Positions 1 to 64,000 of a DNA stretch of 64,000 bases are shown one piece after another. The translations under genes were made by a program, and so were the position numbers. The DNA is from Candidatus Taylorbacteria bacterium RIFCSPHIGHO2_12_FULL_45_16 (GTDB lineage: Bacteria > Patescibacteriota > Minisyncoccia > Phycocordibacterales > PALSA-1337). Location of the stretch: positions 43,533-107,532 of the forward strand of contig MHRT01000005.1 in assembly GCA_001821055.1 (NCBI GenBank), in the 5' to 3' direction. Position 1 is the stretch's first letter, and the number at the start of each line of letters is the position of its first letter. The notes beneath the pieces were generated by a model, which saw nothing but the letters and a program-made list of their open reading frames with translations, was not told the DNA's origin and did not search any database.

Positions 1-51
1 TGGTAGCTTCAGTTTATTACGAATCAGGAATTAATCAGTAATTTACTTCAT

Positions 52-954
52 ATGAAAAATCCTACGAATCTTATTTTGTCTGGTCTCATTGTCACGATGT
101 CCTTGTTTATAGCCATTCCAGTGCTTGCCCAAGTTTCCAATGGAGATGATGATACTGGATATGTAACCCCAGCTGATAGTTCAGCCATCTCCCCAATTTC
201 AGGTGGTGATATTTCCAATGGTAATGACGATGTATCATTTACTATGCCAGTTTCAAACAAACAGAATCCTGATTCTGGTCCGGGGACTATCATGAATGGT
301 GATGATGATGGGGTATTTACATCGCCAGTTACTCCACCCGTAACCCCCCCAGTCACTCCGGAAGGTGGCGGTGGATCACCAGGTAGCGGAGGCCCGTCAT
401 CTTCTAGCGGATCGTCTGGTTCAATCTCGCTTATTTCTGTTTCGCCTGTCGTAACTACCTTCTCGACAACAACCTGCCCACTGATTACGAGCTATCTCAA
501 ACTTGGCAATGTCAATGACGCGTTGGAAGTCGCCAAACTCCAGGCTTTCCTAAAAAATGTTGAGAAGCTTAATGTGGATGTGAGTGGTAATTTTGATCAG
601 AAGACCGAAGACGCAGTCAAAACTTTTCAGTTGAAATACCTCCCTTCAATCCTTGGGCCTTGGGATGCCACACGTGCCACTGGTTTCGTATATATTACGA
701 CTTTGAAAAAGCTCAACGAACTGGCTTGCGCTTCTCCGCTCACCTTGAATGCAAATGAACAAGCCATTATTGACGCCTATAAGGCGCGTGGTGATAACAC
801 GGAGCAATCAGTTGAGGCTGTCCAGAATGAAGAGGACACCATTGGTACGCTTGAAGTCGGTGCTATTGATGAAAATGCAGACAATGTTGCCGCAGTCGGT
901 CGGGCGTCAATCCTCTCTCGTTTTTGGACATTCATCAAGAATCTCTTCAGATAA
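52..954 (+). CDS. Secreted protein with N-terminal signal/TM segment, a proline-rich VTPP repeat linker, and a peptidoglycan-binding (PG_binding_1-like) domain
   Basis: Hydrophobic N-terminus. Repeat VTPPVTPPVTP followed by a Gly/Ser linker. Region LKLGNVNDALEVAKLQAFLKN...DAVKTFQ resembles a peptidoglycan-binding domain. Confidence 0.55.
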   Translation: MKNPTNLILSGLIVTMSLFIAIPVLAQVSNGDDDTGYVTPADSSAISPISGGDISNGNDDVSFTMPVSNKQNPDSGPGTIMNGDDDGVFTSPVTPPVTPPVTPEGGGGSPGSGGPSSSSGSSGSISLISVSPVVTTFSTTTCPLITSYLKLGNVNDALEVAKLQAFLKNVEKLNVDVSGNFDQKTEDAVKTFQLKYLPSILGPWDATRATGFVYITTLKKLNELACASPLTLNANEQAIIDAYKARGDNTEQSVEAVQNEEDTIGTLEVGAIDENADNVAAVGRASILSRFWTFIKNLFR

Positions 955-1021
955 TAGTTAATTTTCTCACAAAAAATCACACCAGATGGCGTGATTTTTT
1001 GTTTGGAGACGCCTTTTTTAT

Positions 1022-2179
1022 TCATCGATTATCCAGCCTTTTTGTCCCATGCGCCCGAATTGTTCTTGGTCTGGTTTGATAATGAAACGCGCCGACCAGA
1101 GCTATCATCAAGGCGTTGTCGCCCGAAATATGTTTAGACGGAAGATAAAGGGAAATACCGTATTCAGCGGCAGTCTTTTCAAATTGCGCACGAAGGTATG
1201 AATTGGCACTGACACCTCCGCCGACGATGACGGTCAGCGCGTTTGTTTCTTCTATGGCTTTACGGAGCTTGGTATCAAGTGTGTCCGTTACGGCATCTTC
1301 AAATTCACGGGCAAGCCCCAATTTAAAATCACCGCTTAATTTGCCGGCGTCTCTGATGGCATAAAGCACTGCTGTTTTCAATCCAGAAAAAGAGAAATCA
1401 AAGTTTTGGCTTGAAATCATCGGGCGTGGAAGTTTGACCGAAGATGAGATATTTTTTTTGCGCGCTTCGGTGGCGAGTCGGGAAATATGTGGGCCACCCG
1501 GATAAGGCAGATTGAGTAGACGCGCAACTTTATCAAAAGCTTCGCCGACGGCATCATCTTTGGTTTGACCGACGATGGTGTAGATAAATTGTGGCAGGGC
1601 AGTGACCAGTGAGTCTTGCCTGTCCTCAATCTTGACTAGTTCGGTATGTCCACCACTTATAAGTAAGGCCAAGGCAGGCATCTGTAGAGGTTTCAATCTT
1701 TGCCATTCGCCACCGCTTTTATCTGATCGTAATAGGGATCCCACGATGTGGCCTTCCATGTGATTTATGGGAATAATCGGTGCCTTCCATTTTTTTGAAA
1801 GCATTTCGGCAAAAACAATCCCCGTCCAAAGGGCTGGTTCAAGGCCCGGACCTTCGGTGACGGCTATGATATCTATGGGTATCTTATCGTTTTTGTTGTC
1901 CTCCTGAATCCCTGTTCGGAGCCAGGGACAAGTCTTGGATCCTGAATCTTGAGTCTCCATGCTTTCTTCCAACAATTTTTCCAATAACACTGGCAGATTC
2001 TTCTCGTGCTCGCGTTTTGCTAAAGTTGGAAATACGCCACCATAAGGGCTATGAAGTTCGGCTTGCGAATGGACCAATGATGAAAGAATCCGGCATTCAA
2101 ATACACCACCAACTTCCCGCGTCTCTATGAGCGCGAGTGCTGTATCGTCGCAAGATGTTTCGATGCCTAAAATTATCAT
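1022..2179 (-). CDS. tsaD: tRNA N6-adenosine threonylcarbamoyltransferase TsaD (Kae1/YgjD family), carrying an internal insertion of about 30 aa
   Basis: N-terminus MIILGIETSCDDTALALIE and the metal-binding HMEGH motif. C-terminal region is typical of the Kae1/TsaD family. Confidence 0.9.
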   Translation of the reverse strand: MIILGIETSCDDTALALIETREVGGVFECRILSSLVHSQAELHSPYGGVFPTLAKREHEKNLPVLLEKLLEESMETQDSGSKTCPWLRTGIQEDNKNDKIPIDIIAVTEGPGLEPALWTGIVFAEMLSKKWKAPIIPINHMEGHIVGSLLRSDKSGGEWQRLKPLQMPALALLISGGHTELVKIEDRQDSLVTALPQFIYTIVGQTKDDAVGEAFDKVARLLNLPYPGGPHISRLATEARKKNISSSVKLPRPMISSQNFDFSFSGLKTAVLYAIRDAGKLSGDFKLGLAREFEDAVTDTLDTKLRKAIEETNALTVIVGGGVSANSYLRAQFEKTAAEYGISLYLPSKHISGDNALMIALVGAFHYQTRPRTIRAHGTKRLDNR

Positions 2180-2314
2180 TGTTGTGTCATTTAGGGATTA
2201 TTTTCGTAAGGAGATGATAGTAATAAAGGATTTGATCCTTACAGGACCGGTATAGGCTTCTTGTCGTGCTCACTTCGTCCCGCGTGACATATTCAACCTT
2301 TTTTCAGATCGAGG

Positions 2315-2387
2315 TGCGCGATACAGGATTCGAACCTGTGACCCTCCCCACGTCAAGGGGATGCTCTACCAACTGAGCTAACCGCGC
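2315..2387 (-). tRNA. tRNA-Val (anticodon GAC). The 3' CCA is not encoded.
   Basis: Cloverleaf read from the reverse complement: acceptor GCGCGGT/ATCGCGC, anticodon stem TCCCC/GGGGA with loop TTGACGT, T-loop GGTTCGAATCC. Confidence 0.85.
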
Positions 2388-2480
2388 GAATAAAAGTAAA
2401 ATTCACGAATTACACGAATACTACGAATTCATGGAAACTATAGCAAAAATAGGAGAAAAGTACACTCTTTTGGACCCTAT

Positions 2481-3575
2481 TTACCAGATTACTTTTTCCT
2501 GTTCAAGCGAGACACCTTTTCCTTTGATCAAATGATTCTCGTGCAGACTCATCCTATCCAGATGAACTCCGGATCCATCCCTGGTGATGTGCAATTCGGC
2601 AATATTTCCGACCATGACATCTGGCGAGAAATACTGATCAAACAGAAGGTTGCCGAGTGAATAGAGTACCGGCACGTCTCCGATCCATTCCTGTTCCATG
2701 ATCACATGTGGGTGAGCGCCGATGACAGCGTCAGCCCCGGCGGAGATAAATGCTTGAGTTTGCGACTTCATTTTCGCCGATGGAATCGTGGTATATTCTT
2801 CGCCCCAATGCGGCATGACGATGGTGAAAACATTCGGTCCGGATACACGTTTGATTTCGGCAATCACACGATCTATGCCCAGTTGAAACGAGTGATATCC
2901 GACGAATGCCACTGTAACCCCATTTTTTTCTATTACGGTCGCGATGGGGGATTTGGTGGCGCTAGTTTTTTCTCTGCTCATCTTCGTGGAAGTGCTATTC
3001 CATGGGTTACCGAACCAGAGTATGCCGGCATCTTCCAGCCAGTCTTGGGTTTCCATAAATCCTAGAAAATTTAAATTGTCAACATGATTATTCGCCAAGT
3101 TAACTATAGTAATGCCGGCGTCTTTTAAGGTCAGGCGTGTTCTCGGCGAAAATGTAAAAGTAAGAACATCCGTGATTTTGTCATTCACCAGTGTTTTTGA
3201 TGGATATGAAGTGATTGGTCCCTCCAGATTGACTGCGACGATATTGGCTTTTTTGAATAGTGAGACAATCGATTCGTCGAATAATGAATCATAGCTGTTG
3301 CGTTCGCCAATGGCGCGAATTCCCCGATCAAACATCACATCACCGCCAACCATTATTGTTAGATTATCCGAGACGGAAGATGATTCGATCGTTATCTTTG
3401 CGGAGGGCATCTGCCCGGATGATTCCAACGTGGCAGCTGTTTGTGGGATTGTTTTAACAAGTATTGTTTCTTGGTCCATTATCTCAATGCCTTTTGTAAT
3501 CAAATACATTGATCCCCAACCAAAGGCGACCACTAGGAATGTGGTTAGAATAGTGCTTAAGGGGTTCGATTTCAT
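2481..3575 (-). CDS. CapA/PgsA-family metallophosphoesterase (poly-gamma-glutamate/capsule biosynthesis-like) with an N-terminal TM anchor
   Basis: Motifs GGDVMFDRG, NLEGPIT, NLANNHVDNL, AHPHVIMEQEW and LGNLLFDQ match the CapA metallophosphatase family. Hydrophobic N-terminus. Confidence 0.8.
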   Translation of the reverse strand: MKSNPLSTILTTFLVVAFGWGSMYLITKGIEIMDQETILVKTIPQTAATLESSGQMPSAKITIESSSVSDNLTIMVGGDVMFDRGIRAIGERNSYDSLFDESIVSLFKKANIVAVNLEGPITSYPSKTLVNDKITDVLTFTFSPRTRLTLKDAGITIVNLANNHVDNLNFLGFMETQDWLEDAGILWFGNPWNSTSTKMSREKTSATKSPIATVIEKNGVTVAFVGYHSFQLGIDRVIAEIKRVSGPNVFTIVMPHWGEEYTTIPSAKMKSQTQAFISAGADAVIGAHPHVIMEQEWIGDVPVLYSLGNLLFDQYFSPDVMVGNIAELHITRDGSGVHLDRMSLHENHLIKGKGVSLEQEKVIW

Positions 3576-3683
3576 AGGACCTCAATAAGGAGACAACGAT
3601 GTCTGAGTTTGGTGAGAATCATGGAGTAAGTATAGCACCATATTTTTGGTTCTAGAATCCGATTCGCAGTTTTTTACGAAATT

Positions 3684-3730
3684 GCTGGGAGCTTGGGATG
3701 ATATCCGAATAGCTTTAAGTTTAGCATAAC
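3684..3730. repeat. Copy 1 of a conserved element of about 45 nt (GCKGGGAGYKTGGGAYGATATCCGAATAGCKTTAAG..GCATAAC) in the 3' UTR of a minus-strand gene
   Basis: Near-identical to the copy at 4439-4480. Both lie just downstream of minus-strand stop codons. Confidence 0.6.
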
Positions 3731-3896
3731 TTCAATACATCTCCATAACCGTGACATAGCTTTTCATTACTATTTTCACGGTTATGTTGGCAAAATCGAG
3801 AATAGCTATAATGCTAATCTATATGATGTACTTGTCGCAAAAAGTAGTTAAAAAGTTTATATGTTGAAATTTTGTCTATTATTTTTTTCCATATTA

Positions 3897-4271
3897 TTAT
3901 ATTTGGTTATTTCTTAATCTCTTTTTTTGCCAGCCAATAGCAAGGGGCAAGATAAAAGTCAAAGCGTAATATAAATACACATCCAGTTTATAATATCCGT
4001 CCGCCGGGTTGAACATTTTTACGAGAAAGAAATAATCAAAAACAGCGGCGATCAAAACCCAGACAACGGCCATTTGCACATAATACTTGAAAGAATCAGC
4101 TTGAACTTTTTTAAATAATACCCAGAGCGCCATAACTATTCCGATTGGCATGATAACCCAGCCGAGCAAGTTTTGTGGCACCGCCTTGAAAAGCAGGATG
4201 CCAAGCGCGTAGCCGATAAGCCAGAGCATAAAACCCCAACCCAAGGCATCTCTGTAAAATTGTTTTGTCAT
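3897..4271 (-). CDS. Small integral membrane protein (about 4 TM), function unknown
   Basis: Four hydrophobic segments. No recognisable catalytic motif. Confidence 0.5.
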   Translation of the reverse strand: MTKQFYRDALGWGFMLWLIGYALGILLFKAVPQNLLGWVIMPIGIVMALWVLFKKVQADSFKYYVQMAVVWVLIAAVFDYFFLVKMFNPADGYYKLDVYLYYALTFILPLAIGWQKKRLRNNQI

Positions 4272-4394
4272 AAAATTATTCCTTAGATTTATTTTCTCGA
4301 CCTATTTTATTGTATCACTTTTGCTACCGAATTTCTTTCGAACGCTTCGGTCAAAAACAAAAGCGTGGCTCAATACCTATTCAAAAACCAATAT

Positions 4395-4414
4395 CAGGTG
4401 CTTGCTTTGGCACC
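4395..4414 (-). terminator. Candidate intrinsic terminator (AGGTGC-loop-GCACCT hairpin, T-rich on minus) downstream of the 4501..5013 gene
   Basis: 6 bp GC-rich stem. On the minus strand it is followed by GATATTGGTTTTTG. Confidence 0.35.
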
Positions 4415-4438
4415 TAAAAATCACGATTTAACACAGAT

Positions 4439-4480
4439 GCGGGGAGTGTGGGACGATATCCGAATAGCGTTAAGCATAAC
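4439..4480. repeat. Copy 2 of the conserved 3'-UTR element of about 45 nt
   Basis: GCGGGGAGTGTGGGACGATATCCGAATAGCGTTAAGCATAAC matches 3684-3730 at about 85% identity. Confidence 0.6.
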
Positions 4481-4500
4481 ATCTATTTGATAAATGCTTT

Positions 4501-5013
4501 CTATTTGGTCATTACTGACGTTGAGGAACTTAGAGCTGGCATAGCGGAGGTAAAACTAGATCTGAACTGATTATCGTCAATTTTGACCGTCTGTGTCATC
4601 AGTGAGGCCGTGACAATAGGAACTAGTGCCGAAACTATTATGGCAATTATTGATATCCAAATGGCTCGATTAGATAACGTCCTTGCTTCTCTAGCGTTTT
4701 CTCTTGCAAATTTCAGTTCCAAAAAATCTATAAAGGTAAATTCTGCATCAAAAGTTAGCATATACATATTATCTGGCGAATTTGCTTGGGAATGGTTACC
4801 GTGTATAAAAAGAAATATGGTTTCACCTTTCGTACTATCATTCCAATTGGAATGATCGCATGCATTTTTAAAGTGTCGCATCACAATACTCCTTTCCCAG
4901 TCTTCTAGATTGAGTTTATTGTTATCAAGTATATCTGCAGACTTAAAACCCTTAGGATATTTTAGGGCAAGTTCGATAACTCTAATATAAAGGCTTTTCT
5001 CCGGCTCTTTCAC
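4501..5013 (-). CDS. Hypothetical protein with a soluble N-terminal domain and a single C-terminal TM helix (tail-anchored)
   Basis: Long ORF. C-terminal segment AIWISIIAIIVSALVPIVTASLM. No recognised family. Confidence 0.45.
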   Translation of the reverse strand: MKEPEKSLYIRVIELALKYPKGFKSADILDNNKLNLEDWERSIVMRHFKNACDHSNWNDSTKGETIFLFIHGNHSQANSPDNMYMLTFDAEFTFIDFLELKFARENAREARTLSNRAIWISIIAIIVSALVPIVTASLMTQTVKIDDNQFRSSFTSAMPALSSSTSVMTK

Positions 5014-5133
5014 ATTATTAAGTCTAGCATATGTATAAACAGAAACCCGCGATCATTGCTGACCGCGGGGGAAATCCGTGAGGACATTAAGAGCTTTCGC
5101 TCCGGTCTCTCTGACCGAGTGGATTAACCACCA

Positions 5134-5811
5134 TTACCAAGGATTGGTGTAAGTGAACAGGACGCCGATCTTCCTCCTGTCTCTGTAATCGCTGGACTCA
5201 TAGACCGAGCGCAGGTGCATCTCGAAGTGCGGATTCAACATCCGGAACTTCATCTTCAGCGAGCGACCATTCTTGGTACTCCACGGGGAGCCATAGAAGC
5301 CGCCGAGAACCCTGCTGTCCGGGAGGACAAGATCTGGGAAGAGAATCAGTGCGGTAGGAGTTTTCTGAAACTCCTCAATTGCGGCGCACCCAACCTCGAA
5401 TAGCGCCTCCGCCTGCTTCGATCGGCACTCATCCTCGTTAGGGAAGCGTTTGTGCCAGTCGAGGTTAGCAACCGCTCTCACGAGAAGTCGCTTTTCCGCT
5501 TCCATGACCACGGCGATTTTGTCTTTCGCCGGTTGTTCGTCTTCGCCGAGTAGGAGTTGAGCGTTGGTGCAGATGCAGGTATCCTCCCTGTACATCATTG
5601 CCTTCACAAAATTATCCACTGCGGCGACCGATTGCTCCGCGTTCTGCGTCTCAAAATCTTGTTTCTCCGGACTGAGTCCGCAGATGCAGTTTTTGGGATA
5701 GTACTTCTCGATGAGGCGGAAGCCGCCATCATAGTTGTACTGGAATGTGCCACGAGAATTGAGGCACTTTTTGAGGGCTGTTCCGAGCTCTTGCCATTGT
5801 TCTTTTTTCAT
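5134..5811 (-). CDS. Hypothetical Cys-rich protein. GC appears elevated (not computed). No recognised family.
   Basis: 225 aa ORF with several Cys (CICG, CIC, C...C). GC appears higher than in neighbouring genes. A terminator-like hairpin (CCCGCGATCATTGCTGACCGCGGG, about 5048-5071) follows on the minus strand. Confidence 0.45.
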   Translation of the reverse strand: MKKEQWQELGTALKKCLNSRGTFQYNYDGGFRLIEKYYPKNCICGLSPEKQDFETQNAEQSVAAVDNFVKAMMYREDTCICTNAQLLLGEDEQPAKDKIAVVMEAEKRLLVRAVANLDWHKRFPNEDECRSKQAEALFEVGCAAIEEFQKTPTALILFPDLVLPDSRVLGGFYGSPWSTKNGRSLKMKFRMLNPHFEMHLRSVYESSDYRDRRKIGVLFTYTNPW

Positions 5812-6063
5812 AATCTATCGTTTCTGTGTTTATTGTTTGTTTGGTTAAATCTAGCTCTCAAAAGGCAAAATTCTACCTTTTCGGAGCTAGACTTAGCTGT
5901 TTCAATGACCTTGACCTTCTGGTACAAGTATAGCATAGTTGAGTATATATGTCAATACTTTGGCGATTTCGTCAAATATGTGCTGTGGCATGGCTCTGTT
6001 AAGCCACCTTGTAAACCACGGTCGGTATTCGCCCCCGCGCCTACAGCACTTTCGGAAAGTGAG

Positions 6064-6087
6064 TCGCCTTCGCTACGCTACGGCGTA
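6064..6087 (+). repeat. 24 nt motif TCGCCTTCGCTACGCTACGGCGTA. Direct-repeat copy A, downstream of the GIY-YIG stop.
   Basis: Matches 6379-6403 with one indel and one mismatch. An inverted partial copy abuts the tRNA-Ser 3' end at 6470-6488. Confidence 0.6.
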
Positions 6088-6136
6088 CCGAGGTGCACAG
6101 AATACTTATAGATAAGGGTATGATTAGATCAATCAG

Positions 6137-6370
6137 CTACATCAAGTGTTTCTTGATAAAAGATCTGCCAGAACCAGATTTTAGGTATTTTTCTAATTCA
6201 AATGCTTTGCATTTGTCATTTATTGCAAGATAAAAATCTAGGCCAACCGGTAAACGATCAGCAGTTGCTGGTACATGTCCTTTCTGATGTCTAGAAATTC
6301 TTTCTCTCAGATCAGTAGTGCAACCAATATAATATCCATCTTTACACTTTAAACTATAAATATAATACAT
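6137..6370 (-). CDS. Free-standing GIY-YIG nuclease domain protein
   Basis: MYYIYSLKCKDGYYIGCTTDLRERISRHQKG is a canonical GIY-YIG motif (GIY...YIG, Arg, and E in RER). The start is placed at the internal Met just before the motif. The ORF track extends it to 6424. Confidence 0.7.
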   Translation of the reverse strand: MYYIYSLKCKDGYYIGCTTDLRERISRHQKGHVPATADRLPVGLDFYLAINDKCKAFELEKYLKSGSGRSFIKKHLM

Positions 6371-6378
6371 ATATTTGA

Positions 6379-6403
6379 ATCGCCTTCGCTTACGCTTCGG
6401 CGT
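6379..6403 (+). repeat. 25 nt motif TCGCCTTCGCTTACGCTTCGGCGTA. Direct-repeat copy B, immediately upstream of the GIY-YIG start.
   Basis: See copy A. Together the two copies bracket the GIY-YIG ORF. Confidence 0.6.
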
Positions 6404-6469
6404 ATTAATAGCGGATATTATCACGCCGTAGCTATGCCGTTGATATAATCTCGCCTACGCACTAATCGT

Positions 6470-6488
6470 GCTTCGGCGTAGCGAAGGC
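6470..6488 (-). repeat. Inverted partial copy (CGCCTTCGCTACGCCGAAG on the minus strand) of the same motif, abutting the tRNA-Ser 3' end
   Basis: The reverse complement of 6470-6488 equals the motif core. Confidence 0.55.
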
Positions 6489-6574
6489 GGAGAGGGGGAG
6501 ATTCGAACTCCCGAGGAGCTTGCGCCCCTGCCGCTTTTCGAAAGCGGTGCATTCGACCACTCTGCCACCTCTCC
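6488..6574 (-). tRNA. tRNA-Ser (anticodon CGA), type II with a long variable arm. CCA not encoded.
   Basis: Reverse complement: acceptor GGAGAGG/CCTCTCC, anticodon stem CCGCT/AGCGG with loop TTCGAAA, long variable arm, T-arm GGGAG/CTCCC with loop TTCGAAT. Confidence 0.85.
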
Positions 6575-6700
6575 TTTTAGTAATTAGTTGTTGGTTTTCT
6601 ATTTATCAGTTACCAGTATACTAGTTCACCGGCAACCAGCAACACCTTAGCATTTTTTGCCATTTTTTCAAAAGATGATAGGATACAGAACACGCATCAA

Positions 6701-6772
6701 GGCCCTATCGTCTAACGGCTAGGACAACGGGTTTTCAATCCGTTAATCGGGGTTCGATTCCCCGTAGGGCTA
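6701..6772 (+). tRNA. tRNA-Glu (anticodon TTC)
   Basis: Acceptor GGCCCTA/TAGGGCT, anticodon stem ACGGG/TCCGT with loop TTTTCAA, T-arm GGGG/CCCC with loop TTCGATT. Confidence 0.8.
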
Positions 6773-6802
6773 CAAGGGAAGACCTGCAATCATCCTGTCA
6801 CT

Positions 6803-7360
6803 GTGGTTACAAAAATGAAATACAAGAAATTAATGGCGATTGGGTTTGTCGTATTTGTGTTGTTTGTATCTGGTTCTTACATCATTTATGCTGTGACTGT
6901 CATATCGATTGATGAAAATACTCCTTATCGGGTTGAACGCGTGCTGGATGGGGATACTTTCATGGTAAAAATTGGTTGGCACGATGTTACTATCCGGATG
7001 CTAGGCATTGATACGCCAGAGACTGTTGATCCAAGAAAGCTGGTACAGTGTTATGGAAAAGAGGCATCTGATGAGACCAAGAGTCTTTTGACTGGCCAAA
7101 AAGTCAGGTTGAAACTGAATCCAAACAGAGAAGAGAGGGATAGATACGGACGCTATTTGGCCTATGTGTATATGAATGGCGCAAACAATTTGTTTGTGAA
7201 TGAATTTCTGCTGGAAAATGGTTATGCGCATGAATATACCTATGGTAAGCCGTACATGTATCAGAAAGAGTTTAGGGAGATCGAAAAAACTGCTAAAGAG
7301 GCGGGGAAGGGTTTGTGGGGAGGGTGTGAGATTACAAGCTCTAAACCCGCAAAGCTATGA
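6803..7360 (+). CDS. Thermonuclease (staphylococcal nuclease/SNase homologue), membrane-anchored or secreted
   Basis: N-terminal TM segment. Motifs DGDTF, GIDTPE and RDRYGRYLAYV are typical of SNase. Confidence 0.8.
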   Translation: MVTKMKYKKLMAIGFVVFVLFVSGSYIIYAVTVISIDENTPYRVERVLDGDTFMVKIGWHDVTIRMLGIDTPETVDPRKLVQCYGKEASDETKSLLTGQKVRLKLNPNREERDRYGRYLAYVYMNGANNLFVNEFLLENGYAHEYTYGKPYMYQKEFREIEKTAKEAGKGLWGGCEITSSKPAKL

Positions 7361-7505
7361 TTATCAAAGATTTTGACAAGTGGAACGAACGAAAGAAGGA
7401 GATAGATTTATCAACAACATCTCGCAGGTATTATCACGAACGAGAAATATTGAAACATGTATATTTGTATACTTATGATAGCAAGATTTAGATTGTCGTC
7501 AATAA

Positions 7506-8423
7506 CTACTTCGCGTTGATGTACAAATAAATATCCTCAACCGCCTTCACGGCATCTCCGGCAGCGATATTGTTCTGATGATAAAGCCCGTCAGTGCAAT
7601 CACCGGCCGCCCAAATGCCATCCGAGGCGCGCTGATTTCTGGCGTCGACGATGATGTGATTGAATTTGTCCAGCCTAACTATGTCTTTGGCAAAATCAGT
7701 GTTCGGCATCGAACCGATTTCGGCGAATATTCCTGTAACAGAGATTTCTGTATCTTTGCCGGATTTGGTATCTGTGTAAATTAAAGAAGTTACGAATTGA
7801 CCGCCTTTGACTTCTTTAGGAACGGTGAATTCGAAGGCCTTCATCTTGGGATTGCTCAAAACTTTCTCGACGGTGCCGGGATCGGCCTTGAACTCGCTGC
7901 GGCTCAACAACGTGACGCTTTTGCAGTATGCCAATAGCTGTGCGGCGCTCTCGAAACCGGCATTGCCTCCGCCGACTACGGCGACATCTTGGCCGGAATA
8001 CATCGGGCCATCGCAGGAAGCGCAATAGGTCAGACCTTTGTGTTCGTATGTCTCCGCACCCGGAACAGTCAGCTTGCGCCGGCTGCTGCCGGAAACGATC
8101 AGAACGGTTTTTGCCTCATAGTTTTCTTTGGAGGTTGTGATGGTGAAATTGTCGCCAGTCTTTGTTATATTTGTCGCCAATTCTCCTTCTTTGAAATCAA
8201 TGACGCCTTCGGCATAAGCCTTGGCGTGCTTCTCAAGATTCATGGACAATTCAAGTCCGGAAATGGCGGTAGTGCCTATCCAGTTCTCGACTTTCTCCGA
8301 AACATTGCTCTGGCCGAGCCAATCCTTTGTGATAAAAACGCTTCGCAGGTGCTTCCTAGCGGCATAGACGGCCGCCGCCGCTCCGGCGGGTCCTCCACCG
8401 ATGATCGCGAGGTCGTAGGTCAT
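7506..8423 (-). CDS. trxB: Thioredoxin-disulfide reductase
   Basis: FAD site GGGPAGAAAA, redox CASC motif, NAD(P) site VVGGGNAGFE, C-terminal AAGDC. The promoter TTGAAC-17-TACAAT sits 11 nt upstream of the ATG. Confidence 0.9.
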   Translation of the reverse strand: MTYDLAIIGGGPAGAAAAVYAARKHLRSVFITKDWLGQSNVSEKVENWIGTTAISGLELSMNLEKHAKAYAEGVIDFKEGELATNITKTGDNFTITTSKENYEAKTVLIVSGSSRRKLTVPGAETYEHKGLTYCASCDGPMYSGQDVAVVGGGNAGFESAAQLLAYCKSVTLLSRSEFKADPGTVEKVLSNPKMKAFEFTVPKEVKGGQFVTSLIYTDTKSGKDTEISVTGIFAEIGSMPNTDFAKDIVRLDKFNHIIVDARNQRASDGIWAAGDCTDGLYHQNNIAAGDAVKAVEDIYLYINAK

Positions 8424-8528
8424 AGTGGGGGAATTGTATCATGTATGATTGACACGTTCAAATAAGTTGACTTTCTTTGAATTGCCTGTAATGTATTAGA
8501 TAAACAATGTTATTTTGAAAGGAAAATC

Positions 8529-9560
8529 ATGAACAATGAAATTTCAGATCTTCGCGGATGTCTTTCGCAACTGAAGACTCTTCAAGGTCGAAGGCGGTAT
8601 TCTGAATCCGAAGAGGAGGCTACTCATTCGACGATGTTTGTCACCAAGAAAGAGGATGAATTTCTCGTTGACGAGATCAGGATTCTCTGCTCAAAGGCAT
8701 ATCGTCGGTTGACGGGAAAGACGCAAGTAACATGTCTGCCTCGAAATCCGCATATCCGCAACCGCCTTACCCATACCATGGAGGTTGTCGCATGCAGTGT
8801 GAACGTATCGGAAATGCTTGGCCTCAATACGAATCTAGTTCGAGCGATTGCTCTTGGGCACGATCTCGGACATGCTCCATTCGGTCATCCTGGAGAGGCA
8901 TACTTGGCGGAACGGACTGGAAAACCTTACACTCACGAGATCATGGGCGTGGTGCTCGTCCAACATATAGAACGGAGGTGCAAAGGATTGAACCTAACGC
9001 ATGAAGTATTAGATGGCATGATGCGGCATTCCGGAAAAAATGTTTCAGACAGCATGACTCCTGAAGCTTGGGTTGTCAGGTATGCCGATAAGTTCGCCTA
9101 CATTTTTGCTGATTACAACGACTTTATCAGAATGCAATGGAAAGTCGATTCCGAACTAGTTTCGTTGATGAATGACTTTGGCGAAAGCCAACGACAACGT
9201 GTTCTAAAAGTCATATTGGAGCTGGCTCGTGAATCTGCGGTTGAGGGAAAAGTATCATTCGTCAAGTGTGATGTAGCCCAAAAATTCAATCGTCTGCGAG
9301 AGCTCATGTATCATGAGTACCCGAAGGTCACATTGCAGAATCCACACAGGGCTCTTGATCCGATCTATGACTTCGTGGACAGATTGAAAATTGGGGATCC
9401 ACTTCTTATCATCAGTTTGATGACGGATCAGGATGTGAACTATCTATTGCAGCAGTACGCGCTCAATTTTGATCATATCCGTTCTACAGCAGTGGGGGAA
9501 CTTATTGAAGTTATCAAGGACAAGAAAATCGATTGCTGTGATCCGGATTTGGACTGGTAG
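8529..9560 (+). CDS. HD-domain phosphohydrolase, dGTP triphosphohydrolase-like
   Basis: HTMEV...GHDLGHAPFGH HD motif and a D...D motif further downstream. AGGA sequence 8 nt upstream of the ATG. Confidence 0.7.
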   Translation: MNNEISDLRGCLSQLKTLQGRRRYSESEEEATHSTMFVTKKEDEFLVDEIRILCSKAYRRLTGKTQVTCLPRNPHIRNRLTHTMEVVACSVNVSEMLGLNTNLVRAIALGHDLGHAPFGHPGEAYLAERTGKPYTHEIMGVVLVQHIERRCKGLNLTHEVLDGMMRHSGKNVSDSMTPEAWVVRYADKFAYIFADYNDFIRMQWKVDSELVSLMNDFGESQRQRVLKVILELARESAVEGKVSFVKCDVAQKFNRLRELMYHEYPKVTLQNPHRALDPIYDFVDRLKIGDPLLIISLMTDQDVNYLLQQYALNFDHIRSTAVGELIEVIKDKKIDCCDPDLDW

Positions 9561-9578
9561 GGCAAGGACAAAACAAAA

Positions 9579-9608
9579 GGGGCCGAAGTGATTCGGTCCC
9601 GATTTTTT
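9579..9608. terminator. Bidirectional intrinsic terminator between the convergent HD gene and ftsZ
   Basis: GGCCGAAGTGATTCGGTCC hairpin followed by GATTTTTTTATT. Confidence 0.5.
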
Positions 9609-9630
9609 TATTACAGTTATTTATTCCAAC

Positions 9631-10830
9631 CTACTTTAACCTACTCCTCCTCAAAAACGCCGGTATCGCGCCCCAATCATCATCGTCATCCTTTTTCTCT
9701 TCTTTTTTGGCTTCAATTTTTTCGGCGGGACTGGTGTCACGCTTTACATCCGACATTGAATTGAAAATCTTACCGCGTTCTGGACGATCGCCTTTTTCGG
9801 CGACATTTTTCATTATGGAAGCAATGGTTGGTTCGGCTGAAACAGGCGATGAGGAGCGAGCGCCGGCGGTATTGCTTTCTGGAAAACCTGTGGCAATAAC
9901 CGTGATCTTGATCTCGTTTTTCTTGAGTTTATCGTCGCGAACCGTACCAAAGATGATTTTCGCTTCGGGGTCAATAGACTCGGTGATAACCTTGGCGGCA
10001 TCCTGTATTTCAAACATGGTTAGGTCTTCACCACCAGCAATCGAGAACAAGACGCCCTTGGAACCGGTGATGGAAACATCCAAAAGTGGACTGTTGATGG
10101 CCGCCTTGGCGGCCTCAATCGCGCGGTTTTCACCGGAAGCCGAACCGATGCCCATAAGGGCCGAACCGGCATTTTCCATGACGGTGCGGATGTCAGCGAA
10201 GTCAATATTGATGAGTCCTGGCGTGGTGATAAGATCCGAAATGCCTTCAACGGCTTGGCGCAGTATTTCGTCGCACATGGCGAAGGCGTTTTTGACCGTG
10301 GTCTCTTTGCTGATGGCTGAAAGAAGCCGGTCGTTCGGTATGACGATGATGGCGTCTACCTCTTTGCGCAACTCTTCAAGAGCTGCTTCGGCGATACGTG
10401 ACCGCTGGCGTCCTTCAAAGAAAAATGGCTTGGTAATCACGGCCACGGTCAGACAGCCGAGTTCTTTGGCGACTCGAGCTACCATTGGCGCCGCGCCGCT
10501 GCATGTGCCGCCGCCGAGTCCGCCGGCGACGAAGACCATGTCCGCGCCCTTGACGATTTCTTGGATTTCATCGCGGGTTTCTTCAACCGCGCGTTTGCCG
10601 AGCTCCGGATTCATGCCCGTGCCCAATCCTCGGGTGATGTTTTTGCCGATGTGAACTCGTTTTTTGGCCAAAGAACGATGTAGATCTTGGGAGTCGGTGT
10701 TAATTGCGATAAAATCAACGCCTCGGACTTTACTTATAATCATGTGATTGACGGCGTTACCGCCGGAACCACCGACGCCAAGGACTTTGATGCGAGCGAA
10801 TGCTTCGATGTCGGGAGTGATGTTGGGCAT
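9631..10830 (-). CDS. ftsZ: Cell division GTPase FtsZ
   Basis: GGGTGSG tubulin signature (GLGGGTCSGAAPMVA). N-terminal VLGVGGSGGNAVNHM. Acidic C-terminal tail. Confidence 0.95.
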   Translation of the reverse strand: MPNITPDIEAFARIKVLGVGGSGGNAVNHMIISKVRGVDFIAINTDSQDLHRSLAKKRVHIGKNITRGLGTGMNPELGKRAVEETRDEIQEIVKGADMVFVAGGLGGGTCSGAAPMVARVAKELGCLTVAVITKPFFFEGRQRSRIAEAALEELRKEVDAIIVIPNDRLLSAISKETTVKNAFAMCDEILRQAVEGISDLITTPGLINIDFADIRTVMENAGSALMGIGSASGENRAIEAAKAAINSPLLDVSITGSKGVLFSIAGGEDLTMFEIQDAAKVITESIDPEAKIIFGTVRDDKLKKNEIKITVIATGFPESNTAGARSSSPVSAEPTIASIMKNVAEKGDRPERGKIFNSMSDVKRDTSPAEKIEAKKEEKKDDDDDWGAIPAFLRRSRLK

Positions 10831-10976
10831 GGATATAGTTTACGATGAAAGATTAAAAATGAAAAGTGGCTTGTTGGCCACCGGGTATGTTCAAATGGGA
10901 ATGTTCAGACTAACAGTATCATGATAGCAAGTAATGAAAATGGCGCAAGTGTCAGCTTGATTTCAATATAATTATT

Positions 10977-12158
10977 TTAGGGCAAAAACTGTTTGATTGT
11001 TCGGTTCAGCTTTTTCCAGAGATTTTTGAAAAAATCGGCGGTAATGTCTATTTCAGGACTTTCATCGGTATGGACACCCCAAATGCAAAGACCGTATGCG
11101 ACGGAAATAGGATTGTCTTTGAATGAAGACTTGCCGTCAATGAGACCCATGGAGCCGATGCGCGAAGGCAGCTTCAATGCGGCTTTGGCCAAATCATCAA
11201 TAGAGTTTAACGTGGAGCCGCCGCCGGTGATGATGATGCCCGCCGGCAGAAGGCCGTTTCTCCCCATTTTTTTTAAGTGAGCTTCGATGAGCTCGAAAAT
11301 ATCATACAATCGCGCGCTTATGATTTCTTCCAATTTTTTACGCGGATATGACGCTCCGGTGATGGCGCCTATTTTGATCTGTTCGGCTTCTTCAAGTGGA
11401 ATCTTCAGGCCAAGGGCGATATCATTGGTAATATCTGTTGAACCGATCGGAAACACTTCAAGCGACGCGGGAATATTATTTTCAAACACGGCGATGGAAA
11501 CGGTCTCGGCGCCAATATTCGCGAGGATACAGCCGGCGATTTTTTGCGCTTTGGTCAAAGTGACGAATCCCGCCGCAATCGGCGCAGCCATGATATCTTC
11601 AACCTCAATGCCGGCTTCATTGACCGCGGCGATAAGGTCGGCGACATGATGTTCAAGGCAAGTGATATAGAGAGTCTTTTGCTCTATTTTATTGGCGGTC
11701 ATGCCCAAAGGTGCTCCCAGAGAAGGAAAATTGTCTATTTTATACTGTACCGGTATCTCATAAATGATACGGCGATTGGCTTTGGCACTTTGCGGCAAAT
11801 CTTTTTCGCACTGTTCGCGAAGCTTGACTAAATCAATCTCGGTAATCTCCGCGTCGGCGCGCGAAGTAATGATGGAACTAGTCACGGCGGTGGCGTTCAG
11901 CCCAATGCCACCGACGCCGACAAAGGCCTTTTTTATCTTCACCCCAGCTTTTTCTTCGGCCACGGCGACCGCGCCGCGGATACTATCTGCGACATCACGC
12001 ACATTGGTGACATAACCGTGTCGAACGCCACGGGAGTCAGCTACGCCAACGCCAATGATTTTAGGCAGACCTCGCTCGGTCTTTTCTTTGGTACTGGCAA
12101 TGACCACTTTGACATGATAAGTGCCGATGTCAATTCCGGTGATGATGTTGCGTGACAT
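10977..12158 (-). CDS. ftsA: Cell division protein FtsA (actin-like ATPase)
   Basis: N-terminus IITGIDIGTYHVKVVI. Actin-fold phosphate motifs. Located immediately upstream of ftsZ. Confidence 0.9.
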   Translation of the reverse strand: MSRNIITGIDIGTYHVKVVIASTKEKTERGLPKIIGVGVADSRGVRHGYVTNVRDVADSIRGAVAVAEEKAGVKIKKAFVGVGGIGLNATAVTSSIITSRADAEITEIDLVKLREQCEKDLPQSAKANRRIIYEIPVQYKIDNFPSLGAPLGMTANKIEQKTLYITCLEHHVADLIAAVNEAGIEVEDIMAAPIAAGFVTLTKAQKIAGCILANIGAETVSIAVFENNIPASLEVFPIGSTDITNDIALGLKIPLEEAEQIKIGAITGASYPRKKLEEIISARLYDIFELIEAHLKKMGRNGLLPAGIIITGGGSTLNSIDDLAKAALKLPSRIGSMGLIDGKSSFKDNPISVAYGLCIWGVHTDESPEIDITADFFKNLWKKLNRTIKQFLP

Positions 12159-12239
12159 TGGGGTAAATAACCAATATTCGATCTTTCAATAACTAAAGAA
12201 GCAACTTACGGTTATTGTATCTTGGTTATTGGGACTTAA

Positions 12240-12665
12240 TTAGATCCCAAACTTCTTTCGAATTTTGGTCTCCACATCCTCCATTATAGACCCATGGTCG
12301 TATCCTTTCAAATGGGTACAACCGTGAATAAAGAGAAAAGTCAGAAAATCAGGGTAAGTTCGTTCAAATTTTTTTGCTTCGGCGCGCGTTTCTTTTTCTG
12401 AAATGTAAATTTCTCCTTCAATATTGGAAATAGGGAAGCTCAAAATATCAGTGGCGTATTCTTTGTCACGGTAAATCGTGTTGAGTTTCTTGATCTTGGC
12501 GGAAGTGGTAAAAATCAGATTCAGGGAATAGTTGACACCGAGAGAAGCTTCCTTGATTTGCTTAAAAGGAATTGAGAACAGTCCGGAATCTGTTTCATTG
12601 ATGATGGTGAATGGCATATAATTTGGGATTAAGGATTCAGGGTTCAAGAAAAAACGCATATTCAC
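12240..12665 (-). CDS. ybeY: rRNA maturation endoribonuclease YbeY
   Basis: HGCTHLKGYDH zinc-binding motif (H..H.....H). Confidence 0.85.
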   Translation of the reverse strand: MNMRFFLNPESLIPNYMPFTIINETDSGLFSIPFKQIKEASLGVNYSLNLIFTTSAKIKKLNTIYRDKEYATDILSFPISNIEGEIYISEKETRAEAKKFERTYPDFLTFLFIHGCTHLKGYDHGSIMEDVETKIRKKFGI

Positions 12666-12712
12666 TTGCGTCTTGCGCTTATTCCTGATTCACGAATCTT
12701 GAATCATGTCTC

Positions 12713-12961
12713 TTACTTACGGCCGCCACGTTCTGGCTTGATTTGAGCTTTGCCTTGTTTGACGAGTTCGGCGAGATCGGTCCGGCGTTTTATAAGTTTG
12801 AGGGTGCGTTGTTTGACCTTGTAAGAAGACTGGACGCGCGTGGCAAAACGAAGTTCCCGTTTGCGTTGAATAATACCAGAGCCTTGGACTTTTCGCGTAA
12901 AGCGCCTGATAACGCCCATGGCGTTCTCGTTCGGATTGCGGGTTACTTCTGCGTTTATCAT
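12713..12961 (-). CDS. rpsU: 30S ribosomal protein S21
   Basis: Small basic protein. AEVTRNPNENAMGVIRRFTRK matches the S21 N-terminal pattern. Lies upstream of ybeY. Confidence 0.65.
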   Translation of the reverse strand: MINAEVTRNPNENAMGVIRRFTRKVQGSGIIQRKRELRFATRVQSSYKVKQRTLKLIKRRTDLAELVKQGKAQIKPERGGRK

Positions 12962-13074
12962 AGGTAAGAGATTGTAACATAAGCAGAATAATGAGGCAAG
13001 AAGCTCCTGATGATAGTTTCAACTATCTAAAAGGTTGCATATGAATTCTTTCCAGATTATGCTACTTTATCTCC

Positions 13075-13983
13075 ATGAAACCCAATACCTCATGGGGCGG
13101 AGTTGTCGAATGGTACAACGATCTTTTGGAGCAAGATTCGAACTCATTTCAGAAGAATGTCTTAATGCCCAACTTAATCCGGATAGTTGGGCCAAAAACA
13201 GGCATGAATCTGCTTGATGTCGCTTGTGGTCAGGGATATTTTTCGCGTGCTTTCGCGGCCAATGGGGCGACTGTCATCGGCTGTGACATTTCCCAAGAAT
13301 TGATTGGTAAGGCTCGCGGATTCAAAGATCCAAGAGATGAGGATAAGTCAATGCCGTCAGTTGATTTTTCTAAAAAAGATTTTCAAAAAAGTGGGGCAGG
13401 AAAAGTTGGACCAGTTGTGACCTATAATGTCTCTCCGGCTGACAGACTCTCATTTGCTACCGATTCTTCATTTGACGTGGTGACGATCGTTCTAGCTCTG
13501 CAAAATATTGAAAATCTAGCCGGGACTTTGACCGAATCAGCTCGAGTCCTCAAAAATGGTGGGCGATTGGTTATCGTCGTGAATCATCCCGCATTTCGAA
13601 TTCCGCAAAGATCTGATTGGGGCTGGGATGAAATCAAAAAAAGAAAAGTGGAAATTGCGGGAAAGAAAGAATGGGAAAAGATTGTTGGACCAATTCCCGA
13701 ACAGGTAATGTATCGCCGGCTTGACGGCTATATGTCTGACAGTCGGGTTGAAATAGACATGACGCCGGGAGAAAAAATTACCGCCAAAAAGAAGTTCACG
13801 ATTTCATTCCACCGCCCATTGCAATCATATTTCAAAGCCTTGAGTAAAGCGGGGTTTGCGGTGACACGTCTTGAAGAATGGGTTTCGCACAAAAATAGTC
13901 AAACTGGACCGCGGGCAACCGAAGAAGATCGGATGAGGAAGGAAATCCCGATGTTTTTATGTTTGGAAACCGTGAAATTGTAG
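13075..13983 (+). CDS. Class I SAM-dependent methyltransferase
   Basis: Motif I LLDVACGQGYFS, followed by VIGCDIS and LKNGGRLVIV. Confidence 0.7.
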   Translation: MKPNTSWGGVVEWYNDLLEQDSNSFQKNVLMPNLIRIVGPKTGMNLLDVACGQGYFSRAFAANGATVIGCDISQELIGKARGFKDPRDEDKSMPSVDFSKKDFQKSGAGKVGPVVTYNVSPADRLSFATDSSFDVVTIVLALQNIENLAGTLTESARVLKNGGRLVIVVNHPAFRIPQRSDWGWDEIKKRKVEIAGKKEWEKIVGPIPEQVMYRRLDGYMSDSRVEIDMTPGEKITAKKKFTISFHRPLQSYFKALSKAGFAVTRLEEWVSHKNSQTGPRATEEDRMRKEIPMFLCLETVKL

Positions 13984-14007
13984 ACAATCCAAACCTTATT
14001 TTGTTTT

Positions 14008-15369
14008 TTATTTCGTATCTCTGATTGTCAGTGCAGGATACAGTCCAATCAATGAGACGATGCCTATAATCACGAACAAATATTCGTGTGAAGTGAACAA
14101 AAGTCCAACGCCGGTTATTAACGGAGCAATGAAATAAGCCACCGGCCGAGTGACTCGGAATGAACCGAGTACGGCCGAATCTTTGGCGGACACGGTTTTG
14201 AAGAAATAAGTCTCGATCATGATTTCGGCCGCCGCCGCTCCGACACGGGTCATGAACAGGGCGAAAGCCCAGAACATCAGACTTTTTATATCGATGAAGG
14301 CCAGAGCGATCGTGGCTAGACCCATCACTGCAAAACCAATGGCCATGATTTCCTTTTCTCCATATCTTTTGTCAGCCAATTTGCCCAGCGGATATTGGAT
14401 GAGAGGAAATGGTATAAGCATGATTGTGAGGATGACGGCTATCTCTTCCCATCCAAAGCCGATAGTCTTGTTTAGATAGATGGGGCTGTAGACGACCATC
14501 CAGGCGTAGAAAGTCTGGAGGATGACATTGGCGAAAAATAATTTTACCCAGTTTTTGTCCGAAGAAATATGACGGATGAGATGCCATGGCGAAAGGTGGG
14601 TATAATTTGGATCTTTGAAGCGTGGAAAGTTTTTGTGAATGAGATAGAGCAGTGGAAAAAGCATGGCCAGAGCCGCCACATAGGTATCACGGTAGTTTTC
14701 GGCGCCGTTTATGAGCATACTGCCCAGCAATGGACCGATCAACCATGAAGCATTCAAAGTCGTCGTGTACAATCCACGGACAGACCCAACATTCCGACTA
14801 TCAGTGTAATTTTCAAGGAAGATGTCTAGTCCGAGGCCGATCAAAGCGATGACCGCAGACTGCAGGATAAACACGGTGGCAATAGTTGTTGCCGAAGTTG
14901 AAGTTATCAGAAAATAAAATAGGACTATCTGGACGCAAATCAAACAGACGGTCGTGGCGTAATTTCCGAAACGGCGAATGATAGAGGGTGCGATCAAATA
15001 TCCCAAAATCCCGACGGCTGCACTCAACATGTAAATTATTCCAAGGGTGTTTTCATCGGCGAACAATGACAAGAAGCTGGAGTTTGAGTACATCGGCAAT
15101 ACCATATGCAAGGTATAGATGAAACCGATGACGGCAATAGTATAAATGGCGTGGCTTCGCGTGACTGTATTTGACATATTTTGGATAATTATAACACGGT
15201 TAGCCGTAGCATAACTTTCCGAAATGTGGATTCGGGTACACGGATATTTTCCTGCCGAAAGATTCCTATGCTCGCTACCTTCGCGGCTCCACAATGTATC
15301 TTCACCAACATATCGGAAGGCTATGCTTTCCTTGCGGGAATCATCTATATATGTTAGATTATCGTTCAT
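14008..15369 (-). CDS. MFS-type transporter (about 12 TM)
   Basis: Twelve hydrophobic segments in two halves. Start codon overlaps the rpmE start on the opposite strand. Confidence 0.7.
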
Positions 15370-15628
15370 GAAAAAAGATATTCATCCAACCAATTACCGC
15401 CAGGTCATTTTTGCTGACAATTCTAGTGGAGCAAAGTTTCTGATATCTTCGACCGTCATCACCAAGGAAAACGCTAAGTGGACGGATGGCAATGAGTACC
15501 CGATTTATTATCTGGAGATTTCCAGCGCTTCGCATCCTTTCTATACAAATCAGGAAAAAACTATTGATACTGCCGGCCGTGTGGAGAAATTCAAGACTCG
15601 CCAAGCCAAGGCAAAGGCCAAGAATTAG
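15368..15628 (+). CDS. rpmE: 50S ribosomal protein L31 (type B, no Zn ribbon)
   Basis: MKKDIHP...HPFYTNQEK...GRVEKF with a basic tail. Start at an internal ATG of the longer ORF. Confidence 0.8.
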
Positions 15629-15719
15629 GAATTAAGAATTGTGAATTATGAAGCGGGCACTGTTTCTTCAGTGTGGAGCCAGTTCTTTTGTGTTATTCTT
15701 AATTCACAATTCTTAATTC
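15629..15719 (+). promoter_or_regulatory. Perfect 19 bp inverted repeat (GAATTAAGAATTGTGAATT ... AATTCACAATTCTTAATTC) enclosing a structured loop of about 53 nt, between rpmE and prfA
   Basis: Arms at 15629-15647 and 15701-15719. The loop contains a nested GCACTG/CAGTG hairpin and is followed by a T-rich tract. Confidence 0.45.
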
Positions 15720-15735
15720 TTCTTATTCACTATCC

Positions 15736-16737
15736 ATGAATCTAGATACCTACAAATCAAATCCGAAAACTGCTTTCATAGCCGGTCTCTATGAAAAATT
15801 GATCAGAGAGGAGGCCGAGGTTCGCGGAATGATTGAGTCTGACCCAGCACTCAAAGAAATGGCCGAACATGAACTCTCCTCTATAATCGAGCAGAAAAAG
15901 TCATTGGAAACGGAGATGGCGGCTATTGTCGCGACCGATTTTGTTGAAGAAGAGAAGCCAAAGGAAATGCTTTTAGAAATCCGAGCCGGAGCCGGTGGCG
16001 ATGAAGCGGCACTGTTTGCGGCGGAGCTTATGGATATGTACAAGAGATACGGCGAGAGCAAGGGTTGGACGACAAAAATCATTGATGAGTCAAAAAATGA
16101 TTTAGGTGGCTACAAGGAAGCGTCACTTGAATTCAAAGGTAAAGATGCCTTCGAAACTTTACGCTGGGAAACCGGCGTACATCGTGTCCAGCGCGTACCG
16201 GAGACGGAAAAAATGGGTCGGGTGCATACTTCAACGGTGACGGTGGCCATCATGCCTATCAGGAAGAAGTCCAAGTTTATTATCAACCCAGCCGATCTGG
16301 AAATGGAATTTTCGCGCGCCGGTGGCAAGGGCGGGCAGAACGTCAACAAGGTCGAATCAGCGGTTCGGTTGATCCATAAGCCGACTGGTATAGATGTTCG
16401 TTCGACTGCCGAGCGTTCTCAGGGTGCCAATCGTGAATTGGCTTTACAAATTTTGACCGCAAAGCTGGAAGCGCTCAAAGAAGAAGAGGATTCCAAAAAG
16501 TTCTCGGCCGATCGCAAAGGTCAAATCGGCACAGGCAGTCGTTCGGAAAAGATCAGAACTTACAATTTTCCCCAAGATCGCGTGACCGATCACCGGATAA
16601 AACAGTCCTGGCATAATTTGCCAGCTATTTTGGCGGGGAAATTTGACCAGATTATCAACGCCTTGAAGGAGTTTGAGAAGGCGGGCACCCCCTCCGAAAC
16701 TTTAGTGAAAAAGGACGAAGTTGAGAATGAAGAGTAA
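15736..16737 (+). CDS. prfA: Peptide chain release factor 1
   Basis: GGQ motif ([17 protein letters not shown]). RVQRVPETE (a PxT-type motif) indicates RF1 rather than RF2. Confidence 0.9.
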
Positions 16738-16740
16738 TGG

Positions 16741-16815
16741 TGGTGCCCTCGGTCAGAATCGAACTGACATCTATTCCTTAGGACGGAACTGTTCTATCCA
16801 TTGAACTACGAGGGC
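16741..16815 (-). tRNA. tRNA-Arg (anticodon CCT), with CCA encoded
   Basis: Reverse complement: acceptor GCCCTCG/CGAGGGC, anticodon stem GTTCC/GGAAT with loop GTCCTAA, T-loop GTTCGATTC, terminal ACCA. Confidence 0.8.
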
Positions 16816-16946
16816 GGGATTGGTTAAAAGTGTAAAGTCGTTAGGCCACTACTTCTGCACTTTTAACTTTACACTATTTCATTTACTATCGCCATCAAAA
16901 TTACGGTCGCTTTGCATGGCCCATTATTTTCTGCTAAAGTACTCTC

Positions 16947-17234
16947 ATGACCCCAGAAGAACGTTCTTTATTGGAGCGGACGCACAAGCTCACCGAGGAA
17001 AATAATGAAATACTTCGTTCGATCCGTCGAACCAATCGTTTTTCAATGGCCTTGCGTGTCCTTTATTGGGTCATCATTTTGATCGTCAGCTTTGGCGCGT
17101 ACTATCTCATACAGCCCTATGTCGAAAGCCTGATCGGGGCTTATGGAGATATCCAAGGTAGCTTGAATGGAATTCAAGGTAATATAAATGCTACCCAAAG
17201 CGCCGCCGATTCCTTGAGAAGTTTGTTACAGTAG
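16947..17234 (+). CDS. Hypothetical small membrane protein (one TM)
   Basis: ORF lies between two tRNAs. One hydrophobic helix. Confidence 0.35.
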   Translation: MTPEERSLLERTHKLTEENNEILRSIRRTNRFSMALRVLYWVIILIVSFGAYYLIQPYVESLIGAYGDIQGSLNGIQGNINATQSAADSLRSLLQ

Positions 17235-17269
17235 TTCTTGTTGAGAGTTAAATTAATTGAAATAAATTT

Positions 17270-17342
17270 GCCAAGGTAGCTCAGTTGGTAGAGCAAACGC
17301 CTGAAGAGCGTTGGGTCCCCGGTTCGATCCCGGGCCTTGGCA
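17270..17342 (+). tRNA. tRNA-Phe (anticodon GAA)
   Basis: GCCAAGGTAGCTCAGTTGGTAGAGC..., anticodon stem AACGC/GCGTT with loop CTGAAGA, T-loop GGTTCGATCC. Confidence 0.9.
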
Positions 17343-17466
17343 CCCACGAAACACATGCGAAATCGTACAATTTCACCCACGAAACATGTTCGAATTTTTT
17401 ATAGATAATAATCTACCTGGTATGTAGTCGCCTTTTTCTTTTGTCAAAATCAACTATAATGAGCAT

Positions 17467-19269
17467 ATGGACCGCACTGTTGTCGAACAAATCAAGGAAC
17501 GATTGACGATCGACGAAGTCGTCAGTCAGTATGTCAAACTGGACAAATCAGGCTCTTCCTACAAAGCCAAGTGCCCATTTCACAATGAAAAGTCCCCGTC
17601 ATTTTTTGTCTCGCCGGATAGAGGCGGGTACTACTGCTTCGGTTGTGGTGCCAAGGGGGACATCTTCACTTTTGTAGAGCAATTTGAAGGACTTGATTTT
17701 CGTGGAGCTTTGAAAATTTTAGCCGAGCGGGCCGGTATCCGATTGACCTTTGACAAAAAGGCTGATGGAGAACGAGACAGACTGTTTGAGGTTATGGATA
17801 CCGCGGCGCATTTTTTTGAGATCCAGTTTGGGCAAAATAAAGAAGTTCAGGAATACGTGAAGAAGCGCGGGATTACGGATTCAACTAGGATTGAATTTCG
17901 AATCGGCTGGGCGCCTGAAGGATGGAGTAATCTGCACTTGTATTTTAAGAAAAAAGGTTTCAATGATTCTCTGATTGAGAAAGCTGGATTGATAAAGAAA
18001 AAAGAGATGAGAGATAAGGGTCATGGCCATGGAGAATCTGATAAAGAAAATCTTACCTCTGATTACTATGACCGTTTCCGTGGTCGGGTAATGTTCCCGA
18101 TTATGGATTCCAGCGGTCGTGTCATTGCATTTTCCGGACGCATCCTGCCACGGCTTGATGATGGCAAAGCGGCCAAGTATTTGAATAGCCCGGACACTCC
18201 TTTGTATGACAAATCACTGGTGCTTTATGGGCTTAATAAAGCCAAAAGCGACATTCGCCGATTGAATTACACGATTATGGTCGAGGGTCAGATGGATCTG
18301 GTCATGTCTCATCAGGCGGGCATAAAAAATACAGTTGCGTCTTCCGGCACGGCTTTGACGGACGAATCATTCAGCGAGACGGGGGCAGTTAGTAATCTCA
18401 ATTTGGTACGCAGACTTTCATCAAATATAATTCTCGCGTTTGATTCAGATAAGGCGGGTAGGATGGCGGCTATGCGCGCTGTTGCAGCCACGGCTATATC
18501 CATGGGTATGGCAGTGAAGATTGCCGATATTGAAGGAGGAAAAGATCCGGCGGACATCGTTCTTCTCAATCCGGATGAATGGAAAAAAATTCTTCGCAAT
18601 GCAAAACATGTCATTGAATATGAACTCAACAACGTCTTGAGGGATGTCACTGATCCTCGCAAAGTCGGACGTGCCGTTAAAGAAAGAATTTTTCCATATC
18701 TTATAAGGATGGATAGTGAAATGGATAAGGCTTTTTATATTAAAATGATTGCCGACAAGACCAATGTTTCTGAGCAAGCTGTTTGGGACGATGTGCGAGC
18801 ATTCGGCAAAACATTCAAGCCGGCTGAATCAGATAAAAAAGCTGAAACTGAAAATAAGAAAATAGAGAGTGGGAATCACATGGATTTAATAGAACGCCGA
18901 ATGTTCGGACTCCTTATTCTCATCGAAAAATCATCTCTGCCAACTGCCACAGAGTATCGCAAACAGATCAAAAAAATTGCCGGTGATTCTTATGCCGACC
19001 GGATCGCCCGAATCGAATCTTTAGCTAGTGATATCATTTTTGAGGCCGAAGCATTTTTCAGCGGAGATCAAAAGAATTGGGATCATCATATGAAGGAACT
19101 CATCATCAACTTCGAGGAAGATGTAATAAATCAAGAGCTCATAACGGCTATGAATGAGCTGAAGACGGCGGAAAAGGCCAGGAACGTTGAAAAAGTAGCC
19201 GAATTAGCCCAAAAGTGCCAGGTTCTGTCGATGCGCAAGGCGGAGGTGGGGAAGAAGAAGCGCGGGTAA
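17467..19269 (+). CDS. dnaG: DNA primase
   Basis: CHC2 zinc finger (CPFHNEKSPSFFVSPDRGGYYCFGCG). TOPRIM region (EGQMD, DSDKAG). TATAAT 6 nt upstream of the ATG. Confidence 0.9.
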   Translation: MDRTVVEQIKERLTIDEVVSQYVKLDKSGSSYKAKCPFHNEKSPSFFVSPDRGGYYCFGCGAKGDIFTFVEQFEGLDFRGALKILAERAGIRLTFDKKADGERDRLFEVMDTAAHFFEIQFGQNKEVQEYVKKRGITDSTRIEFRIGWAPEGWSNLHLYFKKKGFNDSLIEKAGLIKKKEMRDKGHGHGESDKENLTSDYYDRFRGRVMFPIMDSSGRVIAFSGRILPRLDDGKAAKYLNSPDTPLYDKSLVLYGLNKAKSDIRRLNYTIMVEGQMDLVMSHQAGIKNTVASSGTALTDESFSETGAVSNLNLVRRLSSNIILAFDSDKAGRMAAMRAVAATAISMGMAVKIADIEGGKDPADIVLLNPDEWKKILRNAKHVIEYELNNVLRDVTDPRKVGRAVKERIFPYLIRMDSEMDKAFYIKMIADKTNVSEQAVWDDVRAFGKTFKPAESDKKAETENKKIESGNHMDLIERRMFGLLILIEKSSLPTATEYRKQIKKIAGDSYADRIARIESLASDIIFEAEAFFSGDQKNWDHHMKELIINFEEDVINQELITAMNELKTAEKARNVEKVAELAQKCQVLSMRKAEVGKKKRG

Positions 19270-19340
19270 AGGCACTTGCATGAATTTATAAAATCCCTTA
19301 CAATCATCAAGTTAATTAATATTTTCTCCACTCTCAACAT

Positions 19341-20627
19341 ATGAGTAAAACCAAGAAGGGGGCCAACAAGAAGGCTCGTAAATCAGCCGGGCGTTCAGTG
19401 AAGCGCGCTTCTTTTCGTATCAAGAACCATTCGTCTAAGGCTTCCAAAGGCCGATCAAAGTCGGCTGGCAATGCCAAATCCAGCGGTAAAGGCGATGGCT
19501 CAAGCAAGCTGGGAAAGAATGGAAAGCCGATGTCAAAGATCGATAAAGCCAAGGATTTTGAAGTCCGCGCCACCAAGCTCATCAACCGTGGTCGTGATCG
19601 CGGCTTTGTGACATATGACGAGATTCTCAAGGAATTCCCTCAGATTGAGAATAACATTATTTTTCTTGACGACCTCTATAGCAAATTCACTTCCGCCAAT
19701 GTTGATGTTCTAGAAGGTGGCGGTTTGCTTGAAATAGAGGATCTGAATCCAAAGAAAGTCGCCACGCACTATTCCCGCACCGGCGCCGATTCGGCATACG
19801 ATTCTATCCAGATGTATTTGAAAGAGATTGGCCAATATCCGCTCATCACCGCATCCGACGAAAAAGATTTGGCAAAGCGTATTCAGGTCGGAGATACCGA
19901 GGCCAAGAATTTGTTGGCTAAAGCCAACTTGCGTCTGGTGGTTTCAATTGCCAAAAAATATGTCGGTCGTAGCCCCGACCTGACTCTTTTGGATCTTATC
20001 CAAGAAGGCAACCTCGGCCTTTTCCGCGCCGTTGATAAGTTTGATTGGACGAAAGGATACAAATTTTCAACCTATGCTACTTGGTGGATTCGCCAAGCCA
20101 TCACTCGGGCTCTGGCTGACCAATCTCGCACCATTCGCGTGCCGGTGCACATGGTGGAGACTATTGCCAAATACAAACAAGTCGTCCGCCGTCTGTCACA
20201 CGATCTCGGCCGAGAGCCGTTGCCAGATGAGATTGCTATGGAGATGGGTCTGGACGTGGAAAAAATATACCAGATTGAAAAAATCGAGCAGGATGTCGTG
20301 TCGCTCGAAAATCCCGTAGGTGACGACGGTGATGACGGCAAATCCACGCTTCAAGATTTCATTCCCGACGACAAGATCCTTTCTCCGGATCAGGAATCTT
20401 CACGCCGCATCCTCCGCGACCAAGTCAATATGATCCTCGGCGACCTCTCCGAAAAGGAACGCAAGATTCTGGAGATGCGTCATGGTTTGATGGATGGCAT
20501 CACCCACACTCTGGAAGAAGTTGGCCGTGAATTCGGCGTGACCCGCGAACGTATCCGTCAGATCGAGGCCAAAGCTCATGAGAAGATCAGGCAGCATGAG
20601 AAGATAGGGCAGTTGAAGAATTATTAG
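19341..20627 (+). CDS. rpoD: Primary RNA polymerase sigma factor (sigma-70 family) with a Lys/Ser-rich basic N-terminal extension
   Basis: Region 2 ([18 protein letters not shown]...[13 protein letters not shown]), region 3 and region 4 ([18 protein letters not shown]). Confidence 0.9.
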
Positions 20628-20647
20628 TCTATTAAATATAAAAAATT

Positions 20648-20674
20648 GGCGCTCCAGTTGTTGGAGCGCCTTTT
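20648..20674 (+). terminator. Intrinsic terminator after rpoD
   Basis: GGCGCTCCAGTTGTTGGAGCGCC hairpin followed by TTTT. Confidence 0.6.
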
Positions 20675-20692
20675 GCGACTGAAGTTGCCGAA

Positions 20693-21427
20693 TCAGGGTA
20701 GAATATCGAACCGTGCCTGAACATATTTGAGCCCGGATACTTCGAGGGAGTCGTGCATCTTTTCGGCCACCAAAGCATTGAAGCGCTCCTGCTGTTCGTG
20801 GCTGATTGGATTGTAAAAACCTGCCAGATTCGTGCTGTTGCTCTCGCAGAACTCATACAGCAGAGACTCAATGACTTTTCCGTCGGTTTGAATCTGTGCT
20901 TGCAGAAAGCGGTCGGTCCGAGAGGGGATCACGTCCGTCTCCAGATTAATGCTGAGGTGACGGACTTTCGGGTTCTGGGTGATGATGCTGAGTGAATGCG
21001 TAGCGTGTTGCTTCGGCTCCACTCTTACCAACGCCAGCCTGTCGTTCTCGGGGTTTCTCGCCAGACTTTTGGCGTCGGCCCGCATAGAATTCAGATAGCC
21101 ATCCATCATGCCAACCAAGGCTTTTCTGCTCATAACCAATTGTTTGTCCGTTGACCACCAGACCGTGTGGACGTACTCCGAGCCATTCGGCAGTTTTTGA
21201 AGCCAAATCAGAGTCGTGTTTGCCCGAACTTCGTATTGGTTAAAGCAATGATTTGCGACTGGAATAAGAAGGACTATGGCTCCGAAGGAGGGAATTGCCA
21301 CACTCAAGTTCTTTTTCCTCGCAAATCCCCATGAGATTGTAGCGCATGTGGCTGCGAGCAAGGCCACCATGGTTAACAAGCCCAATCCGAACCAATAATC
21401 TGAGGGGAAAATGCTAATACTGTTCAT
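20693..21427 (-). CDS. Hypothetical membrane-anchored protein (N-terminal TM, extracytoplasmic domain)
   Basis: N-terminal hydrophobic helix. No recognised family. Confidence 0.45.
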   Translation of the reverse strand: MNSISIFPSDYWFGLGLLTMVALLAATCATISWGFARKKNLSVAIPSFGAIVLLIPVANHCFNQYEVRANTTLIWLQKLPNGSEYVHTVWWSTDKQLVMSRKALVGMMDGYLNSMRADAKSLARNPENDRLALVRVEPKQHATHSLSIITQNPKVRHLSINLETDVIPSRTDRFLQAQIQTDGKVIESLLYEFCESNSTNLAGFYNPISHEQQERFNALVAEKMHDSLEVSGLKYVQARFDILP

Positions 21428-21619
21428 ACCGTTTTCACTTTCTGTTTAGGTTTGTTGTCAAACTGTTCAGTCTTTAAAATATAGTTTATTAACTACATTG
21501 TCAAGTCATCGTATAGGTTCAATAGCTTCGCACCACTTTGGTTAAGTATCATGAATGTCTTACAATCAACACTTTGTACACATTGATTTTTGTTGGGTGA
21601 CTGACATAATGAGGTCAAT

Positions 21620-21862
21620 ATGAATGAAATCATAAATGACCAGCAGCCAAAATCGCCCGAAGTTTCTGTAAAATCAAAACTTGATTTTTTCTTGTGGTAT
21701 AGAAAGAAAGTTCAAATAAATCAAAAAGAAGTCGTTCAACCACGTCTGCTCAGCGCCAAAAGATTGAATAGAAAAATGTCCAGAATTGGTTGCGGCTTAT
21801 TTAAGAAAATAGGCGATAAATATTTAAGTTTGTATTCTCCAGACGGCGGAAACCCCGCATAA
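21620..21862 (+). CDS. Small basic hypothetical ORF (may be spurious)
   Basis: 80 aa ORF. Its 3' end overlaps the terminator hairpin. Confidence 0.2.
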   Translation: MNEIINDQQPKSPEVSVKSKLDFFLWYRKKVQINQKEVVQPRLLSAKRLNRKMSRIGCGLFKKIGDKYLSLYSPDGGNPA

Positions 21863-21875
21863 AGCGGGGTTTCTT
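21852..21875 (+). terminator. Intrinsic terminator (ACCCCGC-ATAA-GCGGGGT followed by a T tract)
   Basis: Perfect 7 bp GC-rich stem, then TTTCTT. Confidence 0.55.
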
Positions 21876-21926
21876 CGGTCGCCGTTAGGCAGTTTGTACC
21901 AGTAGTATAGCATCTCCCCTAAAATA

Positions 21927-24900
21927 ATGCAAGCCCCATTCGACAAATTATACAGTCAATTAAATTCCGCCCAACGTGAAGCCGTTGACGCCATCGAAGG
22001 TCCGGTCATGGTCATAGCCGGCCCGGGAACCGGGAAAACCACTATTCTCACATTGCGCATCGCCAATATCCTCAAACGTACAGACACGCCAGCAAATGGC
22101 ATTTTGGCGATCACCTACACGGACGCCGGGGTCAAAGCCATGCGAGCAAAACTGCAGGGAATAATTGGGGACAGGGCGCACGATGTGCGTATCAGCACGT
22201 TCCATGGGTTTGCGTCTTCTGTCATCGCTGAATACCCGGATCATTTTTTGCACATCAGCGACTTGAAGCAGATGAGCGATATCGAGCAGGAGTCGTTGAT
22301 TCGGACGATCATTTCAGACCAGAAATTTTCGGATATCAGGCCGGCAGGGAAGCCTGATGCATATGTTTCGGGGATCATGCGGAGCATCGATGATGCTAAA
22401 CGTGAGGCCCTGACTCCGGAGATGGTCAGGCAGTTTGCCGGTGAAGAAATTAAACGTATTAAAAATGATGAAGGATCAATTTCTACGCGTGGCGCGACCA
22501 AAGGCCAACTGAAAGCTGAAGCCAAGGAGGCGATCGAGAAATTAGAGCGTACGTTACTTTTTGCTGATGTCTACGAATTGTACGAATCGAAGAAACGCGA
22601 AGCCAAGCAGATGGATTTCAATGACCTTATCATCGAACTCTTGCTTGCTCTACGGCGTGATGAATTATTGCTGCGTTTAATTCAGGAGCGCTACTTATAT
22701 CTGCATATTGATGAACACCAAGACACGAACGACGCGCAGAATTTCATCATTGGTTTGATTGCCGAATTTTTCGACACGCCGAACATCTTCATCGTTGGTG
22801 ATGAGAAACAGGCCATCTATCGTTTCCAGGGCGCATCAGTCGAGAATTTTCTGCTATTGCAAAAGAAATGGCCGGCCATGAAGCTGGTCTCGCTTGATAC
22901 GAATTACCGATCTCATCAGAGCATTCTCGATGCCAGTTTTGGGATGATTGAGAAAAATTACGAAGAAGGCGAGCATACCGATTTGCGAATTAGATTAAAG
23001 TCGGGAATGGAGAAGGAAAGAAATAAAGACGGAAAGACGGAAAAAGATTCTGAAATGCTTGAAATAGTTAGTGGTGAAAATGTTTCATCTATTGAATTAC
23101 ATCTTGTTAAGGAATTGCGTGCATTAATCGAGCGTGAGCCGAAAGCCACGGCTGCCATCATCGTCCGCCGAAACCGCGACCTCGATCGCGTTATCCGTTT
23201 GCTGGAGTCGCATAGCATCCCAGTCTCATCAGAAAGGAGTGTGGACGTTTTCAGCCACCCAGTCGGCAGACTTTTCTTTGATTTGATTGAATATCTTGTT
23301 GATTCATCGAAAGTGGATGCGCTGGCTAGAACGGTGATTGCAGGCATGTGGGGAGTCTCGTTTGAAAAAGGGGTGGAGATAATCCGCGTTTTGCGAAGTG
23401 GACAAGAGGTCGGATCTTGGAGTGAAGAAATCCCGAATCTACTAAAAATTCAACGAAGCATGTTAAATGATGGCGCGGTCGGATTCATTATTCATGCTGC
23501 TGAACAGTCAGGATTCACTGCGCTAATTGCTCAAAATCCTTCTTATATACACGTTTGGCGGGGCATTGTAGCTCTAGCCGAATCATTGACACGTGAAGGA
23601 GAAATCAAAGATCCAGCAGAACTCATCAAAAATATGCTGGCATATCGGACTTCAGCTGAAACCCGCACGGTCAAAGTCTCAGTCGGTGCGCCTGATGTTC
23701 CGATTCGTGCTCTAACTGCGCATGGCAGCAAAGGCCTTGAATTTGATTATGTCTTTGTTCCATACGCCACTGAAGAGGCCTGGATTGGCCGGCCTCGAGG
23801 CGCCTCGTTTATTTTGCCTAAAAAGAGAACGGTTGACAGCGACATTCGCGACATCCGCCGGTTATTTTATGTAGCATTGACTCGTGGTCGCAAGCATGTG
23901 ACTGTTTTGACGGCCAGGGAAGAATCCGACGGAAAGACATTATCGCCACTTAGATTTATTGAGGAATTGGACGAGAAGAGCGTGGTGCATGTGGAGCTAC
24001 CGAGAGTCGGAGTGGAGGAGATATATAAAAAAGCAATGAAAAGCAACATAAGCAACCCGCGAGCTTGCCGAACGAAGCCGGTGTTGCGTGACATCAGAGA
24101 AGAAAAAAATACTAAAACTTTTGAACATAATCCGATTTCTCAAAAGCTCATGGATATCACCAAACACACTTTATTTGAAAAAGGCCTTTCAGTGACGGCA
24201 CTCAATCACTTTCTTGAATGTCCGAACATGTTTCTCTATCAGAGTATTCTAAAATTACCGCAAGCCCCGTCGGTGCCGGCGGAAAAAGGGACTGCCATGC
24301 ACGCGGCTTTTGACGCGGTCTGGAGATCCAAGAAAACTACTGCGAAAGAGATTGAGATTGTTTTGAATGAAAAAATCGGTGAATATTTTGACGGCTCGTT
24401 CCTGCCCATCATGGAAAAGAAATCAGTCAAGAAAGAGTTGCTCAAAGATATTCCCGTAGTCGCCAAAGCTCTTGAATCGCACTTCATTTTGCCAGAAAAT
24501 TCCGCAGTCTTTACAGAATTATGGATTGAAACAGAATTTATCGGCACGTATGAAGGCGTACAAATAAGAATTCCACTTCATGGAAAACTAGACACAATCG
24601 TCGATATGGGAACAATTGTAAATGTTTTTGACTACAAAACCCGCCAAGCCATGTCGGTCAATGCCATCAAAGGGGAGACAAAAACCGATTCCACGGGCAA
24701 CTATTTTCGCCAGCTCATTTTCTATAAAATGATCTTGAGCGCCGATCCGCGCTGGCGATCCAGGCAAATAATTCCGGCGTTGGTATTCATTTCGCCTGAC
24801 GGGAAAGGGAAGTGTCCGACTGTTGCGTTGCCAATAGAGCTGGCTGACATTGAACGGATCAAAAAAGAGATCCAATCGCTTATTGACTTTGTCTGGAATG

Positions 24901-25001
24901 GCGAAATCGCCCGCGCCAAATGCGATAATATGAAATGCGAATGGTGCGGTATGAGATGGTTAGAGAACGGAAGGCGATTGGAGACTAGTCTGAAGAAATA
25001 A
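21927..25001 (+). CDS. UvrD/PcrA-family SF1 helicase fused to a C-terminal PD-(D/E)xK (RecB/AddB-like) nuclease domain with a Cys cluster
   Basis: Walker A GPGTGKTT. UvrD motifs DEHQDTN and TNYRS. C-terminal CPNMF...C..C...CDNMKCEWCG, resembling Cas4/AddB-type Fe-S nuclease domains. Confidence 0.8.
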   Translation: MQAPFDKLYSQLNSAQREAVDAIEGPVMVIAGPGTGKTTILTLRIANILKRTDTPANGILAITYTDAGVKAMRAKLQGIIGDRAHDVRISTFHGFASSVIAEYPDHFLHISDLKQMSDIEQESLIRTIISDQKFSDIRPAGKPDAYVSGIMRSIDDAKREALTPEMVRQFAGEEIKRIKNDEGSISTRGATKGQLKAEAKEAIEKLERTLLFADVYELYESKKREAKQMDFNDLIIELLLALRRDELLLRLIQERYLYLHIDEHQDTNDAQNFIIGLIAEFFDTPNIFIVGDEKQAIYRFQGASVENFLLLQKKWPAMKLVSLDTNYRSHQSILDASFGMIEKNYEEGEHTDLRIRLKSGMEKERNKDGKTEKDSEMLEIVSGENVSSIELHLVKELRALIEREPKATAAIIVRRNRDLDRVIRLLESHSIPVSSERSVDVFSHPVGRLFFDLIEYLVDSSKVDALARTVIAGMWGVSFEKGVEIIRVLRSGQEVGSWSEEIPNLLKIQRSMLNDGAVGFIIHAAEQSGFTALIAQNPSYIHVWRGIVALAESLTREGEIKDPAELIKNMLAYRTSAETRTVKVSVGAPDVPIRALTAHGSKGLEFDYVFVPYATEEAWIGRPRGASFILPKKRTVDSDIRDIRRLFYVALTRGRKHVTVLTAREESDGKTLSPLRFIEELDEKSVVHVELPRVGVEEIYKKAMKSNISNPRACRTKPVLRDIREEKNTKTFEHNPISQKLMDITKHTLFEKGLSVTALNHFLECPNMFLYQSILKLPQAPSVPAEKGTAMHAAFDAVWRSKKTTAKEIEIVLNEKIGEYFDGSFLPIMEKKSVKKELLKDIPVVAKALESHFILPENSAVFTELWIETEFIGTYEGVQIRIPLHGKLDTIVDMGTIVNVFDYKTRQAMSVNAIKGETKTDSTGNYFRQLIFYKMILSADPRWRSRQIIPALVFISPDGKGKCPTVALPIELADIERIKKEIQSLIDFVWNGEIARAKCDNMKCEWCGMRWLENGRRLETSLKK

Positions 25002-25811
25002 TTATTTTATCTCCACCAGTACCGGTTCAACAATCGCCTTGATGGCGGTATCTGGCACCGCGCCACTCATCAGTATTCTCATGCGGTCAGTTGACATGAT
25101 GATGGGCACGCGCAACTGAAGCGCCAAGTCGGCGATTATGACATCAAGGCTCTTCGGTGCTGGTTTTGAAAGTACAAAAATGCTCGTTGGCGTGCCGGAA
25201 ATACCCGCGTTTACGCCACTAAGATATTGCTTGTCGACTTTTTCCTTGAATTGTCCACTTGACAGGCATTCGTTGAAAGCCACCGCCTCCAGACCGGCGA
25301 ATTTGGCGATGTTCGGCAATTCTTTTTGATCAAGACTCTGGCCTTGGTCAGATGGAGTTATTTCGTACAGTTTGTCAACATATTTCCAGAAAGCTTCGTT
25401 GCCGCCGAGCGAAGCGGCGCATTCAAAGGCTTGAGACTCACGGTCGGCGTTTGGGTGAAGAATGCGTCCTTGAGAATCAGGTTCGTCAAGAGGGAAGGCG
25501 CGATAGACCCACGCGACCTTACCGCTAGGACCGTATTCCTCAATGATTTTTTTCATGGTCGGATGGAAAGTTTTGCAGAATGGACAGGAAGGGTCGGAAA
25601 ATTCCACGATCTTTATGGGTGCGTTTGGGTTACCGAGTATGTGGTCAATATTTGTTATCGGAGAGAGAGAAATTTCGGTTTCCGGTTTTTGCTCCACAGA
25701 TTGAGTTGGCGCTTCCGCGGGTTTTTTGACGTATATAATGGCGATAGCGATGATGGCGGCGGCAATGATGATGGCCCCGGGGATGGTTAGATAATGTGGT
25801 TTATTTTCCAT
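25002..25811 (-). CDS. DsbA-like thiol:disulfide oxidoreductase (thioredoxin fold) with an N-terminal TM anchor
   Basis: CPFC active site (DPSCPFCKTFH). N-terminal hydrophobic segment. Confidence 0.7.
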   Translation of the reverse strand: MENKPHYLTIPGAIIIAAAIIAIAIIYVKKPAEAPTQSVEQKPETEISLSPITNIDHILGNPNAPIKIVEFSDPSCPFCKTFHPTMKKIIEEYGPSGKVAWVYRAFPLDEPDSQGRILHPNADRESQAFECAASLGGNEAFWKYVDKLYEITPSDQGQSLDQKELPNIAKFAGLEAVAFNECLSSGQFKEKVDKQYLSGVNAGISGTPTSIFVLSKPAPKSLDVIIADLALQLRVPIIMSTDRMRILMSGAVPDTAIKAIVEPVLVEIK

Positions 25812-25903
25812 TGAGGTTGGTTAAAAAGTAATGCGTTCATTGTAACACGAGAATCCAGCTATTTAACTATTGGATATGATCTAGATGGTTGAATAGTCGG
25901 ATT

Positions 25904-26479
25904 TTAGAATGGTAGGGTGTAAGTCATGGCGTTTGATTCGATCGTCTGCCATTTTGACGTATCCAGTTTGACCTCTTTAGTCCCTCCGAATTCTTTGTAC
26001 TTAAGATGTTTATTTTTGAGAGCATAATCGTACAAATCCCGCGTCAATCGCACATCCTCTATGCAATATTTGATGATTTTATCTACCTCACCACTTCTCC
26101 ACCATTCTATGGCATCCAGCCCATTTCCCAACTTGTTCCTGTTCAAGGTCGCTCCACCGACGCCGTCAAGCTTGAGACGCCGTCCGATCACTTTCTGGAC
26201 ATCACGCATCAGGTCGATGCTCTTTATTTTGCTCAAATCTCCAGGATAGTATTTATTCAGCAGGGGAATGTCGAAGTGGTCGCCATTCCAAGTAACTAGG
26301 GCATCGGCTTGTTCGAAAATCGGCCAGAGTTTGCCGAAGTCAGTCTCCAGATAACTTGAAAATTCATTTGTGTCGGAATCATGGATACAAACCACGGAAA
26401 TGTCCAGATCGGCTGGATCATTGGAGTTTATATCCTGGAACATATTCTTTGTCTCGCAATCAAAAGTAATGACACGCAT
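25904..26479 (-). CDS. RNase H-like fold 3'-5' exonuclease (DEDD/YprB-PolB-exo-like)
   Basis: ITFDCET (Exo I-like) and the downstream WNGDHFDIPLL and YCIEDVRLT motifs. Start placed at the internal Met before FDCET. Confidence 0.55.
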   Translation of the reverse strand: MRVITFDCETKNMFQDINSNDPADLDISVVCIHDSDTNEFSSYLETDFGKLWPIFEQADALVTWNGDHFDIPLLNKYYPGDLSKIKSIDLMRDVQKVIGRRLKLDGVGGATLNRNKLGNGLDAIEWWRSGEVDKIIKYCIEDVRLTRDLYDYALKNKHLKYKEFGGTKEVKLDTSKWQTIESNAMTYTLPF

Positions 26480-26542
26480 GGATATTATATTGATTATGCA
26501 AACAACGCGAATCAATACCAGATTATTTTTCTGATTCGTATA

Positions 26543-27868
26543 TTATCTCCTGATAATTTTGACAACCTCATCCTCGTCACCCTCCACCTCCTCACCACTC
26601 TCCAAGACCCTCATCCTCAACTTTCCATTCTTGACCTCCTCATCGCCAATGCAGATAACTCTTGGAATCCTCCGTTTATCGGCATTCTTGATCTGGTCAC
26701 CAAGTCTTTTGTTCGATAAATCAACCGCAACTCGGATGCCTTTTTCACGGAATGTCTGCGCTAAGTCCAATGCATATGGAGTATTTTGTTCTCCAACTAT
26801 ACACAACGCCAAATCAGCTGATGCAGGAATGCCGCCAAGCTCACCCCGCTTCGGAAGCGTTCCATAAGTCTCCATCAAATCACGGGCGATGACATCACCC
26901 GCGCCAAAACCAACCGCGGGGACTTTTTCGTTGCCGAAAAGCGCCAGCAGGTCGTCATAGCGTCCACCGCCGAATATTGAACGACGATTGGCCGGATTCA
27001 AATCGTAAATTTCAAACACAATGCCGGTGTAATAATCAAAGCCGCGCATCAGAGTCTGATCGAATCTCACATTCGTAATACCGAGATGCTCAAGTCCGGC
27101 AATAATCTCGCGAATTTCTTTGATGCCGACATGTTCATCAGCTGTCTGTGGTAATTGCTTGGTCAACTCCTCAAAGTTTTTTGAATTGAGCAATATCAAA
27201 AATTGCTTGGTCTTGTCGCCAAGAACTTCCGTTGCGGCGGCTTCGAACCACTCTGGCTTGACCTTGTCTTTTTTGTCGATCAGTTTGGAAATTTTTTGTG
27301 CGGCATTTTCATCCAGATTGAAGATGTCCCTTGTCAGGTAGTTCATAAGCTTGCGGTTATTGACCCGAATTTCAAAATCGGCGTCCTTCAATCCATACAT
27401 TCGGGTAATGTCGTACGCGATATTGATAACCTCGATTTCGGCGGTTGTGGATTCTACCCCGAACAAATCGACGTTCAGCTGCCAATGTTCACGGACTCGT
27501 CCTCTCTGTGGCTGTTCGTATCGAAAAAGGTTGGGGATGGAATACCAGCGCAACGGATACAAAAGTTCGCGCTTGCGGGCTGCCACCATTCGTGCCAAGC
27601 TTGGCGTCATCTCCGGACGAAGAGTAACTTCGCGGTCGCCTCGGTCGGTGAATGTGTAGGTCTGTTCATTGACGATCTCTTCGCCGGTCTTCGCTCTATA
27701 GAGTTCGGCCGGTTCCAAGACTGATGCGCCATACTCTTCATACCCATACTTTTCAACTGTATTCCTCCAAATATCAAAAATCTTCTTTTCTACGGCCATA
27801 TCGGCGGGGAAGAAATCTCGGACGCCCTTGTAGGCGTCGGTTGATAGTTTTTTCATTTCGTTTGACAT
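26543..27868 (-). CDS. hisS: Histidine--tRNA ligase
   Basis: Class II aaRS motifs, LRPEMTPSLARMVA and the HisRS-specific WYSIPNLFRYEQPQRGRVREHWQLNVDLFG. TACAAT 8 nt upstream of the ATG. Confidence 0.9.
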   Translation of the reverse strand: MSNEMKKLSTDAYKGVRDFFPADMAVEKKIFDIWRNTVEKYGYEEYGASVLEPAELYRAKTGEEIVNEQTYTFTDRGDREVTLRPEMTPSLARMVAARKRELLYPLRWYSIPNLFRYEQPQRGRVREHWQLNVDLFGVESTTAEIEVINIAYDITRMYGLKDADFEIRVNNRKLMNYLTRDIFNLDENAAQKISKLIDKKDKVKPEWFEAAATEVLGDKTKQFLILLNSKNFEELTKQLPQTADEHVGIKEIREIIAGLEHLGITNVRFDQTLMRGFDYYTGIVFEIYDLNPANRRSIFGGGRYDDLLALFGNEKVPAVGFGAGDVIARDLMETYGTLPKRGELGGIPASADLALCIVGEQNTPYALDLAQTFREKGIRVAVDLSNKRLGDQIKNADKRRIPRVICIGDEEVKNGKLRMRVLESGEEVEGDEDEVVKIIRR

Positions 27869-28054
27869 AGAGGTATTGTAGCAAATTATAGGGGAAGTGT
27901 AATAGGGTTTAAGAGTAGGCGACACAGTATGTGATATATTTGTTGACGCAGAATTTTCTAAAGCCTTGACTTTTGTCTTATTTCAGTATACAATCCTATC
28001 ATATAAACCAATAAGAGCATCTTTCCTTTTTTATGGCTTATTTAAGCCATATCA

Positions 28055-29329
28055 ATGGGAATGCGAATATTTATGAAAGATATTATCCACACAATCTCAT
28101 ATGCCGTCATTGGTATCATAACGCTTATACTTATCTGCGGTAGCGTTGTTTTGAACCCAAATCAAGCACGCGCTGATTACGGCTATTATGGTACTCCGAC
28201 ATACGATTATGATTATTCATACAACCGTCATTCTCAATATAATAACAACGGCCCGTTGCAGGTCTCGTGTTATCCGATGCCACTCTCGGCTCGTACAGGT
28301 GAATCCATTAGCTGGGTCGCTTCCGCTTATGGAGGCAACAATTCCTACTATTACACCTGGACGGGAACAGACAGCTTGTCTGGCTACGGATCTTCTGTAA
28401 GCAAAACTTACTATTCTTCTGGTTACAAAAGCGCCAGCGTGACGGTCACCTCCGGCGGGCAGACAGTTTCCAAAAATTGCGATGGTATAGTCAACGTCTA
28501 TGGTAATTCAAATTATAATTACGATTACAACTATAATTACAATTATTACCCACAAAATTATAATTACTATTCCCCATTGAGTGTCACATGTAGTGTCGGT
28601 AGCACCTATACGAATAGTGGCAATTCAGTAACTTGGAATGCCTATCCCTCCGGTGGTAATGGTTCGTACAGCTATAGCTGGACCGGTACCGATGGTCTCT
28701 ATGGGTCAAGTCAATCAGTCTATCGTACCTATTCGTATCCCGGCACGAAAACCGCTTCCGTCACTGTCTATTCAAATGGCCAGTCTATAACGCAGTACTG
28801 CGGTTCAGTCAATGTCGGTGGCTATGGATATGTTAATTACAACAACAACAACATCAACAGCAATAATAACGGTCTTAGCATTGCCTGTTATTCGGATCCA
28901 ACTACTGTCCGAGTCAATCAGCCTGTCACATGGAGATCTGAAGTGACCGGAGGCATCTCTCCGTACACATATTCATGGACTGGTACAAGTGGTCTTTCAG
29001 GTAGCGATAGTTCGGTCATCAAATATTATGATACAGTCGGTGAAAAGAGTGCGGTCATCACTATCAGGTCAGCTGATGGCAAGACGGCAGCGAGTGCGTG
29101 TTCCACAGCACTGACTGTTCGTAGTGCCTCCGTGGTCACTCCTACGCTGCCGGCAACCCCAGCACAACCTGTAGTTCAACCACCTGTCCAACAGCAAGAT
29201 GAGAACGCTTTGTCAGCCGCTGCTCTCTTCTCTCTGAAAAATGTTCCTTGGGGATGGGTCGCTATTATGATTATTCTGGTTCTCTTTGCAACGGTTGTCT
29301 ATCTTATATTCAATCGTCAAAAGATTTAG
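28055..29329 (+). CDS. Surface protein with three Ig/PKD-like repeats (each with a Cys pair), Asn/Tyr-rich linkers, a Pro/Gln-rich stalk and a C-terminal TM anchor
   Basis: N-terminal TM/signal segment. Three repeats of ...SCYP/TCSV/ACYS...WTGTDGL...C... separated by NYNYDYNYNYNYY tracts. C-terminal hydrophobic helix. Confidence 0.6.
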   Translation: MGMRIFMKDIIHTISYAVIGIITLILICGSVVLNPNQARADYGYYGTPTYDYDYSYNRHSQYNNNGPLQVSCYPMPLSARTGESISWVASAYGGNNSYYYTWTGTDSLSGYGSSVSKTYYSSGYKSASVTVTSGGQTVSKNCDGIVNVYGNSNYNYDYNYNYNYYPQNYNYYSPLSVTCSVGSTYTNSGNSVTWNAYPSGGNGSYSYSWTGTDGLYGSSQSVYRTYSYPGTKTASVTVYSNGQSITQYCGSVNVGGYGYVNYNNNNINSNNNGLSIACYSDPTTVRVNQPVTWRSEVTGGISPYTYSWTGTSGLSGSDSSVIKYYDTVGEKSAVITIRSADGKTAASACSTALTVRSASVVTPTLPATPAQPVVQPPVQQQDENALSAAALFSLKNVPWGWVAIMIILVLFATVVYLIFNRQKI

Positions 29330-29367
29330 AAGTAGTGAGCGAGAAAGCAAGTTGAAAGGAACAAAGG

Positions 29368-29390
29368 CCTTCTATTTCAGAAGGTTTTTG
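29368..29390 (+). terminator. Intrinsic terminator after the PKD-repeat gene
   Basis: CCTTCT-ATTTC-AGAAGG hairpin followed by TTTTTGTTTT. Confidence 0.5.
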
Positions 29391-29487
29391 TTTTGGATGG
29401 CTTGAGGTCCTGAATTATCTGAAATGAGATTATTATATGGCTCAAAATATAGGTTTTTTCAGATATATTTTTATTACACAATACTAC

Positions 29488-29518
29488 TTGACAATATGTA
29501 TACAAATATGATATACTA
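29488..29518 (+). promoter_or_regulatory. Strong sigma-70-like promoter (TTGACA-18-TATACT) driving the small GC-rich cassette
   Basis: Consensus -35 at 29488-29493 and -10 at 29512-29517, about 85 nt upstream of the 29601 ATG. Confidence 0.5.
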
Positions 29519-29600
29519 TAAAAGTAGAAGGTGAGTATGGATTTTGACGGTGAATAGGAACAGAGTCAATCACGATCTCTGACAACCAAAGGAAATTTTT

Positions 29601-29759
29601 ATGAAAAAGTTTGAGTTTGCACTGGCGTGTAAGGCCACGAATCATGGCTTGGCGCGCATCGCGCTCCACATTCTGGCGCTAATAGAGCGCAAGGAAAGCT
29701 GGGTTCGCGCGAAGGCGGGAATTTGCCGGGAACTCCACAAGAGTGTTCGGCTGATGTAG
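29601..29759 (+). CDS. 52 aa hypothetical ORF (first gene of the GC-rich pair). Absent from the ORF track because it is under 60 aa.
   Basis: ATG preceded by AAAGGAAATTTTT. Protein MKKFEFALACKATNHGLARIALHILALIERKESWVRAKAGICRELHKSVRLM. High GC. Lies 30 nt upstream of the next ORF. Confidence 0.3.
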   Translation: MKKFEFALACKATNHGLARIALHILALIERKESWVRAKAGICRELHKSVRLM

Positions 29760-29789
29760 GCAGTCAACAATAATTCCGAAAGGCAGTTT

Positions 29790-30128
29790 ATGGCAACAAC
29801 CACAAAGTTCGTCGGTGACGATTATGAGGCTGCCTACGCAAAAGTACTGGGCGGCACGGTGAATGGGGGACTCGGGGATGGTGGCAGAGATGTCATCGTT
29901 CCAGAGATCGGTGGGGTGCAGGTGAAAGCCTCCTCCGCTGGTGCCAAGGAATTCTTGGCAGTCTCATTGAAGCGGAAGCAGTTCATCCCTCTTTGTGTTG
30001 GCGAGCCCAGCACGAAGGAGGAAGTCCTGGATTCCCTCAAGAAGTTCGGAGCGTGGGTCGGGAAAGAGATTCCCAACCGCGCAAAGCTTCTCGCCGGCAT
30101 CTCGCAAATTCGCTTGACGCTCATGTGA
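29790..30128 (+). CDS. 112 aa hypothetical protein, GC-rich. A possible restriction-endonuclease-like small fold was considered but cannot be supported.
   Basis: ORF with GDGGRDVIVPEIGGVQVK. No confident family assignment. Confidence 0.4.
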   Translation: MATTTKFVGDDYEAAYAKVLGGTVNGGLGDGGRDVIVPEIGGVQVKASSAGAKEFLAVSLKRKQFIPLCVGEPSTKEEVLDSLKKFGAWVGKEIPNRAKLLAGISQIRLTLM

Positions 30129-30293
30129 CTACAACCAGCGCCCGTCTCGAGTGATCGAACGGGCGCACAACATTCGCCAAGAAAGGAGGTACCTGCAAAA
30201 ACCAACTAACATCGCGCCCAGCCGGAAACGGTTGGGCGCTTTCACATCCCAATGGACTTTTCCCGATTGAATTTTAGTGCAAATGTGGACTTC

Positions 30294-32048
30294 CTATTTC
30301 CTCTCCTTGATTTCCTCCTGTAACTTTTTCAATACTTCTTCAACACTCAATTGCCCAACCTGACCCTTATCGCGACTCTCCAATGTGACTTTACCAGCCT
30401 CGATATCTTTTTCACCCAGAATGATCGTGTAGCAGACGCGGTCGTTCTTGGCGTTGCGGATCTTCTTGCCAAATCCATTGTTGGACAGATCAATTTCGGA
30501 GCGGATCATCACTTGACGCAGAGAGTCATGAATCTTTTGGGCGGCTTCGTAGTGATTTTCCAAAACGGGAATGACGCGGACTTGGACAGGTGAGAGCCAG
30601 AGAGGGAAATTGCCGCCATAATGTTCGATGAGGAAGCCGATGAAGCGTTCATGGGTGCCGAGCGGAGCACGGTGAATGCAGAGAGGGGTTTTGAGCGAAC
30701 CATCTTTGTCTGTATATGTCAGGCCAAATCGAGCTGGCACGGCGAAGTCAACCTGGTTTGTAGCTAGGGTGAACTCGCGACCGATGGCCGACCAGACTTG
30801 GACATCAATTTTCGGACCGTAGAAGGCGGCTTCGTTGGCGACTTCAACAAAAGGGATCTTCGAATTAACCAGAACTTTGCGGACCATGTCCTCGGTCTTC
30901 TTCCAGAGTGCTGGCTCATTGACAAATTTCTCGCCGAGACGATTCGGATCATGAGTTGAAAAGCGCATGATGTATTTTTCCACGCCGAAAATCCTGAAGT
31001 ATTTCAGGTAGAGGTCATTGACGGCTCGGAACTCGTCGGCGAACTGTTCTTCGGTGCAATAGATGTGGGCATCGTTCATCTGGAGCGAACGGACGCGCAT
31101 CAAACCGAAAAGTTCACCGGATTTCTCGTGACGATAGTTGGTCCCGTATTCGGCCAAGCGCAAAGGCAGATCGCGATAGCTCTTGGGCCTAGCGGCGTAG
31201 ATCTTGTGATGGTGCGGACAGTTCATGGCTTTCAAATAGTATTTGCCGCCTTCGTATGTCATCGGGGGATACATAGACTCCTCGTAATACGGCAAGTGGC
31301 CGCTCTTCAAATACAGCGCATCTTTGGCGATGTGGGGACTGCGGACGCGGACATAGTTGCCTTTGAATTCGGTCTCTTTGGCCAGCTTTTCTAATTCCTC
31401 GATGAGCACGGCGCCGTTCGGTAGCCAGAGGGGAAGTCCGGGGCCGACATCATCGTCAAATTCAAAAATGTCGAGCTCCTTGCCAAGTCTTCGGTGATCG
31501 CGCTTCTCGGCTTCTTTCATCATGGTTTCGTAGGCGTCCAATTCTTCTTTTGTTGCAAAAGCCAGGCCATAAATGCGGGTCAATTGCGTATTCTTCTCAT
31601 CGCCACGCCAATATGCGCCAGCGAGGCGCGAGAGTTTGAATGAGTCCGAAGGAATCTCCTTGGCCGGATTTTCATTGTGTCCGCCGCGGCAGAGGTCGGT
31701 GAATTTGCCGGCGGTATAGAGGGTGATCTTTTCACCCTTGTCGATGATCTCATCGATGAGTTCGAGTTTGTATGGATTGTCTTTGAATAAGTTGCGAGCC
31801 TCTCTTTCGCTGACTTCCTTGCCTGCCATTTCTTTCCACGAAGGCAGGAGCTTGTGCATCTTCTTCTCGATATCTTTGAGGTTCTTTTCGGTGATCGGAG
31901 TTTTGAATTCAAAGTCGTAATAGAAGCCGTTATCTATGGCCGGCCCGATGGTTGGCTTGGTTTCTGGGAAGAGTTCGAGCACTGCTGCGGCAAGGAGGTG
32001 GGCCAGAGTGTGGCGCATATGCTGGAGTGATTCGGAAGGGGGGTTCAT
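30294..32048 (-). CDS. thrS: Threonine--tRNA ligase (lacking the N-terminal TGS domain)
   Basis: Editing-domain HxxxH (MRHTLAHLLAAAV). Class II catalytic core (HRDLPLRLAEYGTNYRHE, FTLATNQ). C-terminal anticodon-binding domain. Confidence 0.9.
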   Translation of the reverse strand: MNPPSESLQHMRHTLAHLLAAAVLELFPETKPTIGPAIDNGFYYDFEFKTPITEKNLKDIEKKMHKLLPSWKEMAGKEVSEREARNLFKDNPYKLELIDEIIDKGEKITLYTAGKFTDLCRGGHNENPAKEIPSDSFKLSRLAGAYWRGDEKNTQLTRIYGLAFATKEELDAYETMMKEAEKRDHRRLGKELDIFEFDDDVGPGLPLWLPNGAVLIEELEKLAKETEFKGNYVRVRSPHIAKDALYLKSGHLPYYEESMYPPMTYEGGKYYLKAMNCPHHHKIYAARPKSYRDLPLRLAEYGTNYRHEKSGELFGLMRVRSLQMNDAHIYCTEEQFADEFRAVNDLYLKYFRIFGVEKYIMRFSTHDPNRLGEKFVNEPALWKKTEDMVRKVLVNSKIPFVEVANEAAFYGPKIDVQVWSAIGREFTLATNQVDFAVPARFGLTYTDKDGSLKTPLCIHRAPLGTHERFIGFLIEHYGGNFPLWLSPVQVRVIPVLENHYEAAQKIHDSLRQVMIRSEIDLSNNGFGKKIRNAKNDRVCYTIILGEKDIEAGKVTLESRDKGQVGQLSVEEVLKKLQEEIKERK

Positions 32049-32219
32049 GGATAATACTATAGCAACTTTTTGTCAGGCGAGGGAGTGGGTTGACATACTA
32101 TTATTATTATGCTAGTAATTATACGGGTTGTTCTCAACAACTGAAACGATCATATTTCCCCCAAAAACTTAAAGTAAGGGAAGCTTGGTCACAACAAAAA
32201 CAACAAACAACGGTAAGCT

Positions 32220-33377
32220 ATGAGTATAAAACTGCTGAAAGCCGCGATTGACATATTCAAACTCCCGACGACTACAAAAACGGAGGAGATTATCATCCTG
32301 CGGGGTGTGGTTGATCCTGAGTCACTGAAAGAAATCAAGGTCGACAAGTACCAACGTGAGGTTCTGTCGTCGGCAAAAATCAAGGCTTTGATGGTCGCGC
32401 TCGAGTCATCGAAGGTTCCAGACATCGAACTCGGTATGCGTGGCGAACGGTATCAAGTCCGAAAGCCTGACGGCGAGGAAGTTTACTTTCTCCAGGATGA
32501 CGTATTCGTCATTGATGGTCTGCAACGGATAACAGCCGCTCTGAAGCTTCTTCAGGAGAAGTTCGACTGCAAACCTCGCATCGGTGCTGTTGTCCATTTT
32601 TCCACGAGTTTTGACTGGGAGCGAGAGCGTTTTCGTATCCTGAATCAAGAGCGCACAAAACTCGACGTCAATGTGTTTCTGCGTAATTTGCAGACCGATA
32701 GTGAAGCGATTGACATGATTTTTCGTCTCTGCAACGATTCGTCGTTCATCCTTCAAAATCGCGTCAAGTGGTCGCAGAACATGCTCCGTGGGCAGCTTAT
32801 TCCTGCCCTGCTGTTGTGCAAAGTCACTGGTGTGTTGCACTCGAGGTTCGGCCCGGGCCGTACCAGCAGTTGTCACGAACTGGCGTCCGCTCTGGATACG
32901 ACCATGAAGACCGTGGGTCGTACTACCATGCGCGATAACATCAAGACTTTCTTCGAGGTCATCGACGAATGCTTTGGTGTCAAACGGATTGTGATGGTGC
33001 ATGCGGCGTCCTACATGCGCAGTACATTCCTGTTGTCTTTGGCCGATATCTTCACCAATCATACCGACTTCTGGCGCGGGACTCGACTTTTCGTCGAACA
33101 AAAGTTGCGGTGCAAGATCGCCAAGTTCCCAATCAATGATCCGGAAATCGAAAGGTTGTCGGGTGCAGGAGGTCAGGCGCGTGCGATCATGTACGAGATC
33201 ATGCTCAAGGCGATCAACAGCGGCAAGCGTAAGAAGCGGTTGAAGGGGGTTGATGGTCTGAACCCTGCAAAAGATACCAGCGACAGTGGTGACGACGGTG
33301 TTACCATTCCAGAAGCCCCGGCTCCAACCACAAATGAGAGTTCTGGTCGGAAAACCTTGGCTCGTATGGGCCTGTAA
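32220..33377 (+). CDS. ParB/Srx-fold DGQHR/DUF262-like domain protein (DndB-like), with a basic low-complexity tail
   Basis: KYQREV...FVIDGLQRITAALKLL resembles the F/YQR...IDGQ(H/Q)R(L/I)T motif of the DndB and DUF262 (GmrSD N-domain) families. GC-rich. Precedes a 91 aa ORF and a terminator. Confidence 0.5.
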   Translation: MSIKLLKAAIDIFKLPTTTKTEEIIILRGVVDPESLKEIKVDKYQREVLSSAKIKALMVALESSKVPDIELGMRGERYQVRKPDGEEVYFLQDDVFVIDGLQRITAALKLLQEKFDCKPRIGAVVHFSTSFDWERERFRILNQERTKLDVNVFLRNLQTDSEAIDMIFRLCNDSSFILQNRVKWSQNMLRGQLIPALLLCKVTGVLHSRFGPGRTSSCHELASALDTTMKTVGRTTMRDNIKTFFEVIDECFGVKRIVMVHAASYMRSTFLLSLADIFTNHTDFWRGTRLFVEQKLRCKIAKFPINDPEIERLSGAGGQARAIMYEIMLKAINSGKRKKRLKGVDGLNPAKDTSDSGDDGVTIPEAPAPTTNESSGRKTLARMGL

Positions 33378-33389
33378 TAAGGAGGAAAT

Positions 33390-33665
33390 ATGAGTCAAAA
33401 ACTTACGATTGAAGAGTTCACTCTTCTTGCGGTAGATAAACTACCCAAGGGTGATAAACAGATGATTCATACCGTTTACTCTGGCTTCAACGAAGCTTTC
33501 CGGGAGTATTTTCCTGGCAAGGATCCTGTTGCTGAAGTTAACCAACTGGCCAAAGAAGGGAAAATCAGTTTCCGACTGTGTCGGGGTGGGGCGATCATCG
33601 CCAAGCCCGGGGTAATCGAATCAGTACCGAAATCAAAGGACACCTTACAGAAGATGGGCGTTTAA
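33390..33665 (+). CDS. 91 aa hypothetical protein, co-transcribed partner of the DGQHR-like gene
   Basis: Starts 13 nt after the upstream stop, preceded by AGGAGG. A terminator follows directly. Confidence 0.4.
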   Translation: MSQKLTIEEFTLLAVDKLPKGDKQMIHTVYSGFNEAFREYFPGKDPVAEVNQLAKEGKISFRLCRGGAIIAKPGVIESVPKSKDTLQKMGV

Positions 33666-33688
33666 GTGCATAGCCTGTCACAATCAAC

Positions 33689-33724
33689 AGCCACCCTCGC
33701 GCGAGCGTCGGTGGCTTTTTATTT
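33689..33724 (+). terminator. Intrinsic terminator closing the two-gene GC-rich islet
   Basis: GCCACCCTCGCGCGAGCGTCGGTGGC hairpin followed by TTTTTATTTT. Confidence 0.6.
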
Positions 33725-33750
33725 TCCCACTTTCCCCTTATACTTATCCC

Positions 33751-34842
33751 ATGACCACCACCCTCATCATCCTCGTCACTATCGCCATTTTGGCCAACGT
33801 TTTCATTGTCGTATTTTTCATGCGAAAGCGGACTACGGAGCAGGCTCCAAAGGATGATACAGGTCTCAAGCTTCTCCTTGAACAGATGAACGAAGTCTCG
33901 CGGACTGTTGATCGTAAAGTTGGTGATCTGACCAAGACGGTGGATAATAAAATGAACGAGTCGTCTAAGAGTGTGAATGATGCACTGCGTCACCAATTCG
34001 GCGAGTCTCAAAAGTTAATTAAAGATATAACAAATGAGATTGTCCAGGTAAAGGAGATTGGCAAACAGAGTCTTTCGGTTACTGATCAATTGCGTGAATT
34101 GCAGGACATCCTCAAGAATCCGAAACATCGTGGGATTCTCGGTGAATATTATCTGGAAACATTGCTCAAGAATGTTCTGGCACCGGGGCAGTATCAGATG
34201 CAATACGCTTTCAAGAATGGAGAGATCGTGGATGCGGCCGTGTTTGTCAAGGATAAAGTCATTCCGATTGATTCGAAGTTCTCATTGGAAAATTACAACA
34301 AGCTGGTTGAAGAAAAGAATCCAGCTGAAAAAGATAAGCTGGAAAAGGCTTTTGTGAATGATCTCAAGAGGCGTATTGAAGAAACCGCCAAATATATTCG
34401 GCCGGCCGAAAAGACCATGGATTTCGCTTTCATGTTCATTCCGCATGAGGCCATCTATTACGACCTTTTGGTCAACAAGATCGGGGCGCTCGCCGATGAA
34501 ACTGACAACCTGATCCAGCGCGCGGCTAGCAAGTACAAGGTCATCATCGTCTCACCAACGTCGTTTCTGGCTTATTTACAGACCGTTTTACAGGGTTTGA
34601 AGGCTATGCAGATAGAGGAGACTGCCAAGGATATCGTCAAGCATGTCGGCCAGCTGGGTAATCATCTCAAAAAATATGAGGAGTATCACACCAAGTTGGG
34701 CGTCTCACTTTCGACGGTCGTCAATCATTACAATACATCTGGCAAAGAATTGAAGAAGGTGGACAAAGATGTTTTGCGGATCACTGGGGAGACTCCAGGG
34801 ATAGAGGCGGCGATGATCGAAAAGCCGGAGGGGGAGGAGTGA
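33751..34842 (+). CDS. rmuC: DNA recombination protein RmuC
   Basis: N-terminal TM helix, a long coiled-coil region, and the conserved RmuC C-terminal domain (FAFMFIPHEAIYYDL...VIIVSPTSFLAYLQTV). TATACT 6 nt upstream of the ATG. Confidence 0.8.
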   Translation: MTTTLIILVTIAILANVFIVVFFMRKRTTEQAPKDDTGLKLLLEQMNEVSRTVDRKVGDLTKTVDNKMNESSKSVNDALRHQFGESQKLIKDITNEIVQVKEIGKQSLSVTDQLRELQDILKNPKHRGILGEYYLETLLKNVLAPGQYQMQYAFKNGEIVDAAVFVKDKVIPIDSKFSLENYNKLVEEKNPAEKDKLEKAFVNDLKRRIEETAKYIRPAEKTMDFAFMFIPHEAIYYDLLVNKIGALADETDNLIQRAASKYKVIIVSPTSFLAYLQTVLQGLKAMQIEETAKDIVKHVGQLGNHLKKYEEYHTKLGVSLSTVVNHYNTSGKELKKVDKDVLRITGETPGIEAAMIEKPEGEE

Positions 34843-34846
34843 TATA

Positions 34847-34874
34847 TTGCGCAAGACGCCATTTCGTGTATAAT
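34847..34874 (+). promoter_or_regulatory. Promoter-like TTGCGC-16-TATAAT, 9 nt upstream of the rplU ATG
   Basis: -35 at 34847-34852, -10 at 34869-34874, ATG at 34884. No Shine-Dalgarno sequence. Confidence 0.4.
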
Positions 34875-34883
34875 GTCCTGACT

Positions 34884-35201
34884 ATGCAATTCGCCGTCAT
34901 CGCAACCGGAGGCAAGCAATACACCGTTTCTAGGGGTGACGTTATCGCCATTGAGAAGCTTTCGGGCACCCACAAAGAGGGTGATAAGGTGACTTTTGAC
35001 AAGGTTCTCCTCATCGACGATGGCAAGGACACGACTATCGGCGCTCCATATATCCCAAAAGCCTCGGTCGCTGGCACTATCACCGAGATCGGCCGCGCTC
35101 CGAAGATCACAGTCGTTCACTACAAGCAGAAGTCCCGCTACTACAAGAAAAATGGACATCGCCAGCCGTTCTTCAAGGTCAAGATTGATAGTCTAAAATA
35201 A
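34884..35201 (+). CDS. rplU: 50S ribosomal protein L21
   Basis: MQFAVIATGGKQY...KVLLI...HYKQKSRYYKKNGHRQPFFKVKI. Start at an internal ATG of the longer ORF. Confidence 0.85.
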   Translation: MQFAVIATGGKQYTVSRGDVIAIEKLSGTHKEGDKVTFDKVLLIDDGKDTTIGAPYIPKASVAGTITEIGRAPKITVVHYKQKSRYYKKNGHRQPFFKVKIDSLK

Positions 35202-35332
35202 GAGATTAGTAACTAGTAATTAGAGGTTAGAAAAGCACTGGAAGAGCGTTTTTTGTTTGTAGATCGTTCTTGGGATTTGGAACCCCTTGGTCCACCTTGA
35301 TGCTTGGAGACCGTATTAAATTTTGTGATCAT

Positions 35333-36025
35333 TCACGCCCTGTTCTTTAGGGCATTTTTTATCGTCTCACCATCCACATATTCCAACTCCGCGCCGGTAG
35401 ACAGACCTCTCCCTAGCATAGAAATGGAAAGTGACAACTTTTCCGTCACTTTTTGTAAAGCTTCTTTTACTATCGTTCCGGTGTGCTCGCCATCAGGAGT
35501 AGCATTCAATGAGAGGATGATTTCCTTGAACTGAGTGGAATTTGTGTCTCCGCCCTTCTTACTCGAATTTTTTTCTGAAACTTCCTCAAGCAGCTGTTTC
35601 AAACGAATCCTCTTATCTGGTTCTTTGTCTAAAACAGGCACTGTCCCGCCAAGAATAAAATACAGACCCTTGTATGCGCCGCTTTTCTCGACTGTTTCAA
35701 AGTCAGAATCACGAGCAATGACCATTAGGGTTGATTGATCACGCGATGGGTCAGAGCAGATCGAGCAAAGATTTAAGATTTTGGATTTAAGATTTTGGTT
35801 CGACTGTTTTGCGCCAGATAGTCTCGCCCCATTTTTACCGATAAAAAACCGGTGACACTGATCGCATTCACTGCTCGTTTTTTTCACTTCTTCAACAAGC
35901 TGGGTGAACTCCTTTATGAAAGAAGGGGATTTGTTCAACAAATAATAGACAAAGCGCTTGGCCTGCCGCGGACCTATGCCCGGGAATTTGGCGAAAAGTT
36001 CTTCGAGGCGGTGGAAGTTGTCCAT
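35333..36025 (-). CDS. recR: Recombination protein RecR (with an internal insertion)
   Basis: N-terminal HhH (FPGIGPRQAKRFVYYLL). C4 zinc finger (C..C...C..C). Toprim region. Confidence 0.85.
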   Translation of the reverse strand: MDNFHRLEELFAKFPGIGPRQAKRFVYYLLNKSPSFIKEFTQLVEEVKKTSSECDQCHRFFIGKNGARLSGAKQSNQNLKSKILNLCSICSDPSRDQSTLMVIARDSDFETVEKSGAYKGLYFILGGTVPVLDKEPDKRIRLKQLLEEVSEKNSSKKGGDTNSTQFKEIILSLNATPDGEHTGTIVKEALQKVTEKLSLSISMLGRGLSTGAELEYVDGETIKNALKNRA

Positions 36026-36127
36026 TTAGCAATTTTAACTTTTAATTGATAAAAAAACCACCGAGTCTGACTCGGTGAAAATTGAAGAAGTGGAAATACT
36101 ACAGAAAATTAAAGTTAATAGCAAATC

Positions 36128-37507
36128 CTACACCTTCTCAAACCCGCCGAAATCCGCCTTATCCATACTCAAGAATGTCGTTTTCTTGCTGTCGAAGAAG
36201 AGCTTGGCGATGCCGGTCGGACCATTGCGATGCTTTTCTATGAGAATCTCGGTCTCTTCTTTGCGGCCACCAGCATCGACGTCAGATTCACGGTGAATGA
36301 ACATGACTACATCGGCATCTTGTTCTATGGAACCCGAATCGCGCAAATCAGAGAGGCGGGGTTTACCGCCGCGTTGTTCGACGGCGCGGGAAAGTTGGGA
36401 AAGCGCCAGCACGGGAATCTCCAATTCTCGCGCCAAATTCTTTAGCGATCGTGAAATTTCGGTGACCTGTTGGACTAGATTATCCGAGCCACGCGCTTGT
36501 GTCGGCACCATCAATTGCAAGTAATCAACGATGATCAGACCAAGACCTTTTTCGTTTTTGAGACGACGGGCTACGGCACGCATCTTCAAAATATTGTTGC
36601 CGGCCTGATCGTCAATGAATATTGGCGCGTCCGACAATCGTCCGATGGCGTCGCCGATGGCCTTGAAGTCTCCTTCTACAGATAGGTTATGGCCGGTGCG
36701 AATCTTCCATGAATCAACTTGCGACTCGGCCGAGAGCATACGATCGACAAGCTGTTGGGAGCTCATTTCCAGAGAGAAAATCGCCACGGGAATCTTGTGA
36801 TTGACGGCGGTCTTGCGGGCGATGTCAAGCGCCAAGGATGTTTTACCCATGGAAGGGCGGGCGGCCAAGATTATCAAATCGGATTTTTGCAGGCCGGCGA
36901 GCTTGATATCAAGCTCGGGAAATCCTGTCGGTACGCCGCGAAGTTCGCCCTTGGTTTTGTGCAGGTGATCAAGGCGTTCCCACGCTTCGGAAAGTGTATC
37001 TTTGAGAGCCACAAACTTGTGTGAACCGGTTTTGTTGGTGACAGCGTAGAGGGACTTTTCCGCTTTTTCTAAAATGTCATGGAGCTCTGATTCCTCGTCA
37101 TAGCCAAGACCGGTAATCTCCTCGGCGGCACGGAGCAATTCACGCATGATATGTTTTTTCTGCACGATCTCGCCATAATGTTCCGCGTTGGTTGATGAGG
37201 GAACCGAATTGATGATTTCGGTCAAGTACGATAGGCCGCCGCTCTGCTCCAGTAAACCTTTTTCTTTGAGGCGCGCCGATACAGAAAGCATGTCAATCGG
37301 TGTTCCTTTGGTATGAAGTTCAAAGAGAGTCCCCCAGATGGCTTTGTGTTGATTTGAGTAGAATGATTTCTCGCTGACGATATCAACGATATCATATATG
37401 ACTTCGCCGCGTATCATGATTGACCCGAGCAGGGCTTTCTCAGCCTCAATATTCTGCGGCGGTATTTTCAATTCTTTGGTCTTGAAATAGGGCGAAGTGG
37501 TGCTCAT
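36128..37507 (-). CDS. dnaB: Replicative DNA helicase
   Basis: Walker A GARPSMGKTSLAL. DnaB motifs (IIVDYLQLM, SQLSR). TACAAT 6 nt upstream of the ATG. Confidence 0.9.
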   Translation of the reverse strand: MSTTSPYFKTKELKIPPQNIEAEKALLGSIMIRGEVIYDIVDIVSEKSFYSNQHKAIWGTLFELHTKGTPIDMLSVSARLKEKGLLEQSGGLSYLTEIINSVPSSTNAEHYGEIVQKKHIMRELLRAAEEITGLGYDEESELHDILEKAEKSLYAVTNKTGSHKFVALKDTLSEAWERLDHLHKTKGELRGVPTGFPELDIKLAGLQKSDLIILAARPSMGKTSLALDIARKTAVNHKIPVAIFSLEMSSQQLVDRMLSAESQVDSWKIRTGHNLSVEGDFKAIGDAIGRLSDAPIFIDDQAGNNILKMRAVARRLKNEKGLGLIIVDYLQLMVPTQARGSDNLVQQVTEISRSLKNLARELEIPVLALSQLSRAVEQRGGKPRLSDLRDSGSIEQDADVVMFIHRESDVDAGGRKEETEILIEKHRNGPTGIAKLFFDSKKTTFLSMDKADFGGFEKV

Positions 37508-37622
37508 GTGAAGATTGTAACATGGGTGATAGAATGGAAAAATATTATCAATTTAAAAAAGAGGGGAAAAGATGTGGAGAAATATATTAGCAGACTCCAC
37601 TTATTGTCAACTATATTAAGAT

Positions 37623-37645
37623 GACCCCGCGCACAGCGCGGGGTC
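37623..37645 (-). terminator. Candidate terminator hairpin (GACCCCGCGC-ACAG-CGCGGGGTC) downstream of the 37670..39604 gene
   Basis: Perfect 10 bp GC-rich stem. Confidence 0.4.
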
Positions 37646-37669
37646 GTTGAGTTTTCTATCGGTGGTCTT

Positions 37670-39604
37670 TTACCACCCGACAGGAGGTCGCCATTTGAAC
37701 CGATAGAATCGTTTCGAAGGATCCGTAATGACTACTGGGACCCATGTCAGCCGGTTGTTTCCGACTGCGATGTTTTCTTGGGTTGTGGTCCAAGTCGACA
37801 TATCTGTCGTTGCCAAAAGATCATAAGATGTTCCTGGAATCCCGCGCACACCTATCCAGTTTGTGCTTCCCAATTGCCCCGGTGGGGCGGTGTTCGGGGG
37901 TGCTGACAAAAAACTTTCGTCAACGGAATAACTTGTGGAAGGGCAGGAGCCGTATGGCCCAATCGCCGAAGGATAAACTTCTGGCCCAGATACTGGCCAC
38001 CAGTAAGCATTGGTATTGCCAGTGACTCTTTCGACGAAGAATGACTCTCCGCAAGCGAAGGTCGGCATGTCTGGAGCCCAAACATAGTTTGTCACATACC
38101 CAGTTCCTCCATCACCAATTGGAGGTATGTCACCAGCGTTGGTTGAGATGTTCACGCTATTGGTAGCGGTATAGGTGACCCACCCGCTGCTGTATTTGTG
38201 GATTTTGTCACCGATTCTGGCTGGAAACCCGGCTCCTGAACTTGACTTTGAAAACGGGAAAGACAGGATATTGTGACCGGAAGGACAATAAACAGTCAGT
38301 CCTCCAGCCAGCACTTGACCAGAGAATGTTACCTGGATGGCGTTGGCAGATGGATTGTAGAACAACCCCCCTTCCCCAGGGAGGAGAGCAATTGATTCAT
38401 CTGTCCAAGAAGTCCCGTCGAAGGAGTTGGTCACCCAAACCCCGTCGCCGTTGTCATACTTGGCAATATAGGTACTGGTGGCCGCGCCCTTGAAAATTGA
38501 GCCGACTCTTGGATCCCAAGGATCCAGTTGGTTGGCAACGAGACGCACCCCTTGGGCTGGTATGGTACATGTGTACCAACCAAATGTCGCGGAATAATCG
38601 TTGTTATCGATCCTCCTCACTCTGAAGAACAGATTGGTCCGACCATCAGGGTTGAAGTTTATTGTCTGAACGCCAATAGATGTTCCCGAGAAATTGTTGC
38701 CTTCAGTCTCCCAATTTCCGGTATCCAGACTTGTTCGTGATTCCAAAACCCCGCTGATTCCGTTACTGATACCAATGACCATAAGTTCGACGGATCCTTG
38801 GAAAGTCGCTCCAATGCCTCGAGGCAAATCTGCGTTCGGGACAAGGGTGATGTTCCTCATCTGCGTTCCGACAGTTTGCCTGTAGAAGGCGTCGGTGGCA
38901 GACCATCCAGAACTTCCGTTGTTGTGTATTGTCCACGATACTTTCGTGGCATTGGATCTCATCATCCCTCCTGGAGCGTTACTCCCGAATTGATAGAATG
39001 TGAATGCTACCCAGTTCGTCTCTGGGGCTACAGCCAAGGGCTGATAGAATATTGTCAGTTTTGACCCCTCAACGAGGTTATTGGTGCCTGACAACAGGCT
39101 GTCCATGTTCTTGAATGTTCTTGTCCCGTCTGGGTTTTCAGACATTCCGTGCCATGGACCGGCATTTGGTAGAAAGTTTCCCGCCGCCCAACTAATCGGG
39201 GGGATAGGATTGTCATCTCCAACGATTGTTCTGTTTTTGTCACCCGTTTTCCAGGTAAACAATTTGAGTCCTTGACCTTTGAGTTCAGTACCGATAGGAC
39301 CAATACCAAACCGTATTCCACCAGTTGGCGGAGAAAAACTGATTGCTGGGCTGTCTAGGAAGAAGAAGTTCGGCGGGAGAGGTCCAATGACCGGTGGCGG
39401 GGACATTCCCCACGGTGAGAAGTCAAGGGTATTGGTCTTCCCATCCCTGTTGGTCACTACGGTTGGTGGTACCACCGGTGGCATGTTGGACTTGACTATG
39501 TAGTATACTCCCACAAAGTTCGTCACTCCACTCGCTGTCTGCGGGGAAAAGGTACCCATCCAGACAATCACGGATGTCACCAATATTGCTATAGTTCTGT
39601 TCAT
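37670..39604 (-). CDS. Large secreted hypothetical protein (signal peptide, rich in Gly/Pro/Trp/Asn)
   Basis: N-terminal signal-like MNRTIAILVTSVIVWMGTFSPQTASG. 644 aa. No recognised catalytic motif. Confidence 0.5.
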   Translation of the reverse strand: MNRTIAILVTSVIVWMGTFSPQTASGVTNFVGVYYIVKSNMPPVVPPTVVTNRDGKTNTLDFSPWGMSPPPVIGPLPPNFFFLDSPAISFSPPTGGIRFGIGPIGTELKGQGLKLFTWKTGDKNRTIVGDDNPIPPISWAAGNFLPNAGPWHGMSENPDGTRTFKNMDSLLSGTNNLVEGSKLTIFYQPLAVAPETNWVAFTFYQFGSNAPGGMMRSNATKVSWTIHNNGSSGWSATDAFYRQTVGTQMRNITLVPNADLPRGIGATFQGSVELMVIGISNGISGVLESRTSLDTGNWETEGNNFSGTSIGVQTINFNPDGRTNLFFRVRRIDNNDYSATFGWYTCTIPAQGVRLVANQLDPWDPRVGSIFKGAATSTYIAKYDNGDGVWVTNSFDGTSWTDESIALLPGEGGLFYNPSANAIQVTFSGQVLAGGLTVYCPSGHNILSFPFSKSSSGAGFPARIGDKIHKYSSGWVTYTATNSVNISTNAGDIPPIGDGGTGYVTNYVWAPDMPTFACGESFFVERVTGNTNAYWWPVSGPEVYPSAIGPYGSCPSTSYSVDESFLSAPPNTAPPGQLGSTNWIGVRGIPGTSYDLLATTDMSTWTTTQENIAVGNNRLTWVPVVITDPSKRFYRFKWRPPVGW

Positions 39605-40379
39605 ACTTGTCTTGCCTGTTTCTGTTGACCTTCTGGTCTTCTTTGTTTTTTATCCCTATGATCATTGTCTTCACTGCCTGGGATATTCTGCAGTGATAAG
39701 ACTGGTTTGGACCCAATCTTTGACAAATAACATTATGATCCTGTCGGGTCATAATCTGAATAACACCCTAACAACAAGTAATAATAATGTCAACATTTGA
39801 CATTATTATTTGTTTATGCTAGCATATGGAACAGTTTAGTCACCCAAGCAAAACGTTTGGGCGTGAAATTTAGTTTTGGTTACAAAGTTATGAGAAATAT
39901 GACATCAGCACATCAAGGTCATCGCGGACATTGGGTCAGGCGCCGCCACTCGTCCCAAAGGGAGAGGACGAATCCAAAGGTTATCCTCTTCATTGTGGGG
40001 TGCATCATCGTCGCGGCCCTGATCTACCAGCTTGCTCAAGCGGTTGAGCAGCTCAAGATCATGAATGAGTTGAGTTCGGGTGGAGGCTCAATTCGTTTCT
40101 AATTGGGACCCAACAACTCCACCAGCCGTCACTCGCGCCTCCATTGTGGGGCGCGTTTTTATTGGACCTAGGTCTCAACTTCAGCAAAACTTTATCGCTT
40201 CTTCAGCGTTTCTTTATCGCTCTTTGATATGGTGTGTCCATTATTAGTAATTATATAACAATATGAATACACACAAAGTCTCATTTAGAAGGATTGCCTA
40301 TCCGCCAAAGATTCGTTCAGTTGCAAAATTTCATTACAAACGCATATCAAAGCACGCATTGAAAGCATATATACCTCGT

Positions 40380-40841
40380 ATGGTTCGATCAGCCGGATTT
40401 ACGCTTATTGAGATTCTAGTCGTCATCGGTATCATCGCCATACTTGCTGCCGTAGTCTTGGTCGCGGTCAATCCGTCTCGCCAATTCAAGCTTGCTCGTG
40501 ATTCGCAAAGAACCAGTAATGTCAATGCCATCTTAAATGCCATACATCAAAATATATCAGAGCACAAAGGAAGTTTCGTCTGCAATGGCGTCGTCAGGGC
40601 AATACCCTCAGTCGCCACTCTCATGGAAAGCAGCGATACGCCCGATGATCCGAAAGATGTCGCGTCATGCCTAGTGCCTGATTATCTTTCCGCGCTTCCG
40701 TTTGATCCTTCCATTGTCGGTGCCCATTTTGTCAGCATCACGGATTACAACACGGGTTATGAGTTCTTCCGTGATGACAATGGGCGTATTACAGCAAGTT
40801 CGACTGGTGAATTAATTCCGACCATATCGGTGACGAGGTGA
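40380..40841 (+). CDS. Type IV pilin-like protein (prepilin-type N-terminal cleavage/methylation domain)
   Basis: RSAGFTLIEILVVIGIIAILAAVVLVAV is a class III signal peptide (G|FTLIE). Start placed at the internal ATG. Confidence 0.7.
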   Translation: MVRSAGFTLIEILVVIGIIAILAAVVLVAVNPSRQFKLARDSQRTSNVNAILNAIHQNISEHKGSFVCNGVVRAIPSVATLMESSDTPDDPKDVASCLVPDYLSALPFDPSIVGAHFVSITDYNTGYEFFRDDNGRITASSTGELIPTISVTR

Positions 40842-40865
40842 TTGAGTCATGGTACGATGTAGAAG

Positions 40866-41897
40866 ATGCATATCAAACATCACTTCTTGCTTCTTGTATG
40901 TGGATGTCTCGCGCTTGTCGGCATATCCGCTTTGATGGTCCAGCAGACTGATCCCGGACCTGAATCGGAGATATTGACGCCGGCGACCGTGGCTGGTGTG
41001 GATGTTCCACAAGTTGATGCGGCATTTATCGATGGTTTGATCGAGACCGTGCCCAAAATGCCGGCAAAGATTGCAAGTGACGACATCGCCGGATTGACGG
41101 CCAGAGCCTACCTTGTAGGAAATATAAAAACGGGAAAAATTTATCTAGAAAAAAATAGCTCGCGCGTATTGCCGGTCGCTTCAATGTCAAAGCTCGTCAC
41201 AGCGTTTGTGGCGACAGATATGATGAGTTCAACGACGGTGATCGCCATATCGACGAGTACATTGGTGGTACCGCCGGATTCTAGCAATCTCACGTTGAAT
41301 GAGCGCTTTACTTTGCAGGAAATACTCCAACCACTTTTGTTGAGCTCGTCTAACATCGCCGCGGAAGCGATCGCAACCGCCACAGACCGCGTGACATTCA
41401 TGGAGATGATGAGTAGTTATGCCTGGGAAGTCGGCATGCCGCAAAGTTTCTTTGCTGATCCTTCTGGTGTCAGTCCAAACAATACAGCTTCGGCACGGGA
41501 TTTATTCGGACTATCAAAATATCTTGTCATGTATCGGTCTGATATTTTGAGAATAACGCGTACGGCCGTTGCTTCGATTTCTACCACCACCGAACATGGT
41601 GGCCACACATTCACTAGCACACACCCATTCGTCAATGATCCACGATTTATCGGTGGCAAAACGGGTCGTACCGAAGAAGCCGGTGAAACCATGATGACGA
41701 TACTTAACATCGGCAATGAACCAATAGTATTCATAATCTTGGGATCAAGATACGGTGCGCGTGAAAGCGATACGCGGATTTTAATTAAAGAATTTGAAAA
41801 GCACCTCTATTCCGCGAGCCAGCTTCTGATGAGCGTTTTTGTTTCTTCCGGATTTTTGACTGAAATACAATCGACACCAGTTGCTTTGGCCGGGTAG
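40866..41897 (+). CDS. D-alanyl-D-alanine carboxypeptidase (S11, PBP5-like)
   Basis: SxxK (SMSK), SxN (SSSN) and KTG (GGKTGRT) motifs. N-terminal TM/signal segment. The 3' end overlaps a convergent gene by about 90 nt, so the true stop may be earlier. Confidence 0.75.
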   Translation: MHIKHHFLLLVCGCLALVGISALMVQQTDPGPESEILTPATVAGVDVPQVDAAFIDGLIETVPKMPAKIASDDIAGLTARAYLVGNIKTGKIYLEKNSSRVLPVASMSKLVTAFVATDMMSSTTVIAISTSTLVVPPDSSNLTLNERFTLQEILQPLLLSSSNIAAEAIATATDRVTFMEMMSSYAWEVGMPQSFFADPSGVSPNNTASARDLFGLSKYLVMYRSDILRITRTAVASISTTTEHGGHTFTSTHPFVNDPRFIGGKTGRTEEAGETMMTILNIGNEPIVFIILGSRYGARESDTRILIKEFEKHLYSASQLLMSVFVSSGFLTEIQSTPVALAG

Positions 41898-42562
41898 TCG
41901 TTCCCTCCAGGAAAAAGCGCGTCGCCGACAAAGACGATATCGTCGGGGGTCATGTGTAGGAATTCTTCCAGTTTGCGAATACCATAAGCTTTATTGACCC
42001 CTTTTTTGGTGATGTCAATGGATGTGCTTCCGCCGACGCGCACGTCAAATTCCGGTATCTTGGGCTGTAAAAATGAGACAATATTTTCCCGTTTTTTTCT
42101 CGTAGGATCCCAGGCGACTTTTTCTGCAATGGGCGCTTGCTGACCTAACGCGGAAAAGGTGATTTGTGAGCCGCGGTCCTCAATGATTGTTCCGTAGACT
42201 CTGGTCGGTTGGATATAGTCGGCTTGTTTGAGAGCCGAGTTGAGTGATGTCATGATTTTTTCTTTTTCTTTTGGCGAGAGGTGTTCGGCGTATTGTTCAT
42301 TCCATGTTCCGCGCCATGTGTACAGACGAGTGCCGGATGTGGGCACGAGAAACAAATTGCTGAAGTTGTTCTCCCCGACGGGAAACGCGTTCAATATCTG
42401 CGTTTGAAATTGCGGATAGCCTCCACCTGAAATGATGGCGACTTTCTTGATGGCGATAAGTTTCTGTAGAAGTTTGCCGATTTCAGGATCAAGCGGACAC
42501 TTGCTTCTTCCCAGAGTGCCGTCAAGGTCAAAGATTATTAGTTTTTTGGAATATGCTACCAT
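41807..42562 (-). CDS. HAD-IIB family sugar-phosphate phosphatase (Cof / mannosyl-3-phosphoglycerate phosphatase-like)
   Basis: Motif I IIFDLDGTL. HAD-IIB cap and C-terminal GD motif. Confidence 0.65.
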   Translation of the reverse strand: MVAYSKKLIIFDLDGTLGRSKCPLDPEIGKLLQKLIAIKKVAIISGGGYPQFQTQILNAFPVGENNFSNLFLVPTSGTRLYTWRGTWNEQYAEHLSPKEKEKIMTSLNSALKQADYIQPTRVYGTIIEDRGSQITFSALGQQAPIAEKVAWDPTRKKRENIVSFLQPKIPEFDVRVGGSTSIDITKKGVNKAYGIRKLEEFLHMTPDDIVFVGDALFPGGNDYPAKATGVDCISVKNPEETKTLIRSWLAE

Positions 42563-42580
42563 TGCAGATAAGTCTTTATG

Positions 42581-44467
42581 CTAAATCTTAAGCATGGCCA
42601 ATAATTCAACAAGCTTGATGGTAGCGACGCCAACCACGCTGTCGGCGCCTCCATAATAAATGTATACGACGCCTCCTCGCACAACCAGACCACACGGAAA
42701 AACCACATTTTGGATACTGCCGAGACGTTCATAGTCTTCTTCTGGTTCAAAAAAGGGGATTGCCGTGCGCGCCAAAACTATCGTCGGATCCTCAAAATCA
42801 AGAAGTATGGCTCCGACGCGATATATTGCGCTCCACGAGACGCCATGATACAGCATAAGCCAGCCCTTTGGGGTTCTTACCGGCGGTGTCGAGATACCAA
42901 CCTTGAGGCCATCCCACATGCCCTTGCGTGGTGATAACATTTCTATACAGCGCGTGATTTTTTCTCGTGAGAAGTCCAACGAAGCGATAAAATCCGCGCA
43001 AATACTTTCGTGTACCCTATGGAAGACAAGATATTTTTCGTTGACGGCCTCGGGGAGAATGGTGGCGTCTTTATTGTCCACATCCATGGGCGTGATAATC
43101 TCTGGCGCTCTCCAAGCGCTCCATTTTTTCTTGAGGAATTCATCGCTACCGATGGAGGTTACCGCTACGCGTGGCACTATACCGTCATACGCGGTATATG
43201 TCATGAAAATACGTCTATCAATGAGTATGACGCGTGGATCTTCACAGCCGCGAAGCTCAAACTCAAGACGAGGCCGGTAGATTGGTTTGTTTGATCGTTC
43301 GTCTATGCTAAATCCGTCGCTTGATGACGCGTATCCAATACTCGAAATATTGTCATCTGATACCGCACGATATAAAATGTGAGTTTTATTTCCTAAATCT
43401 ATGGCGGCGGGATTGAATGTGCCTCTAGCTTCCCAAAGGACACCAGCTCTAGGGGCGATGATTGGATTGCCTTTAAAGCGGCGCAGTGGAGACTGATTAT
43501 TCATATTGATATTGAGGCCATTCAATAAAGAATCAAGTGGGATGGTTGCGACGGCGCCATAGGAATCCGCGGCACCATAATAAATTTCAAGGTGTTCACC
43601 ACGGATGAGCGCGCCTGAAGGGAATATTGTGTGTGGCACCTGTCCGACATGTTCATAATACGCTTCGGGCACCATGAAAGGGCCTTTCGTACTCCCGATG
43701 ATTTTTTTTGGATCTTGCGCGTCAAGTAATAGCGTTTCAATGCCGAAAACATGGTCTGGCCGGTCATATCGTTGTATATGAGAATAGACAAAGAGCCATC
43801 CTTTATCTGTCTTTACTGGCACGGCACCCAATTCAATATGATCATCAAGGCGTCTGCGGATATTCAGTTTGTGCTCGTCAAGATTTTTGTACCATTCATT
43901 CCAATAATCGGCCGACCAGATATCTTCCGGCTTATTGAATTCAATGAAGCAAATGTCGGAAGGTTTGCGGTCGGTATTTACGGTGACGAGTGCGGCAAGC
44001 TTGCCATTTATTTTTTCCGGGAAAAGAGCCATAGCTTTGGCGTTGAACGGCGTGACCAAGTGTTTCTCCGTGATAGTCTTCAAGTCCTCACTCAGAGCAA
44101 CGGCAACTTTTATGTTGTCAACTGAAAACGGATATCCACCAAGTCCGGTATAGAAAATGTAATAGGTCTTGCCGATTTTGGTTACGCGCGGATCTTCACA
44201 GCCGTAACGATCAAAATCCGCGTCGGGAGAAATCAAGATTGAGCGATTTTCATAGTGGACGCCGTCTTTTGAATCGGCTCGCGCGATGACGGACATGCGT
44301 ATGTGCGGCTCTTTGAGAAGTTCCGGGTCCGACATGGCCCGATATACAAGCGTAGTTTTGCGTCCTTGAATAATCGGACAAGGATTGAAAGCGGCCGCCG
44401 ATTCCCATGAATGTTCTCGGAGCGGAGAGAGTATCGGATTATGTAGGAAGCGGGTGACTGTAAACAT
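42581..44467 (-). CDS. Tandem-domain GH130 (DUF377) glycoside phosphorylase/hydrolase-like protein
   Basis: Two repeats of the GH130 signature (NPILSP...ESAAAFNPCPI...LVYRA and NPIIAPRAGVLWEARGTFNPAAI...ILYRA). GCEDPRV motifs in both halves. Confidence 0.75.
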   Translation of the reverse strand: MFTVTRFLHNPILSPLREHSWESAAAFNPCPIIQGRKTTLVYRAMSDPELLKEPHIRMSVIARADSKDGVHYENRSILISPDADFDRYGCEDPRVTKIGKTYYIFYTGLGGYPFSVDNIKVAVALSEDLKTITEKHLVTPFNAKAMALFPEKINGKLAALVTVNTDRKPSDICFIEFNKPEDIWSADYWNEWYKNLDEHKLNIRRRLDDHIELGAVPVKTDKGWLFVYSHIQRYDRPDHVFGIETLLLDAQDPKKIIGSTKGPFMVPEAYYEHVGQVPHTIFPSGALIRGEHLEIYYGAADSYGAVATIPLDSLLNGLNINMNNQSPLRRFKGNPIIAPRAGVLWEARGTFNPAAIDLGNKTHILYRAVSDDNISSIGYASSSDGFSIDERSNKPIYRPRLEFELRGCEDPRVILIDRRIFMTYTAYDGIVPRVAVTSIGSDEFLKKKWSAWRAPEIITPMDVDNKDATILPEAVNEKYLVFHRVHESICADFIASLDFSREKITRCIEMLSPRKGMWDGLKVGISTPPVRTPKGWLMLYHGVSWSAIYRVGAILLDFEDPTIVLARTAIPFFEPEEDYERLGSIQNVVFPCGLVVRGGVVYIYYGGADSVVGVATIKLVELLAMLKI

Positions 44468-44479
44468 CGAAATAGTATA

Positions 44480-45634
44480 TCACACGACATTTTCTTGACC
44501 GGTATGTTTGCCGTATGTCACCAACCAATCCAACAAAACATCAAGTGGAGTTTGTGCTATGCAGACATGCCTATCGCCACCGCCGTAATAGACGAGCAAT
44601 TGGCCGTCGCGTACGATGGCGCCAGATGCATAAACAATGCCCGGTTTGCCATCGTTCTCATAGCACATGTCCGGAGTCAGTATCGGTTCCGGCGCGCGAT
44701 ACAAGATTCGCGTCGGGTCGTTGGCATCCAAGATCATCGCGCCAAGTTTGTATTTGTGAAATTCTTTTCTATCCACTGCGTGATACAAAAGCAACCAACC
44801 TCGGTTGGTTTTTATCGGCGGTGGACCGGCACCACGCAAGATATTATCCCAAAATCCTTCACGGCCGGGTTGAGGCCCTTGCGGACGGGAGCTCTTGATG
44901 TGAGGAAATGTCTCATCCAAATCGTCCACGTATTCAATCATTATTTTCGGAACAATACCATGCAATATGGCGTATTTACCATTGACTTTTTCTGGAAAAA
45001 GTACCCAGTTTTTGTGGACTTCGTCGGGAGGCGATATGAGTCTAGGCTTCTTCCAATTCCACCGCTCTTTTTTCAAATCTTTGACGGCGATTGAGGTAAG
45101 TCCGATGCGTACCGAACCCCAGCCTTGGAAAGCGGTATAAGTCATGTAAACGCGACTGCCGATTTTCACGGCACGAGGATCTTCGTGGCCACCCCAGCCG
45201 CCGCCGGATGTGTATATGGCGGGATTGTATTGAGCGGGACCTGAAGATTTTTTTTCAGAGGGATTTTTTTCTTCAACATGTGGCTGATATACTGGGAAAG
45301 GCGAACGCCTATCAAAGTTCATGCCGTCTATGCTTGAGGCGTGTCCGATATTAGAAAGTCCGTTGTTTCCGATTGCCCGATACAGCAGATGAACGCGTCC
45401 CTCATCGTCTTCTATCGCCGTCGGATTGAATGTGCCGTTGGTTTCCCATTCTTGATGTGGTCGCGGTGACATTATGGGATTCGCGTGGTGGCGTTTTATC
45501 TTATGACTAACAGGAGCGTCGCCTTCCTCCCGTTTTTTTCTTAACAAAATAAGATAACAGACAATTCCGATGACGATTACTATCGCAAGAGACAGTGCGG
45601 TGACAAATATGATGTGGTCAGTTGTAATGTTCAT
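44480..45634 (-). CDS. GH130 (DUF377) beta-mannoside phosphorylase-like protein with an N-terminal TM anchor
   Basis: TM helix followed by NPIMSP...GTFNPTAI...LLYRA, and HEDPRAV. Confidence 0.75.
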   Translation of the reverse strand: MNITTDHIIFVTALSLAIVIVIGIVCYLILLRKKREEGDAPVSHKIKRHHANPIMSPRPHQEWETNGTFNPTAIEDDEGRVHLLYRAIGNNGLSNIGHASSIDGMNFDRRSPFPVYQPHVEEKNPSEKKSSGPAQYNPAIYTSGGGWGGHEDPRAVKIGSRVYMTYTAFQGWGSVRIGLTSIAVKDLKKERWNWKKPRLISPPDEVHKNWVLFPEKVNGKYAILHGIVPKIMIEYVDDLDETFPHIKSSRPQGPQPGREGFWDNILRGAGPPPIKTNRGWLLLYHAVDRKEFHKYKLGAMILDANDPTRILYRAPEPILTPDMCYENDGKPGIVYASGAIVRDGQLLVYYGGGDRHVCIAQTPLDVLLDWLVTYGKHTGQENVV

Positions 45635-45666
45635 TGGTGTTCTGCGTAAAAATATTTAAGACAAAT

Positions 45667-46020
45667 TTAAGTGATTCTACCGTACTTGTCTTCCAGTCTT
45701 ATTATGTCTTTCTCGTCAAATTCTCCGAATGACAGTTCGAGGATGATCAACTCCATCACGCCACCCATAAGACGATGGTTTATTCCTTTTGGCACAAATT
45801 GATCCACTCCGGCTTTGAGCGATACGTGATCATTGTCAACGATGGCGGTGCCGTCGCCTGAGATAACATGCCAGAACTCATCGCGATTACGATGATACTG
45901 CAAACTCAATTCTTCGTGGGGTTTGATACTCAAGATTTTCACCATTGACGGTCTGTCGTTGGAAACCCAAAGTTCCTCTCCCCATGGTCGCTCTTCGCGA
46001 TATGGTTTAGGGGTTTGCAT
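45667..46020 (-). CDS. Cupin-domain protein (mannose-6-phosphate isomerase type II C-terminal domain-like)
   Basis: Cupin motifs (HEELSLQYHRNRDEFWHVISG...VPKGINHR). Confidence 0.6.
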   Translation of the reverse strand: MQTPKPYREERPWGEELWVSNDRPSMVKILSIKPHEELSLQYHRNRDEFWHVISGDGTAIVDNDHVSLKAGVDQFVPKGINHRLMGGVMELIILELSFGEFDEKDIIRLEDKYGRIT

Positions 46021-46418
46021 GGCTTTATGTACACCTCATTATACTACAAATATGGGCCTTTAAATTGGTGTTTTATATGTGTATAACTTTTGCGGCTTAT
46101 TTTAAGCATTTTTTGATATAATGGGCACATGGAAACAGTGGTTCTAATAATTATAGTTTTTGCGATTCTTTTTTACAGTTCTCGTCCGAAATCAGATAAA
46201 AAAGAAGTCGGTAAAGGCGATAGAAATAAGGAGGTGAAACGATAAGATGAAGTTCGTATCTAATTTCTTGGCTCCGCGTTGCGAATGAAATATCTACCTA
46301 CTTTAAGACCACAAAGGAGTACCATTACATCTCAAATCTAAAGGATGGTATCTACGAACTTACTCGGCCGACAAGCGAGCAGTTAACAAGGGTTTAAGAG
46401 ATGTTGGCATCTGTCCAT

Positions 46419-46448
46419 TTGACATCCTATACCCCCTAGGGGTATCAT
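46419..46448 (+). promoter_or_regulatory. csoR-cop promoter (TTGACA-18-TATCAT) overlapping a near-perfect palindrome, ATACCCCCTAGGGGTAT (46429-46445), taken to be the CsoR operator
   Basis: Core CCCCTAGGGG is a perfect palindrome flanked by ATAC/GTAT. It resembles known GC-rich CsoR operators. ATG at 46455, 6 nt after the -10. Confidence 0.6.
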
Positions 46449-46454
46449 GTAGGC

Positions 46455-46721
46455 ATGAGACAATATATCAAAACAAAAGCTATTCGCCGATTAAAAATTG
46501 TTGAGGGACAAATTAGGGGACTTCAAAATATGGTTGAAGATGAGAAGTACTGTATCGATATTATTACCCAGGCATCTGCTATTAAAGAAGCCCTTACAGG
46601 AATTGAGAACTTGGTCCTTGAAAACCATCTTTCTACCCACGTAGTTCACCAGATGAAGCATGGAAGTGAAAAGAAAGCTGTTGATGAGATCCTTAAGGTT
46701 TATAAGCTAAAGCGTAAATAA
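46455..46721 (+). CDS. csoR: CsoR/RcnR-family copper-sensing transcriptional repressor
   Basis: RLKRIEGQIRGLQNMVEDEKYCIDIITQ...H...H pattern of the CsoR (DUF156) family. Confidence 0.8.
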   Translation: MRQYIKTKAIRRLKIVEGQIRGLQNMVEDEKYCIDIITQASAIKEALTGIENLVLENHLSTHVVHQMKHGSEKKAVDEILKVYKLKRK

Positions 46722-46724
46722 AAT

Positions 46725-49052
46725 ATGAATCATCCTACCAAAACCTACAGGGTAAAAGGAATGCACTGCGCTTCGTGCGCTGGTATAATTGAAAAAACTT
46801 TCAAGAAAACCGAGGGAGTCCACTCTGCTGAAGTAAACTATGGGACCGAAAAAGCAAAAGTAGCTTTTGATGAATCGAAAACAAGCGCACAGGAGCTTTC
46901 AAAAAAAATAGAACCATTGGGCTACTCCCTAGCCCTGAACCAGGAGACTTCACATGAACATGGTGGCCATTCAGCAGAGGAGATGGGTATGTCTGCAGAC
47001 GAGCATGCGACTCACCTCGGAATCGGTCAATCAAAGAAAGAGAAGCTTGCTGAAGTCGCTGATATGAAGACAAAGGTACTCTCTGCCATTCCTTTGGCAA
47101 TTTTCGCAGCACTAGTCATGGGATGGGACATTCTGGCTCAATATGGAGTTGTGGGAGAAATGAGTTATACGATCAAAGAATTTATTCACCATCTTTTGCC
47201 TATACTGGCGGCATACATACTCTTTGTTGTTGGAAAACCCTATCTCATGGGCTTCTACCGCTTTCTCCGCTATGGCAAGGCTAATATGGATACCCTCATA
47301 GGTATCGGAACTACTGCAGCATTTTTATACAGCTTTGCCGTTACCGCTTTTGAGGAAGCGCTTCGACCTTTTATAAATGTTGATTACCAATACTACGACG
47401 TTACCATCGTGGTGATCACCTTTATAGCACTCGGCAAATATCTTGAAGCGCGATCGAAAATAAAGACCGGAGATGCTATTGAAAAGCTTCTTAATCTCCA
47501 GGCTAAAACAGCACTTGTTGTTCGAGATGGAAAAGAAGTAGAAATTTCAGTGAATGAAGTAAAACATGGAGATCTCATTATTGTTAAGCCAGGAGCAAAG
47601 ATTCCAGTAGATGGAATTATTACCGAAGGATCCTCATTTATCGATGAGTCTATGATTACCGGAGAGCCGATGCCTGCACAAAAAAAGATCGGAGACAGTG
47701 TTGTGTCCGGAACAATCAACACTAGTGGCTCGTTTACATTTAAGGCAACCAAGGTCGGTTCAGAGACTCTTCTCGCTCAGATTATAAAAATGGTTGAGGA
47801 TGCCCAGGGTAGTAAAGCGCCAATTCAAGCACTGGCAGACAAGATTTCATCTATCTTCGTGCCTATCGTTCTGGTGATTGCATTTCTAACACTCGGAGCA
47901 TGGCTTATTATTGGGTCCCAGTATCTAGGCTTCTCTCAAGCGCTTTCATTTGGCCTCGTTTCTTTTGTAGGTATTCTCGTTATTGCTTGTCCATGCGCTC
48001 TCGGCCTCGCTACTCCAACAGCGATCATAGTAGGAGTTGGTAAGGGAGCCAAGGAAGGCATTCTCATCAAAGATGCAGCAACACTTGAAAAGCTTCATAA
48101 GGTAAATACGGTTGTGGTTGATAAGACGGGGACCATTACTAAAGGCAAGCCAACACTTGTAGATATTCAAAACCTTTCTGATTTAAAAGATGATGAACTT
48201 GTATCAGTACTTGCTTCGCTTGAGAAAAAATCAGAACATCCAATCGCACACGCAATTGTAAGCTACGCTAAGGAAAAGAATATCTCGGTATCAGAAGTGT
48301 CTAATTTTGAAGGTATTCAAGGTAAGGGTCTCAAGGGAACAATTAAGGGTGCTGAATATTTTGTTGGTAACGCAAAGCTTGTAAGTGATCTCGGACTTTC
48401 TTTTGATGTAGCCAAGCTCAATGAGTCTACTTCTCAGGGTAAAACGCCAGTCATTCTCGCTAGTAAAGAAAAGGTTCTTGGTTTTGTAATGGTGGCAGAT
48501 GAAATAAAAGCTGAATCAATAGAAGCGGTGAGAGATCTTCACGCACTGGGAATCAAAGTGATCATGCTCACCGGCGATGATGAAAAAGCGGCAAAATATA
48601 TCGCATCACTTGTCGGCATCGATGATGTGGTTGCTCATGTGCTGCCACAGGATAAGCTTGAAAAGATAAAAGAATTACAGTTACAAAGAAAGATCGTGGC
48701 TATGGCAGGAGATGGTGTGAACGACGCTCCTGCACTTGCACAAGCTGATGTGGGTATTGCCATGGGGACCGGAACTGATGTGGCGATTGAATCAGCAGGT
48801 ATTACGCTTCTTGGTGGAGATATTTCAAAGCTCGTCAAGGCAATCAAGCTATCGAAAATTACCATGCGTGGAATCAAGCAAAATCTTTTCTGGGCATTTA
48901 TTTACAACATATTCGGCATACCTCTTGCAGCTGGAGTTTTCTATCCTATTTCTGGATGGTTACTTAATCCTGTATTTGCTGGTTTTGCCATGGCCATGTC
49001 GTCGGTGTCAGTCGTATCGAACTCGCTTCGCATCAAAGGTAAAAAACTATAA
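46725..49052 (+). CDS. copA: Copper-translocating P1B-type ATPase
   Basis: N-terminal HMA GMHCASCAG. TM CPC motif (CPCALGLATP). DKTGTIT phosphorylation site. GDGVNDAPAL motif. Confidence 0.9.
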   Translation: MNHPTKTYRVKGMHCASCAGIIEKTFKKTEGVHSAEVNYGTEKAKVAFDESKTSAQELSKKIEPLGYSLALNQETSHEHGGHSAEEMGMSADEHATHLGIGQSKKEKLAEVADMKTKVLSAIPLAIFAALVMGWDILAQYGVVGEMSYTIKEFIHHLLPILAAYILFVVGKPYLMGFYRFLRYGKANMDTLIGIGTTAAFLYSFAVTAFEEALRPFINVDYQYYDVTIVVITFIALGKYLEARSKIKTGDAIEKLLNLQAKTALVVRDGKEVEISVNEVKHGDLIIVKPGAKIPVDGIITEGSSFIDESMITGEPMPAQKKIGDSVVSGTINTSGSFTFKATKVGSETLLAQIIKMVEDAQGSKAPIQALADKISSIFVPIVLVIAFLTLGAWLIIGSQYLGFSQALSFGLVSFVGILVIACPCALGLATPTAIIVGVGKGAKEGILIKDAATLEKLHKVNTVVVDKTGTITKGKPTLVDIQNLSDLKDDELVSVLASLEKKSEHPIAHAIVSYAKEKNISVSEVSNFEGIQGKGLKGTIKGAEYFVGNAKLVSDLGLSFDVAKLNESTSQGKTPVILASKEKVLGFVMVADEIKAESIEAVRDLHALGIKVIMLTGDDEKAAKYIASLVGIDDVVAHVLPQDKLEKIKELQLQRKIVAMAGDGVNDAPALAQADVGIAMGTGTDVAIESAGITLLGGDISKLVKAIKLSKITMRGIKQNLFWAFIYNIFGIPLAAGVFYPISGWLLNPVFAGFAMAMSSVSVVSNSLRIKGKKL

Positions 49053-49069
49053 TCAACAAGACCAACAAT

Positions 49070-50104
49070 ATGAATCCACAAACTCTTAAAACATATACAT
49101 TCCACGTCCACGGCATGCACTGCAACGCCTGCGTCCTTATGATCGAAAGCGAGCTAGGTGATCTACCGAATATTACTCATGTTAAATCAAGCCTCAAGAA
49201 TCACTCGGCAGAGGTCACCGGAGACTTTGGCGATAAGACCCTGGAGCAGATCGCGGAAGAGCTTACTATTCCGCTGAAGTCACACGGTTACACTGTTTCA
49301 GTTGAAAAACAGCAGCACAATGCCACATGGGGAGACTTCAAGATCGCTGTCCCGATAGCGCTCGGCTTCGCAGTACTCTTTGTAGTACTACAGAAAATGG
49401 GGATCGTGAATCTCGTCAGTGCCGGTAATGTCACCTACGGCACAGCGTTCGTCATTGGCATCATTGCCTCGCTCTCAACGTGCATGGCAGTTGTCGGTGG
49501 ACTGGTCCTTTCCATGTCTGCCACCTTCGCCAAAGAAGGGGATAAGGTACGGCCTCAACTCATGTTCCATGGCGGCCGAATAGTCTCATTCTTTATTCTT
49601 GGAGGCGTTATCGGGACGATCGGTGCCGCATTCACGCTCAACACTTCTGCAACGTTTATCTTGAGCCTGATTATCGGTATCGTCATGCTCATTCTCGGTA
49701 TCAATCTTCTTGACACCTTCCATTGGGCCAAGAAGCTTCAGCCATCAATGCCGAAGTTCATCGCCAAGCATGCTCACGGTGTCTCAAAATTCAATCACAC
49801 ACTTACGCCGATCCTTGTCGGTGTCGCCACTTTTTTCTTGCCGTGCGGATTCACTCAATCAATGCAACTCTATACGTTAACCACAGGAAGTTTCCTTCAA
49901 GGCGGACTCACCATGCTTGCATTTGCACTTGGCACACTACCGGTTCTTGCTCTGATTAGCTTCAGCTCATTCAGCATCCAAAAGAGCTCAAAGGCAGGGA
50001 TCTTCTTCAAGACGGCCGGACTGATCGTCATCATGTTTGCGCTGTTTAATCTTGTCAATAGCTTGGTGGTGATCGGTGTCATACCGCCGCTGTTCAACTT
50101 CTAG
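49070..50104 (+). CDS. HMA (heavy-metal-associated) domain fused to a multi-TM domain (DsbD_2/CcdA-like, Cys within a TM segment)
   Basis: GMHCNACV HMA motif. About six hydrophobic helices. FFLPCGFTQ. Confidence 0.55.
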   Translation: MNPQTLKTYTFHVHGMHCNACVLMIESELGDLPNITHVKSSLKNHSAEVTGDFGDKTLEQIAEELTIPLKSHGYTVSVEKQQHNATWGDFKIAVPIALGFAVLFVVLQKMGIVNLVSAGNVTYGTAFVIGIIASLSTCMAVVGGLVLSMSATFAKEGDKVRPQLMFHGGRIVSFFILGGVIGTIGAAFTLNTSATFILSLIIGIVMLILGINLLDTFHWAKKLQPSMPKFIAKHAHGVSKFNHTLTPILVGVATFFLPCGFTQSMQLYTLTTGSFLQGGLTMLAFALGTLPVLALISFSSFSIQKSSKAGIFFKTAGLIVIMFALFNLVNSLVVIGVIPPLFNF

Positions 50105-50130
50105 TATACTGTTAATCACGTCCTGTAATT

Positions 50131-50520
50131 ATGAAAGCAACTATTATTTCAATTGTCGTGGCAGTGATCCTCATCGGAGGGGCTTTTGTGCTGGCCCGGG
50201 GCGGAGACAATGATGCTTCGACTGTTCCGACAAATAACGTCACGATCGTTGATGGAAAACAGATTATAGAAATCAATGCCAAAGGCGGCTATCAGCCAAG
50301 AAAAAGTATTGCCAAGGCAGGTATCCCTACAATTATTCGATTCAACACAAAGGGAACTTTTGATTGTTCATCCTCAGTTCGTATTCCGAGCTTGAATATA
50401 AGTAAGCTGCTGCCTCAATCAGGAGCAACTGATATAGACATTGGTAGCGGTCAGCTCGGCACGCTCCAGGGATCATGCGGGATGGGGATGTATCCGTTCG
50501 AGGTGGAGTTTCAGAGTTAG
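50131..50520 (+). CDS. Membrane-anchored cupredoxin-like domain protein (putative copper-binding partner encoded directly downstream of the cop ATPase operon)
   Basis: N-terminal TM. Beta-rich domain with FDCSSS...GSCGMGMYPFE. Tight operon spacing. Confidence 0.4.
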   Translation: MKATIISIVVAVILIGGAFVLARGGDNDASTVPTNNVTIVDGKQIIEINAKGGYQPRKSIAKAGIPTIIRFNTKGTFDCSSSVRIPSLNISKLLPQSGATDIDIGSGQLGTLQGSCGMGMYPFEVEFQS

Positions 50521-50535
50521 TTCATCAGGGCCGAT

Positions 50536-51027
50536 TTACATCTTCCGGCTGTCGTAAGCCCAGTGCAGAACAGCCTGTCTTTGGGCGGGACGGCAGGTCA
50601 GGTCTTTCGGCCGACAATTCTTCTTGATCTGTGATATATGACGGCTGATGGCTTTCCACCGCTTGATCTGGAGCTCATCTTCGCCTGGCAAGCGTCTACC
50701 CATATGGTAGCGGCAATACCACTGGAACCAACCGCGAGGGTCGTGCTTCTCATTGATCCAGCCTTTTTCCTGCCACACCTTGAGTGGCTGACTGGCATGC
50801 TTATGAAAAAAGTTGAGCGTGTCATCGTGATGTTCGGGCGACAGCTTGGCGCGAGTGAACCAGCTTTTCGGAAACTCTTTCCTGCAGTCGGTCATGTACT
50901 TGCCGCCAAATACGCCAAGTGCGAGCATTTCCCTGGGGGTGAGTTCCGGTTTGAAACTCGGGTCAAAGTTTCGTCCTACCGGCTCGGTGAGGTCGTACTT
51001 GTAACCCCTTTGAAATTTGTCGTTCAC
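50536..51027 (-). CDS. Conserved hypothetical protein, rich in Trp/His/Cys/Arg. GC appears high for this region. Family not recognised.
   Basis: 163 aa ORF. Several clustered Cys/His residues (CRYH, CRP). Confidence 0.4.
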   Translation of the reverse strand: MNDKFQRGYKYDLTEPVGRNFDPSFKPELTPREMLALGVFGGKYMTDCRKEFPKSWFTRAKLSPEHHDDTLNFFHKHASQPLKVWQEKGWINEKHDPRGWFQWYCRYHMGRRLPGEDELQIKRWKAISRHISQIKKNCRPKDLTCRPAQRQAVLHWAYDSRKM

Positions 51028-51066
51028 TGTTATGGTCTTTTTTGTTATGGGTGTTTGTATGGGTGT

Positions 51067-51567
51067 TTAATTGAGAATCCAAATAGTGTAGTTCAAATAT
51101 GCGGCGAAACTTACCCAAAGGATATATGGCGCAAGAAGCCAAGCGGCTGGTTTGGAAATTTTATAAAAGGCAACCATCGTGGCGAAGATGGCAAGCCAGA
51201 GGAATACAATCTCCACGAGCGCACCACCCGGGCTGTGCAAGCCGAAGAAGATAATCGACCAAAGTGTATTCAAAACCAGTTGGCCGAGGAATATACCAAG
51301 AGCGATTTTGACATCTCTGCGATCTAGTCCCTTTTTCCAGACCAGGAATGCGGCGATACCCATAAGCACAAAGAGTGTCGTCCAGACCGGACCAAATATC
51401 CACGCTGGAGGATTGATGGCCGGCTTCACGATCCCTGCGTACCAGCCAGCGATCGAGGGTGTGGTAAACACTGAACCGATGATGCCAGCGAGCTCGGAGA
51501 CTACGATGGCGATGATGAGTTTGAGGGTGTTACTGATTTTCATGACCTTGGGTTCAAGTTTGAACAT
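51067..51567 (-). CDS. tspO: TspO/MBR family tryptophan-rich sensory protein
   Basis: Five TM segments with the conserved WYAGI..P...PP.WIFGPVWT, NTLW and LNYTIW motifs. Confidence 0.8.
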   Translation of the reverse strand: MFKLEPKVMKISNTLKLIIAIVVSELAGIIGSVFTTPSIAGWYAGIVKPAINPPAWIFGPVWTTLFVLMGIAAFLVWKKGLDRRDVKIALGIFLGQLVLNTLWSIIFFGLHSPGGALVEIVFLWLAIFATMVAFYKISKPAAWLLAPYILWVSFAAYLNYTIWILN

Positions 51568-51769
51568 GAACTAGCAATTGCTTTGCCAAGCCCGTCGCTA
51601 GCTCCTAGTATAATTATTTTTTTCACAACTAAATTATACCAAAGTTCGGAATTATTTTCTTGCTCCATATACTGGACGAGTTCTGAGCCATTTAAAAATA
51701 TAAAACCGCCCCGCAAGATGACACTTGCGACAGGCGGTTATTGCTTAACCTCGACTTAGGGTCAAAAAA

Positions 51770-52354
51770 ATGGTAAATTCATATTACATGGAACGTTCTG
51801 ATGAACAATTAATTTCCGAGTATCTTGATGGCGATGAAAAGGCGCTAGGTACACTTGTCGAACGGCATCTAACTAATGCCTACAATTTTGCATTGAAACT
51901 CGTGAATGATAGTCAGGCCGCAAATGACATAACTCAAGAGGCATTCGTTAAAGCGTGGAAAAATATCCGAGGATTTAAGCAAGAAAGCACTTTTCAGACG
52001 TGGCTTTTTGCAATCACCAGAAATGTCGCAATCGACTGGCTTAGACGAAGAAAAGAAGTTGTCTTTTCTGCTTTTGAAAATGAACGAGGAGAAAATATGT
52101 TCACTGAAACTCTTGCAGACCAGAGCTTGTTGTCGGATGAACTGTTAGCAAGAGCAGAAGATGTTCGGTTTGTAGAAATACTTTTGGAAGAACTTGATCC
52201 TCTCTACCGCGATGTATTGAAACTTCGATATTCAAGCAATATGACATTTGAGGAGATTGGTGAACTTCTTAAGAGGCCACTTCACACAATTAAAAGCCAG
52301 TATAGAAGGGCGCTCATTGCATTACGCCGATCTCTTGAAGTAAGGCCGATTTAA
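51770..52354 (+). CDS. ECF-subfamily RNA polymerase sigma factor (sigma-70 regions 2 and 4)
   Basis: Region 2 (AYNFALKLVNDSQAANDITQEAFVKAWKNI...FQTWLFAITRNVAIDWLRRR). Region 4 HTH (TFEEIGELLKRPLHTIKSQ). Confidence 0.8.
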   Translation: MVNSYYMERSDEQLISEYLDGDEKALGTLVERHLTNAYNFALKLVNDSQAANDITQEAFVKAWKNIRGFKQESTFQTWLFAITRNVAIDWLRRRKEVVFSAFENERGENMFTETLADQSLLSDELLARAEDVRFVEILLEELDPLYRDVLKLRYSSNMTFEEIGELLKRPLHTIKSQYRRALIALRRSLEVRPI

Positions 52355-52381
52355 ATAGAATCTCCTCTCTTTTCTAACAGG

Positions 52382-52789
52382 ATGCACCAAAATGCATCCT
52401 GTTTCCGTCTAACTAATATGGAGAAAATACGGCCACCACAGGACTTAAAACGGAATATCCTTTTGGGAATTGCCAAGGAGGAGTTTCGACGCGCAAAAGT
52501 TTACTTCACTGTAGCTGCAACAGTATTACCAGTGTCCTTAGTCGCAATGTTTTTGTCCGGCCGGTATCTCTTGAATAGTTTTTATGAATCAGGATTTTAT
52601 GATTATCTTTCACTACTATTTTCTGGAGATAGCATAGTTTTGTCTTACTGGGAGGAGCTCATGTACTCCCTAGTGGAAACAATGCCGATCGTAGGTACAA
52701 TTGTATTCCTGATTGCCTCCAGCTTCTTTATTTGGTCTGGGGCTAATACCCTTACGAATCTGCGCCGCTTTGCTTTAACAGCTAATTAA
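52382..52789 (+). CDS. Putative membrane anti-sigma factor (3 TM), encoded directly downstream of the ECF sigma gene
   Basis: Gene position and TM topology only. Confidence 0.35.
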   Translation: MHQNASCFRLTNMEKIRPPQDLKRNILLGIAKEEFRRAKVYFTVAATVLPVSLVAMFLSGRYLLNSFYESGFYDYLSLLFSGDSIVLSYWEELMYSLVETMPIVGTIVFLIASSFFIWSGANTLTNLRRFALTAN

Positions 52790-52795
52790 TCACAT

Positions 52796-53281
52796 ATGGA
52801 TTTTAGAGACATACACAAATCACAGAAAGTAAGAGGCATCCTGATAGGACTGGGAGTTGTCGTCCTTGTCCTGGTTATTTTTCAAACCGGACAGGTTCTC
52901 GGGTATCACAAAGCTAAGTTTGGTGCGCGATTTGGCGACAATTTCGAGAAAAACTTTGTCGGTCCTCGTGGAGGTAATTTTGTTGGGAGACTTCCTAGTC
53001 CAGGTATGCCAGGCGGACATGGGGCTGTCGGAGAGATTGTCAGTATCGCTCTTCCGCAAGTTGTTGTAGCCGGTCCTGATAATTTGGAGAAAACTGTGCT
53101 TGTCGGTACATCAACAAGGGTCCGTGAGTTTCAAGATGAAATCAACGTGGGTCAGTTAAAAGTTGGTGACTTTGTTGTGGTTCTTGGAAATCCAAATGAA
53201 GAAGGCCAAGTTGATGCCAAACTAATACGTCTCATGCCACCGCCTCCTGACAGAGTGATGAATAATCAGCCAATGCGATAG
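52796..53281 (+). CDS. Hypothetical secreted or membrane-anchored protein
   Basis: N-terminal TM segment and a Gly-rich region. No recognised family. Confidence 0.35.
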   Translation: MDFRDIHKSQKVRGILIGLGVVVLVLVIFQTGQVLGYHKAKFGARFGDNFEKNFVGPRGGNFVGRLPSPGMPGGHGAVGEIVSIALPQVVVAGPDNLEKTVLVGTSTRVREFQDEINVGQLKVGDFVVVLGNPNEEGQVDAKLIRLMPPPPDRVMNNQPMR

Positions 53282-53283
53282 TT

Positions 53284-55008
53284 ATGAAAATACCTATTCA
53301 AAAAATAAATACATGGACCAAAGCTCATAAAATCATGAGTGTGGTCATTCTCCTTGCCCTCATTGGTATGGGCTATGGAATGGTACGCGCTTTTGGTAGC
53401 GACAGTGGCGAAACTCGCTATGTCCTTGCTACAGTAGAGCGCGGAAATATTGTGGCCTCAGTAACCGGTTCAGGCCAAGTGTCCTCATCCGACCAGGTTG
53501 ATCTTAAGACAAAAGCTTCAGGTGACTTGACAACTCTAAATATGAAAACTGGACAAGAAGTAGCAGAAGGAGCAGTGGTAGCCAATGTGAATGCTCGCGA
53601 CGCATTACAAAATGTTCGTGATATGCAAACCGATTTGACGAGTGCCAAGATTTCATTGGAGAAGGCAAAAATTTCCACTATCGATACAAAAAAGGAAGCT
53701 GAAGAAACACTAGAAAAAGCCTATCAAAATGGATATGGCACATTAACCGACACCTTTACAGACTACAGCAATGTAATAGATGAAATTAGGAACATATATT
53801 ACGAAAAAGACCACTCTCCTTATTTTACAGATGACAACCTTCGATTTGAAATTAGTTATAATGCTATAACTGAAAAATATGAGGTTGGAGCAAAAATTGA
53901 CAAGATAGCGCACGATTACGATGCTCTTTTTATTGAATATAAAAAGATAAACAGCACTTCTAGCAGAGAAGAGATTGAGAGATTAGTAAATAGCAGTTAC
54001 ATTTTTTCTAAAAAATTTAGTGATGTACTGAAGGAATTTCAAGCTCTGTATAGTTATTTAGAGGTGCGATTCGATACGCAGACAGATCAATTTAAAGAAG
54101 ATAGATCATCTGTCAATGGGTATATTGCTACAGTAAACGAAAAAACTACTGAGCTCCTTTCTTTTCAAGAAGATGTTAAGAATGCAAAATCTGATGTAGA
54201 AGAAGCCAACCGCACATATAGCGAAATAAGTGGTTCCAGTGAGCCTCTCGATGTTCAGACTGCACAACTTACTGTTACTCAAAAACAAAATGCATATCAG
54301 AAAGCACTGAATGAACTCTCCGACTATACTGTGAAGACACCATTTGCAGGCTTAATTGCATCTGTAAGTGCAAAGAAGGGTGATTCGGTTAGTTCCGGCA
54401 CGACTATCGCAACATTAATTACCAAAAAGAAAATAGCAGAGATATCACTCAATGAAATTGATGTTGCAAAAATTAAGGCTGGACAGAAAGCAACCCTTGC
54501 CTTCGATGCATTTGAAGACCTAACTATTATGGGAGAGGTGGCTGAGATCGATCTCGTAGGTACTGTGAGCCAAGGAGTGGTTAACTATACAGTGAAAATT
54601 ACCTTCGATACTGATGACAGCAAAGTAAAACCTGGCATGACGGTAAATGCAAGCATCGTTACCGACATGAAGCAAAATGCGCTTATGGTGCCAACAAGTG
54701 CGGTAAAATCGCAGGGTGGTATAAGCTATGTTGAAGTCGCTGATCAGAACATTCCGCATAATCAGGTTAGTCAAGCGGCAGGTGTTCTTCTTGCAACTCC
54801 TCCTCGCAGGGTAGAAGTCACTACTGGTTTTACAAATGATGAATCTATCGAAATTGTTTCCGGCCTTGAGGAAGGACAGCAGTATGTAGCTCGCACTATA
54901 ACAACTGGTACTACAAGTACGCAGGCGACTCAAAGCGCGCCGAGTCTCTTTGGAGGAGGTGCAACAGGTCGACCTACCGGCGGTGGTACGAGAACATTCA
55001 CCAGATAA
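53284..55008 (+). CDS. Efflux transporter periplasmic adaptor (HlyD/MacA-type membrane fusion protein) with a long coiled-coil
   Basis: N-terminal TM. Lipoyl/beta-barrel motifs (GSGQVSS...DLKTKASGDLTTL; VKTPFAGLIASVSAKKGDSVSSGTTIATL). Long helical hairpin. Confidence 0.7.
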   Translation: MKIPIQKINTWTKAHKIMSVVILLALIGMGYGMVRAFGSDSGETRYVLATVERGNIVASVTGSGQVSSSDQVDLKTKASGDLTTLNMKTGQEVAEGAVVANVNARDALQNVRDMQTDLTSAKISLEKAKISTIDTKKEAEETLEKAYQNGYGTLTDTFTDYSNVIDEIRNIYYEKDHSPYFTDDNLRFEISYNAITEKYEVGAKIDKIAHDYDALFIEYKKINSTSSREEIERLVNSSYIFSKKFSDVLKEFQALYSYLEVRFDTQTDQFKEDRSSVNGYIATVNEKTTELLSFQEDVKNAKSDVEEANRTYSEISGSSEPLDVQTAQLTVTQKQNAYQKALNELSDYTVKTPFAGLIASVSAKKGDSVSSGTTIATLITKKKIAEISLNEIDVAKIKAGQKATLAFDAFEDLTIMGEVAEIDLVGTVSQGVVNYTVKITFDTDDSKVKPGMTVNASIVTDMKQNALMVPTSAVKSQGGISYVEVADQNIPHNQVSQAAGVLLATPPRRVEVTTGFTNDESIEIVSGLEEGQQYVARTITTGTTSTQATQSAPSLFGGGATGRPTGGGTRTFTR

Positions 55009-55011
55009 ATT

Positions 55012-55722
55012 ATGATCGATGTTAAAAATATCACAAAAATCTATAAGACCGGCGACATCGAATTTCAGGCATTGAGAGGAGTATCTTTTACAATCAAAGA
55101 TGGAGAATTTGTAGCCATCATGGGTCCTTCTGGATCAGGAAAATCTACACTTATGCATATTCTCGGCTGCCTCGATACTCCGACTGCTGGCACTTACTTT
55201 CTTGACGGAAAAGATGTCTCAACATTATCAGATGATGAACTTGCAGATGTTCGCAGGGAAAAAATTGGCTTCGTCTTTCAATCATTTAACCTCTTACCTC
55301 GTACTACAGTGCTGCGCAATACGATGCTTCCTTTGATGTATTCAGGTATTGATGAGGAAGAAAGAAAAAAGAAAGCTGTGAAAGCTCTTACAGCCACCGG
55401 CATGACAGATTCACACTATCATCACCTATCCAATCAGCTTTCGGGAGGACAGATTCAGCGCGTGGCAATCTCACGAGCGCTTGTAAACGACCCGTCACTC
55501 ATTCTTGCCGATGAGCCTACAGGAAACTTGGATACCAAGACAGGAGATATCGTACTTGGCACATTTCAAAAGCTCAATGAAGAACTCGGTCGAACCATCA
55601 TCCTTATTACACATGAGCCGGACGTGGCGGAACACGCTGACCGAATCATCTATATTCGTGACGGACAGATCGTTGAGGACGGCAGAGCCCATTCTAAAAG
55701 AAAAGCCAGACACCACGCATGA
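55012..55722 (+). CDS. ABC transporter ATP-binding protein (MacB/LolD-type)
   Basis: Walker A GPSGSGKST, signature LSGGQIQRVAISRAL, Walker B ILADEPTGNLD. Confidence 0.9.
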   Translation: MIDVKNITKIYKTGDIEFQALRGVSFTIKDGEFVAIMGPSGSGKSTLMHILGCLDTPTAGTYFLDGKDVSTLSDDELADVRREKIGFVFQSFNLLPRTTVLRNTMLPLMYSGIDEEERKKKAVKALTATGMTDSHYHHLSNQLSGGQIQRVAISRALVNDPSLILADEPTGNLDTKTGDIVLGTFQKLNEELGRTIILITHEPDVAEHADRIIYIRDGQIVEDGRAHSKRKARHHA

Positions 55723-56942
55723 AAACATCCGATATTATCCACGAAACATATACTGCACTCCTCTCAAATAAGGTGAGGACCGGTCTTACTATGCTCGGTA
55801 TCATTATCGGTATTGGATCGGTTATCGCTATGGTTGCGATCGGTCAGGGTGCTCAAGGAACAATCCAATCAAACATCCAGTCTCTGGGAGCTAATCTTAT
55901 TCAAGTAACACCTGGATCGCAGGGTGGTCCAGGGTCGCAAGTAAGTCAGGGTCGAGGAACTGCACGGACGCTTACATACGATGATGCTCAAGCTGTAGCA
56001 GGAGAACTTTCCTTAATTCAGGCAGTTTCTGCTGAACTTTCAAGTAGATATCAAGTAGTCGGCAAAGGAACAAATACAAATACAACAGTCATGGGAGCAA
56101 CTCCTGCATATCCAAGCGTGAGGAATGTTTCCATAGCGGAAGGATCATTCATTTCCAATCAAAATCTGAGAAGTCTCTCGAAGGTGGCAGTGCTTGGTCC
56201 CACTGCTCGTGACGATCTTTTTGGAAAAGGTGCTTCAGCTATTGGTCAGACAATACGTATCAACGGAATCCAATTTAAAGTCATTGGTGTGACAGTGGCG
56301 AAAGGTGGATCAGGATTTCAAAATCAAGACGATATGATTTTTATTCCACTTACGAGCGCTCAAAAATTTCTTGCTGGTGCTAACTATGTGTCGACTATCG
56401 CAGCACAAGCAGTAAGTTCGGATGCAATGTCGCAAGCGCAAACAGATATAACCTACTTGTTGCTTGACCGACACAAAATCTCCGATCCTGCGTCTGCTGA
56501 TTTCAGTATTCTCAATCAAAACGATATTGTTGCAACGGCTTCGAGTGTAACACAAACATTCACCATACTCTTGGCAGCTGTTGCAGGAATTTCTCTTGTG
56601 GTTGGTGGTATTGGTATAATGAATATGATGCTTACCACAGTCACCGAGCGCACGAGGGAAATCGGTCTTCGTAAGGCTATCGGGGCAAAAAGAGCCGATA
56701 TCAACAGACAGTTCTTAGTAGAAGCAATCGTTATTACCCTAGTTGGCGGCCTCATAGGGGTTGCGCTTGGTGCGGCGGTGTCTTGGGGCCTGACAGCGTT
56801 TGGAATTATTCAGACAAAAGTCTCGATAGGTTCCATATTTCTTGCCTTCGGAGTGTCGGCGGCAATCGGTATCGTGTTCGGGTACTATCCGGCACGTCGA
56901 GCAGGTGCCCTCAATCCGATCGAGGCATTGAGGTATGAGTAA
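55719..56942 (+). CDS. ABC transporter permease (FtsX/MacB-type, four TM with a large periplasmic loop)
   Basis: N-terminal TM, a large loop, and three C-terminal TM segments with the conserved ...IGIMNMMLTTVTERTREIGLRKAIGA motif. Confidence 0.85.
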   Translation: MKTSDIIHETYTALLSNKVRTGLTMLGIIIGIGSVIAMVAIGQGAQGTIQSNIQSLGANLIQVTPGSQGGPGSQVSQGRGTARTLTYDDAQAVAGELSLIQAVSAELSSRYQVVGKGTNTNTTVMGATPAYPSVRNVSIAEGSFISNQNLRSLSKVAVLGPTARDDLFGKGASAIGQTIRINGIQFKVIGVTVAKGGSGFQNQDDMIFIPLTSAQKFLAGANYVSTIAAQAVSSDAMSQAQTDITYLLLDRHKISDPASADFSILNQNDIVATASSVTQTFTILLAAVAGISLVVGGIGIMNMMLTTVTERTREIGLRKAIGAKRADINRQFLVEAIVITLVGGLIGVALGAAVSWGLTAFGIIQTKVSIGSIFLAFGVSAAIGIVFGYYPARRAGALNPIEALRYE

Positions 56943-57148
56943 TTAATATCAATTGTTAATAAAAAAGTATGAGTAAAAATATAATTATCGGTGCGATTGT
57001 GGGAGTTCTGGTTATTGGAGGTGGGTCGTTTTATGCAGGAACAAAGTTTGTTGGAGCTAACTAAGCTGTTCGCCCACCTATGTTAATCCTAACAAAAGAA
57101 AACCGCGGACACTTGGTTTTCGTGTCTACTTTATAGGGTACAGATCAG

Positions 57149-57221
57149 CTCCGCGGGTAGGATTCGAACCTACGACCAATCCCTTAACAGGGGACCGCTC
57201 TACCAGCTGAGCTACCGCGGA
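57149..57221 (-). tRNA. tRNA-Asn (anticodon GTT)
   Basis: Reverse complement: acceptor TCCGCGG/CCGCGGA, D-arm AGCTCAGCTGGTAGAGC, anticodon stem GTCCC/GGGAT with loop CTGTTAA, T-loop GGTTCGAATCC. Confidence 0.85.
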
Positions 57222-57338
57222 ATGATTTCAAGCTTTTGTTTATGACTTGAATATGCAAAATGTACCATATCCCACTTCGTAAATCAAAACGCGTTCGGGA
57301 TTATTTCCCTGGAAGAAGAAAGCTGGTATACTGATCGC

Positions 57339-57716
57339 ATGAATACACATATCAAAACAACCAATATCGCATTGACGGACGCTATTTCAGATTATGTGAA
57401 CAAGCGTCTTTTGAAAATCGAAAAGCTTACGAATGGCGACTCTTCGGCACAGTGTGATGTTGAACTTGCCCGCACCACGACGCACCACAACAAAGGTGAA
57501 GTATTTCGCGCCGAGATACATCTAGTGGGCGCCGCTGGACTCAATATTTATACCAGCATTGAAAGAGAGGACTTATACACCGCGATTGACGAGGTCCGTG
57601 ATGCCGTAATCCGTGAATTTACCGGCAATCGTAAAAAGAAAATGTCTCGCATTCGTCGCGGCGGGGCGCGTATCAAAGAGATGGTGAAAGGTATGTGGCC
57701 GTGGCGTAGAAATTAA
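57339..57716 (+). CDS. hpf: Ribosome hibernation promoting factor (RaiA/YfiA family)
   Basis: MNTHIKTTNIALTDAISDYVNKRLLKIEK...FRAEIHL pattern of ribosome-associated inhibitor A. TATACT 6 nt upstream of the ATG. Confidence 0.8.
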   Translation: MNTHIKTTNIALTDAISDYVNKRLLKIEKLTNGDSSAQCDVELARTTTHHNKGEVFRAEIHLVGAAGLNIYTSIEREDLYTAIDEVRDAVIREFTGNRKKKMSRIRRGGARIKEMVKGMWPWRRN

Positions 57717-57938
57717 TATATTAAAAAACACAAACAATGAACAATAAAAATTCTTTTTTTAGTTTGGCGGAGATGAAACAGCCGATCAATCAGTGGCTGT
57801 GCATCGCTTTTATTAGTGTGTTTTGTTTTTGGACGCTTCTATATTATTTTGTGCAAAAGGCAGAAGCCATTGGCGAGAATTTCGCCAATAATCGGTCGGA
57901 ATTGATCGGCAAATATTGACCGCGGACAATATTGCCGC

Positions 57939-58853
57939 TTATGATTTTTGGTTTTTGTATCCATTCACGAAATCACCATAGTTCATTTCCTTGGATCCTT
58001 CGGGAATGACTTTTTCCACCAATAATTTTCCGTCTTTGAATGAGGCGACGGATATTTTTACCCTCAGTTTTTTTCCGGCCCGTGCAATGAAAAAATAACT
58101 TCCGGGCCATTCATGATAGGCTTGTATTTTTCTAAAATTCAGATAGGCGTCTTTTGTGAAATCAATCAGGCCGTCTTCTTTGGTTATCTTTCTGGTGTAT
58201 GAAGCTAGGGAGTGATCCTGTTCTTTTTCTTCAATTTTTCCGGAAACCCAATCCGACAGTATTGAAGCGAGCAACTTGGCGCCTTCACGGGCCATCAACT
58301 CCTCAAATTCCTCGTAAATTGGCCACTTAGAAACTGTGATTTCTTTTTGGGTGACAATTGGTCCTTGATCCATTTTTTCATTTATCCTCATGATGGTGAT
58401 CCCGGTATTCTTGGCATCGTCAAGCATAGCCGATTGCAACGGGGAAGCGCCGCGATATTTTGGCAGTAATGACGGGTGGATATTCAATGTTTTGCCCGAC
58501 GGGAGGTTGATCAGTGGTTCAGGAAGTATTTTTCCATAGGAAGCCACGATGAATAAGTCAAAAAAATCGGCGCTGGCGTTTTCGGATTTATTTAGCCGGT
58601 CAAAATATTTGTTTTTCAAATCCCCGACAAAATCATCGTCGATTTTGGCTGGGTCGTAAACTTTGATATTTTTTGTCAGCGCCCATGTCTTCACGACATT
58701 GGCTTTCGGGATTAATTTTCTACCTTGTGGTTTATCCGGCGTTGTGATTATAAGAGTCGGAATAATACTAAGTCTTTCCAACTCGTCAAGTACAATCACG
58801 GAAAAGCGCGATGAACCAAAGAAAGCGAAGTTAATATGCTGATAGTTTTTCAA
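57939..58853 (-). CDS. fmt: Methionyl-tRNA formyltransferase
   Basis: N-terminal FFGS. LNIHPSLLPKYRGASPL formyltransferase motif. C-terminal domain present. Confidence 0.9.
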   Translation of the reverse strand: MKNYQHINFAFFGSSRFSVIVLDELERLSIIPTLIITTPDKPQGRKLIPKANVVKTWALTKNIKVYDPAKIDDDFVGDLKNKYFDRLNKSENASADFFDLFIVASYGKILPEPLINLPSGKTLNIHPSLLPKYRGASPLQSAMLDDAKNTGITIMRINEKMDQGPIVTQKEITVSKWPIYEEFEELMAREGAKLLASILSDWVSGKIEEKEQDHSLASYTRKITKEDGLIDFTKDAYLNFRKIQAYHEWPGSYFFIARAGKKLRVKISVASFKDGKLLVEKVIPEGSKEMNYGDFVNGYKNQKS

Positions 58854-59383
58854 TTCTTTTCTTGTAGTTTTTTAATTTCTTCCTCGCTCATTTCCCAGAC
58901 ATGGTCGGCCTTGTCTGTGAATAGGATACCATCCAGATGGTCGGTTTCGTGCTGGAATATTTGAGCCAAGATGCCACTGGCGCCGCGCTCGATCTTCCGG
59001 CCTTTTTCATCATAGGCACTGATCATAATGCGAGTGGAGCGTTTGACTTTCCCATAAAGCCATCGAACCGACAGACAACCCTCTTCCATTTCCTTCCTAT
59101 CTTTTGAAAGTTTGAGAATTTCAGGATTGATGAAAACCAGATTTGTGTTTTCTCCTTTGTATGTCTTGTCCGCCTGCTTGAGTAGACTGCCGGAGATGAC
59201 GAATATACGGAGTGACACGCCGATTTGCGGGGCGGCGATAGCGATACCGTCCTTTTGTTTCGCCATGGCTTTGGCCATTTCAGAGATAATGGATTGGATT
59301 TTGGGTGAACTAATCTCTGAAACAGGCACAGTTCTGGCTTTTTGGCGCAGGATGGGGCTGTCACGCTGGATAATGTCTTTCAT
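58850..59383 (-). CDS. def: Peptide deformylase
   Basis: Motifs GIAIAAPQIG, EGCLSV and HETDHLDG. Confidence 0.9.
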   Translation of the reverse strand: MKDIIQRDSPILRQKARTVPVSEISSPKIQSIISEMAKAMAKQKDGIAIAAPQIGVSLRIFVISGSLLKQADKTYKGENTNLVFINPEILKLSKDRKEMEEGCLSVRWLYGKVKRSTRIMISAYDEKGRKIERGASGILAQIFQHETDHLDGILFTDKADHVWEMSEEEIKKLQEKN

Positions 59384-59425
59384 GAGGAAACTGTAACATG
59401 GAAAGTGTCATTGGTAAATTGTCCG

Positions 59426-61363
59426 TCACAACAAACTCTCTGGATTGACTTTGACCTTTACATTCGGCGGTAGACTACGCAGTTTTTCCATGAGATTGGA
59501 GTTTGGCCAGCCGCCTTCGGGAAGTTTGATAAGTCCATGGATGATTGAATTGCCGCGGACTGTGGCAGTAAAGGCTGGAAAGATGTCTATCTCTTGAGGC
59601 TCCAGAAGCGCTTGCACATCCGCCATATGGCGAGCGATGCAGTCTTTTTTTCCTTCTATGGTTATCTTTATCAGTGTGAAAAAAGGAGGATATGAAAATT
59701 GTTTGCGTTCTTCGAGGATGGATCGGTAAAAATCACTCAAATTACCTTTGAGACCGTACTCAAAAATCTTTTCTTCGGCTTTTCTCGTTTGTATCAAGAT
59801 GGAGCGGTTGGCCACATTGCGCAAGCGGGTGATGACATACATGATTTTTTCTTGGATCCGAAAATCCGGTAGCGCGAACAATGAGTCAAGTGACGCGATG
59901 GCGACATAGTCGACTTTTTCGGTAAGATGGACAAGGGTCATTTCTGTGCCGAGCAATATGCTCCCCGGTTTAGCTCGGAATTTTTCCATGACCAATCCTA
60001 TTTGCGCGCTTGTTTTCGTGGTATCGGTGTCTATTTTGAATATGTCGATATTTGGAAATTCGGATTGAATTTCTTCACGCACACGGTCTATACCAATGCC
60101 CAACGGCGTCAATCTCCAGCTATCGCAGTTTTTGCATTTTTCGTTCGCGTCACTTCGCTCGCCACAAATGTGGCACATGAAGAAATTCTTGCCTGAATCT
60201 TTTGATGTATGCAGAACCACCGGCGTTGAACATTTTGTGCACAGAACTATTGTTTCACAATCGCTGCAGACCGTGATTGGCGAAAGACCGCGGCGCGTGG
60301 TAAGGATGAACAAGTGGGCGCTTGATTCTTGGTTTATGACGATGAGATCTTTTAGTTCCGGCGAAAGGATATGGAAGGGGACGGGAGAAGGGAGATTCTG
60401 TTGGTCGATCTTTTTTCGCTTCATATTGACTAAAATATCTTTTGCGTTTGATACGGATCTCCATTTGAATGGCGAGCCTTGGGCTACCTCATGCGTATCT
60501 ATACGATAAAGTGTCTCGACGCGCAACAGGCTATCGGCTCGGTATACCGTCTGTTTTTGCCTTCGGGCGATAGTTTCTAGCGCTTGACGGATATCCAAAT
60601 ATGGTTGTTTTTGTCCAATCCAACCGCGAGAGTTTTCGCGTTCTATGATGATCGTATCTATATCGGCGCGCGGTAATATGGAAAATGAACCGGTCGCGAC
60701 AATGACAACCGGATGATTGATTTCAGAGATGTTGTTCCAAGTATTTATCACTTGTTTCTTCGTATGTTTACCGTGTAGAGTGAATATATAACCTTCAATT
60801 CCTTTGGTTAATGCCGTGAATATAGTTTCCACGTCTTCAATAGTCGGAGCGTATATAGCCACGGATCTCTTGCGAGCGAATTCTTGGCGGATGAGGCTAC
60901 GCCATGATCCGAACCTGTCTTCGTCGTCGCCTTGTATGGCGTAGGTTTCATCAATCGCCGGCGTGTTTTTCGTTTCATTAAAAAATTGGTTTTGTCTTAC
61001 GGGGACAACAATCTTATGCGCATTCTCCATAAGTTCGTCCGATATTAACGTGTCCATGACGGAGCCGATGCTGGTGGCGTAATATTCGGCCAGAACTTTG
61101 CAGGTTTCCATGAAAGAGACGGGAAAGAACGCTGTGGCCTTTATTCTCCCTAGTTTTTTAAGTTGGAATGTTGAGTCTTTAATCTCGCTTTTCATGTCGA
61201 TCGCCGAGCGGATATTGACGACAATGGCGTGAATATTTTTTAAGCGAAGTGGAACGGAAACGATTGCGCCTATTGGCACTTCCGAAGAGGTGAAATAGGA
61301 GAGCTCCCCGGCGACTTTCAAGCGAGTTAGGGGAATGACGGTGATGATGCTGAGCGGTTTCAT
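59426..61363 (-). CDS. priA: Primosomal protein N' (PriA helicase)
   Basis: Helicase core plus a Cys-rich zinc-binding insert (C..C...C..C...C..C...C..C). Conserved priA-def-fmt order. Confidence 0.85.
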   Translation of the reverse strand: MKPLSIITVIPLTRLKVAGELSYFTSSEVPIGAIVSVPLRLKNIHAIVVNIRSAIDMKSEIKDSTFQLKKLGRIKATAFFPVSFMETCKVLAEYYATSIGSVMDTLISDELMENAHKIVVPVRQNQFFNETKNTPAIDETYAIQGDDEDRFGSWRSLIRQEFARKRSVAIYAPTIEDVETIFTALTKGIEGYIFTLHGKHTKKQVINTWNNISEINHPVVIVATGSFSILPRADIDTIIIERENSRGWIGQKQPYLDIRQALETIARRQKQTVYRADSLLRVETLYRIDTHEVAQGSPFKWRSVSNAKDILVNMKRKKIDQQNLPSPVPFHILSPELKDLIVINQESSAHLFILTTRRGLSPITVCSDCETIVLCTKCSTPVVLHTSKDSGKNFFMCHICGERSDANEKCKNCDSWRLTPLGIGIDRVREEIQSEFPNIDIFKIDTDTTKTSAQIGLVMEKFRAKPGSILLGTEMTLVHLTEKVDYVAIASLDSLFALPDFRIQEKIMYVITRLRNVANRSILIQTRKAEEKIFEYGLKGNLSDFYRSILEERKQFSYPPFFTLIKITIEGKKDCIARHMADVQALLEPQEIDIFPAFTATVRGNSIIHGLIKLPEGGWPNSNLMEKLRSLPPNVKVKVNPESLL

Positions 61364-61433
61364 TGGTCTATTTATACTCTTTATTGACCTATTTGTTAAA
61401 TCCTCCCAAAAACATTACAATAACTGTCTATAT

Positions 61434-62804
61434 ATGGATACCAAAGAATTATTCATCATCCAAGGCCTTGCGGGCAAGAGGACGCTTCAGGGCACGGTCA
61501 CGATCAATGGCGCTAAAAACTCGGCATTGAAGGCCATGGCGGCTGCCATTCTTTTTGATGGACCCGTGATACTAGAAAATGTCCCTGAGATGAGCGATAT
61601 TGAGACGCTGGCGAATATTATCAGGAAATTAGGCGGAAGAGTTGAGGTAAAGAAGAGTGAAAGAGGAGGGCGGGCACTGATTGTAGACGCTACTGGAATT
61701 GTCTCGACGGATATTGATGTTGGTCTGGCAAAAAATATGCGGGGTTCGGTGGTCTTGACGGGGCCTCTGCTGGGGCGTTACAAAAACGTCAAATTTCCCA
61801 CCCCTGGTGGATGTGTTATTGGGGCGCGGCCGATAAATCTTTTTATTTCGGGATACGAAAAAATGGGGGCAAAGGTTAATGGGCGCGATTGTGTCTATGA
61901 TATCTCGGCCGATAAGGGTATTAAAGGGACAGGAATTACCTTTGAGAAAATTTCAGTCGGCGCTACGGAAACCTTGATGATGGCGGCGGTCTTGGCCAAA
62001 GGAAAAACAGTTCTGAATAACTGTGCTCGTGAACCCGAGATCGTCAATGTGGCTGAGTGGTTGAACGAGTGTGGAGCGAGCATTTCAGGAGCCGGAACAT
62101 CGACTATCATCATTCAAGGGACGGATGACAAACTGCTTTCGGCGAAGAAATCATTCATCACGATTCCCGATCGCATCACGACCGGAAGCTACATTATTTT
62201 GGGGGCGCTATGTGCCAAAAAATTGACTATTGAAAATTGCAGACCCGATCACTTGGAAGCGACCACGAAACTACTCATTGAATCGGGGGTGAAGATGAAA
62301 ATAGGGGAAGATTTTATCACGGTCTATGGTGGAGGAGACGACGAAACGGATGGCACAACCAAAAATTCCGCTTATAAATTGATATCAAATATTCGTACCC
62401 AAGAGTACCCGGGATTTCCTACCGATCTCCAGTCGCCGATGGTTGTTTTTCTGACACAATGTGCTGGTGAAAGCGTTGTTTTTGAAAATATTTTTGAGGG
62501 ACGGTTCAAATATGTAGATGAGCTTATAAAATTGGGTGCTGACATTACGATTGCAGATCCGCGCGAGATTTTGATAAAAGGCCCGACGCTATTTCACTGT
62601 CTACCAGACGACGAAGAGTTGACAGTGCATGACATCCGCGCCGGTTTTGCCGTGGTGCTCGCCGCTCTTCTTGGAGAAGGAAAGTCTAGAGTGACTAACA
62701 TCTATCTCATTGATAGGGGGTATGAAAAACTTGATGAGGTGTTGAGGAGTTTAGGGGCGAAGATAAAAAGAGTACAGGGTTCGACATCCGGACCAAATCA
62801 TTGA
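61434..62804 (+). CDS. murA: UDP-N-acetylglucosamine 1-carboxyvinyltransferase
   Basis: LQGTVTINGAKNSALKAMAAAIL, the active-site loop, and the EPT fold are conserved. Start placed at the internal ATG. Confidence 0.9.
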   Translation: MDTKELFIIQGLAGKRTLQGTVTINGAKNSALKAMAAAILFDGPVILENVPEMSDIETLANIIRKLGGRVEVKKSERGGRALIVDATGIVSTDIDVGLAKNMRGSVVLTGPLLGRYKNVKFPTPGGCVIGARPINLFISGYEKMGAKVNGRDCVYDISADKGIKGTGITFEKISVGATETLMMAAVLAKGKTVLNNCAREPEIVNVAEWLNECGASISGAGTSTIIIQGTDDKLLSAKKSFITIPDRITTGSYIILGALCAKKLTIENCRPDHLEATTKLLIESGVKMKIGEDFITVYGGGDDETDGTTKNSAYKLISNIRTQEYPGFPTDLQSPMVVFLTQCAGESVVFENIFEGRFKYVDELIKLGADITIADPREILIKGPTLFHCLPDDEELTVHDIRAGFAVVLAALLGEGKSRVTNIYLIDRGYEKLDEVLRSLGAKIKRVQGSTSGPNH

Positions 62805-62836
62805 ATCACTCCATAGGTATGCTATAGTCTTTACTC

Positions 62837-63850
62837 ATGGGTATTTTCTTTCCAAAACTTGGAATTGATCTTGGCACGGCCAATACATTGGTTTTTTTGC
62901 CAGGTAAAGGAATTGTTCTCAATGAACCATCAGTTGTAGCTGTTTCGGAAGTAGATAAAAAAGTCCTAGCCGTGGGCAATGAAGCCAAAGAAATGCTCGG
63001 TCGCACGCCTGATACTATTATCGCCTATCGGCCAATGCGGGACGGCGTGATCGCCGATTATCGCGTGACCGAAGCTATGTTGCGATACTTTATTGACAAA
63101 GCTCTTGGCCGATTTGCTCTCTTCAAGCCCGATGTGATGGTCTCGGTTCCTGCCGGTATCACTTCTACTGAGAGACGCGCCGTCATTGAAGCAGCTCTGC
63201 GTGCCGGCGCCAAGAACGCGTATGTGGTCAAAGAACCCATTCTTGCGGCTATCGGCGCTGGCATTCCTATCCAAGAACCGCGCGGGCACATGATCGCCGA
63301 TATCGGTGGAGGCACGACCGATGTGGCCGTCATCTCTTTAGGTGGTATAGTGTCTTCGACGTCGGTAAAATGTGCGGGAGACAAGATCGACGCGGCGATC
63401 ACGGATTATGTGAAAAAAACTTTTAATTTGGCTATTGGGGACCATATGGCGGAAATCATCAAAATCACCATTGGCTCGGCGATTCCTCTCGATCAAGAAC
63501 TCTCTATGCAAGTGAAAGGACGAGATTTTATTTCCGGTTTGCCGCGTTCAACTGAAATCAAGACCAATGAGATCGTCAAAGCCATCGCCGCCCCACTTCG
63601 CGATATGATCAAAGCAATCAAGGATGTACTACAAGAAACTCCTCCGGAATTGGCTTCAGATATTATTGACCAAGGAATCATCATGACTGGCGGATCATCC
63701 ATGTTACGGAATCTTCCGGAGTTGGTATTCCGTCGCACTGGTGTAAAAGCCCAAATGGCTGACGAACCTCTGTTGTGTGTGGCGAACGGGACCGGTATAG
63801 CCCTGGAACATTTGGATGTTTACAAGAAGGCGATGCTAAGTAAGAGATGA
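62837..63850 (+). CDS. mreB: Rod shape-determining protein MreB
   Basis: LGIDLGTANTLV. Actin-fold phosphate and adenosine motifs. Confidence 0.9.
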   Translation: MGIFFPKLGIDLGTANTLVFLPGKGIVLNEPSVVAVSEVDKKVLAVGNEAKEMLGRTPDTIIAYRPMRDGVIADYRVTEAMLRYFIDKALGRFALFKPDVMVSVPAGITSTERRAVIEAALRAGAKNAYVVKEPILAAIGAGIPIQEPRGHMIADIGGGTTDVAVISLGGIVSSTSVKCAGDKIDAAITDYVKKTFNLAIGDHMAEIIKITIGSAIPLDQELSMQVKGRDFISGLPRSTEIKTNEIVKAIAAPLRDMIKAIKDVLQETPPELASDIIDQGIIMTGGSSMLRNLPELVFRRTGVKAQMADEPLLCVANGTGIALEHLDVYKKAMLSKR

Positions 63851-63909
63851 AGTCAAATTTCTAGTTGCACAGTTATTTGGTGAGTCGTAATCGTCCGTAA
63901 TAAATTATA

Positions 63910-64000
63910 TGCCAGAAACACTATCTCATCATGCCTATCTTCTCGTCGGCTCTCACTCCACACATGCCGACCTGCTTTCAATTCTTGAAAAAACTCACAA
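63910..64000 (+). CDS. Partial CDS (5' end only), possibly DNA polymerase III delta' subunit
   Basis: MPETLSHHAYLLVGSH resembles the HAYLFxG N-terminus of HolB. Only 30 aa are visible. Confidence 0.25.

Follow-up and report, generated by a model that had tools for sequence, protein, structure and literature searches.

Predicted coupling of a ParB/Srx-fold protein and a small winged-helix protein by a common C-terminal peptide in Candidatus Taylorbacteria

Two genes on the + strand lie between thrS and rmuC in a genome of Candidatus Taylorbacteria, a Patescibacteria lineage. The window, that is, the whole 64,000-nucleotide (64-kb) stretch of DNA analyzed, has thrS upstream of them on the − strand and, downstream, rmuC followed by rplU and recR. 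The large gene, A3C79_00445 (32220..33377), encodes a 385-aa DUF262/DGQHR-like protein of the ParB/Srx fold, as judged from the ORF, its AF2 model and its UniRef name, ‘DUF262 domain-containing protein’. The small gene, A3C79_00450 (33390..33665), encodes a 91-aa protein predicted to be a winged helix. They show the signs of an operon; the gap is 12 nt (13 nt in the preliminary description), the small gene has its own AGGAGG ribosome-binding site (33380..33385, + strand; read from the sequence, 4 nt before the ATG), and a terminator is found only after the second gene. This intrinsic terminator (33689..33726, + strand; detected by RNA folding and as inverted repeat I1) consists of a 7-bp GC-rich outer stem and an inner 3-bp stem and then UUUUUAUUUU, and its hairpin (33689-33716), with the U-run after it, folds strongly (dG −21.2 kcal/mol, z = −3.59). 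The two ORFs, the ribosome-binding site, the strong terminator and the flanking genes are thus as first described. A hairpin resembling the terminator follows the large gene in L208, a related locus.

A candidate promoter (32090..32119, + strand) with a −35 element, TTGACA (32090-32095), and a −10-like element, TAGTAAT (32113-32119), was read from the sequence upstream of the large gene, and alignment with the syntenic loci L075 and L065 shows that TTGACA and its surroundings are conserved. A consensus promoter scan made no call at this site, and its assignment to the two-gene operon is uncertain because thrS is divergently transcribed from the same 171-nt spacer. The leader/intergenic region also contains a short inverted repeat, GGTTGT-TCTCA-ACAACT (32126..32142), overlapping a promoter-like site on the thrS strand. 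The repeat is kept in the window, L075 and L065, with one compensatory change in L075 (GGCTGT...ATAGCC), and is known from this alignment only, since it is too short for the repeat search, which at seed 6 found no inverted repeat in the upstream spacer. It is possibly an operator or an RNA hairpin. Rfam and tRNA scans of the locus gave nothing relevant.

The pair was initially taken for a GC-rich islet, a view that the composition contradicts. GC and GC3 are 0.510 and 0.606 in the large gene and 0.507 and 0.622 in thrS, with a GC of 0.502 in dnaB, and the GC of the small gene (0.460) equals the window gene mean (0.462 ± 0.039); both genes are indistinguishable from their neighbors. The large gene has an intact ORF, which is the same in contigs of several assemblies. 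Near the locus, Dnd, Dpd, Ssp and HNH genes are all absent.

The AF2 model of the 385-aa protein (pLDDT 89, pTM 0.80) has a ParB/Srx alpha/beta fold. The N-terminal ParB/Srx domain (about aa 25-190; 32292..32789, + strand), predicted to bind NTP, carries YQR at 32349-32357, DGLQR at 32514-32528 and FxxxN at 32631-32645. It is followed by an all-helical C-terminal domain (about aa 196-345; 32805..33254, + strand), delimited by AF2 secondary structure at high pLDDT and by conservation, which ends in a conserved basic motif, INSGKR(K/T)(K/R)RL. Next comes a disordered acidic/proline-rich linker (aa 346-375; 33255..33344, + strand; pLDDT < 50 for aa 354-370), of which neither length nor sequence is conserved across the large family, and finally a C-terminal tail, GRKTLARMGL (aa 376-385; 33345..33374, + strand), recognized as a common peptide motif by a motif survey and an ORF scan.

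The KYQREV and FVIDGLQRITAAL motifs of this protein, noticed at the outset, were confirmed. The motifs of the DUF262/DGQHR branch are a QR pair, a DGQ(Q/H)R pentapeptide and FxxxN (Machnicka et al., 2015, PMC4619093); two of the three are exact here and the pentapeptide is a variant with L, not Q, at the third position. Y44-Q45-R46, F138 and N142 are invariant in the large family, as are D, G, Q and R of D99-G100-L101-Q102-R103, the L being present in at least 90%. Profile searches gave only matches below the curated cut-offs: PF03235 (DUF262/GmrSD_N) scored 20.3 bits against a gathering threshold of 33.2 (E = 6.3e-4), and TIGR03187 15.7 bits against a cut-off of 58.85. PF03235 is matched at E <= 0.01 by 9 of 39 family members (best 4.5e-6), and the homologue P0066 carries a precomputed match. 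PF14072 (DndB) does not match the protein at E <= 1, PF02195 and TIGR00180 gave no match, and no HTH family matches the helical C-terminal domain; the family profile found nothing in PDB sequences even at E <= 10, and PHROGs and NCBIfam gave weak matches only. The overall architecture resembles that of GmrSD_N-only and DndB-like viral proteins of 300-400 aa in BFVD (TM ~0.5). Placement in the DUF262/DGQHR branch, as first suggested, is thus supported by fold and motifs. The protein is also without a recognizable effector domain, as had been stated. The family comprises 520 clusters at 50% identity, and among the best 150 of these no extra domain or nuclease fusion was found, all being about 270-420 aa long with one full-length match; a DUF1524/HNH domain is absent from the large protein, its neighbors and the same 150 clusters.

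For the 91-aa protein, Pfam, NCBIfam and PDB sequence matches are all absent. Its AF2 model (pLDDT 82) has the topology H-E-H-H-E-E plus a C-terminal helix, and the top Foldseek matches in PDB are nearly all winged-helix proteins (LOTUS, TubR, FoxP3, DsrD, MecI/BlaI and Fur), at a non-significant level (best E 0.081, TM ~0.5); topology and matches together suggest a winged helix. The small-family profile matched only designed helical repeats in PDB, which was regarded as spurious. The most conserved surface is formed by beta1-helix2, not by the putative recognition helix, and so would suit the binding of a protein or ligand no less than that of DNA. The family is unannotated and widespread. 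Its hundreds of members are spread over phyla and occur in CPR bacteria, in Nitrospirota-type and actinobacterial bins, in an Asgard archaeal bin and in some phages. About 80 of 90 small-family loci have no ParB-like neighbor and lie beside housekeeping genes, and homologues on five viral contigs have no credible ParB-like neighbor either. A dedicated effector, one of the possibilities first raised for the 91-aa protein, is not supported in a family of this kind. A DGxxR-matching ORF near the small gene in L200 is on the opposite strand and looks spurious. In L132 and in L140 a distant member of the small family follows an rmuC-like gene, two loci being too few to interpret.

Both proteins of the window carry the peptide [AT]L-x-[KR]-M-G-[LVI] near the C-terminus, in the small protein as the tail DTLQKMGV (33633-33662, + strand; ORF translation), and in both the tail region has low AF2 confidence. 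Among 269 large-family proteins the tail is found in four, exactly those with the small gene downstream. It is also found in all 11 full-length members examined of a separate ParB_N family, ‘DGRHR’, which aligns with the large family only over a 23-residue DGxxR core. Seven of these 11 are paired with the small gene, directly or through contigs of matching length, none has been shown without one, and where a contig shows neighbors the DGRHR gene immediately precedes the small gene in every case. When 10,510 ORFs were scanned without bias, 90 were found to end in the motif, 82 of them from the small family and eight of the ParB fold; each of these eight precedes a small gene by less than 200 nt, and unrelated carriers were absent. 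A natural control is provided by L208, which has the same thrS-X-rmuC-rplU-recR synteny and lacks both the small gene and the tail. The motif is often followed by 1-20 further residues.

The peptide is native to the winged-helix small family, where it is conserved in many lineages having no ParB-like neighbor. The tails of the two ParB-fold families (G[KR][KR][AT]LxRMGL) are closer to each other than to that of the small protein ([DE][TA]LKKMGL), and on the core tree the large proteins that bear the tail are polyphyletic. Recent DNA duplication found no support as the source of the large protein's tail, as the tail-coding stretches are alike only as far as the amino acids require. A literature search for the motif and for ParB-like and winged-helix pairing in Patescibacteria found nothing relevant.

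Pairing of a ParB-fold gene with the small gene recurs in eight further loci and involves two different ParB-fold families. The pair is found at thrS-rmuC in L065 and L075 and in a Mur ligase context in L066/L067; spacing in the other pairs of the large family is 2-15 nt, and in L076, which has a DGRHR protein, the genes overlap by 4 nt. In L122 a DndB-family protein precedes the small-family gene, and in L201 a different ParB-like gene occupies the same slot upstream of it. The proposed coupling of the large gene to the 91-aa gene is therefore upheld by occurrence of the pair in three contexts, tight spacing and the common peptide. About 100 large-family loci have no small gene, and therefore the large protein functions without the small protein as well.

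The slot next to thrS is variable, with rmuC on the other side where that flank was recovered. Nucleotide identity among relatives is 50-65% in the cassette versus 74-89% in the flanks, and other occupants of the slot in relatives are a PIN-domain gene pair and a PRiA4_ORF3 gene. Related genomes keep the large gene beside thrS, once (L208) without the small gene, so that the former is a resident of this slot; the gene had been called standalone, which holds insofar as it has no effector gene close by. Outside the Taylorbacteria-like clade the large family is not linked to thrS or rmuC. Around 52 large-family genome loci there are no conserved neighbors except tandem paralogues, and Pfam assigns 144 of the neighbors to unrelated ordinary cellular genes, with no defence islands. 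Insertions of large-family genes in cellular genomes are solitary, and their distribution is patchy with variable neighborhoods. Forty homologues lie on IMG/VR phage contigs in phage replication/recombination modules, their neighbors being exonuclease, Sak4/RecT/ERF, SSB, RusA, terminase, portal, methyltransferases and other ParB-like genes. Because the thrS-rmuC slot is variable and relatives of the large gene lie in phage replication modules, the cassette is accessory and probably originated from a mobile element.

Orphan ParB-fold proteins are NTP switches with links to mobile elements; among DndB-like proteins, one binds ATP and GTP (PMC12704722). We give about even credence to the locus being an accessory pair of an NTP switch and a DNA-binding adaptor, by analogy with KorB-KorA. 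The large gene would then supply a nucleotide-binding, DndB-like ParB/Srx protein that lacks a nuclease domain and whose C-terminal domain is helical and basic, and the small gene a winged-helix protein belonging to a widespread family. The two would be coupled through the short near-C-terminal helix, which in the lineage of the window may have become attached to the ParB-fold protein behind the disordered linker of about 30 residues. This peptide may act as a docking motif, received either by the winged-helix domain or by a partner that both proteins share. A receptor restricted to these ParB-fold proteins is excluded, since about 80 of 90 small-family loci have no ParB-like neighbor. The winged-helix protein would serve as a DNA-bound adaptor or co-factor for the NTP-driven ParB-fold switch, for which the parallels are KorA/TrbA capturing the ParB-family clamp KorB and DndB as an NTP-binding, DNA-binding regulator. 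The physical interaction, binding of NTP and DNA and the biological role of the pair are what we infer from this arrangement. More tentatively, the small winged-helix family could be a hub that is addressed via a portable peptide of about eight residues, captured by at least two unrelated ParB-fold NTP-switch lineages in CPR bacteria either independently or by 3′-end exchange. If true, this would define a previously unrecognized partner-coupled class of ParB-fold proteins, with ‘tail mimicry’ distinct from ParA-ParB and KorA-KorB coupling.

The preliminary description had raised the possibility of a minimal defence or DNA-surveillance module. In an anti-phage module of this kind the DUF262-like domain would sense modified or foreign DNA and hydrolyze NTP, like the N-domains of GmrSD, BrxU and SspE, and the ParB/Srx domain or the small partner would be the effector. 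Kinship in fold and motifs to DUF262 domains found in type IV restriction enzymes would suit such a module, and nuclease activity is possible for ParB/Srx domains (PMC4619093). The cassette being the divergent part of an otherwise conserved locus, the PIN-domain and PRiA4_ORF3 genes in the same slot, the patchy distribution, the variable neighborhoods and the tandem paralogues are also in line with it. However, PADLOC-DB v2 has no model significantly matching either protein, the best for the large protein being unrelated ones (E = 0.0075 for a CARF model and 0.031 for NsnA) and the small protein matching none; no nuclease fusion or extra domain appears in the best 150 of the 520 clusters, and the 52 genome loci are flanked by ordinary genes. 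The small partner comes from a family of housekeeping contexts, and the large family, with about 45% identity across CPR phyla, is well conserved, unlike typical fast-evolving sensors. Homologues in phage modules suit a role in phage DNA metabolism, partition, regulation or counter-defence at least as well. Of the findings that the preliminary description itself had named as refuting, two were made in full or in part: composition does not set the genes apart from their neighbors, and relatives keep the large gene beside thrS, once (L208) with no small gene. A defence module is thus possible but unsupported, and seems unlikely to us; the evidence points to a ParB-fold switch and a DNA-binding adaptor, and at the level of sequence the common tail points to an undescribed docking link, not to a demonstrated defence system.

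It is likewise rather improbable that the two proteins have no physical partnership and that the tail is a generic signal used by each alone, whether as a membrane-targeting amphipathic helix (as in MinD and Noc), for docking to a hub such as a ParA/MinD-type ATPase, the sliding clamp or RNA polymerase, or as a protease recognition element. The tail is short, basic-hydrophobic and placed after a flexible linker, and it may resemble the membrane-targeting sequence of MinD and the clamp-binding C-terminus of Pol IV, QLVLGL. Its conservation in small proteins that have no ParB-like neighbor calls for a universal receptor. It is also loosely like the ParA-binding peptide [LFI]G[KR]G[LFI] (PMC12704722). 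Nevertheless, a generic signal cannot explain why the only carriers outside the small family among the 10,510 ORFs are ParB-fold proteins directly upstream of the small gene, nor why the tail is lost exactly where the small gene is absent at the same locus, in L208. The residues that often trail the motif argue against a strict C-terminal degron.

Quite improbable is a large gene that is a domesticated or remnant phage gene (moron) with no present cellular role beyond the phage one (partition, regulation or counter-defence) beside a small gene that is merely a resident chromosomal neighbor: the 40 homologues beside replication/recombination and structural genes on phage contigs, the solitary insertions in cellular genomes and the replacement of the upstream ParB-like gene in L201, consistent with the small gene as the anchor, would agree with it, but other phage genes, an integrase, an adjacent tRNA and direct repeats are all absent at the window locus, composition is that of host genes, the ORF is intact in several assemblies, the two genes have moved together to a different context (L066), and a tail gained from the partner implies that function alongside the small protein was selected for. 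Partnership with ParA was rejected, as the deviant Walker A motif (KGGxGK[ST]) is found nowhere in the window, which also tells against docking of the tail to a ParA-type ATPase.

ParB-fold proteins have recently come to be seen as general NTP-driven switches, and the partners and outputs of the orphans are the question of the field (PMC12704722). For two orphan families the locus gives a candidate answer, in which a small winged-helix protein would be the partner, joined by a docking peptide recognizable in sequence, a simple handle for experiments and genome mining. It also gives a first functional lead for the small family and a further example of a variable cargo slot in reduced CPR genomes, and it corrects the first reading, as there is no compositional islet and as yet no evidence for defence.

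Among the closest known systems, DndB/DGQHR proteins (PF14072, TIGR03187) are like the window protein in size (about 350-380 aa), N-terminal ParB/Srx domain, helical C-terminal part and lack of a nuclease domain, and in having the QR pair, a DGxxR pentapeptide and FxxxN; BFVD fold matches of the window protein include ‘DNA-sulfur modification-associated’ proteins. DndB is a homodimeric DNA-binding repressor (PMC4507180). The window protein differs in having DGLQR instead of DGQHR, in scoring below the TIGR03187 threshold and in not matching PF14072, no dndBCDE, dpd or ssp cluster surrounds its gene, and a winged-helix partner and a common tail are not known features of Dnd systems. From the type IV restriction enzymes GmrSD, BrxU, SspE and DndI it is set apart by a PF03235 score below threshold, by the absence of a fused or adjacent DUF1524/HNH nuclease (best 150 family clusters) and by a location outside defence islands. 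Canonical ParB proteins (Spo0J/Noc) are approached by the alternative DGRHR family (about 298 aa), which has Pfam ParB_N and a central HTH, whereas the window protein has no PF02195/TIGR00180 match, no HTH domain and no N-terminal LG[KR]GL peptide; unlike ParABS, the window locus has neither a parA neighbor nor a ParA-type Walker A. Like KorB-KorA of plasmid RK2, the locus places the gene of a ParB-fold protein beside that of a small protein of predicted HTH type. In RK2, KorB is bound by a C-terminal helix that KorA and TrbA have in common (PMC13584720). The element common to the two small proteins there is a dimerization domain, whereas here it is a peptide of about eight residues on a ParB-fold protein and a small protein, the latter being a predicted winged helix without sequence homology to KorA or TrbA. 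The likeness to KorB-KorA is one of genes; CTP binding, CTP-dependent clamp formation with sliding on DNA and interaction of the two proteins would be further parallels.

The two proteins considered here, A3C79_00445 and A3C79_00450, come from a Candidatus Taylorbacteria genome (Patescibacteria/CPR) and are encoded between thrS (upstream, minus strand) and rmuC (downstream). The anatomy of this two-gene locus was drawn correctly in the preliminary description, save that the gap was given as 13 nt. On the plus strand, an ORF of 385 aa (32220-33377; the large gene) is followed after 12 nt, as read from the sequence, by one of 91 aa (33390-33665; the small gene), AGGAGG (33380-33385, plus strand) lies between the large-gene stop codon and the small-gene ATG at 33390, and a hairpin (33689-33716; fold -21.2 kcal/mol, z = -3.6 versus shuffles) followed by UUUUUAUUUU is located downstream of the small gene. 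The GC-rich block in which the pair had been placed was not borne out; the large gene (GC 0.510, GC3 0.606) is near thrS (GC 0.507, GC3 0.622) and dnaB (GC 0.502), and the small gene (GC 0.460) equals the window gene mean (0.462 ± 0.039). The GC-richest stretch near the locus (0.565) is occupied by a 112 aa ORF (29790-30128, plus strand), which matches no family of Pfam, NCBIfam, PADLOC, or PHROGs, and a longer antisense ORF overlapping it (29834-30205, minus strand); coding on either strand is putative. Another antisense ORF of 330 aa (32406-33398, minus strand) spans nearly the entire large gene; nothing supports it as a gene, and it is probably a by-product of sense-strand codon bias. The spacer between thrS and the large gene (32049-32219) shows about 70% identity over three genomes, being better conserved than the large gene, and holds TTGACA together with a short inverted repeat in which one change is compensatory. 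Regulation of thrS, of the cassette, or of both may reside in this spacer, and the conserved putative promoter and repeat may belong to thrS, which is divergent and shares the spacer. Farther upstream, a 424 aa ORF (28055-29329, plus strand) encodes a hydrophobic segment at the N-terminus, low-complexity stretches rich in Tyr/Asn, three repeats that contain ...Y(T/S)W(T/S)GT.(S/G)L.G...S...Y...A.VT(V/I)...C, and a C-terminal hydrophobic helix; from its sequence, this product looks like a cell-surface repeat protein.

The large protein, already labeled DUF262 in UniRef, gave weak but concordant matches in searches of four HMM libraries: Pfam GmrSD_N/DUF262 (E = 6e-4; 20.3 bits, below the cut-off of 33.2), TIGR03187 DGQHR (E = 0.01), and a PHROGs ParB-like partition protein (E = 0.0016), with no credible match in PADLOC. 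GmrSD_N was independently matched by 9 of 39 homologs (best E = 4.5e-6). The DGQHR/GmrS domain has been defined through three motifs (Machnicka et al., PMC4619093), each of which has a counterpart in the large family; two are exact, Y44-Q45-R46 and F138...N142 being invariant, and the pentapeptide is present only as a variant, DG-L-QR. C-terminal to this N-domain, a helical domain closes with a conserved basic INSGKRxRRL motif, and the linker that follows (aa 346-375; disordered, pLDDT about 50) leads to a tail of ten residues. When 1.84 billion representatives were searched exhaustively with a profile, a compact family emerged (520 clusters at E ≤ 1e-3, 360 at E ≤ 1e-30). The best 150 of the 520 clusters are about 270-420 aa long, the shortest apparently truncated; nearly all of them give a single full-length match, and none shows a nuclease fusion. 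Matches in BFVD are mostly viral proteins of 300-400 aa, GmrSD_N-only or "DNA-sulfur modification-associated" (TM about 0.5). Therefore, the large protein belongs to the DUF262/DGQHR branch as a DndB-like member that lacks a nuclease, and the sub-threshold HMM matches, motifs, and BFVD folds uphold the initial assignment to this branch.

Forty homologs of the large protein occur on IMG/VR contigs beside PD-(D/E)XK exonucleases, Sak4/RecT/ERF annealing proteins, SSB, RusA, the large terminase, T4-like portal, HNH endonucleases, DNA methyltransferases, and other ParB-like proteins, genes that together form a phage module for replication and recombination. In 64 species-representative genomes with the large family, the neighbors are ordinary cellular genes; the small gene, thrS, and rmuC are never adjacent, and the only conserved neighbor is a tandem paralog in 8-9 loci. 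This second family copy follows on the same strand in 8-9 of 52 genomes (among the comparison loci L001-L064, e.g., L032 and L004). The large/small pair recurs in the thrS-rmuC slot of loci L065 and L075, and within a distinct, Mur-ligase context in L066, L067, and L079.

The small protein has no sequence match in Pfam, NCBIfam, or PDB. Its model (pLDDT 82) shows an H-E-H-H-E-E winged-helix topology with a short C-terminal helix, and nearly all of the top Foldseek matches in PDB were winged-helix domains (LOTUS, TubR, FoxP3, DsrD, MecI/BlaI, and Fur), none of them significant (best E-value 0.08). The family is widespread: a metagenome scan found 438 relatives. Bins from which members derive carry the labels Nitrospiraceae, Actinomycetota, and Freyarchaeota, and beyond CPR the gene resides in housekeeping contexts, with nadD, proA, queC, a selA-like gene, and hemC among its neighbors. 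The small protein is not a dedicated effector, one of the roles first considered for it. Within loci L068-L155, nadD lies directly downstream in 16 and the selA-like gene downstream in 13, queC and proA lie directly upstream in 8 each, and SnoaL-like lipoprotein genes are flanks in 24; in L132 and L140, the small-family gene is just downstream of an rmuC-like gene.

The slot next to thrS is filled differently among related genomes. Nucleotide identity between the window and L075 is 74-83% in thrS and 72-89% in rmuC, versus 50-65% in the cassette (about 32150-33700). L208 has the large gene alone, and L201 has an 86 aa gene, a DGRHR ParB_N gene, the small gene, and then an MGMT-like gene. In L075 (3177-3861), a 65 aa gene and a 180 aa PIN-domain gene that overlap and resemble a toxin-antitoxin pair follow the large/small pair, and in L065 (2180-3708) these two are preceded by a 109 aa ORF and by a gene of the PRiA4_ORF3 family; the window has none of this cargo, and its slot is free of any tRNA, integrase, or flanking repeat that would mark it.

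The main new finding of this analysis is a short C-terminal tail, [AT]L-x-[KR]-M-G-[LVI], shared by the two proteins, which end in GRKTLARMGL (large) and KDTLQKMGV (small). "ALKKMGL" is the near-universal C-terminus of the small family. The tail ends 4 of 269 large-family proteins, exactly those four with the small gene downstream, a co-occurrence count that, like the others here, is drawn from related sequences, so that a supported phylogeny alone would remove the concern over kinship. The 40 phage copies all lack both the tail and a small-gene neighbor. L208 serves as a natural control: the order thrS-X-rmuC-rplU-recR is kept and thrS is 87% identical, the small gene is absent, and the large protein is tailless. 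In L076, L077, L078, L080, and L201, a different ParB-fold protein (about 298 aa, with ELIDGRHR and a central HTH; a Pfam ParB_N match is precomputed for several members) precedes the small gene on the same strand, the two genes overlapping by 4 nt at one extreme and lying 45 nt apart at the other. G[KR]xALxRMG[LV] closes each of the 11 full-length proteins examined in this second family, and one distant relative, which lacks the DGRHR motif, has neither tail nor small-gene neighbor. In profile-profile comparison, the two ParB-fold families align solely over a 23-residue DGxxR core (22% probability). Gene calls in the fetched loci came from a greedy caller, which missed genes under long antisense ORFs in L078 and in 12 of the 64 genomes, and the unbiased tail scan therefore used all ORFs. 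The 2.33 Mb of DNA fetched contain 10,510 complete ORFs of 60 aa or more, of which 90 end in L-x-[KR]-M-G-[LIV]; 82 encode small-family proteins, the other 8 encode ParB-fold proteins and lie upstream of a small gene at a distance below 200 nt, and no unrelated carrier was found. In an NJ tree of the core domain, built without support values, the tail-bearing large proteins are non-monophyletic, and the concern over kinship is reduced because the carriers are polyphyletic and a second ParB-fold family is involved. The tails of the ParB-fold families (G[KR][KR][AT]LxRMGL) are closer to each other than to that of the small protein ([DE][TA]LKKMGL).

Two further arrangements were observed around the small family. 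A conserved gene of 85-109 aa without Pfam match, whose products have ...VTFSLS.W... and ...F.KGWRA... in common near the C-terminus, precedes the DGRHR ParB_N gene (L201:2356-2616, L076:163-492, and L077:4696-4953), and this version of the module therefore comprises three genes (86 aa, ParB_N, and winged-helix). On a 3.1-kb metagenome contig (L122:168-1664), a DndB-family protein (368 aa, DGQHR; Pfam DndB, 36.8 bits versus a cut-off of 29.1) with no obvious tail is encoded directly upstream of a small-family gene, a third ParB/Srx type adjoining this family.

On the best-supported reading, the operon is accessory and probably derives from a mobile element; it would encode a ParB-fold switch that binds NTP and is coupled, through a short docking helix, to a winged-helix adaptor. 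The large and small proteins would then interact. Since the small family keeps the tail in lineages without a ParB-like neighbor, the tail must be received either by the winged-helix domain or by some host factor that is universal. A defense role, as first proposed, is a less probable alternative, to which the variability of the slot, the neighboring PIN gene, and descent from DUF262 lend some plausibility. For the switch-adaptor operon, binding to DNA and what the pair does in the cell are inferred.

Structurally, the large protein is closest to DndB-like proteins. DndB itself acts as a repressor that binds DNA as a homodimer (PMC4507180), and binding of ATP and GTP has been reported for a DndB-like protein (PMC12704722). 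The latter survey was seeded on PF02195 and mentions neither DUF262, GmrSD, nor winged-helix partners, and the large family and its partner therefore fall outside it. The closest working analogy for the pair is KorB with KorA/TrbA, small HTH proteins whose common conserved C-terminal helix binds and locks this ParB-family clamp (PMC11790492; PMC13584720).

Follow-up and report, generated by a model that had tools for sequence, protein, structure and literature searches.

The window considered here is the whole 64,000-nucleotide (64-kb) stretch of DNA that was analysed. Four intact ORFs lie co-oriented on its minus strand within positions 41807-46020, separated by gaps of 18, 12 and 32 bp; the ORF listing agrees with the tight spacing and the coordinates given in the original prediction. 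The ORFs encode a HAD-IIB protein, a fused tandem GH130 protein, a second, membrane-tethered GH130 (TM-GH130) and a cupin. All four proteins match their families far above the curated Pfam/NCBIfam cut-offs, and by these scores the family assignments are not due to chance. Both GH130 proteins, predicted as such, match PF04041 (Glyco_hydro_130), the fusion with 338 bits split over two stretches and TM-GH130 with 146 bits.

The GH130 proteins

The fusion (42581-44467, minus strand, 628 aa) joins an N-terminal domain of "N-type" (residues 1-322; 43502-44467) to a C-terminal domain (residues 323-628; 42584-43501). The head-to-tail, two-domain architecture proposed earlier is borne out by the divided Pfam match and by the AlphaFold model, which has two beta-propeller halves and a mean pLDDT of 83. 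A structure search found no PDB entry spanning both halves. The same architecture had been called rare; this did not hold, as several hundred tandem matches with 51–82% identity were found among species-representative genomes. This distribution makes the tandem GH130 a signature of Paceibacteria/Parcubacteria.

The best sequence and fold match for all three GH130 domains is Teth514_1788/1789 of Thermoanaerobacter X-514 (GH130_6; 9FJ8, 7FIP), to which they are 34-39% identical and with which they have in common a Glu/Lys beta-1,2 pair and the lack of a signal peptide. Each half of the fusion superposes on these enzymes with a TM-score of 0.88-0.90 (normalised to the target). The nearest solved structures to TM-GH130 are 9FJ8 (E = 4.7e-47) and 7FIP. 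In Thermoanaerobacter the two enzymes are separate proteins of one domain each, whereas here one such domain is joined to a paralogue with a deficient phosphate site and is accompanied by an anchored one. On the NCBIfam equivalog for beta-1,2-mannobiose phosphorylase (cut-off 450 bits) the fusion scores 409 bits and TM-GH130 205 bits, both below the cut-off.

TM-GH130 (44480-45634, minus strand, 384 aa) carries an N-terminal transmembrane helix at residues 8-31 (45542-45613), followed by RKKR. Hydropathy bears out the predicted membrane anchor, with a Kyte-Doolittle mean of 3.07 over 19 residues, and 58 of 62 orthologues have such a helix. Because K and R residues occupy its C-terminal flank in all 58 helix-bearing orthologues, the positive-inside rule gives an N-out/C-in topology, which would put the catalytic domain on the cytoplasmic side. 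The fusion, the HAD protein and the cupin have no hydrophobic N-terminus.

Active sites of the three GH130 domains

In GH130 enzymes a donor Asp is expected, an Arg/His pair binds phosphate, and a Glu/Lys pair denotes the beta-1,2 linkage (PMC7660257). The Glu/Lys beta-1,2-mannoside pair is carried by all three domains. The three domain types fall into separate monophyletic clades, with identities of 0.32-0.38 between types and 0.58-0.63 within them; since the within-type identities are alike, the types appear to be under similar constraint. On this evidence the paralogues diverged long ago, and it is the phosphate site that sets them apart. The check for phosphate-binding Arg and His residues that had been proposed gave a divided answer: the full set is found in the C-domain, and the N-domain and TM-GH130 follow the sugar-site rules and fail the phosphate rule.

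The C-domain bears the canonical beta-1,2-mannoside phosphorylase signature. Residues R367, E409, D410, K466, H483, R484, H541, Y549 and D609 occur in 78/78 orthologues, all of which follow the donor Asp, Arg/His and Glu/Lys rules, and position K522 is Lys in 75 and Arg in three. Every catalytic and phosphate residue is common to this domain and Teth514_1788/1789 (39% identity), to which it is sister in an NJ tree, and it scores 244 bits on NF052550, below the equivalog cut-off of 450. Of the three, only the C-domain still looks like a normal phosphorylase.

The phosphate pocket of the N-domain is remodelled. R43, E91, D92, K144 and D301 never vary among the 78 orthologues, and E212 and D166 are likewise invariant. 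In the MAFFT alignment, however, the column equivalent to UhgbMP R168 holds T, S, A or G and never Arg (0/78); the H231 equivalent is S, A or C (0/78 His) and the Y242 equivalent F or W (0/78 Tyr). The alignment near the Arg and Lys/Arg phosphate ligands depends on register: the alternative HMMER register places R167, kept in only 36/78 orthologues, in the R168 column, and R167 of this protein could reach the phosphate site. Loop L2 has an insertion of about 16 residues, modelled as a strand and helices (180-199); Teth514_1788/1789, the C-domain and TM-GH130 all have a short L2. By alignment, the Arg, His and Tyr that would bind phosphate are gone from the N-domain, and an invariant Glu and a loop insertion are new to it.

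GH130 hydrolases are predicted from just such a residue pattern, as in the GH130_3 beta-1,2-mannosidases BT3780 (base E227) and BACOVA_03624: the donor Asp and Glu/Lys are present, the Arg/His pair is absent, and acidic residues lie near the phosphate site. The N-domain is nonetheless nearer to phosphorylases (170 bits on the BMBP model versus 86 on the BT3780 model). It also differs from the GH130_3 enzymes in being cytoplasmic, without a signal peptide, and in its long L2 loop, which is short in known GH130 hydrolases.

TM-GH130 lacks only the "switch" Arg among the phosphate-site residues. R86, E151, D152, K208 and Y295 are invariant across 62 orthologues, with H285 in 60 and D354 in 61, and the switch column (UhgbMP-R168/Uhgb_MS-R202) reads S33/G17/A6/T3/R2. 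K184, R202 and R242 of Uhgb_MS map onto the same phosphate-site columns.

The HAD protein and the cupin

The HAD protein (41807-42562, minus strand, 251 aa) matches TIGR01484 (HAD-IIB; 84.5 bits, cut-off 41.8) and PF03332 (PMM; 48.2 bits, cut-off 22.4). Its best match is the Lactococcus lactis alpha-phosphoglucomutase PgmH, 4BND (E = 5.3e-43, 35.5% identity over 245 aa), followed by the eukaryotic enzymes PMM1/PMM2 (E ~1e-16; 28% identity to PMM1), and all 17 PDB matches are phosphoglucomutase or phosphomannomutases. It belongs with these enzymes to the PF03332 fold family and has in common with them the DxDGT nucleophile, EDR and SAxGQ in the cap domain, and the GD..PGGND motif; a set of 58 orthologues retains FDlDGTL, SGG, EDR, SalGQ, K191 and GD..GGND. 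The protein had been described as a phosphatase resembling mannosyl-3-phosphoglycerate phosphatase (MPGP). None of its nine NCBIfam matches is an MPGP model, and the trehalose-P and sucrose-P phosphatase models reach 20-24 bits against cut-offs of 68-107. By these matches and motifs it is a predicted phosphohexomutase of the PMM/alpha-PGM (PgmH) type rather than an MPGP-like phosphatase.

The predicted reaction is the interconversion of mannose-1-phosphate (Man-1-P) and mannose-6-phosphate (Man-6-P). The nearest characterised relative is a phosphoglucomutase, and we infer the preference for Man-1-P from the placement of the gene in a mannoside operon, in which its context differs from that of PgmH. 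The substrates of PgmH are reportedly glucose phosphates, in the Leloir pathway and glycolysis.

The stand-alone cupin (45667-46020, minus strand, 117 aa) belongs, as predicted, to the type II phosphomannose isomerase (PMI) C-terminal family (PF01050; 66.1 bits, cut-off 23.6). It matches TIGR01479 (GMP_PMI) at model positions 361-467 only. The PMI domains of AlgA and ManC/XanB in that family have the same SLQxH...E...W, HR and DI.R.ED.YGR motifs, but those are bifunctional GMP/PMI enzymes and the cupin here has no guanylyltransferase domain. Its 61 aligned orthologues retain the putative metal ligands Q41, H43, E48 and H82 together with FDE.DI.R.ED.YGR at the C-terminus. No close solved structure was found, the best profile match being 7ZVY/7ZVM (E ~1e-7). 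By analogy with the bifunctional enzymes, it is predicted to interconvert Man-6-P and fructose-6-phosphate (Fru-6-P).

Conservation among relatives

Synteny was examined in 80 species-representative loci, with testable loci as denominators. All four genes occur together in 54/69 loci, which answers the earlier question of co-conservation; TM-GH130 is directly upstream of the fusion in 70/73, the HAD gene is present in 62/74 and the cupin in 62/73. Any other gene family is found in at most 31/80. Relatives with 68-81% identity have the genes in the same order but different upstream flanks. By gene content, the predicted operon is kept by hundreds of related species. GT2 genes adjoin GH130 arrays in other lineages, as do GT2 and BacA genes in distant relatives.

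Within 8 kb on either side in the 80 loci, no transporter, kinase, nucleotidyltransferase, binding protein or secreted glycanase is co-conserved. The window and a further 20 kb of flank hold no beta-1,2-mannoside source, importer, mannokinase or GDP-mannose enzyme. Of the mannose-1-phosphate genes for which a search had been suggested, the predicted mutase turned up in the cluster itself and the GDP-mannose enzyme did not appear in this range. Apart from the cluster, the window contains housekeeping genes only.

A predicted mannoside pathway

We consider it probable that the four genes form one operon for a route, reversible throughout, that links beta-1,2-mannosides with Fru-6-P in the cytoplasm and needs no nucleotide sugar; the enzyme activities are predicted from family and residue comparisons. 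The C-domain of the fusion would convert beta-1,2-mannosides and inorganic phosphate to alpha-mannose-1-phosphate, the HAD-type mutase would convert this to Man-6-P, and the cupin would deliver Fru-6-P to the fermentative/pentose-phosphate metabolism of this ultra-small CPR bacterium with no ATP spent. The passage from GH130 through PMM and PMI to Fru-6-P is the established fate of Man-1-P (PMC4264767). Because the HAD protein groups with mutases, a single linear path would be encoded, and because its best solved relatives are 4BND and then PMM1/PMM2, it would supply the "missing" phosphomannomutase.

The N-domain and TM-GH130 would bind the same type of sugar with altered nucleophile pockets. 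Given the loss of phosphate ligands and the gain of an invariant Glu, the N-domain most likely works alongside the phosphorylase domain without phosphorolysis of its own, as a hydrolase-like or transglycosylating partner. The absence of one of four phosphate contacts suggests that TM-GH130, tethered at the inner membrane face, is a weak phosphorylase or leans toward transferase activity. The original prediction of mannoside phosphorolysis or its reverse is upheld in general terms by the GH130 proteins, both nearest to Teth514_1788/1789, and their Glu/Lys pairs, though not with an MPGP-like partner. We infer that degradation is the module's most likely direction.

What the route serves is less certain. 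It may, tentatively, be pure salvage, in which a transporter whose gene lies elsewhere would bring in beta-1,2-manno-oligosaccharides from a host or the environment, and TM-GH130 at the membrane and the fusion in the cytosol would phosphorolyse them, giving ATP-free entry into glycolysis. Every characterised bacterial GH130 pathway fits this (PMC4264767; PMC7660257), as do the scavenging, episymbiotic habit and reduced genomes of CPR bacteria, the housekeeping content of the window, and an anchored cytoplasmic TM-GH130 that could adjoin an importer. However, neither an importer nor a binding protein is conserved alongside the operon within 8 kb in the 80 species, whereas the 12-gene Thermoanaerobacter cluster has a five-gene ABC importer, together with GH5, Man-1-P guanylyltransferase and GT4 (a GDP-mannose branch, where the partners here are a PMM-type mutase and PMI). 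Salvage would also leave the changed phosphate pocket in two of three domains unexplained, and the rarity of its substrate in nature is at odds with the wide occurrence and strong conservation of the module.

That rarity of environmental beta-1,2-mannan would favor an endogenous reserve, or "bacterial mannogen", which we regard as rather unlikely: an intracellular beta-1,2-mannan would be built from Fru-6-P via PMI, PMM and reverse phosphorolysis and/or a transferase-leaning TM-GH130 when carbon is plentiful, and phosphorolysed in starvation. Every step can run backwards, the loci have no transporter, binding protein or secreted glycanase conserved along with the operon, and several hundred species of many habitats keep the module as a highly conserved core trait. 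The three GH130 paralogues are differentiated, one having the short L2 loop and three phosphate contacts of a transferase-leaning pattern (PMC12814180), and GT2 genes adjoin arrays elsewhere. The precedent is the Leishmania mannogen cycle (PMC10913872), whose GT108 MTP array likewise comprises several paralogous five-bladed propellers acting on beta-1,2-mannan, with synthases and phosphorylases that differ in phosphate-site contacts, and is likewise cytoplasmic and linked to hexose phosphates through PMM and PMI. But GT108 is another family, with MTP4 (6Q50) matching the fold only remotely (E = 4.6e-9, 15% identity); its synthases use GDP-mannose, and the cluster and window hold no GDP-mannose pyrophosphorylase or primer-forming enzyme. 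No CPR bacterium is reported to contain beta-1,2-mannan. Moreover, removal of the equivalent Arg in Uhgb_MS (R202A) abolished rather than favored transferase activity, the Arg position alone does not decide between GT and GP activity (Franceus et al.), and the characterised bacterial GH130 systems are all catabolic.

It is improbable that the route instead supplies an envelope glycan, with Man-1-P made from Fru-6-P, TM-GH130 adding beta-1,2-mannose to a membrane-bound lipid or lipoglycan acceptor at the cytoplasmic face, and the fusion trimming or recycling the product. The tethered, cytoplasm-facing enzyme with its altered pocket, the beta-1,2/1,3-mannosyl residues of bacterial polysaccharides (PMC12814180) and the GT2 and BacA neighbors in distant relatives would suit such a role, but the 80 Paceibacteria loci have no flippase, polyprenyl-phosphate transferase or other envelope gene conserved alongside the operon, and no GH130 is known with a lipid acceptor or donor. 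That the HAD protein is after all MPGP-like, with the cluster serving to make a mannosylated compatible solute or simply to dephosphorylate Man-1-P/Man-6-P, is very improbable: TIGR01484 does include MPGP and the sucrose-P and trehalose-P phosphatases, and the literature cites mammalian PMM1 for a bisphosphatase side activity, but the model and PDB matches, the PMM-family GD..PGGND motif and the conserved 4BND cap residues speak against it, and the cluster holds no glycerate or 3-phosphoglycerate-related synthase.

Upstream region

The predicted mannoside operon is preceded by a 434-bp intergenic region (46021-46454), which is its probable promoter region. A promoter consensus scan of this region gave no signal over background. 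A GAGGTG lies upstream of the cupin at 46031-46036, and a perfect TATAAT occurs on the minus strand at 46038-46043, 17 nt 5' of the cupin ATG. The region separates the operon from a divergent CsoR/CopA copper module.

Operon structure and genomic setting

Four co-oriented, intact open reading frames lie on the minus strand of the window, at exactly the coordinates of the original prediction. From the cupin end to the HAD end they encode a PMI-type cupin of 117 amino acids (45667-46020), a 384-amino-acid GH130 protein with an N-terminal hydrophobic segment (TM-GH130, 44480-45634), a 628-amino-acid tandem GH130 fusion (42581-44467), consisting of an N-domain (residues 1-322) and a C-domain (residues 323-628), and a predicted HAD-type mutase of 251 amino acids (41807-42562). 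The intergenic gaps in this order are 32, 12 and 18 bp. A promoter and terminator consensus scan gave no signal above the shuffled background. The window otherwise carries FtsZ/FtsA, DnaG, RpoD, aminoacyl-tRNA synthetases, MreB, a type IV pilin and six tRNAs, with hardly any metabolic genes; this content is that of a typical CPR/Patescibacteria stretch and agrees with the metabolically reduced genome that had been proposed. The window sequence is also present in GCA_001821115.1 (contig MHRZ01000001.1) and in a 320-kb JGI contig, and among the matches listed the nearest relatives carry the names Taylorbacteria, Parcubacteria or Paceibacterota.

The 3' end of the HAD gene overlaps that of a convergent Peptidase_S11 gene (D-Ala-D-Ala carboxypeptidase; 40866-41897, plus strand) by 91 bp (41807-41897), an overlap that also appears in public gene calls (locus L001). 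Inside the 434-bp gap upstream of the cupin gene is a 38-amino-acid open reading frame (46129-46245, plus strand) with a hydrophobic N-terminal half (METVVLIIIVFAILFYSS...), which may be a small membrane protein or spurious. Divergent from the operon is a copper-homeostasis module (46455-50520, plus strand) comprising a CsoR-like repressor (46455-46721), a CopA-type P-type ATPase with an HMA domain (46725-49052), a membrane protein with HMA and DsbD_2 domains (49070-50104) and a cupredoxin (50131-50520). It was found only in identical genome copies and is missing from relatives at 68-81% identity. On the other side, a 644-amino-acid open reading frame (37670-39604, minus strand) has no Pfam match, an N-terminal hydrophobic segment and no counterpart in more distant relatives; it adjoins a type IV pilin-like gene (40263-40841, N_methyl motif) and may encode a surface or pilus-associated protein.

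The HAD and cupin proteins

By its family relationships the HAD protein is a mutase of the PMM/PGM type, with predicted enzymatic activity. In profile searches it scored 84.5 bits against TIGR01484 (HAD-IIB) and 48.2 bits against PF03332 (PMM; cut-off 22.4), and all 17 of its PDB matches are phosphohexomutases, either PGM or PMM. The best is 4BND, an alpha-phosphoglucomutase from Lactococcus lactis, with 35.5% identity across 245 residues (E 5.3e-43); next come PMM1, PMM2 and the PMMs of parasites. Conservation across 58 orthologues covers FDLDGTL, SGG, the cap motifs EDR and SALGQ, Lys191 and GD..PGGND, a motif of the PMM family. The family model, the DxDGT nucleophile motif, the GD..GGND motif IV and the mutase nearest relatives all place the protein in the PMM/alpha-PGM branch. 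The MPGP-like phosphatase of the original prediction is ruled out by these family and PDB matches: no MPGP model is among the nine NCBIfam matches at E <= 0.01, none of the PDB matches is an MPGP, and the other sugar-phosphate phosphatase models in NCBIfam score the protein far under their cut-offs. For annotation, the gene in these genomes is a PMM/PGM-type mutase, not a phosphatase. Since the HAD protein groups with mutases, the phosphomannomutase that the original prediction suggested seeking elsewhere in the genome lies inside the cluster. A preference for mannose over glucose phosphates is what the genomic context would imply.

The cupin scores 66.1 bits against PF01050 (cut-off 23.6) and matches only the PMI half of the bifunctional GMP/PMI enzymes (TIGR01479 positions 361-467), and we infer that it has PMI activity. 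Residues Q41, H43, E48 and H82, which we take from known PMI/cupin motifs to be metal ligands, do not vary among 12 aligned orthologues, and over 61 orthologues their conservation is 95% or higher. The orthologues also keep RPWG, SLQxH..R.E.W, HR and a C-terminal FDE.DI.R.ED.YGR. A PDB search found no close solved structure.

Three variants of the GH130 active site

Membership of the fusion and TM-GH130 in GH130 is supported by both the family model and the five-bladed beta-propeller fold. PF04041 (cut-off 26) scores 338 bits over two stretches of the fusion and 146 bits in TM-GH130. The AlphaFold model of the fusion (mean pLDDT 83, pTM 0.70) has two beta-propeller halves, each of which superposes, as modelled, on the Thermoanaerobacter beta-1,2-mannoside phosphorylases Teth514_1788/1789 (9FJ8, 7FIP) with TM-scores of 0.88-0.90 normalised to the target and an rmsd of 2.0-2.3 Å; no PDB chain found by structure search spans both halves. 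The 450-bit equivalog cut-off for beta-1,2-mannobiose phosphorylase (NF052550) is reached by neither protein: the scores are 409 bits for the fusion as a two-domain sum, 244 for the C-domain, 170 for the N-domain and 205 for TM-GH130. To GT108 (Leishmania MTP) the fusion shows only a remote fold match, 6Q50 (E 4.6e-9, 15% identity, rank 37), while every sequence match is to GH130 and none to GT108.

Active-site residues were read by published rules in UhgbMP numbering (PMC7660257, PMC4599007, PMC12814180). The domains were aligned with Teth514_1788/1789 and the columns scored in 78 fusion and 62 TM-GH130 orthologues from species-representative genomes. The proton donor of the family is D104 and its phosphate ligands are R168 and H231 (PMC7660257), and the +1-subsite pair Y103/R150 becomes E/K in beta-1,2 enzymes (PMC7660257, PMC4599007). 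The sugar site is intact throughout. The equivalents of R59, E103, D104, K150 and D304 are R367, E409, D410, K466 and D609 in the C-domain and R43, E91, D92, K144 and D301 in the N-domain, all invariant (78/78); in TM-GH130, R86, E151, D152 and K208 are invariant and D354 is kept in 61 of 62. Every orthologue therefore has the proton-donor Asp (D92 and D410, 78/78; D152, 62/62) and the E/K pair of beta-1,2 enzymes (E91/K144, E409/K466, E151/K208).

The phosphate site differs among the three domains. The original prediction had named an Arg/His pair as the thing to check in each; it stands in the C-domain, where R484 and H541 are invariant (78/78), is lost at both columns in the N-domain and lacks its Arg in TM-GH130. 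The C-domain further has an invariant Y549 at the Y242 column (78/78) and a basic residue, K522 (K75/R3), at the position of Uhgb_MS R242; judged by sequence, its beta-1,2-phosphorylase signature is complete.

TM-GH130 departs from this pattern only at the R168 equivalent, the "switch" Arg at the base of loop L2 near the phosphate site (Uhgb_MS R202). The column holds S33/G17/A6/T3/R2 and is gap-free in both the MAFFT and HMMER alignments, while H285 (60/62), the invariant Y295 and the basic R267 (R54/K6) are kept. Mutation of Uhgb_MS R202 to Ala lowers phosphorylase activity 16-fold (PMC12814180).

In the N-domain the R168 column is T64/S10/A2/G2 (Arg 0/78), the H231 column S70/A5/C3 (His 0/78) and the Y242 column F75/W3 (Tyr 0/78). 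An alternative HMMER register puts the Arg column on R167, kept in only 36 of 78 orthologues. The Uhgb_MS R242 equivalent depends on the alignment: it is H/Q210 in the gap-free register, with an invariant E212 two residues on in the same strand, and E212 itself in the MAFFT register. D166 is also invariant. In beta-1,2-mannosidases of GH130_3 a carboxylate base fills the phosphate site (E227 of BT3780), and a signal peptide is common. The N-domain has the invariant E212 and D166 near the lost phosphate ligands and no signal peptide, and scores only 86 bits against the NF058598 model of BT3780. GH130 hydrolases are recognised in the literature by a missing Arg/His pair and an acquired carboxylate (PMC7660257, PMC4599007), and we predict that the N-domain is hydrolase-like. 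It also has an insertion of about 16 residues in L2, modelled by AlphaFold as a strand and helices (180-199). A long L2 loop without a phosphate site should leave "only hydrolysis", a combination that PMC12814180 describes as never yet observed in an enzyme and that the N-domain would supply. One operon thus holds three natural variants of one active site: a full phosphate site, one missing a single Arg, and one with no phosphate ligands, a Glu and a long L2.

TM-GH130 has a single strongly hydrophobic segment (residues 8-31), with no basic residue on its N-terminal flank and RKKR directly after it; the other three operon proteins lack a hydrophobic N-terminus. Although the orthologues have diverged in sequence, 58 of 62 retain the helix, and in 58/58 the K/R excess is on the C-terminal side, from which, by the positive-inside rule, the catalytic domain is inferred to be cytoplasmic and tethered to the inner membrane face. 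By that rule the charge distribution speaks against a secreted or surface TM-GH130. Just ahead of the catalytic motif is a sequence-variable insertion of about 23 residues (residues ~119-148), which ends in a conserved SGGGWGG-x-EDPR. GH130_4 enzymes have a chain-length-limiting lid at the matching position, and the insertion may shape the plus subsites.

Conservation of the operon

Tandem GH130 proteins, described as rare in the original prediction, are common in this group. Full-length relatives of the fusion at 66-100% identity number at least 120 cluster representatives, and every one with a name belongs to Patescibacteria. When each GTDB species was scanned through one genome, at least 556 stretches were confirmed; because two search patterns fall within one gene, this means a few hundred species or more. 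Of the best 80 loci, all belong to CPR bacteria except for two records, labelled Omnitrophota and Nanoarchaeota (L067 and L070); many others are labelled "Saccharibacteria". The fusions of the two exceptions sit among Paceibacteria sequences (53% identity), so these labels are probably binning or naming artefacts and not transfers, and we consider the same probable for "Saccharibacteria".

Gene order in these 80 loci is strongly conserved. Of the 73 with enough flank, 70 have TM-GH130 immediately upstream of the fusion. The mutase occurs in 62 of 74 (adjacent in 55) and the cupin in 62 of 73, and 54 of 69 have all four genes. When neighbouring open reading frames were clustered, no other family occurred in more than 31 of the 80; those that reached this number, the D-Ala-D-Ala carboxypeptidase and the pilin, occur in closer relatives only. 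None of the 80 has a co-conserved transporter, kinase or nucleotidyltransferase, Man-1-P guanylyltransferase included, and no co-conserved transporter, kinase or Man-1-P guanylyltransferase was found in the 64-kb window or in 20 kb of extra flank. About 10 of the 80 have a membrane histidine kinase of about 523 amino acids (HisKA/HATPase_c) between the fusion and mutase genes (for example L004, 7891-9465, and L014, 9945-11516), a hint that some Paceibacteria regulate how the module is expressed.

Proposed pathway and its direction

The reading best supported by these sequences is a cytoplasmic module that would link beta-1,2-mannosides to Fru-6-P without nucleotide sugars, with one genuine phosphorylase domain and two paralogues that have become specialised. 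GH130 would yield alpha-Man-1-P, the HAD mutase would convert this to Man-6-P and the cupin isomerase would produce Fru-6-P, in one linear reversible path. The succession of GH130, PMM and PMI is textbook for gut Bacteroides and Firmicutes. In the GH130 literature, PMM followed by PMI to Fru-6-P is the standard fate of Man-1-P (PMC4264767).

Because each of the three steps operates close to equilibrium, the sequence alone gives no direction. One option is that oligomannosides are imported and salvaged, as in all bacterial GH130 systems characterised so far and in keeping with the way CPR bacteria live by scavenging; it is weakened by the rarity of beta-1,2-mannan in nature and by the absence of a co-conserved importer from the best 80 loci. 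Alternatively, the cells could build their own reserve of beta-1,2-mannan, much as Leishmania does with mannogen (PMC10913872). This would account for the core-gene pattern, for the lack of a transporter and for the division into three specialised domains, yet no GDP-mannose or primer enzyme is in view. We regard it as rather unlikely that Paceibacteria store carbon as intracellular beta-1,2-mannan, made and consumed by the four-gene module with its three GH130 paralogues dividing the work. Such a division would combine a membrane-tethered synthase or primer enzyme, a cytosolic phosphorylase and a fused non-phosphorolytic GH130, the last of a previously undescribed type whose L2 loop is long and whose phosphate pocket contains a Glu. 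An envelope-glycan role for TM-GH130 is possible but gains no support from the neighbouring genes. The phosphatase and compatible-solute idea of the original prediction is contradicted by the HAD family assignment.

CPR/Patescibacteria are abundant, almost uncultured and thought to be minimal in carbohydrate metabolism, and Paceibacteria are one of their largest classes. A self-contained module between mannosides and Fru-6-P that costs no ATP, present at high identity in a few hundred Paceibacteria species, would amount to a testable carbon-entry or carbon-buffer hypothesis. In the literature searched for GH130/DUF377 in Parcubacteria or Paceibacteria, the nearest mention is one line of a Microgenomates genome inventory, listing two GH130 genes and a PMI (PMC7143001). 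That literature does not describe the operon or its near-universal linkage in a large CPR class, a HAD-type mutase (in place of the alpha-D-phosphohexomutase type) and a mini-cupin PMI as GH130 partners, or a fused N-type GH130 with an anchored Arg-less GH130.

Paralogue history and N-type partners

The three GH130 domain types diverged long ago, and each remains under constraint. They fall into separate N-type, C-type and TM-type clades in a neighbour-joining tree of 25 species, where the C-type is the sister group of the Teth514 enzymes. Identity averages 0.58-0.63 among domains of one type and 0.32-0.38 across types. The N-domain is not a decaying pseudo-domain: its mean identity (0.62) is comparable to that of the C-domain (0.63), and the replacement residues are themselves invariant.

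A sequence search with the N-domain recovered the N-type signature elsewhere (FNAKAM, no HR, H-I/L-E-V/L, YS/C, FG/T), in stand-alone proteins of about 325 amino acids, as the second half of a reversed-order tandem and in a 971-amino-acid triple-GH130 protein. These domains lie within or adjoin proteins with canonical phosphorylase-type domains, and the recurrent pairing argues for a functional partnership of the two types. That the pairing occurs in either order, as a separate gene or in a triple-domain protein points to a partnership that would be obligatory and has so far been unstudied.

Larger GH130 arrays occur in other lineages (L086, 2808-5648; L087, 939-5949; proteins P0121, P0122, P0130 and P0133 from the N-domain search). 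In one example a 612-amino-acid tandem is followed by a stand-alone N-type GH130; in another, two consecutive tandem GH130 genes, one in reversed domain order, lie beside a processive-type GT2. The 971-amino-acid protein has three GH130 catalytic motifs and a 1029-amino-acid match has two. The GT2 and BacA neighbours of these arrays suggest a link to glycan synthesis.

Follow-up and report, generated by a model that had tools for sequence, protein, structure and literature searches.

The closest described systems are the CsoR-controlled cop operons of Gram-positive bacteria, such as B. subtilis copZA, L. monocytogenes csoR-copA-copZ, and the C. glutamicum CsoR regulon. Their repressors are PF02583 four-helix bundles with second-shell Tyr and Glu residues. 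They are autoregulated, and the P1B-1 ATPase CopA is their main target. The locus described here is from Candidatus Taylorbacteria (CPR). It shares the repressor fold family, the second-shell residues, and CopA, and it is probably autoregulated too. Its operator, a GC-rich inverted repeat, exactly matches the consensus ATACCCCnnnGGGGTAT of the C. glutamicum CsoR box (PMC5057107). Unlike the Gram-positive operons, its repressor has His rather than Cys as third copper ligand, and csoR is the first gene and appears to be leaderless. There is a precedent in Bradyrhizobium, where RACE mapping showed csoR to be leaderless (PMC5057107). In place of a free CopZ, the locus encodes a membrane protein of the HMA-DsbD_2 type and a cupredoxin with a membrane anchor.

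The CsoR of Thermus thermophilus (PDB 3AAI; SSN cluster 17) has the same Cys-His-His ligands and a copA neighborhood, and it is the type of a recognised copper-sensor cluster with the motif x-C-H-H and CopA neighbors (PMC8643695; PMC11672702). This subclass is recognised but less tested. The Cu(I) specificity of its sensors is still without unequivocal evaluation, and the Cys-to-His substitution may raise metal promiscuity (PMC11672702). Thermus CsoR is reported to bind several metals, and its low selectivity was ascribed to His70 and His5 (PMC5057107). The repressor described here has no counterpart of His5.

Taken together, the locus is very probably a copper-inducible, self-regulated efflux operon, regulated as proposed below and equipped with a putative accessory relay. 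The repressor site is textbook, and the operon is otherwise ordinary. The only new point is the accessory genes, which resemble an uncharacterised relay.

CsoR, its box, and the csoR promoter

The window analyzed is a 64-kb stretch of DNA. All of the promoter and palindrome features listed by the first-pass annotation are present in it. The -35 hexamer TTGACA (46419-46424, forward strand) and the -10 hexamer TATCAT (46443-46448, forward strand) were read directly and are 18 nt apart. This promoter ranks best (11/12) in a sigma-70 scan of 45600-51800. The CsoR box (46429-46445, no strand assigned) is ATACCCC-CTA-GGGGTAT, or ATACCCCCTAGGGGTAT, with perfect 7-nt inverted arms and a 3-nt spacer. 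The core noted earlier, CCCCTAGGGG, is perfectly palindromic, and the 7-3-7 arms ATACCCC/GGGGTAT describe the site better. The final three bases of the palindrome are also bases 1 to 3 of TATCAT, so the right arm overlaps the -10. The csoR ATG at 46455 is 6 nt past the -10 and 9 nt past the box. With the start codon this close to the -10, the transcript would be leaderless, and an in-frame TAG within the box rules out an earlier csoR start. We infer the transcription start from this geometry only. The exact 17-mer has a single copy in the window. Relaxing the pattern adds a single match in the window, with 2 mismatches, at 6758; it is a tRNA gene's T-arm.

The box was compared across 81 csoR loci, which are the window and the best 80 of more than 590 stretches encoding relatives in GTDB species-representative genomes. 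Nearly all of the best 80 are labelled as CPR/Patescibacteria lineages. A box was scored at a match of at least 11/14 no more than 120 nt upstream of csoR. The first-pass annotation had made its reading depend on conservation of the palindrome upstream of csoR orthologues, and it is conserved in 80 of the 81 loci (perfect in 67), against 2 of 1508 random 120-nt windows from the same loci. The box has the same promoter position in 78/81 loci, with 9 to 13 nt between its end and the ATG and a -10 built from its final TAT. Other loci have TATTAT, TATCAT, TATACT, or TATAAT at the -10 position. Of the 80 loci where a box was scored, 63 have TTGAC[ACGT] at the equivalent -35 place, and the spacing to the -10 is 15 to 18 nt in 77. 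One locus has a box 276 nt upstream of csoR, ahead of a small ORF. Besides that box, just one extra copy was found in 645 kb of loci. Because the position is the same in 78 loci, the predicted repression, autoregulation, and leaderless transcript are well supported. The conservation also strongly favors the core of the earlier reading, a CsoR-type operator over the -10 of the promoter of a leaderless csoR-copA-HMA/DsbD_2-cupredoxin operon.

csoR (46455-46721, forward strand) encodes an 88-aa CsoR/RcnR-family repressor (PF02583, E = 2.9e-25). Its ligand motif is x-C-H-H (C33, H58, and H62), with Y32 and E78 in the second shell. All five residues are invariant among 28 CPR homologues. The closest solved structures are CsoRs (4m1p, 1e-15; 4adz; 3aai; 2hh7). 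The first-pass annotation had named loss of the Cys/His/Cys triad as grounds for rejecting its reading. The first two ligands of the triad are present, and the third is His62, so formally those grounds apply at one position. The change probably does not overturn copper sensing, given the recognised ligand cluster, Tyr and Glu in the second shell, and the neighboring P1B-1 CopA. Pairwise scores are higher to the CsoRs of Geobacillus (60.7 bits) and Streptomyces (52.9 bits), both C-H-C, than to that of Thermus (47.9 bits), so the Cys-to-His change may be independent of the one in Thermus.

CopA, the accessory proteins, and distribution of the module

The four ORFs predicted earlier (csoR, copA, HMA/TM, and cupredoxin) and their gaps of 3, 17, and 26 nt were recovered. 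Their guessed domains were also returned by HMM annotation: PF02583; HMA, E1-E2_ATPase, and Hydrolase; HMA and DsbD_2; and Cupredoxin_1. The product of copA (46725-49052, forward strand) is a Cu(I)-exporting ATPase of the P1B-1 class, 775 aa long, with a single N-terminal HMA. It scores 617 bits against TIGR01511 (Cu-ATPase; cut-off, 397). It contains the complete set of P1B-1 motifs: CASC at 15, TGE at 312, CPCALGLATP at 422, DKTGT at 466, SEHP at 503, GDGVND at 662, YNIFGIP at 727, and MAMSS at 756.

The third gene (49070-50104, forward strand) encodes a 344-aa HMA-DsbD_2 membrane protein (Pfam DsbD_2, 3.9e-33; HMA, 1.6e-11). It contains, in order, a GMHCNAC HMA domain that is predicted to be cytoplasmic, a single TM helix as linker, and a DsbD_2 core of six TM helices. 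The core contains Cys138 in its TM1 and Cys259 in its TM4 (LPCGF). Hydropathy and DSSP of the AF2 model give seven TM helices, and the loops on the same side as the HMA are rich in K/R. The AF2 model is poor (pLDDT 54), and a sequence search for a solved relative of the membrane core found none, so the helix count is taken from hydropathy and secondary structure. Of 150 diverse representatives, 125 retain the two TM Cys motifs. An N-terminal copper-type GMxCxxC HMA is present in 100 of these 125, and in 43 a cupredoxin is fused after the last helix with no added TM segment. One such fusion also bears ScsC_N and DSBA, and one CopA-DsbD_2 fusion was found. A cultured Clostridia genome encodes an HMA-DsbD_2-cupredoxin fusion immediately upstream of copA; a CsoR box was sought at that locus and is absent.

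The fourth gene (50131-50520, forward strand) encodes a 129-aa membrane-anchored, CupA-like cupredoxin (Pfam Cupredoxin_1). Its ligands, C79 and C116-G-M118-G-M120, are invariant among 27 homologues. Among solved structures, CupA (2mry/4f2e, E = 2e-6) is nearest to it in sequence, and the four ligands all align; 4f2f and 4f2e were the top matches in a fold search (TM 0.76-0.79). The domain probably faces outward, because its homologues are frequently fused to the C terminus of HMA-DsbD_2 without an intervening helix. The anchor has one K/R on each side, a weak charge bias, so this orientation is drawn mainly from the fusions. Both accessories were earlier called less well characterised and can now be described more precisely. 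One is a CupA homologue with the full ligand motif, and the other has a CcdA/DsbD-like core often fused to a cupredoxin.

Nucleotide-level similarity to other MAGs begins at the promoter and stops at the cupredoxin stop codon. The module behaves as a 4.1-kb cassette. No intrinsic terminator was predicted downstream of 50520. Sister loci carry this sensor and box ahead of DUF305, DUF4396, HMBD-MauE, CupA, and copA genes. The first-pass annotation considered such a module exceptional for a reduced genome. It is not, since it is common in CPR genomes, as the relative-encoding stretches counted above and 1640 CsoR homologues indicate.

Proposed mechanism and alternative readings

At low copper, the repressor would occupy its 7-3-7 site, ATACCCC-N3-GGGGTAT. 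Since this site takes up the whole spacer of the only promoter and reaches into its -10, RNA polymerase is proposed to be excluded. Cu(I) would bind at Cys33, His58, and His62 across the dimer interface, coupled via Tyr32 and Glu78, and the Cu(I)-bound repressor would leave the DNA. A leaderless mRNA would then start at the csoR AUG or adjacent to it and span csoR, copA, HMA-DsbD_2, and the cupredoxin gene. CopA would pump Cu(I) from the cytoplasm outward. The HMA-DsbD_2 protein and the cupredoxin would work as partners in a proposed thiol-lined relay across the membrane. Its sites would be the cytoplasmic HMA CxxC, the two membrane Cys in the CcdA/DsbD-like core, and the outward CupA-type Cys/Met site. 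The relay may either deliver Cu(I) to the exterior or maintain the external site in its reduced state.

One alternative takes the palindrome for a chance GC-rich repeat, or for an RNA hairpin that attenuates or terminates a transcript from upstream. The palindrome could in principle form a 7-bp stem, but this reading is effectively refuted by the comparative data. With up to 3 mismatches allowed, about 0.05 matches to the box pattern are expected by chance per 64-kb window. The loci keep the arm bases and vary freely in the 3-nt spacer, with no compensatory changes in the arms; a protein site behaves in this way, and a stem does not. The register to the -35, -10, and ATG is fixed in the 78 loci, no T-tract follows the palindrome, and an Rfam search with it gave no match. 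Granted a protein site, its repressor may still answer to other metals, as the third ligand is His. It could sense Ni(II)/Co(II) like RcnR, or Zn/Cd/Ag/Cu broadly, in a general soft- or divalent-metal response. The motif is x-C-H-H instead of x-C-H-C and that of RcnR is H-C-H-H, and the reported multi-metal binding of Thermus CsoR (PMC5057107) and the reviewed possible effect of the substitution on promiscuity (PMC11672702) point the same way. The NCBIfam RcnR model matches below threshold (44.8 bits; cut-off, 138). We regard this reading as decidedly improbable. The protein begins with MRQ and has no N-terminal His, and so lacks the "W" ligand of RcnR. Cu(I) CsoRs are its closest relatives of known structure, the operator is a CsoR box and not an RcnR-type site, the pump carries the complete Cu(I)/Ag(I) P1B-1 signature, and all gene classes behind the sensor in the 80 loci are copper associated.

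The accessory genes allow other readings as well. Source annotations call the 344-aa product a "sulfite exporter TauE/SafE family protein," and Pfam names DsbD_2 "Cytochrome C biogenesis protein transmembrane region." That it is a sulfite exporter or a CcdA in the operon by accident is nevertheless very hard to believe. The Pfam search returned DsbD_2 and HMA only and no TauE (PF01925), most representatives have the copper-type HMA, and the fusions are with copper-binding cupredoxins, ScsC, and CopA. The gene is also within the CsoR-controlled cassette across CPR genomes and adjoins copA in Clostridia. Less far-fetched, though still unlikely, is a cupredoxin that faces the cytoplasm and feeds Cu(I) to CopA as a CupA-type chaperone, as in Streptococcus pneumoniae, with HMA-DsbD_2 functionally separate. 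By sequence and by fold it best matches CupA and the CopA MBD of the pneumococcus, the four ligands are kept, it has an N-terminal TM anchor, and true pneumococcal-type CupA genes are found behind the same box in six CPR loci. Those copies, however, are a distinct subtype, with the tail CGMNMFHGK and a K/R-rich C-terminal anchor flank, and directly precede a copA whose product has no MBD. The subtype in the window has the tail CGMGMY, an MK-anchor, and a flank that is neutral or acidic, and it invariably comes after HMA-DsbD_2. In the 43 fusions the domain lies beyond helix seven, the N-terminal HMA of the same protein lacks a signal peptide, and one fusion includes an ScsC/DsbA domain, which works outside the cytoplasm. 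Matched folds are stressed for the CupA-CopA pair (PMC7558416), and CopA in the window has a ferredoxin-like HMA and not a cupredoxin MBD.

Comparison of the accessory pair with known systems

The pair is compared here in its preferred role, as a proposed trans-membrane thiol relay. The cupredoxin differs from S. pneumoniae CupA (PDB 4F2E and 2MRY; CopA-MBD, 4F2F) in being under CsoR and not CopY, and its partner CopA has a ferredoxin-like HMA. Its gene follows HMA-DsbD_2 and is not ahead of copA. CupA is cytoplasmic, whereas the fusion architectures would put this domain outside the membrane.

The membrane protein resembles ScsB/ScsC and the DsbD/CcdA thiol-disulfide transporters. It has a DsbD-superfamily core with one Cys each in helices 1 and 4. 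Like ScsB/ScsC, it would be copper induced and would serve an extracytoplasmic, Cys-based Cu(I)-binding partner, and one relative is fused to ScsC_N and DSBA. Unlike ScsB and DsbD, its core is Pfam DsbD_2 and not DsbD_TM. Its cytoplasmic partner is a fused HMA and not a thioredoxin, and its outside partner is a cupredoxin and not a thioredoxin fold.

In the MerT/MerP/NmerA mercury relay, a soft metal moves between the CxxC site of an HMA and paired membrane-embedded cysteines. NCBIfam MerTP gives a subthreshold match only, to the HMA part. The pair described here may follow the same logic, with a different membrane fold, an HMA that is probably cytoplasmic, and a direction that is likely outward.

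The copper operon and its promoter

The window carries a four-gene operon from a member of the Candidate Phyla Radiation (CPR; Patescibacteria), Candidatus Taylorbacteria. It contains csoR (46455-46721), copA (46725-49052), a gene for an HMA-DsbD_2 protein (49070-50104), and a gene for a cupredoxin (50131-50520), all on the + strand with intergenic gaps of 3, 17, and 26 nt. Pfam assigned PF02583 to the 88-aa product, HMA, E1-E2_ATPase, and Hydrolase to the 775-aa product, HMA and DsbD_2 to the 344-aa product, and Cupredoxin_1 to the 129-aa product. These are the domains that the first-pass annotation had guessed for the four proteins, and every feature it described was found where it had placed it. 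Its central interpretation, a CsoR-controlled copper operon, was right, and the observation is real. As a CsoR/CopA copper-efflux operon whose operator is canonical, the operon is of a known kind.

The flanking genes are all on the minus strand and are unrelated to metals. Upstream are a GH130 phosphorylase gene and a cupin/mannose-6-P isomerase-like gene, and downstream are a 163-aa ORF and TspO. The 163-aa ORF (50536-51027) is convergent with the operon and ends 15 nt past its last stop codon. It had no match in Pfam or NCBIfam. One other locus (L082) carries a 64%-identical copy, located upstream of csoR at a distance of about 4 kb. No terminator was predicted after the last operon gene or between the convergent genes.

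The promoter was read from the sequence on the + strand. It contains a -35 element, TTGACA (46419-46424), and a -10 element, TATCAT (46443-46448). The palindrome ATACCCCCTAGGGGTAT (46429-46445), here called the box, lies within the 18-nt promoter spacer, and its last three bases are the first three of the -10. This promoter was the top sigma-70-type match (11/12) on both strands between 45600 and 51800. The csoR ATG (46455, +) is 6 nt past the -10. We place the translation start there because an in-frame TAG in the palindrome rules out an earlier start and because conservation of the protein sequence is seen over CsoR residues 5-22.

In the 17-mer, two perfectly inverted 7-nt arms (ATACCCC/GGGGTAT) flank a 3-nt spacer. 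Compared with its own reverse complement, the 17-mer has three mismatches, all within the spacer. An exact match to all 17 nt is present once in the 64 kb of the window, where 0.05 matches to the pattern with up to three mismatches are expected. A relaxed search of the window added one site, at 6758. It was rejected as a second operator copy, as it is the T-arm of a tRNA gene, and no regulon beyond the operon could be defined from the 64 kb. The end of this tRNA gene (6700-6775; GGTTCGATTCCCCGTAGGGCTAC) is followed by a staphylococcal-nuclease-like ORF at 6803-7360.

Conservation of the CsoR box and spread of the cassette

The box was compared across 80 loci, taken from species-representative genomes, that encode proteins related to the repressor (66-98% identity); with the window they make 81 loci. 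Nearly all of the 80 are labelled Patescibacteria, including Saccharibacteria, Paceibacterota, Taylor-, Nomura-, Kaiser-, Zambryski-, Doudnabacteria, and others. At least 11 of the 14 positions of ATACCCC-N3-GGGGTAT were retrieved within 120 nt upstream of csoR in 80 of the 81 loci, and 67 had all 14. Random 120-nt windows from the same loci reached 11/14 or better in 2 of 1,508 cases. The apparent exception (L019) contains a perfect box 276 nt upstream, ahead of a small ORF that precedes csoR. Elsewhere in the 645 kb of these loci there was one further copy.

In 78 of the 81 loci, 9-13 nt separate the end of the box from the ATG. In most of the loci the -35 is of the TTGAC type and lies 15-18 nt from the -10. 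The -10 always starts with the final TAT of the box and continues with three more bases (TATTAT, TATCAT, TATACT, or TATAAT). The arms of the box are nearly invariant, and the 3-nt spacer is free to vary. An RNA stem was considered for the box and rejected because near-fixed arms with a free spacer are the pattern of a protein site. The palindrome had been expected to be conserved upstream of csoR orthologues if it were the operator. This expectation was borne out, because the box is kept across loci and its consensus is that of the published Corynebacterium glutamicum CsoR-box, ATACCCCnnnGGGGTAT (PMC5057107). Like the operators of Cu(I)-sensing CsoRs, it is a GC-rich inverted repeat at the regulated promoter.

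The predicted leaderless promoter geometry is conserved in CPR csoR loci. A csoR transcript without a leader has been mapped experimentally in Bradyrhizobium (PMC5057107). For the window, we infer promoter occlusion, autoregulation, and a leaderless transcript as strongly as comparative data allow.

The called N-termini of four homologues of the window CsoR (P0017, P0023, P0108, and P0110) run upstream through the operator and read ...TP.GY..GM. This is the translation of ACCCC-NNN-GGGGTAT and the -10, an annotation artefact that shows the conservation of the box independently. The three internal operon genes have no recognisable Shine-Dalgarno sequence at their junctions (46722, 49053, and 50105), and csoR appears to be leaderless. 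A strong Shine-Dalgarno sequence (AAGGAGGTGA) was found ahead of just a 13-codon ORF (MKFVSNFLAPRCE*) at 46231-46289.

A conserved block of about 130 nt with sharp edges (46272-46398) lies upstream of the csoR promoter in the window and in five relatives (L003, L010, L014, L015, and L016). Upstream of the block, the sequences of the six loci are unrelated. One + frame is open in all six (its end in the window is ...WLRVANEISTYFKTTKEYHYISNLKDGIYELTRPTSEQLTRV*), and variable columns number 14, 10, and 30 by codon position, a coding-type constraint. The start codon is not consistent among the six loci, and the peptide had no match in Pfam. An Rfam scan of 45900-46800 gave no match. The block may be what is left of the 3' end of a gene, or else a tiny ORF that moves with the cassette.

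The first-pass annotation held that such a complete module stands out in a reduced genome. It does not. Relatives of the repressor were retrieved from more than 590 stretches among species representatives, with 1,640 homologous CsoR proteins, and at least 12 loci share the four-gene order. Aligned to those loci, the window shows 68-82% nucleotide similarity, which starts at 46418-46433 and ends at 50519-50522. The operon appears to act as a 4.1-kb cassette in varied contexts, because similarity spans the promoter to the last stop codon while the flanks are unrelated (L005, L010, L012, L017, L018, L022, L082, and others).

TspO recurs near the cassette at differing sites, upstream in L012 and L013 and downstream in L017. 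In six loci (L004, L006, L008, L014, L015, and L016), about 1.5 kb is inserted at the junction of copA and the HMA-DsbD_2 gene. The insert encodes a 205-aa protein without a Pfam match and a DUF305 protein. The GC content of csoR-copA is 0.39-0.43, versus 0.46-0.50 in the flanks. Low GC was set aside as a sign of transfer, as GC is just as low elsewhere in the window.

The CsoR sensor and the CopA ATPase

The 88-aa CsoR matches PF02583 at residues 6-83 with 88.9 bits (cut-off, 22.8), which places it in the CsoR/RcnR superfamily. Cys33 and His58 align with the first two Cu(I) ligands of solved CsoRs. The third ligand position is His62, as in the Thermus CsoR (3AAI); it is Cys in the Geobacillus, Streptomyces, and Mycobacterium tuberculosis proteins. 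Thus, of the Cys/His/Cys triad expected by the first-pass annotation, the first two residues were kept and the third was replaced. Tyr32 and Glu78 align with the second-shell residues Tyr35 and Glu81 of M. tuberculosis. All five residues (Tyr32, Cys33, His58, His62, and Glu78) are invariant in an alignment of 28 CPR homologues.

The class was assigned at the W-X-Y-Z ligand positions of the family. With His62 at Z, the protein is not a canonical x-C-H-C CsoR of the BsCsoR/MtCsoR type. A CstR (x-C-x-C) does not fit either, as both Y and Z are His. An RcnR (H-C-H-H) would carry His3 at W. The window protein starts MRQYIK and lacks His throughout residues 1-57, and its score against the NCBIfam RcnR model was 44.8 bits (cut-off, 138). 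For FrmR (Pro2-C-H-x), residue 2 is Arg and the model scored 38.2 bits against a cut-off of 133. The ligand set, second shell, and neighbour used to define the x-C-H-H Cu-sensor subclass (PMC8643695, PMC11672702) are all present: C33/H58/H62, Y32/E78, and an adjacent P1B-1 copA. On these criteria we assign the protein to this subclass, the Thermus CsoR type.

The x-C-H-H proteins have been described as a copper-sensor cluster on the grounds of their CopA/CopZ neighbourhoods (PMC8643695). The Thermus CsoR has been reported to bind several metals (PMC5057107). In the window, the gene context argues for copper as the sensed metal. The Cys-to-His change may have arisen independently of Thermus, because by pairwise score the window CsoR is nearer the C-H-C CsoRs of Firmicutes and Actinobacteria than the Thermus protein.

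At other CPR loci, the genes that lie behind this sensor and box include, in addition to copA, those for DUF305, DUF4396, HMBD-MauE, and CupA. Nine loci (L020, L023, L024, L025, L026, L028, L042, L049, and L053) have no copA nearby; there the box and the x-C-H-H CsoR are followed by membrane proteins of the DUF305, DUF4396, and HMBD-MauE kinds. The nine loci suggest a wider CPR copper regulon of poorly characterised proteins. No dedicated study of CsoR in Patescibacteria was found in the literature. The x-C-H-H sensors, whose motif does not vary in the 28 CPR sequences aligned out of 1,640 homologues, are a large natural family with a single, perfectly defined operator. They suit the question of whether Cys-to-His alters metal selectivity, which reviews describe as unresolved.

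CopA encodes all the motifs of a P1B-1 Cu(I)-ATPase and belongs to that class. It contains CPC-x6-P (422), YN-x4-P (727), M-xx-SS (756), DKTGT (466), TGE (312), SEHP (503), GDGVND (662), and a CxxC HMA motif (15). Its score against the copper-ATPase model TIGR01511 was 617 bits (cut-off, 397). It has one N-terminal CxxC HMA domain and no cupredoxin metal-binding domain.

The HMA-DsbD_2 protein and the cupredoxin

Seven helices are predicted for the HMA-DsbD_2 protein, both by hydropathy and by the secondary structure assigned to a low-quality model. The predicted order is a cytoplasmic HMA domain, one linker helix, and a six-helix DsbD_2 core, with the K/R-rich loops on the HMA side. Cys138 is in the first core helix and Cys259 (LPCGF) is in the fourth, by hydropathy and DSSP. 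These are presumably the positions of the redox-active pair of CcdA/DsbD. The Pfam DsbD_2 score was 115 bits. The window protein had no match to DsbD_TM (PF02683), and one relative scored 26.6 bits against a cut-off of 27.1. A profile search of PDB sequences matched the HMA part alone. The AlphaFold2 model, from a shallow alignment (83-91% identity), had a pLDDT of 54 and was unusable. The source annotation names a TauE/SafE sulfite exporter. This was rejected, as Pfam gave just DsbD_2 and HMA at E <= 0.01 and NCBIfam gave HMA-type matches alone.

Relatives were retrieved by an exhaustive search of 50%-identity representatives (E <= 0.001), which gave 4,892 cluster representatives. The best 150 of these were analysed. 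Both membrane Cys motifs are kept in 125 of the 150, and 100 of the 125 also have the N-terminal CxxC. Of the 125, 43 extend at the C-terminus by 80 aa or more, and 38 of the 43 extensions contain a Cys-x-Met-x-Met-type motif and Cupredoxin_1 domains. In none of the fusions is the last core helix separated from the cupredoxin by a hydrophobic segment. P0406, a close relative (56% identity), corresponds to a direct join of the two window proteins that lacks the anchor of the cupredoxin. In P0532, HMA-DsbD_2-cupredoxin is followed by ScsC_N and DSBA, an extracytoplasmic copper-resistance thioredoxin module. P0424 joins the C-terminal half of CopA to DsbD_2 without HMA and could be a gene-call artefact. 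The cultured Acetoanaerobium noterae (Clostridia) encodes a 490-aa HMA-DsbD_2-cupredoxin fusion directly upstream of copA; a CsoR box was looked for at this locus and was absent. Tandem cupredoxins with Cys/Gly-rich C-terminal tails (e.g., CGCGKTTCDGGCSGGCGR) were seen in P0478 and P0493. The fusions link the two accessory proteins in function.

The window cupredoxin is a homologue of CupA. Its best solved relative by sequence is Streptococcus pneumoniae CupA (2MRY/4F2E; E = 2e-6). Cys79 and Cys116-x-Met118-x-Met120 align with CupA Cys74 and Cys111-x-Met113-x-Met115, so that it carries the full CupA-defining signature (PMC5552934). These ligands are invariant in 27 homologues. The domain has a pLDDT of 70-92 in the AlphaFold model, and the top Foldseek matches were the metal-binding domain of pneumococcal CopA and CupA (TM 0.76-0.79; 4f2e, 0.79). 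A transmembrane segment spans residues 3-21.

CupA has been described in reviews as limited to a few streptococci (PMC7558416). It is not confined to them, and in CPR loci with a pneumococcal-type CupA it is under CsoR, not CopY. Two CPR subtypes can be told apart. The pneumococcal-like subtype ends in CGMNMFHGK, has an anchor with a K/R-rich C-terminal flank, directly follows csoR ahead of copA, and is partnered by a CopA with no metal-binding domain. The window subtype ends in CGMGMY, has an MK-anchor with a neutral/acidic flank, always follows the HMA-DsbD_2 gene, and is partnered by a CopA with an HMA domain. In loci labelled Saccharibacteria (L030, 5282-7566; L047, 5279-7557; also L033, L038, L067, and L076), csoR and a pneumococcal-type CupA are followed by a CopA of about 650 aa. 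This CopA has no N-terminal metal-binding domain.

The homology raises the possibility that the window cupredoxin acts as pneumococcal CupA does, as a cytoplasm-facing chaperone that passes Cu(I) on to a CopA whose cupredoxin metal-binding domain matches it. The CopA here has an HMA domain instead. The charge bias at the cupredoxin anchor in a positive-inside analysis is weak; it is compatible with an outside location and too weak to decide. The fusions after the seventh helix and the ScsC/DsbA fusion favour the outside. The cupredoxin is probably outside the membrane, because in the fusions the helices between the cytoplasmic HMA domain and the cupredoxin are odd in number.

With an outward cupredoxin, the pair could form a thiol-lined trans-membrane relay from the HMA CxxC through the CcdA-like core cysteines Cys138/Cys259 to the outward, CupA-type Cys/Met site. 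In one version, Cu(I) would be passed outward, as in a Mer relay run in reverse. In the other, reducing equivalents would keep outer Cu(I)-binding cysteines reduced. The latter is ScsB/ScsC logic (cf. PMC10907172, PMC3322552, and PMC8900818). We tentatively give slightly less than even credence to the pair being a widespread relay of this kind, which would work without ATP to carry either Cu(I) itself or the reducing equivalents for its capture across the membrane. The window encodes the two halves as separate proteins. Many other lineages have them fused, and some of these fusions also carry additional cupredoxins, Cys-rich tails, or ScsC/DsbA.

Searches of the searchable literature gave no dedicated study of DsbD_2/PF13386 with copper or of HMA-DsbD_2 paired with Cupredoxin_1. 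The sole mention was of HMA-bearing COG2836 proteins beside CsoR-regulated copA in gut Firmicutes (PMC4938975). The pair offers a concrete, testable hypothesis. If it is true, the relay would be a second copper-defence route beside CopA, and "CupA-like" proteins would exist in inward- and outward-facing forms. The leaderless promoter architecture offers a handle on poorly known CPR transcription signals. The regulation itself confirms the textbook CsoR/CopA circuit, with the operator known from Actinobacteria, across the CPR and adds no new principle. What is added here to these known systems is the His-for-Cys ligand set, invariant in the 28 CPR homologues aligned, the conserved geometry of the predicted leaderless promoter, the cassette-like distribution of the module, and the accessory pair as a candidate outward-facing relay of the CupA type.
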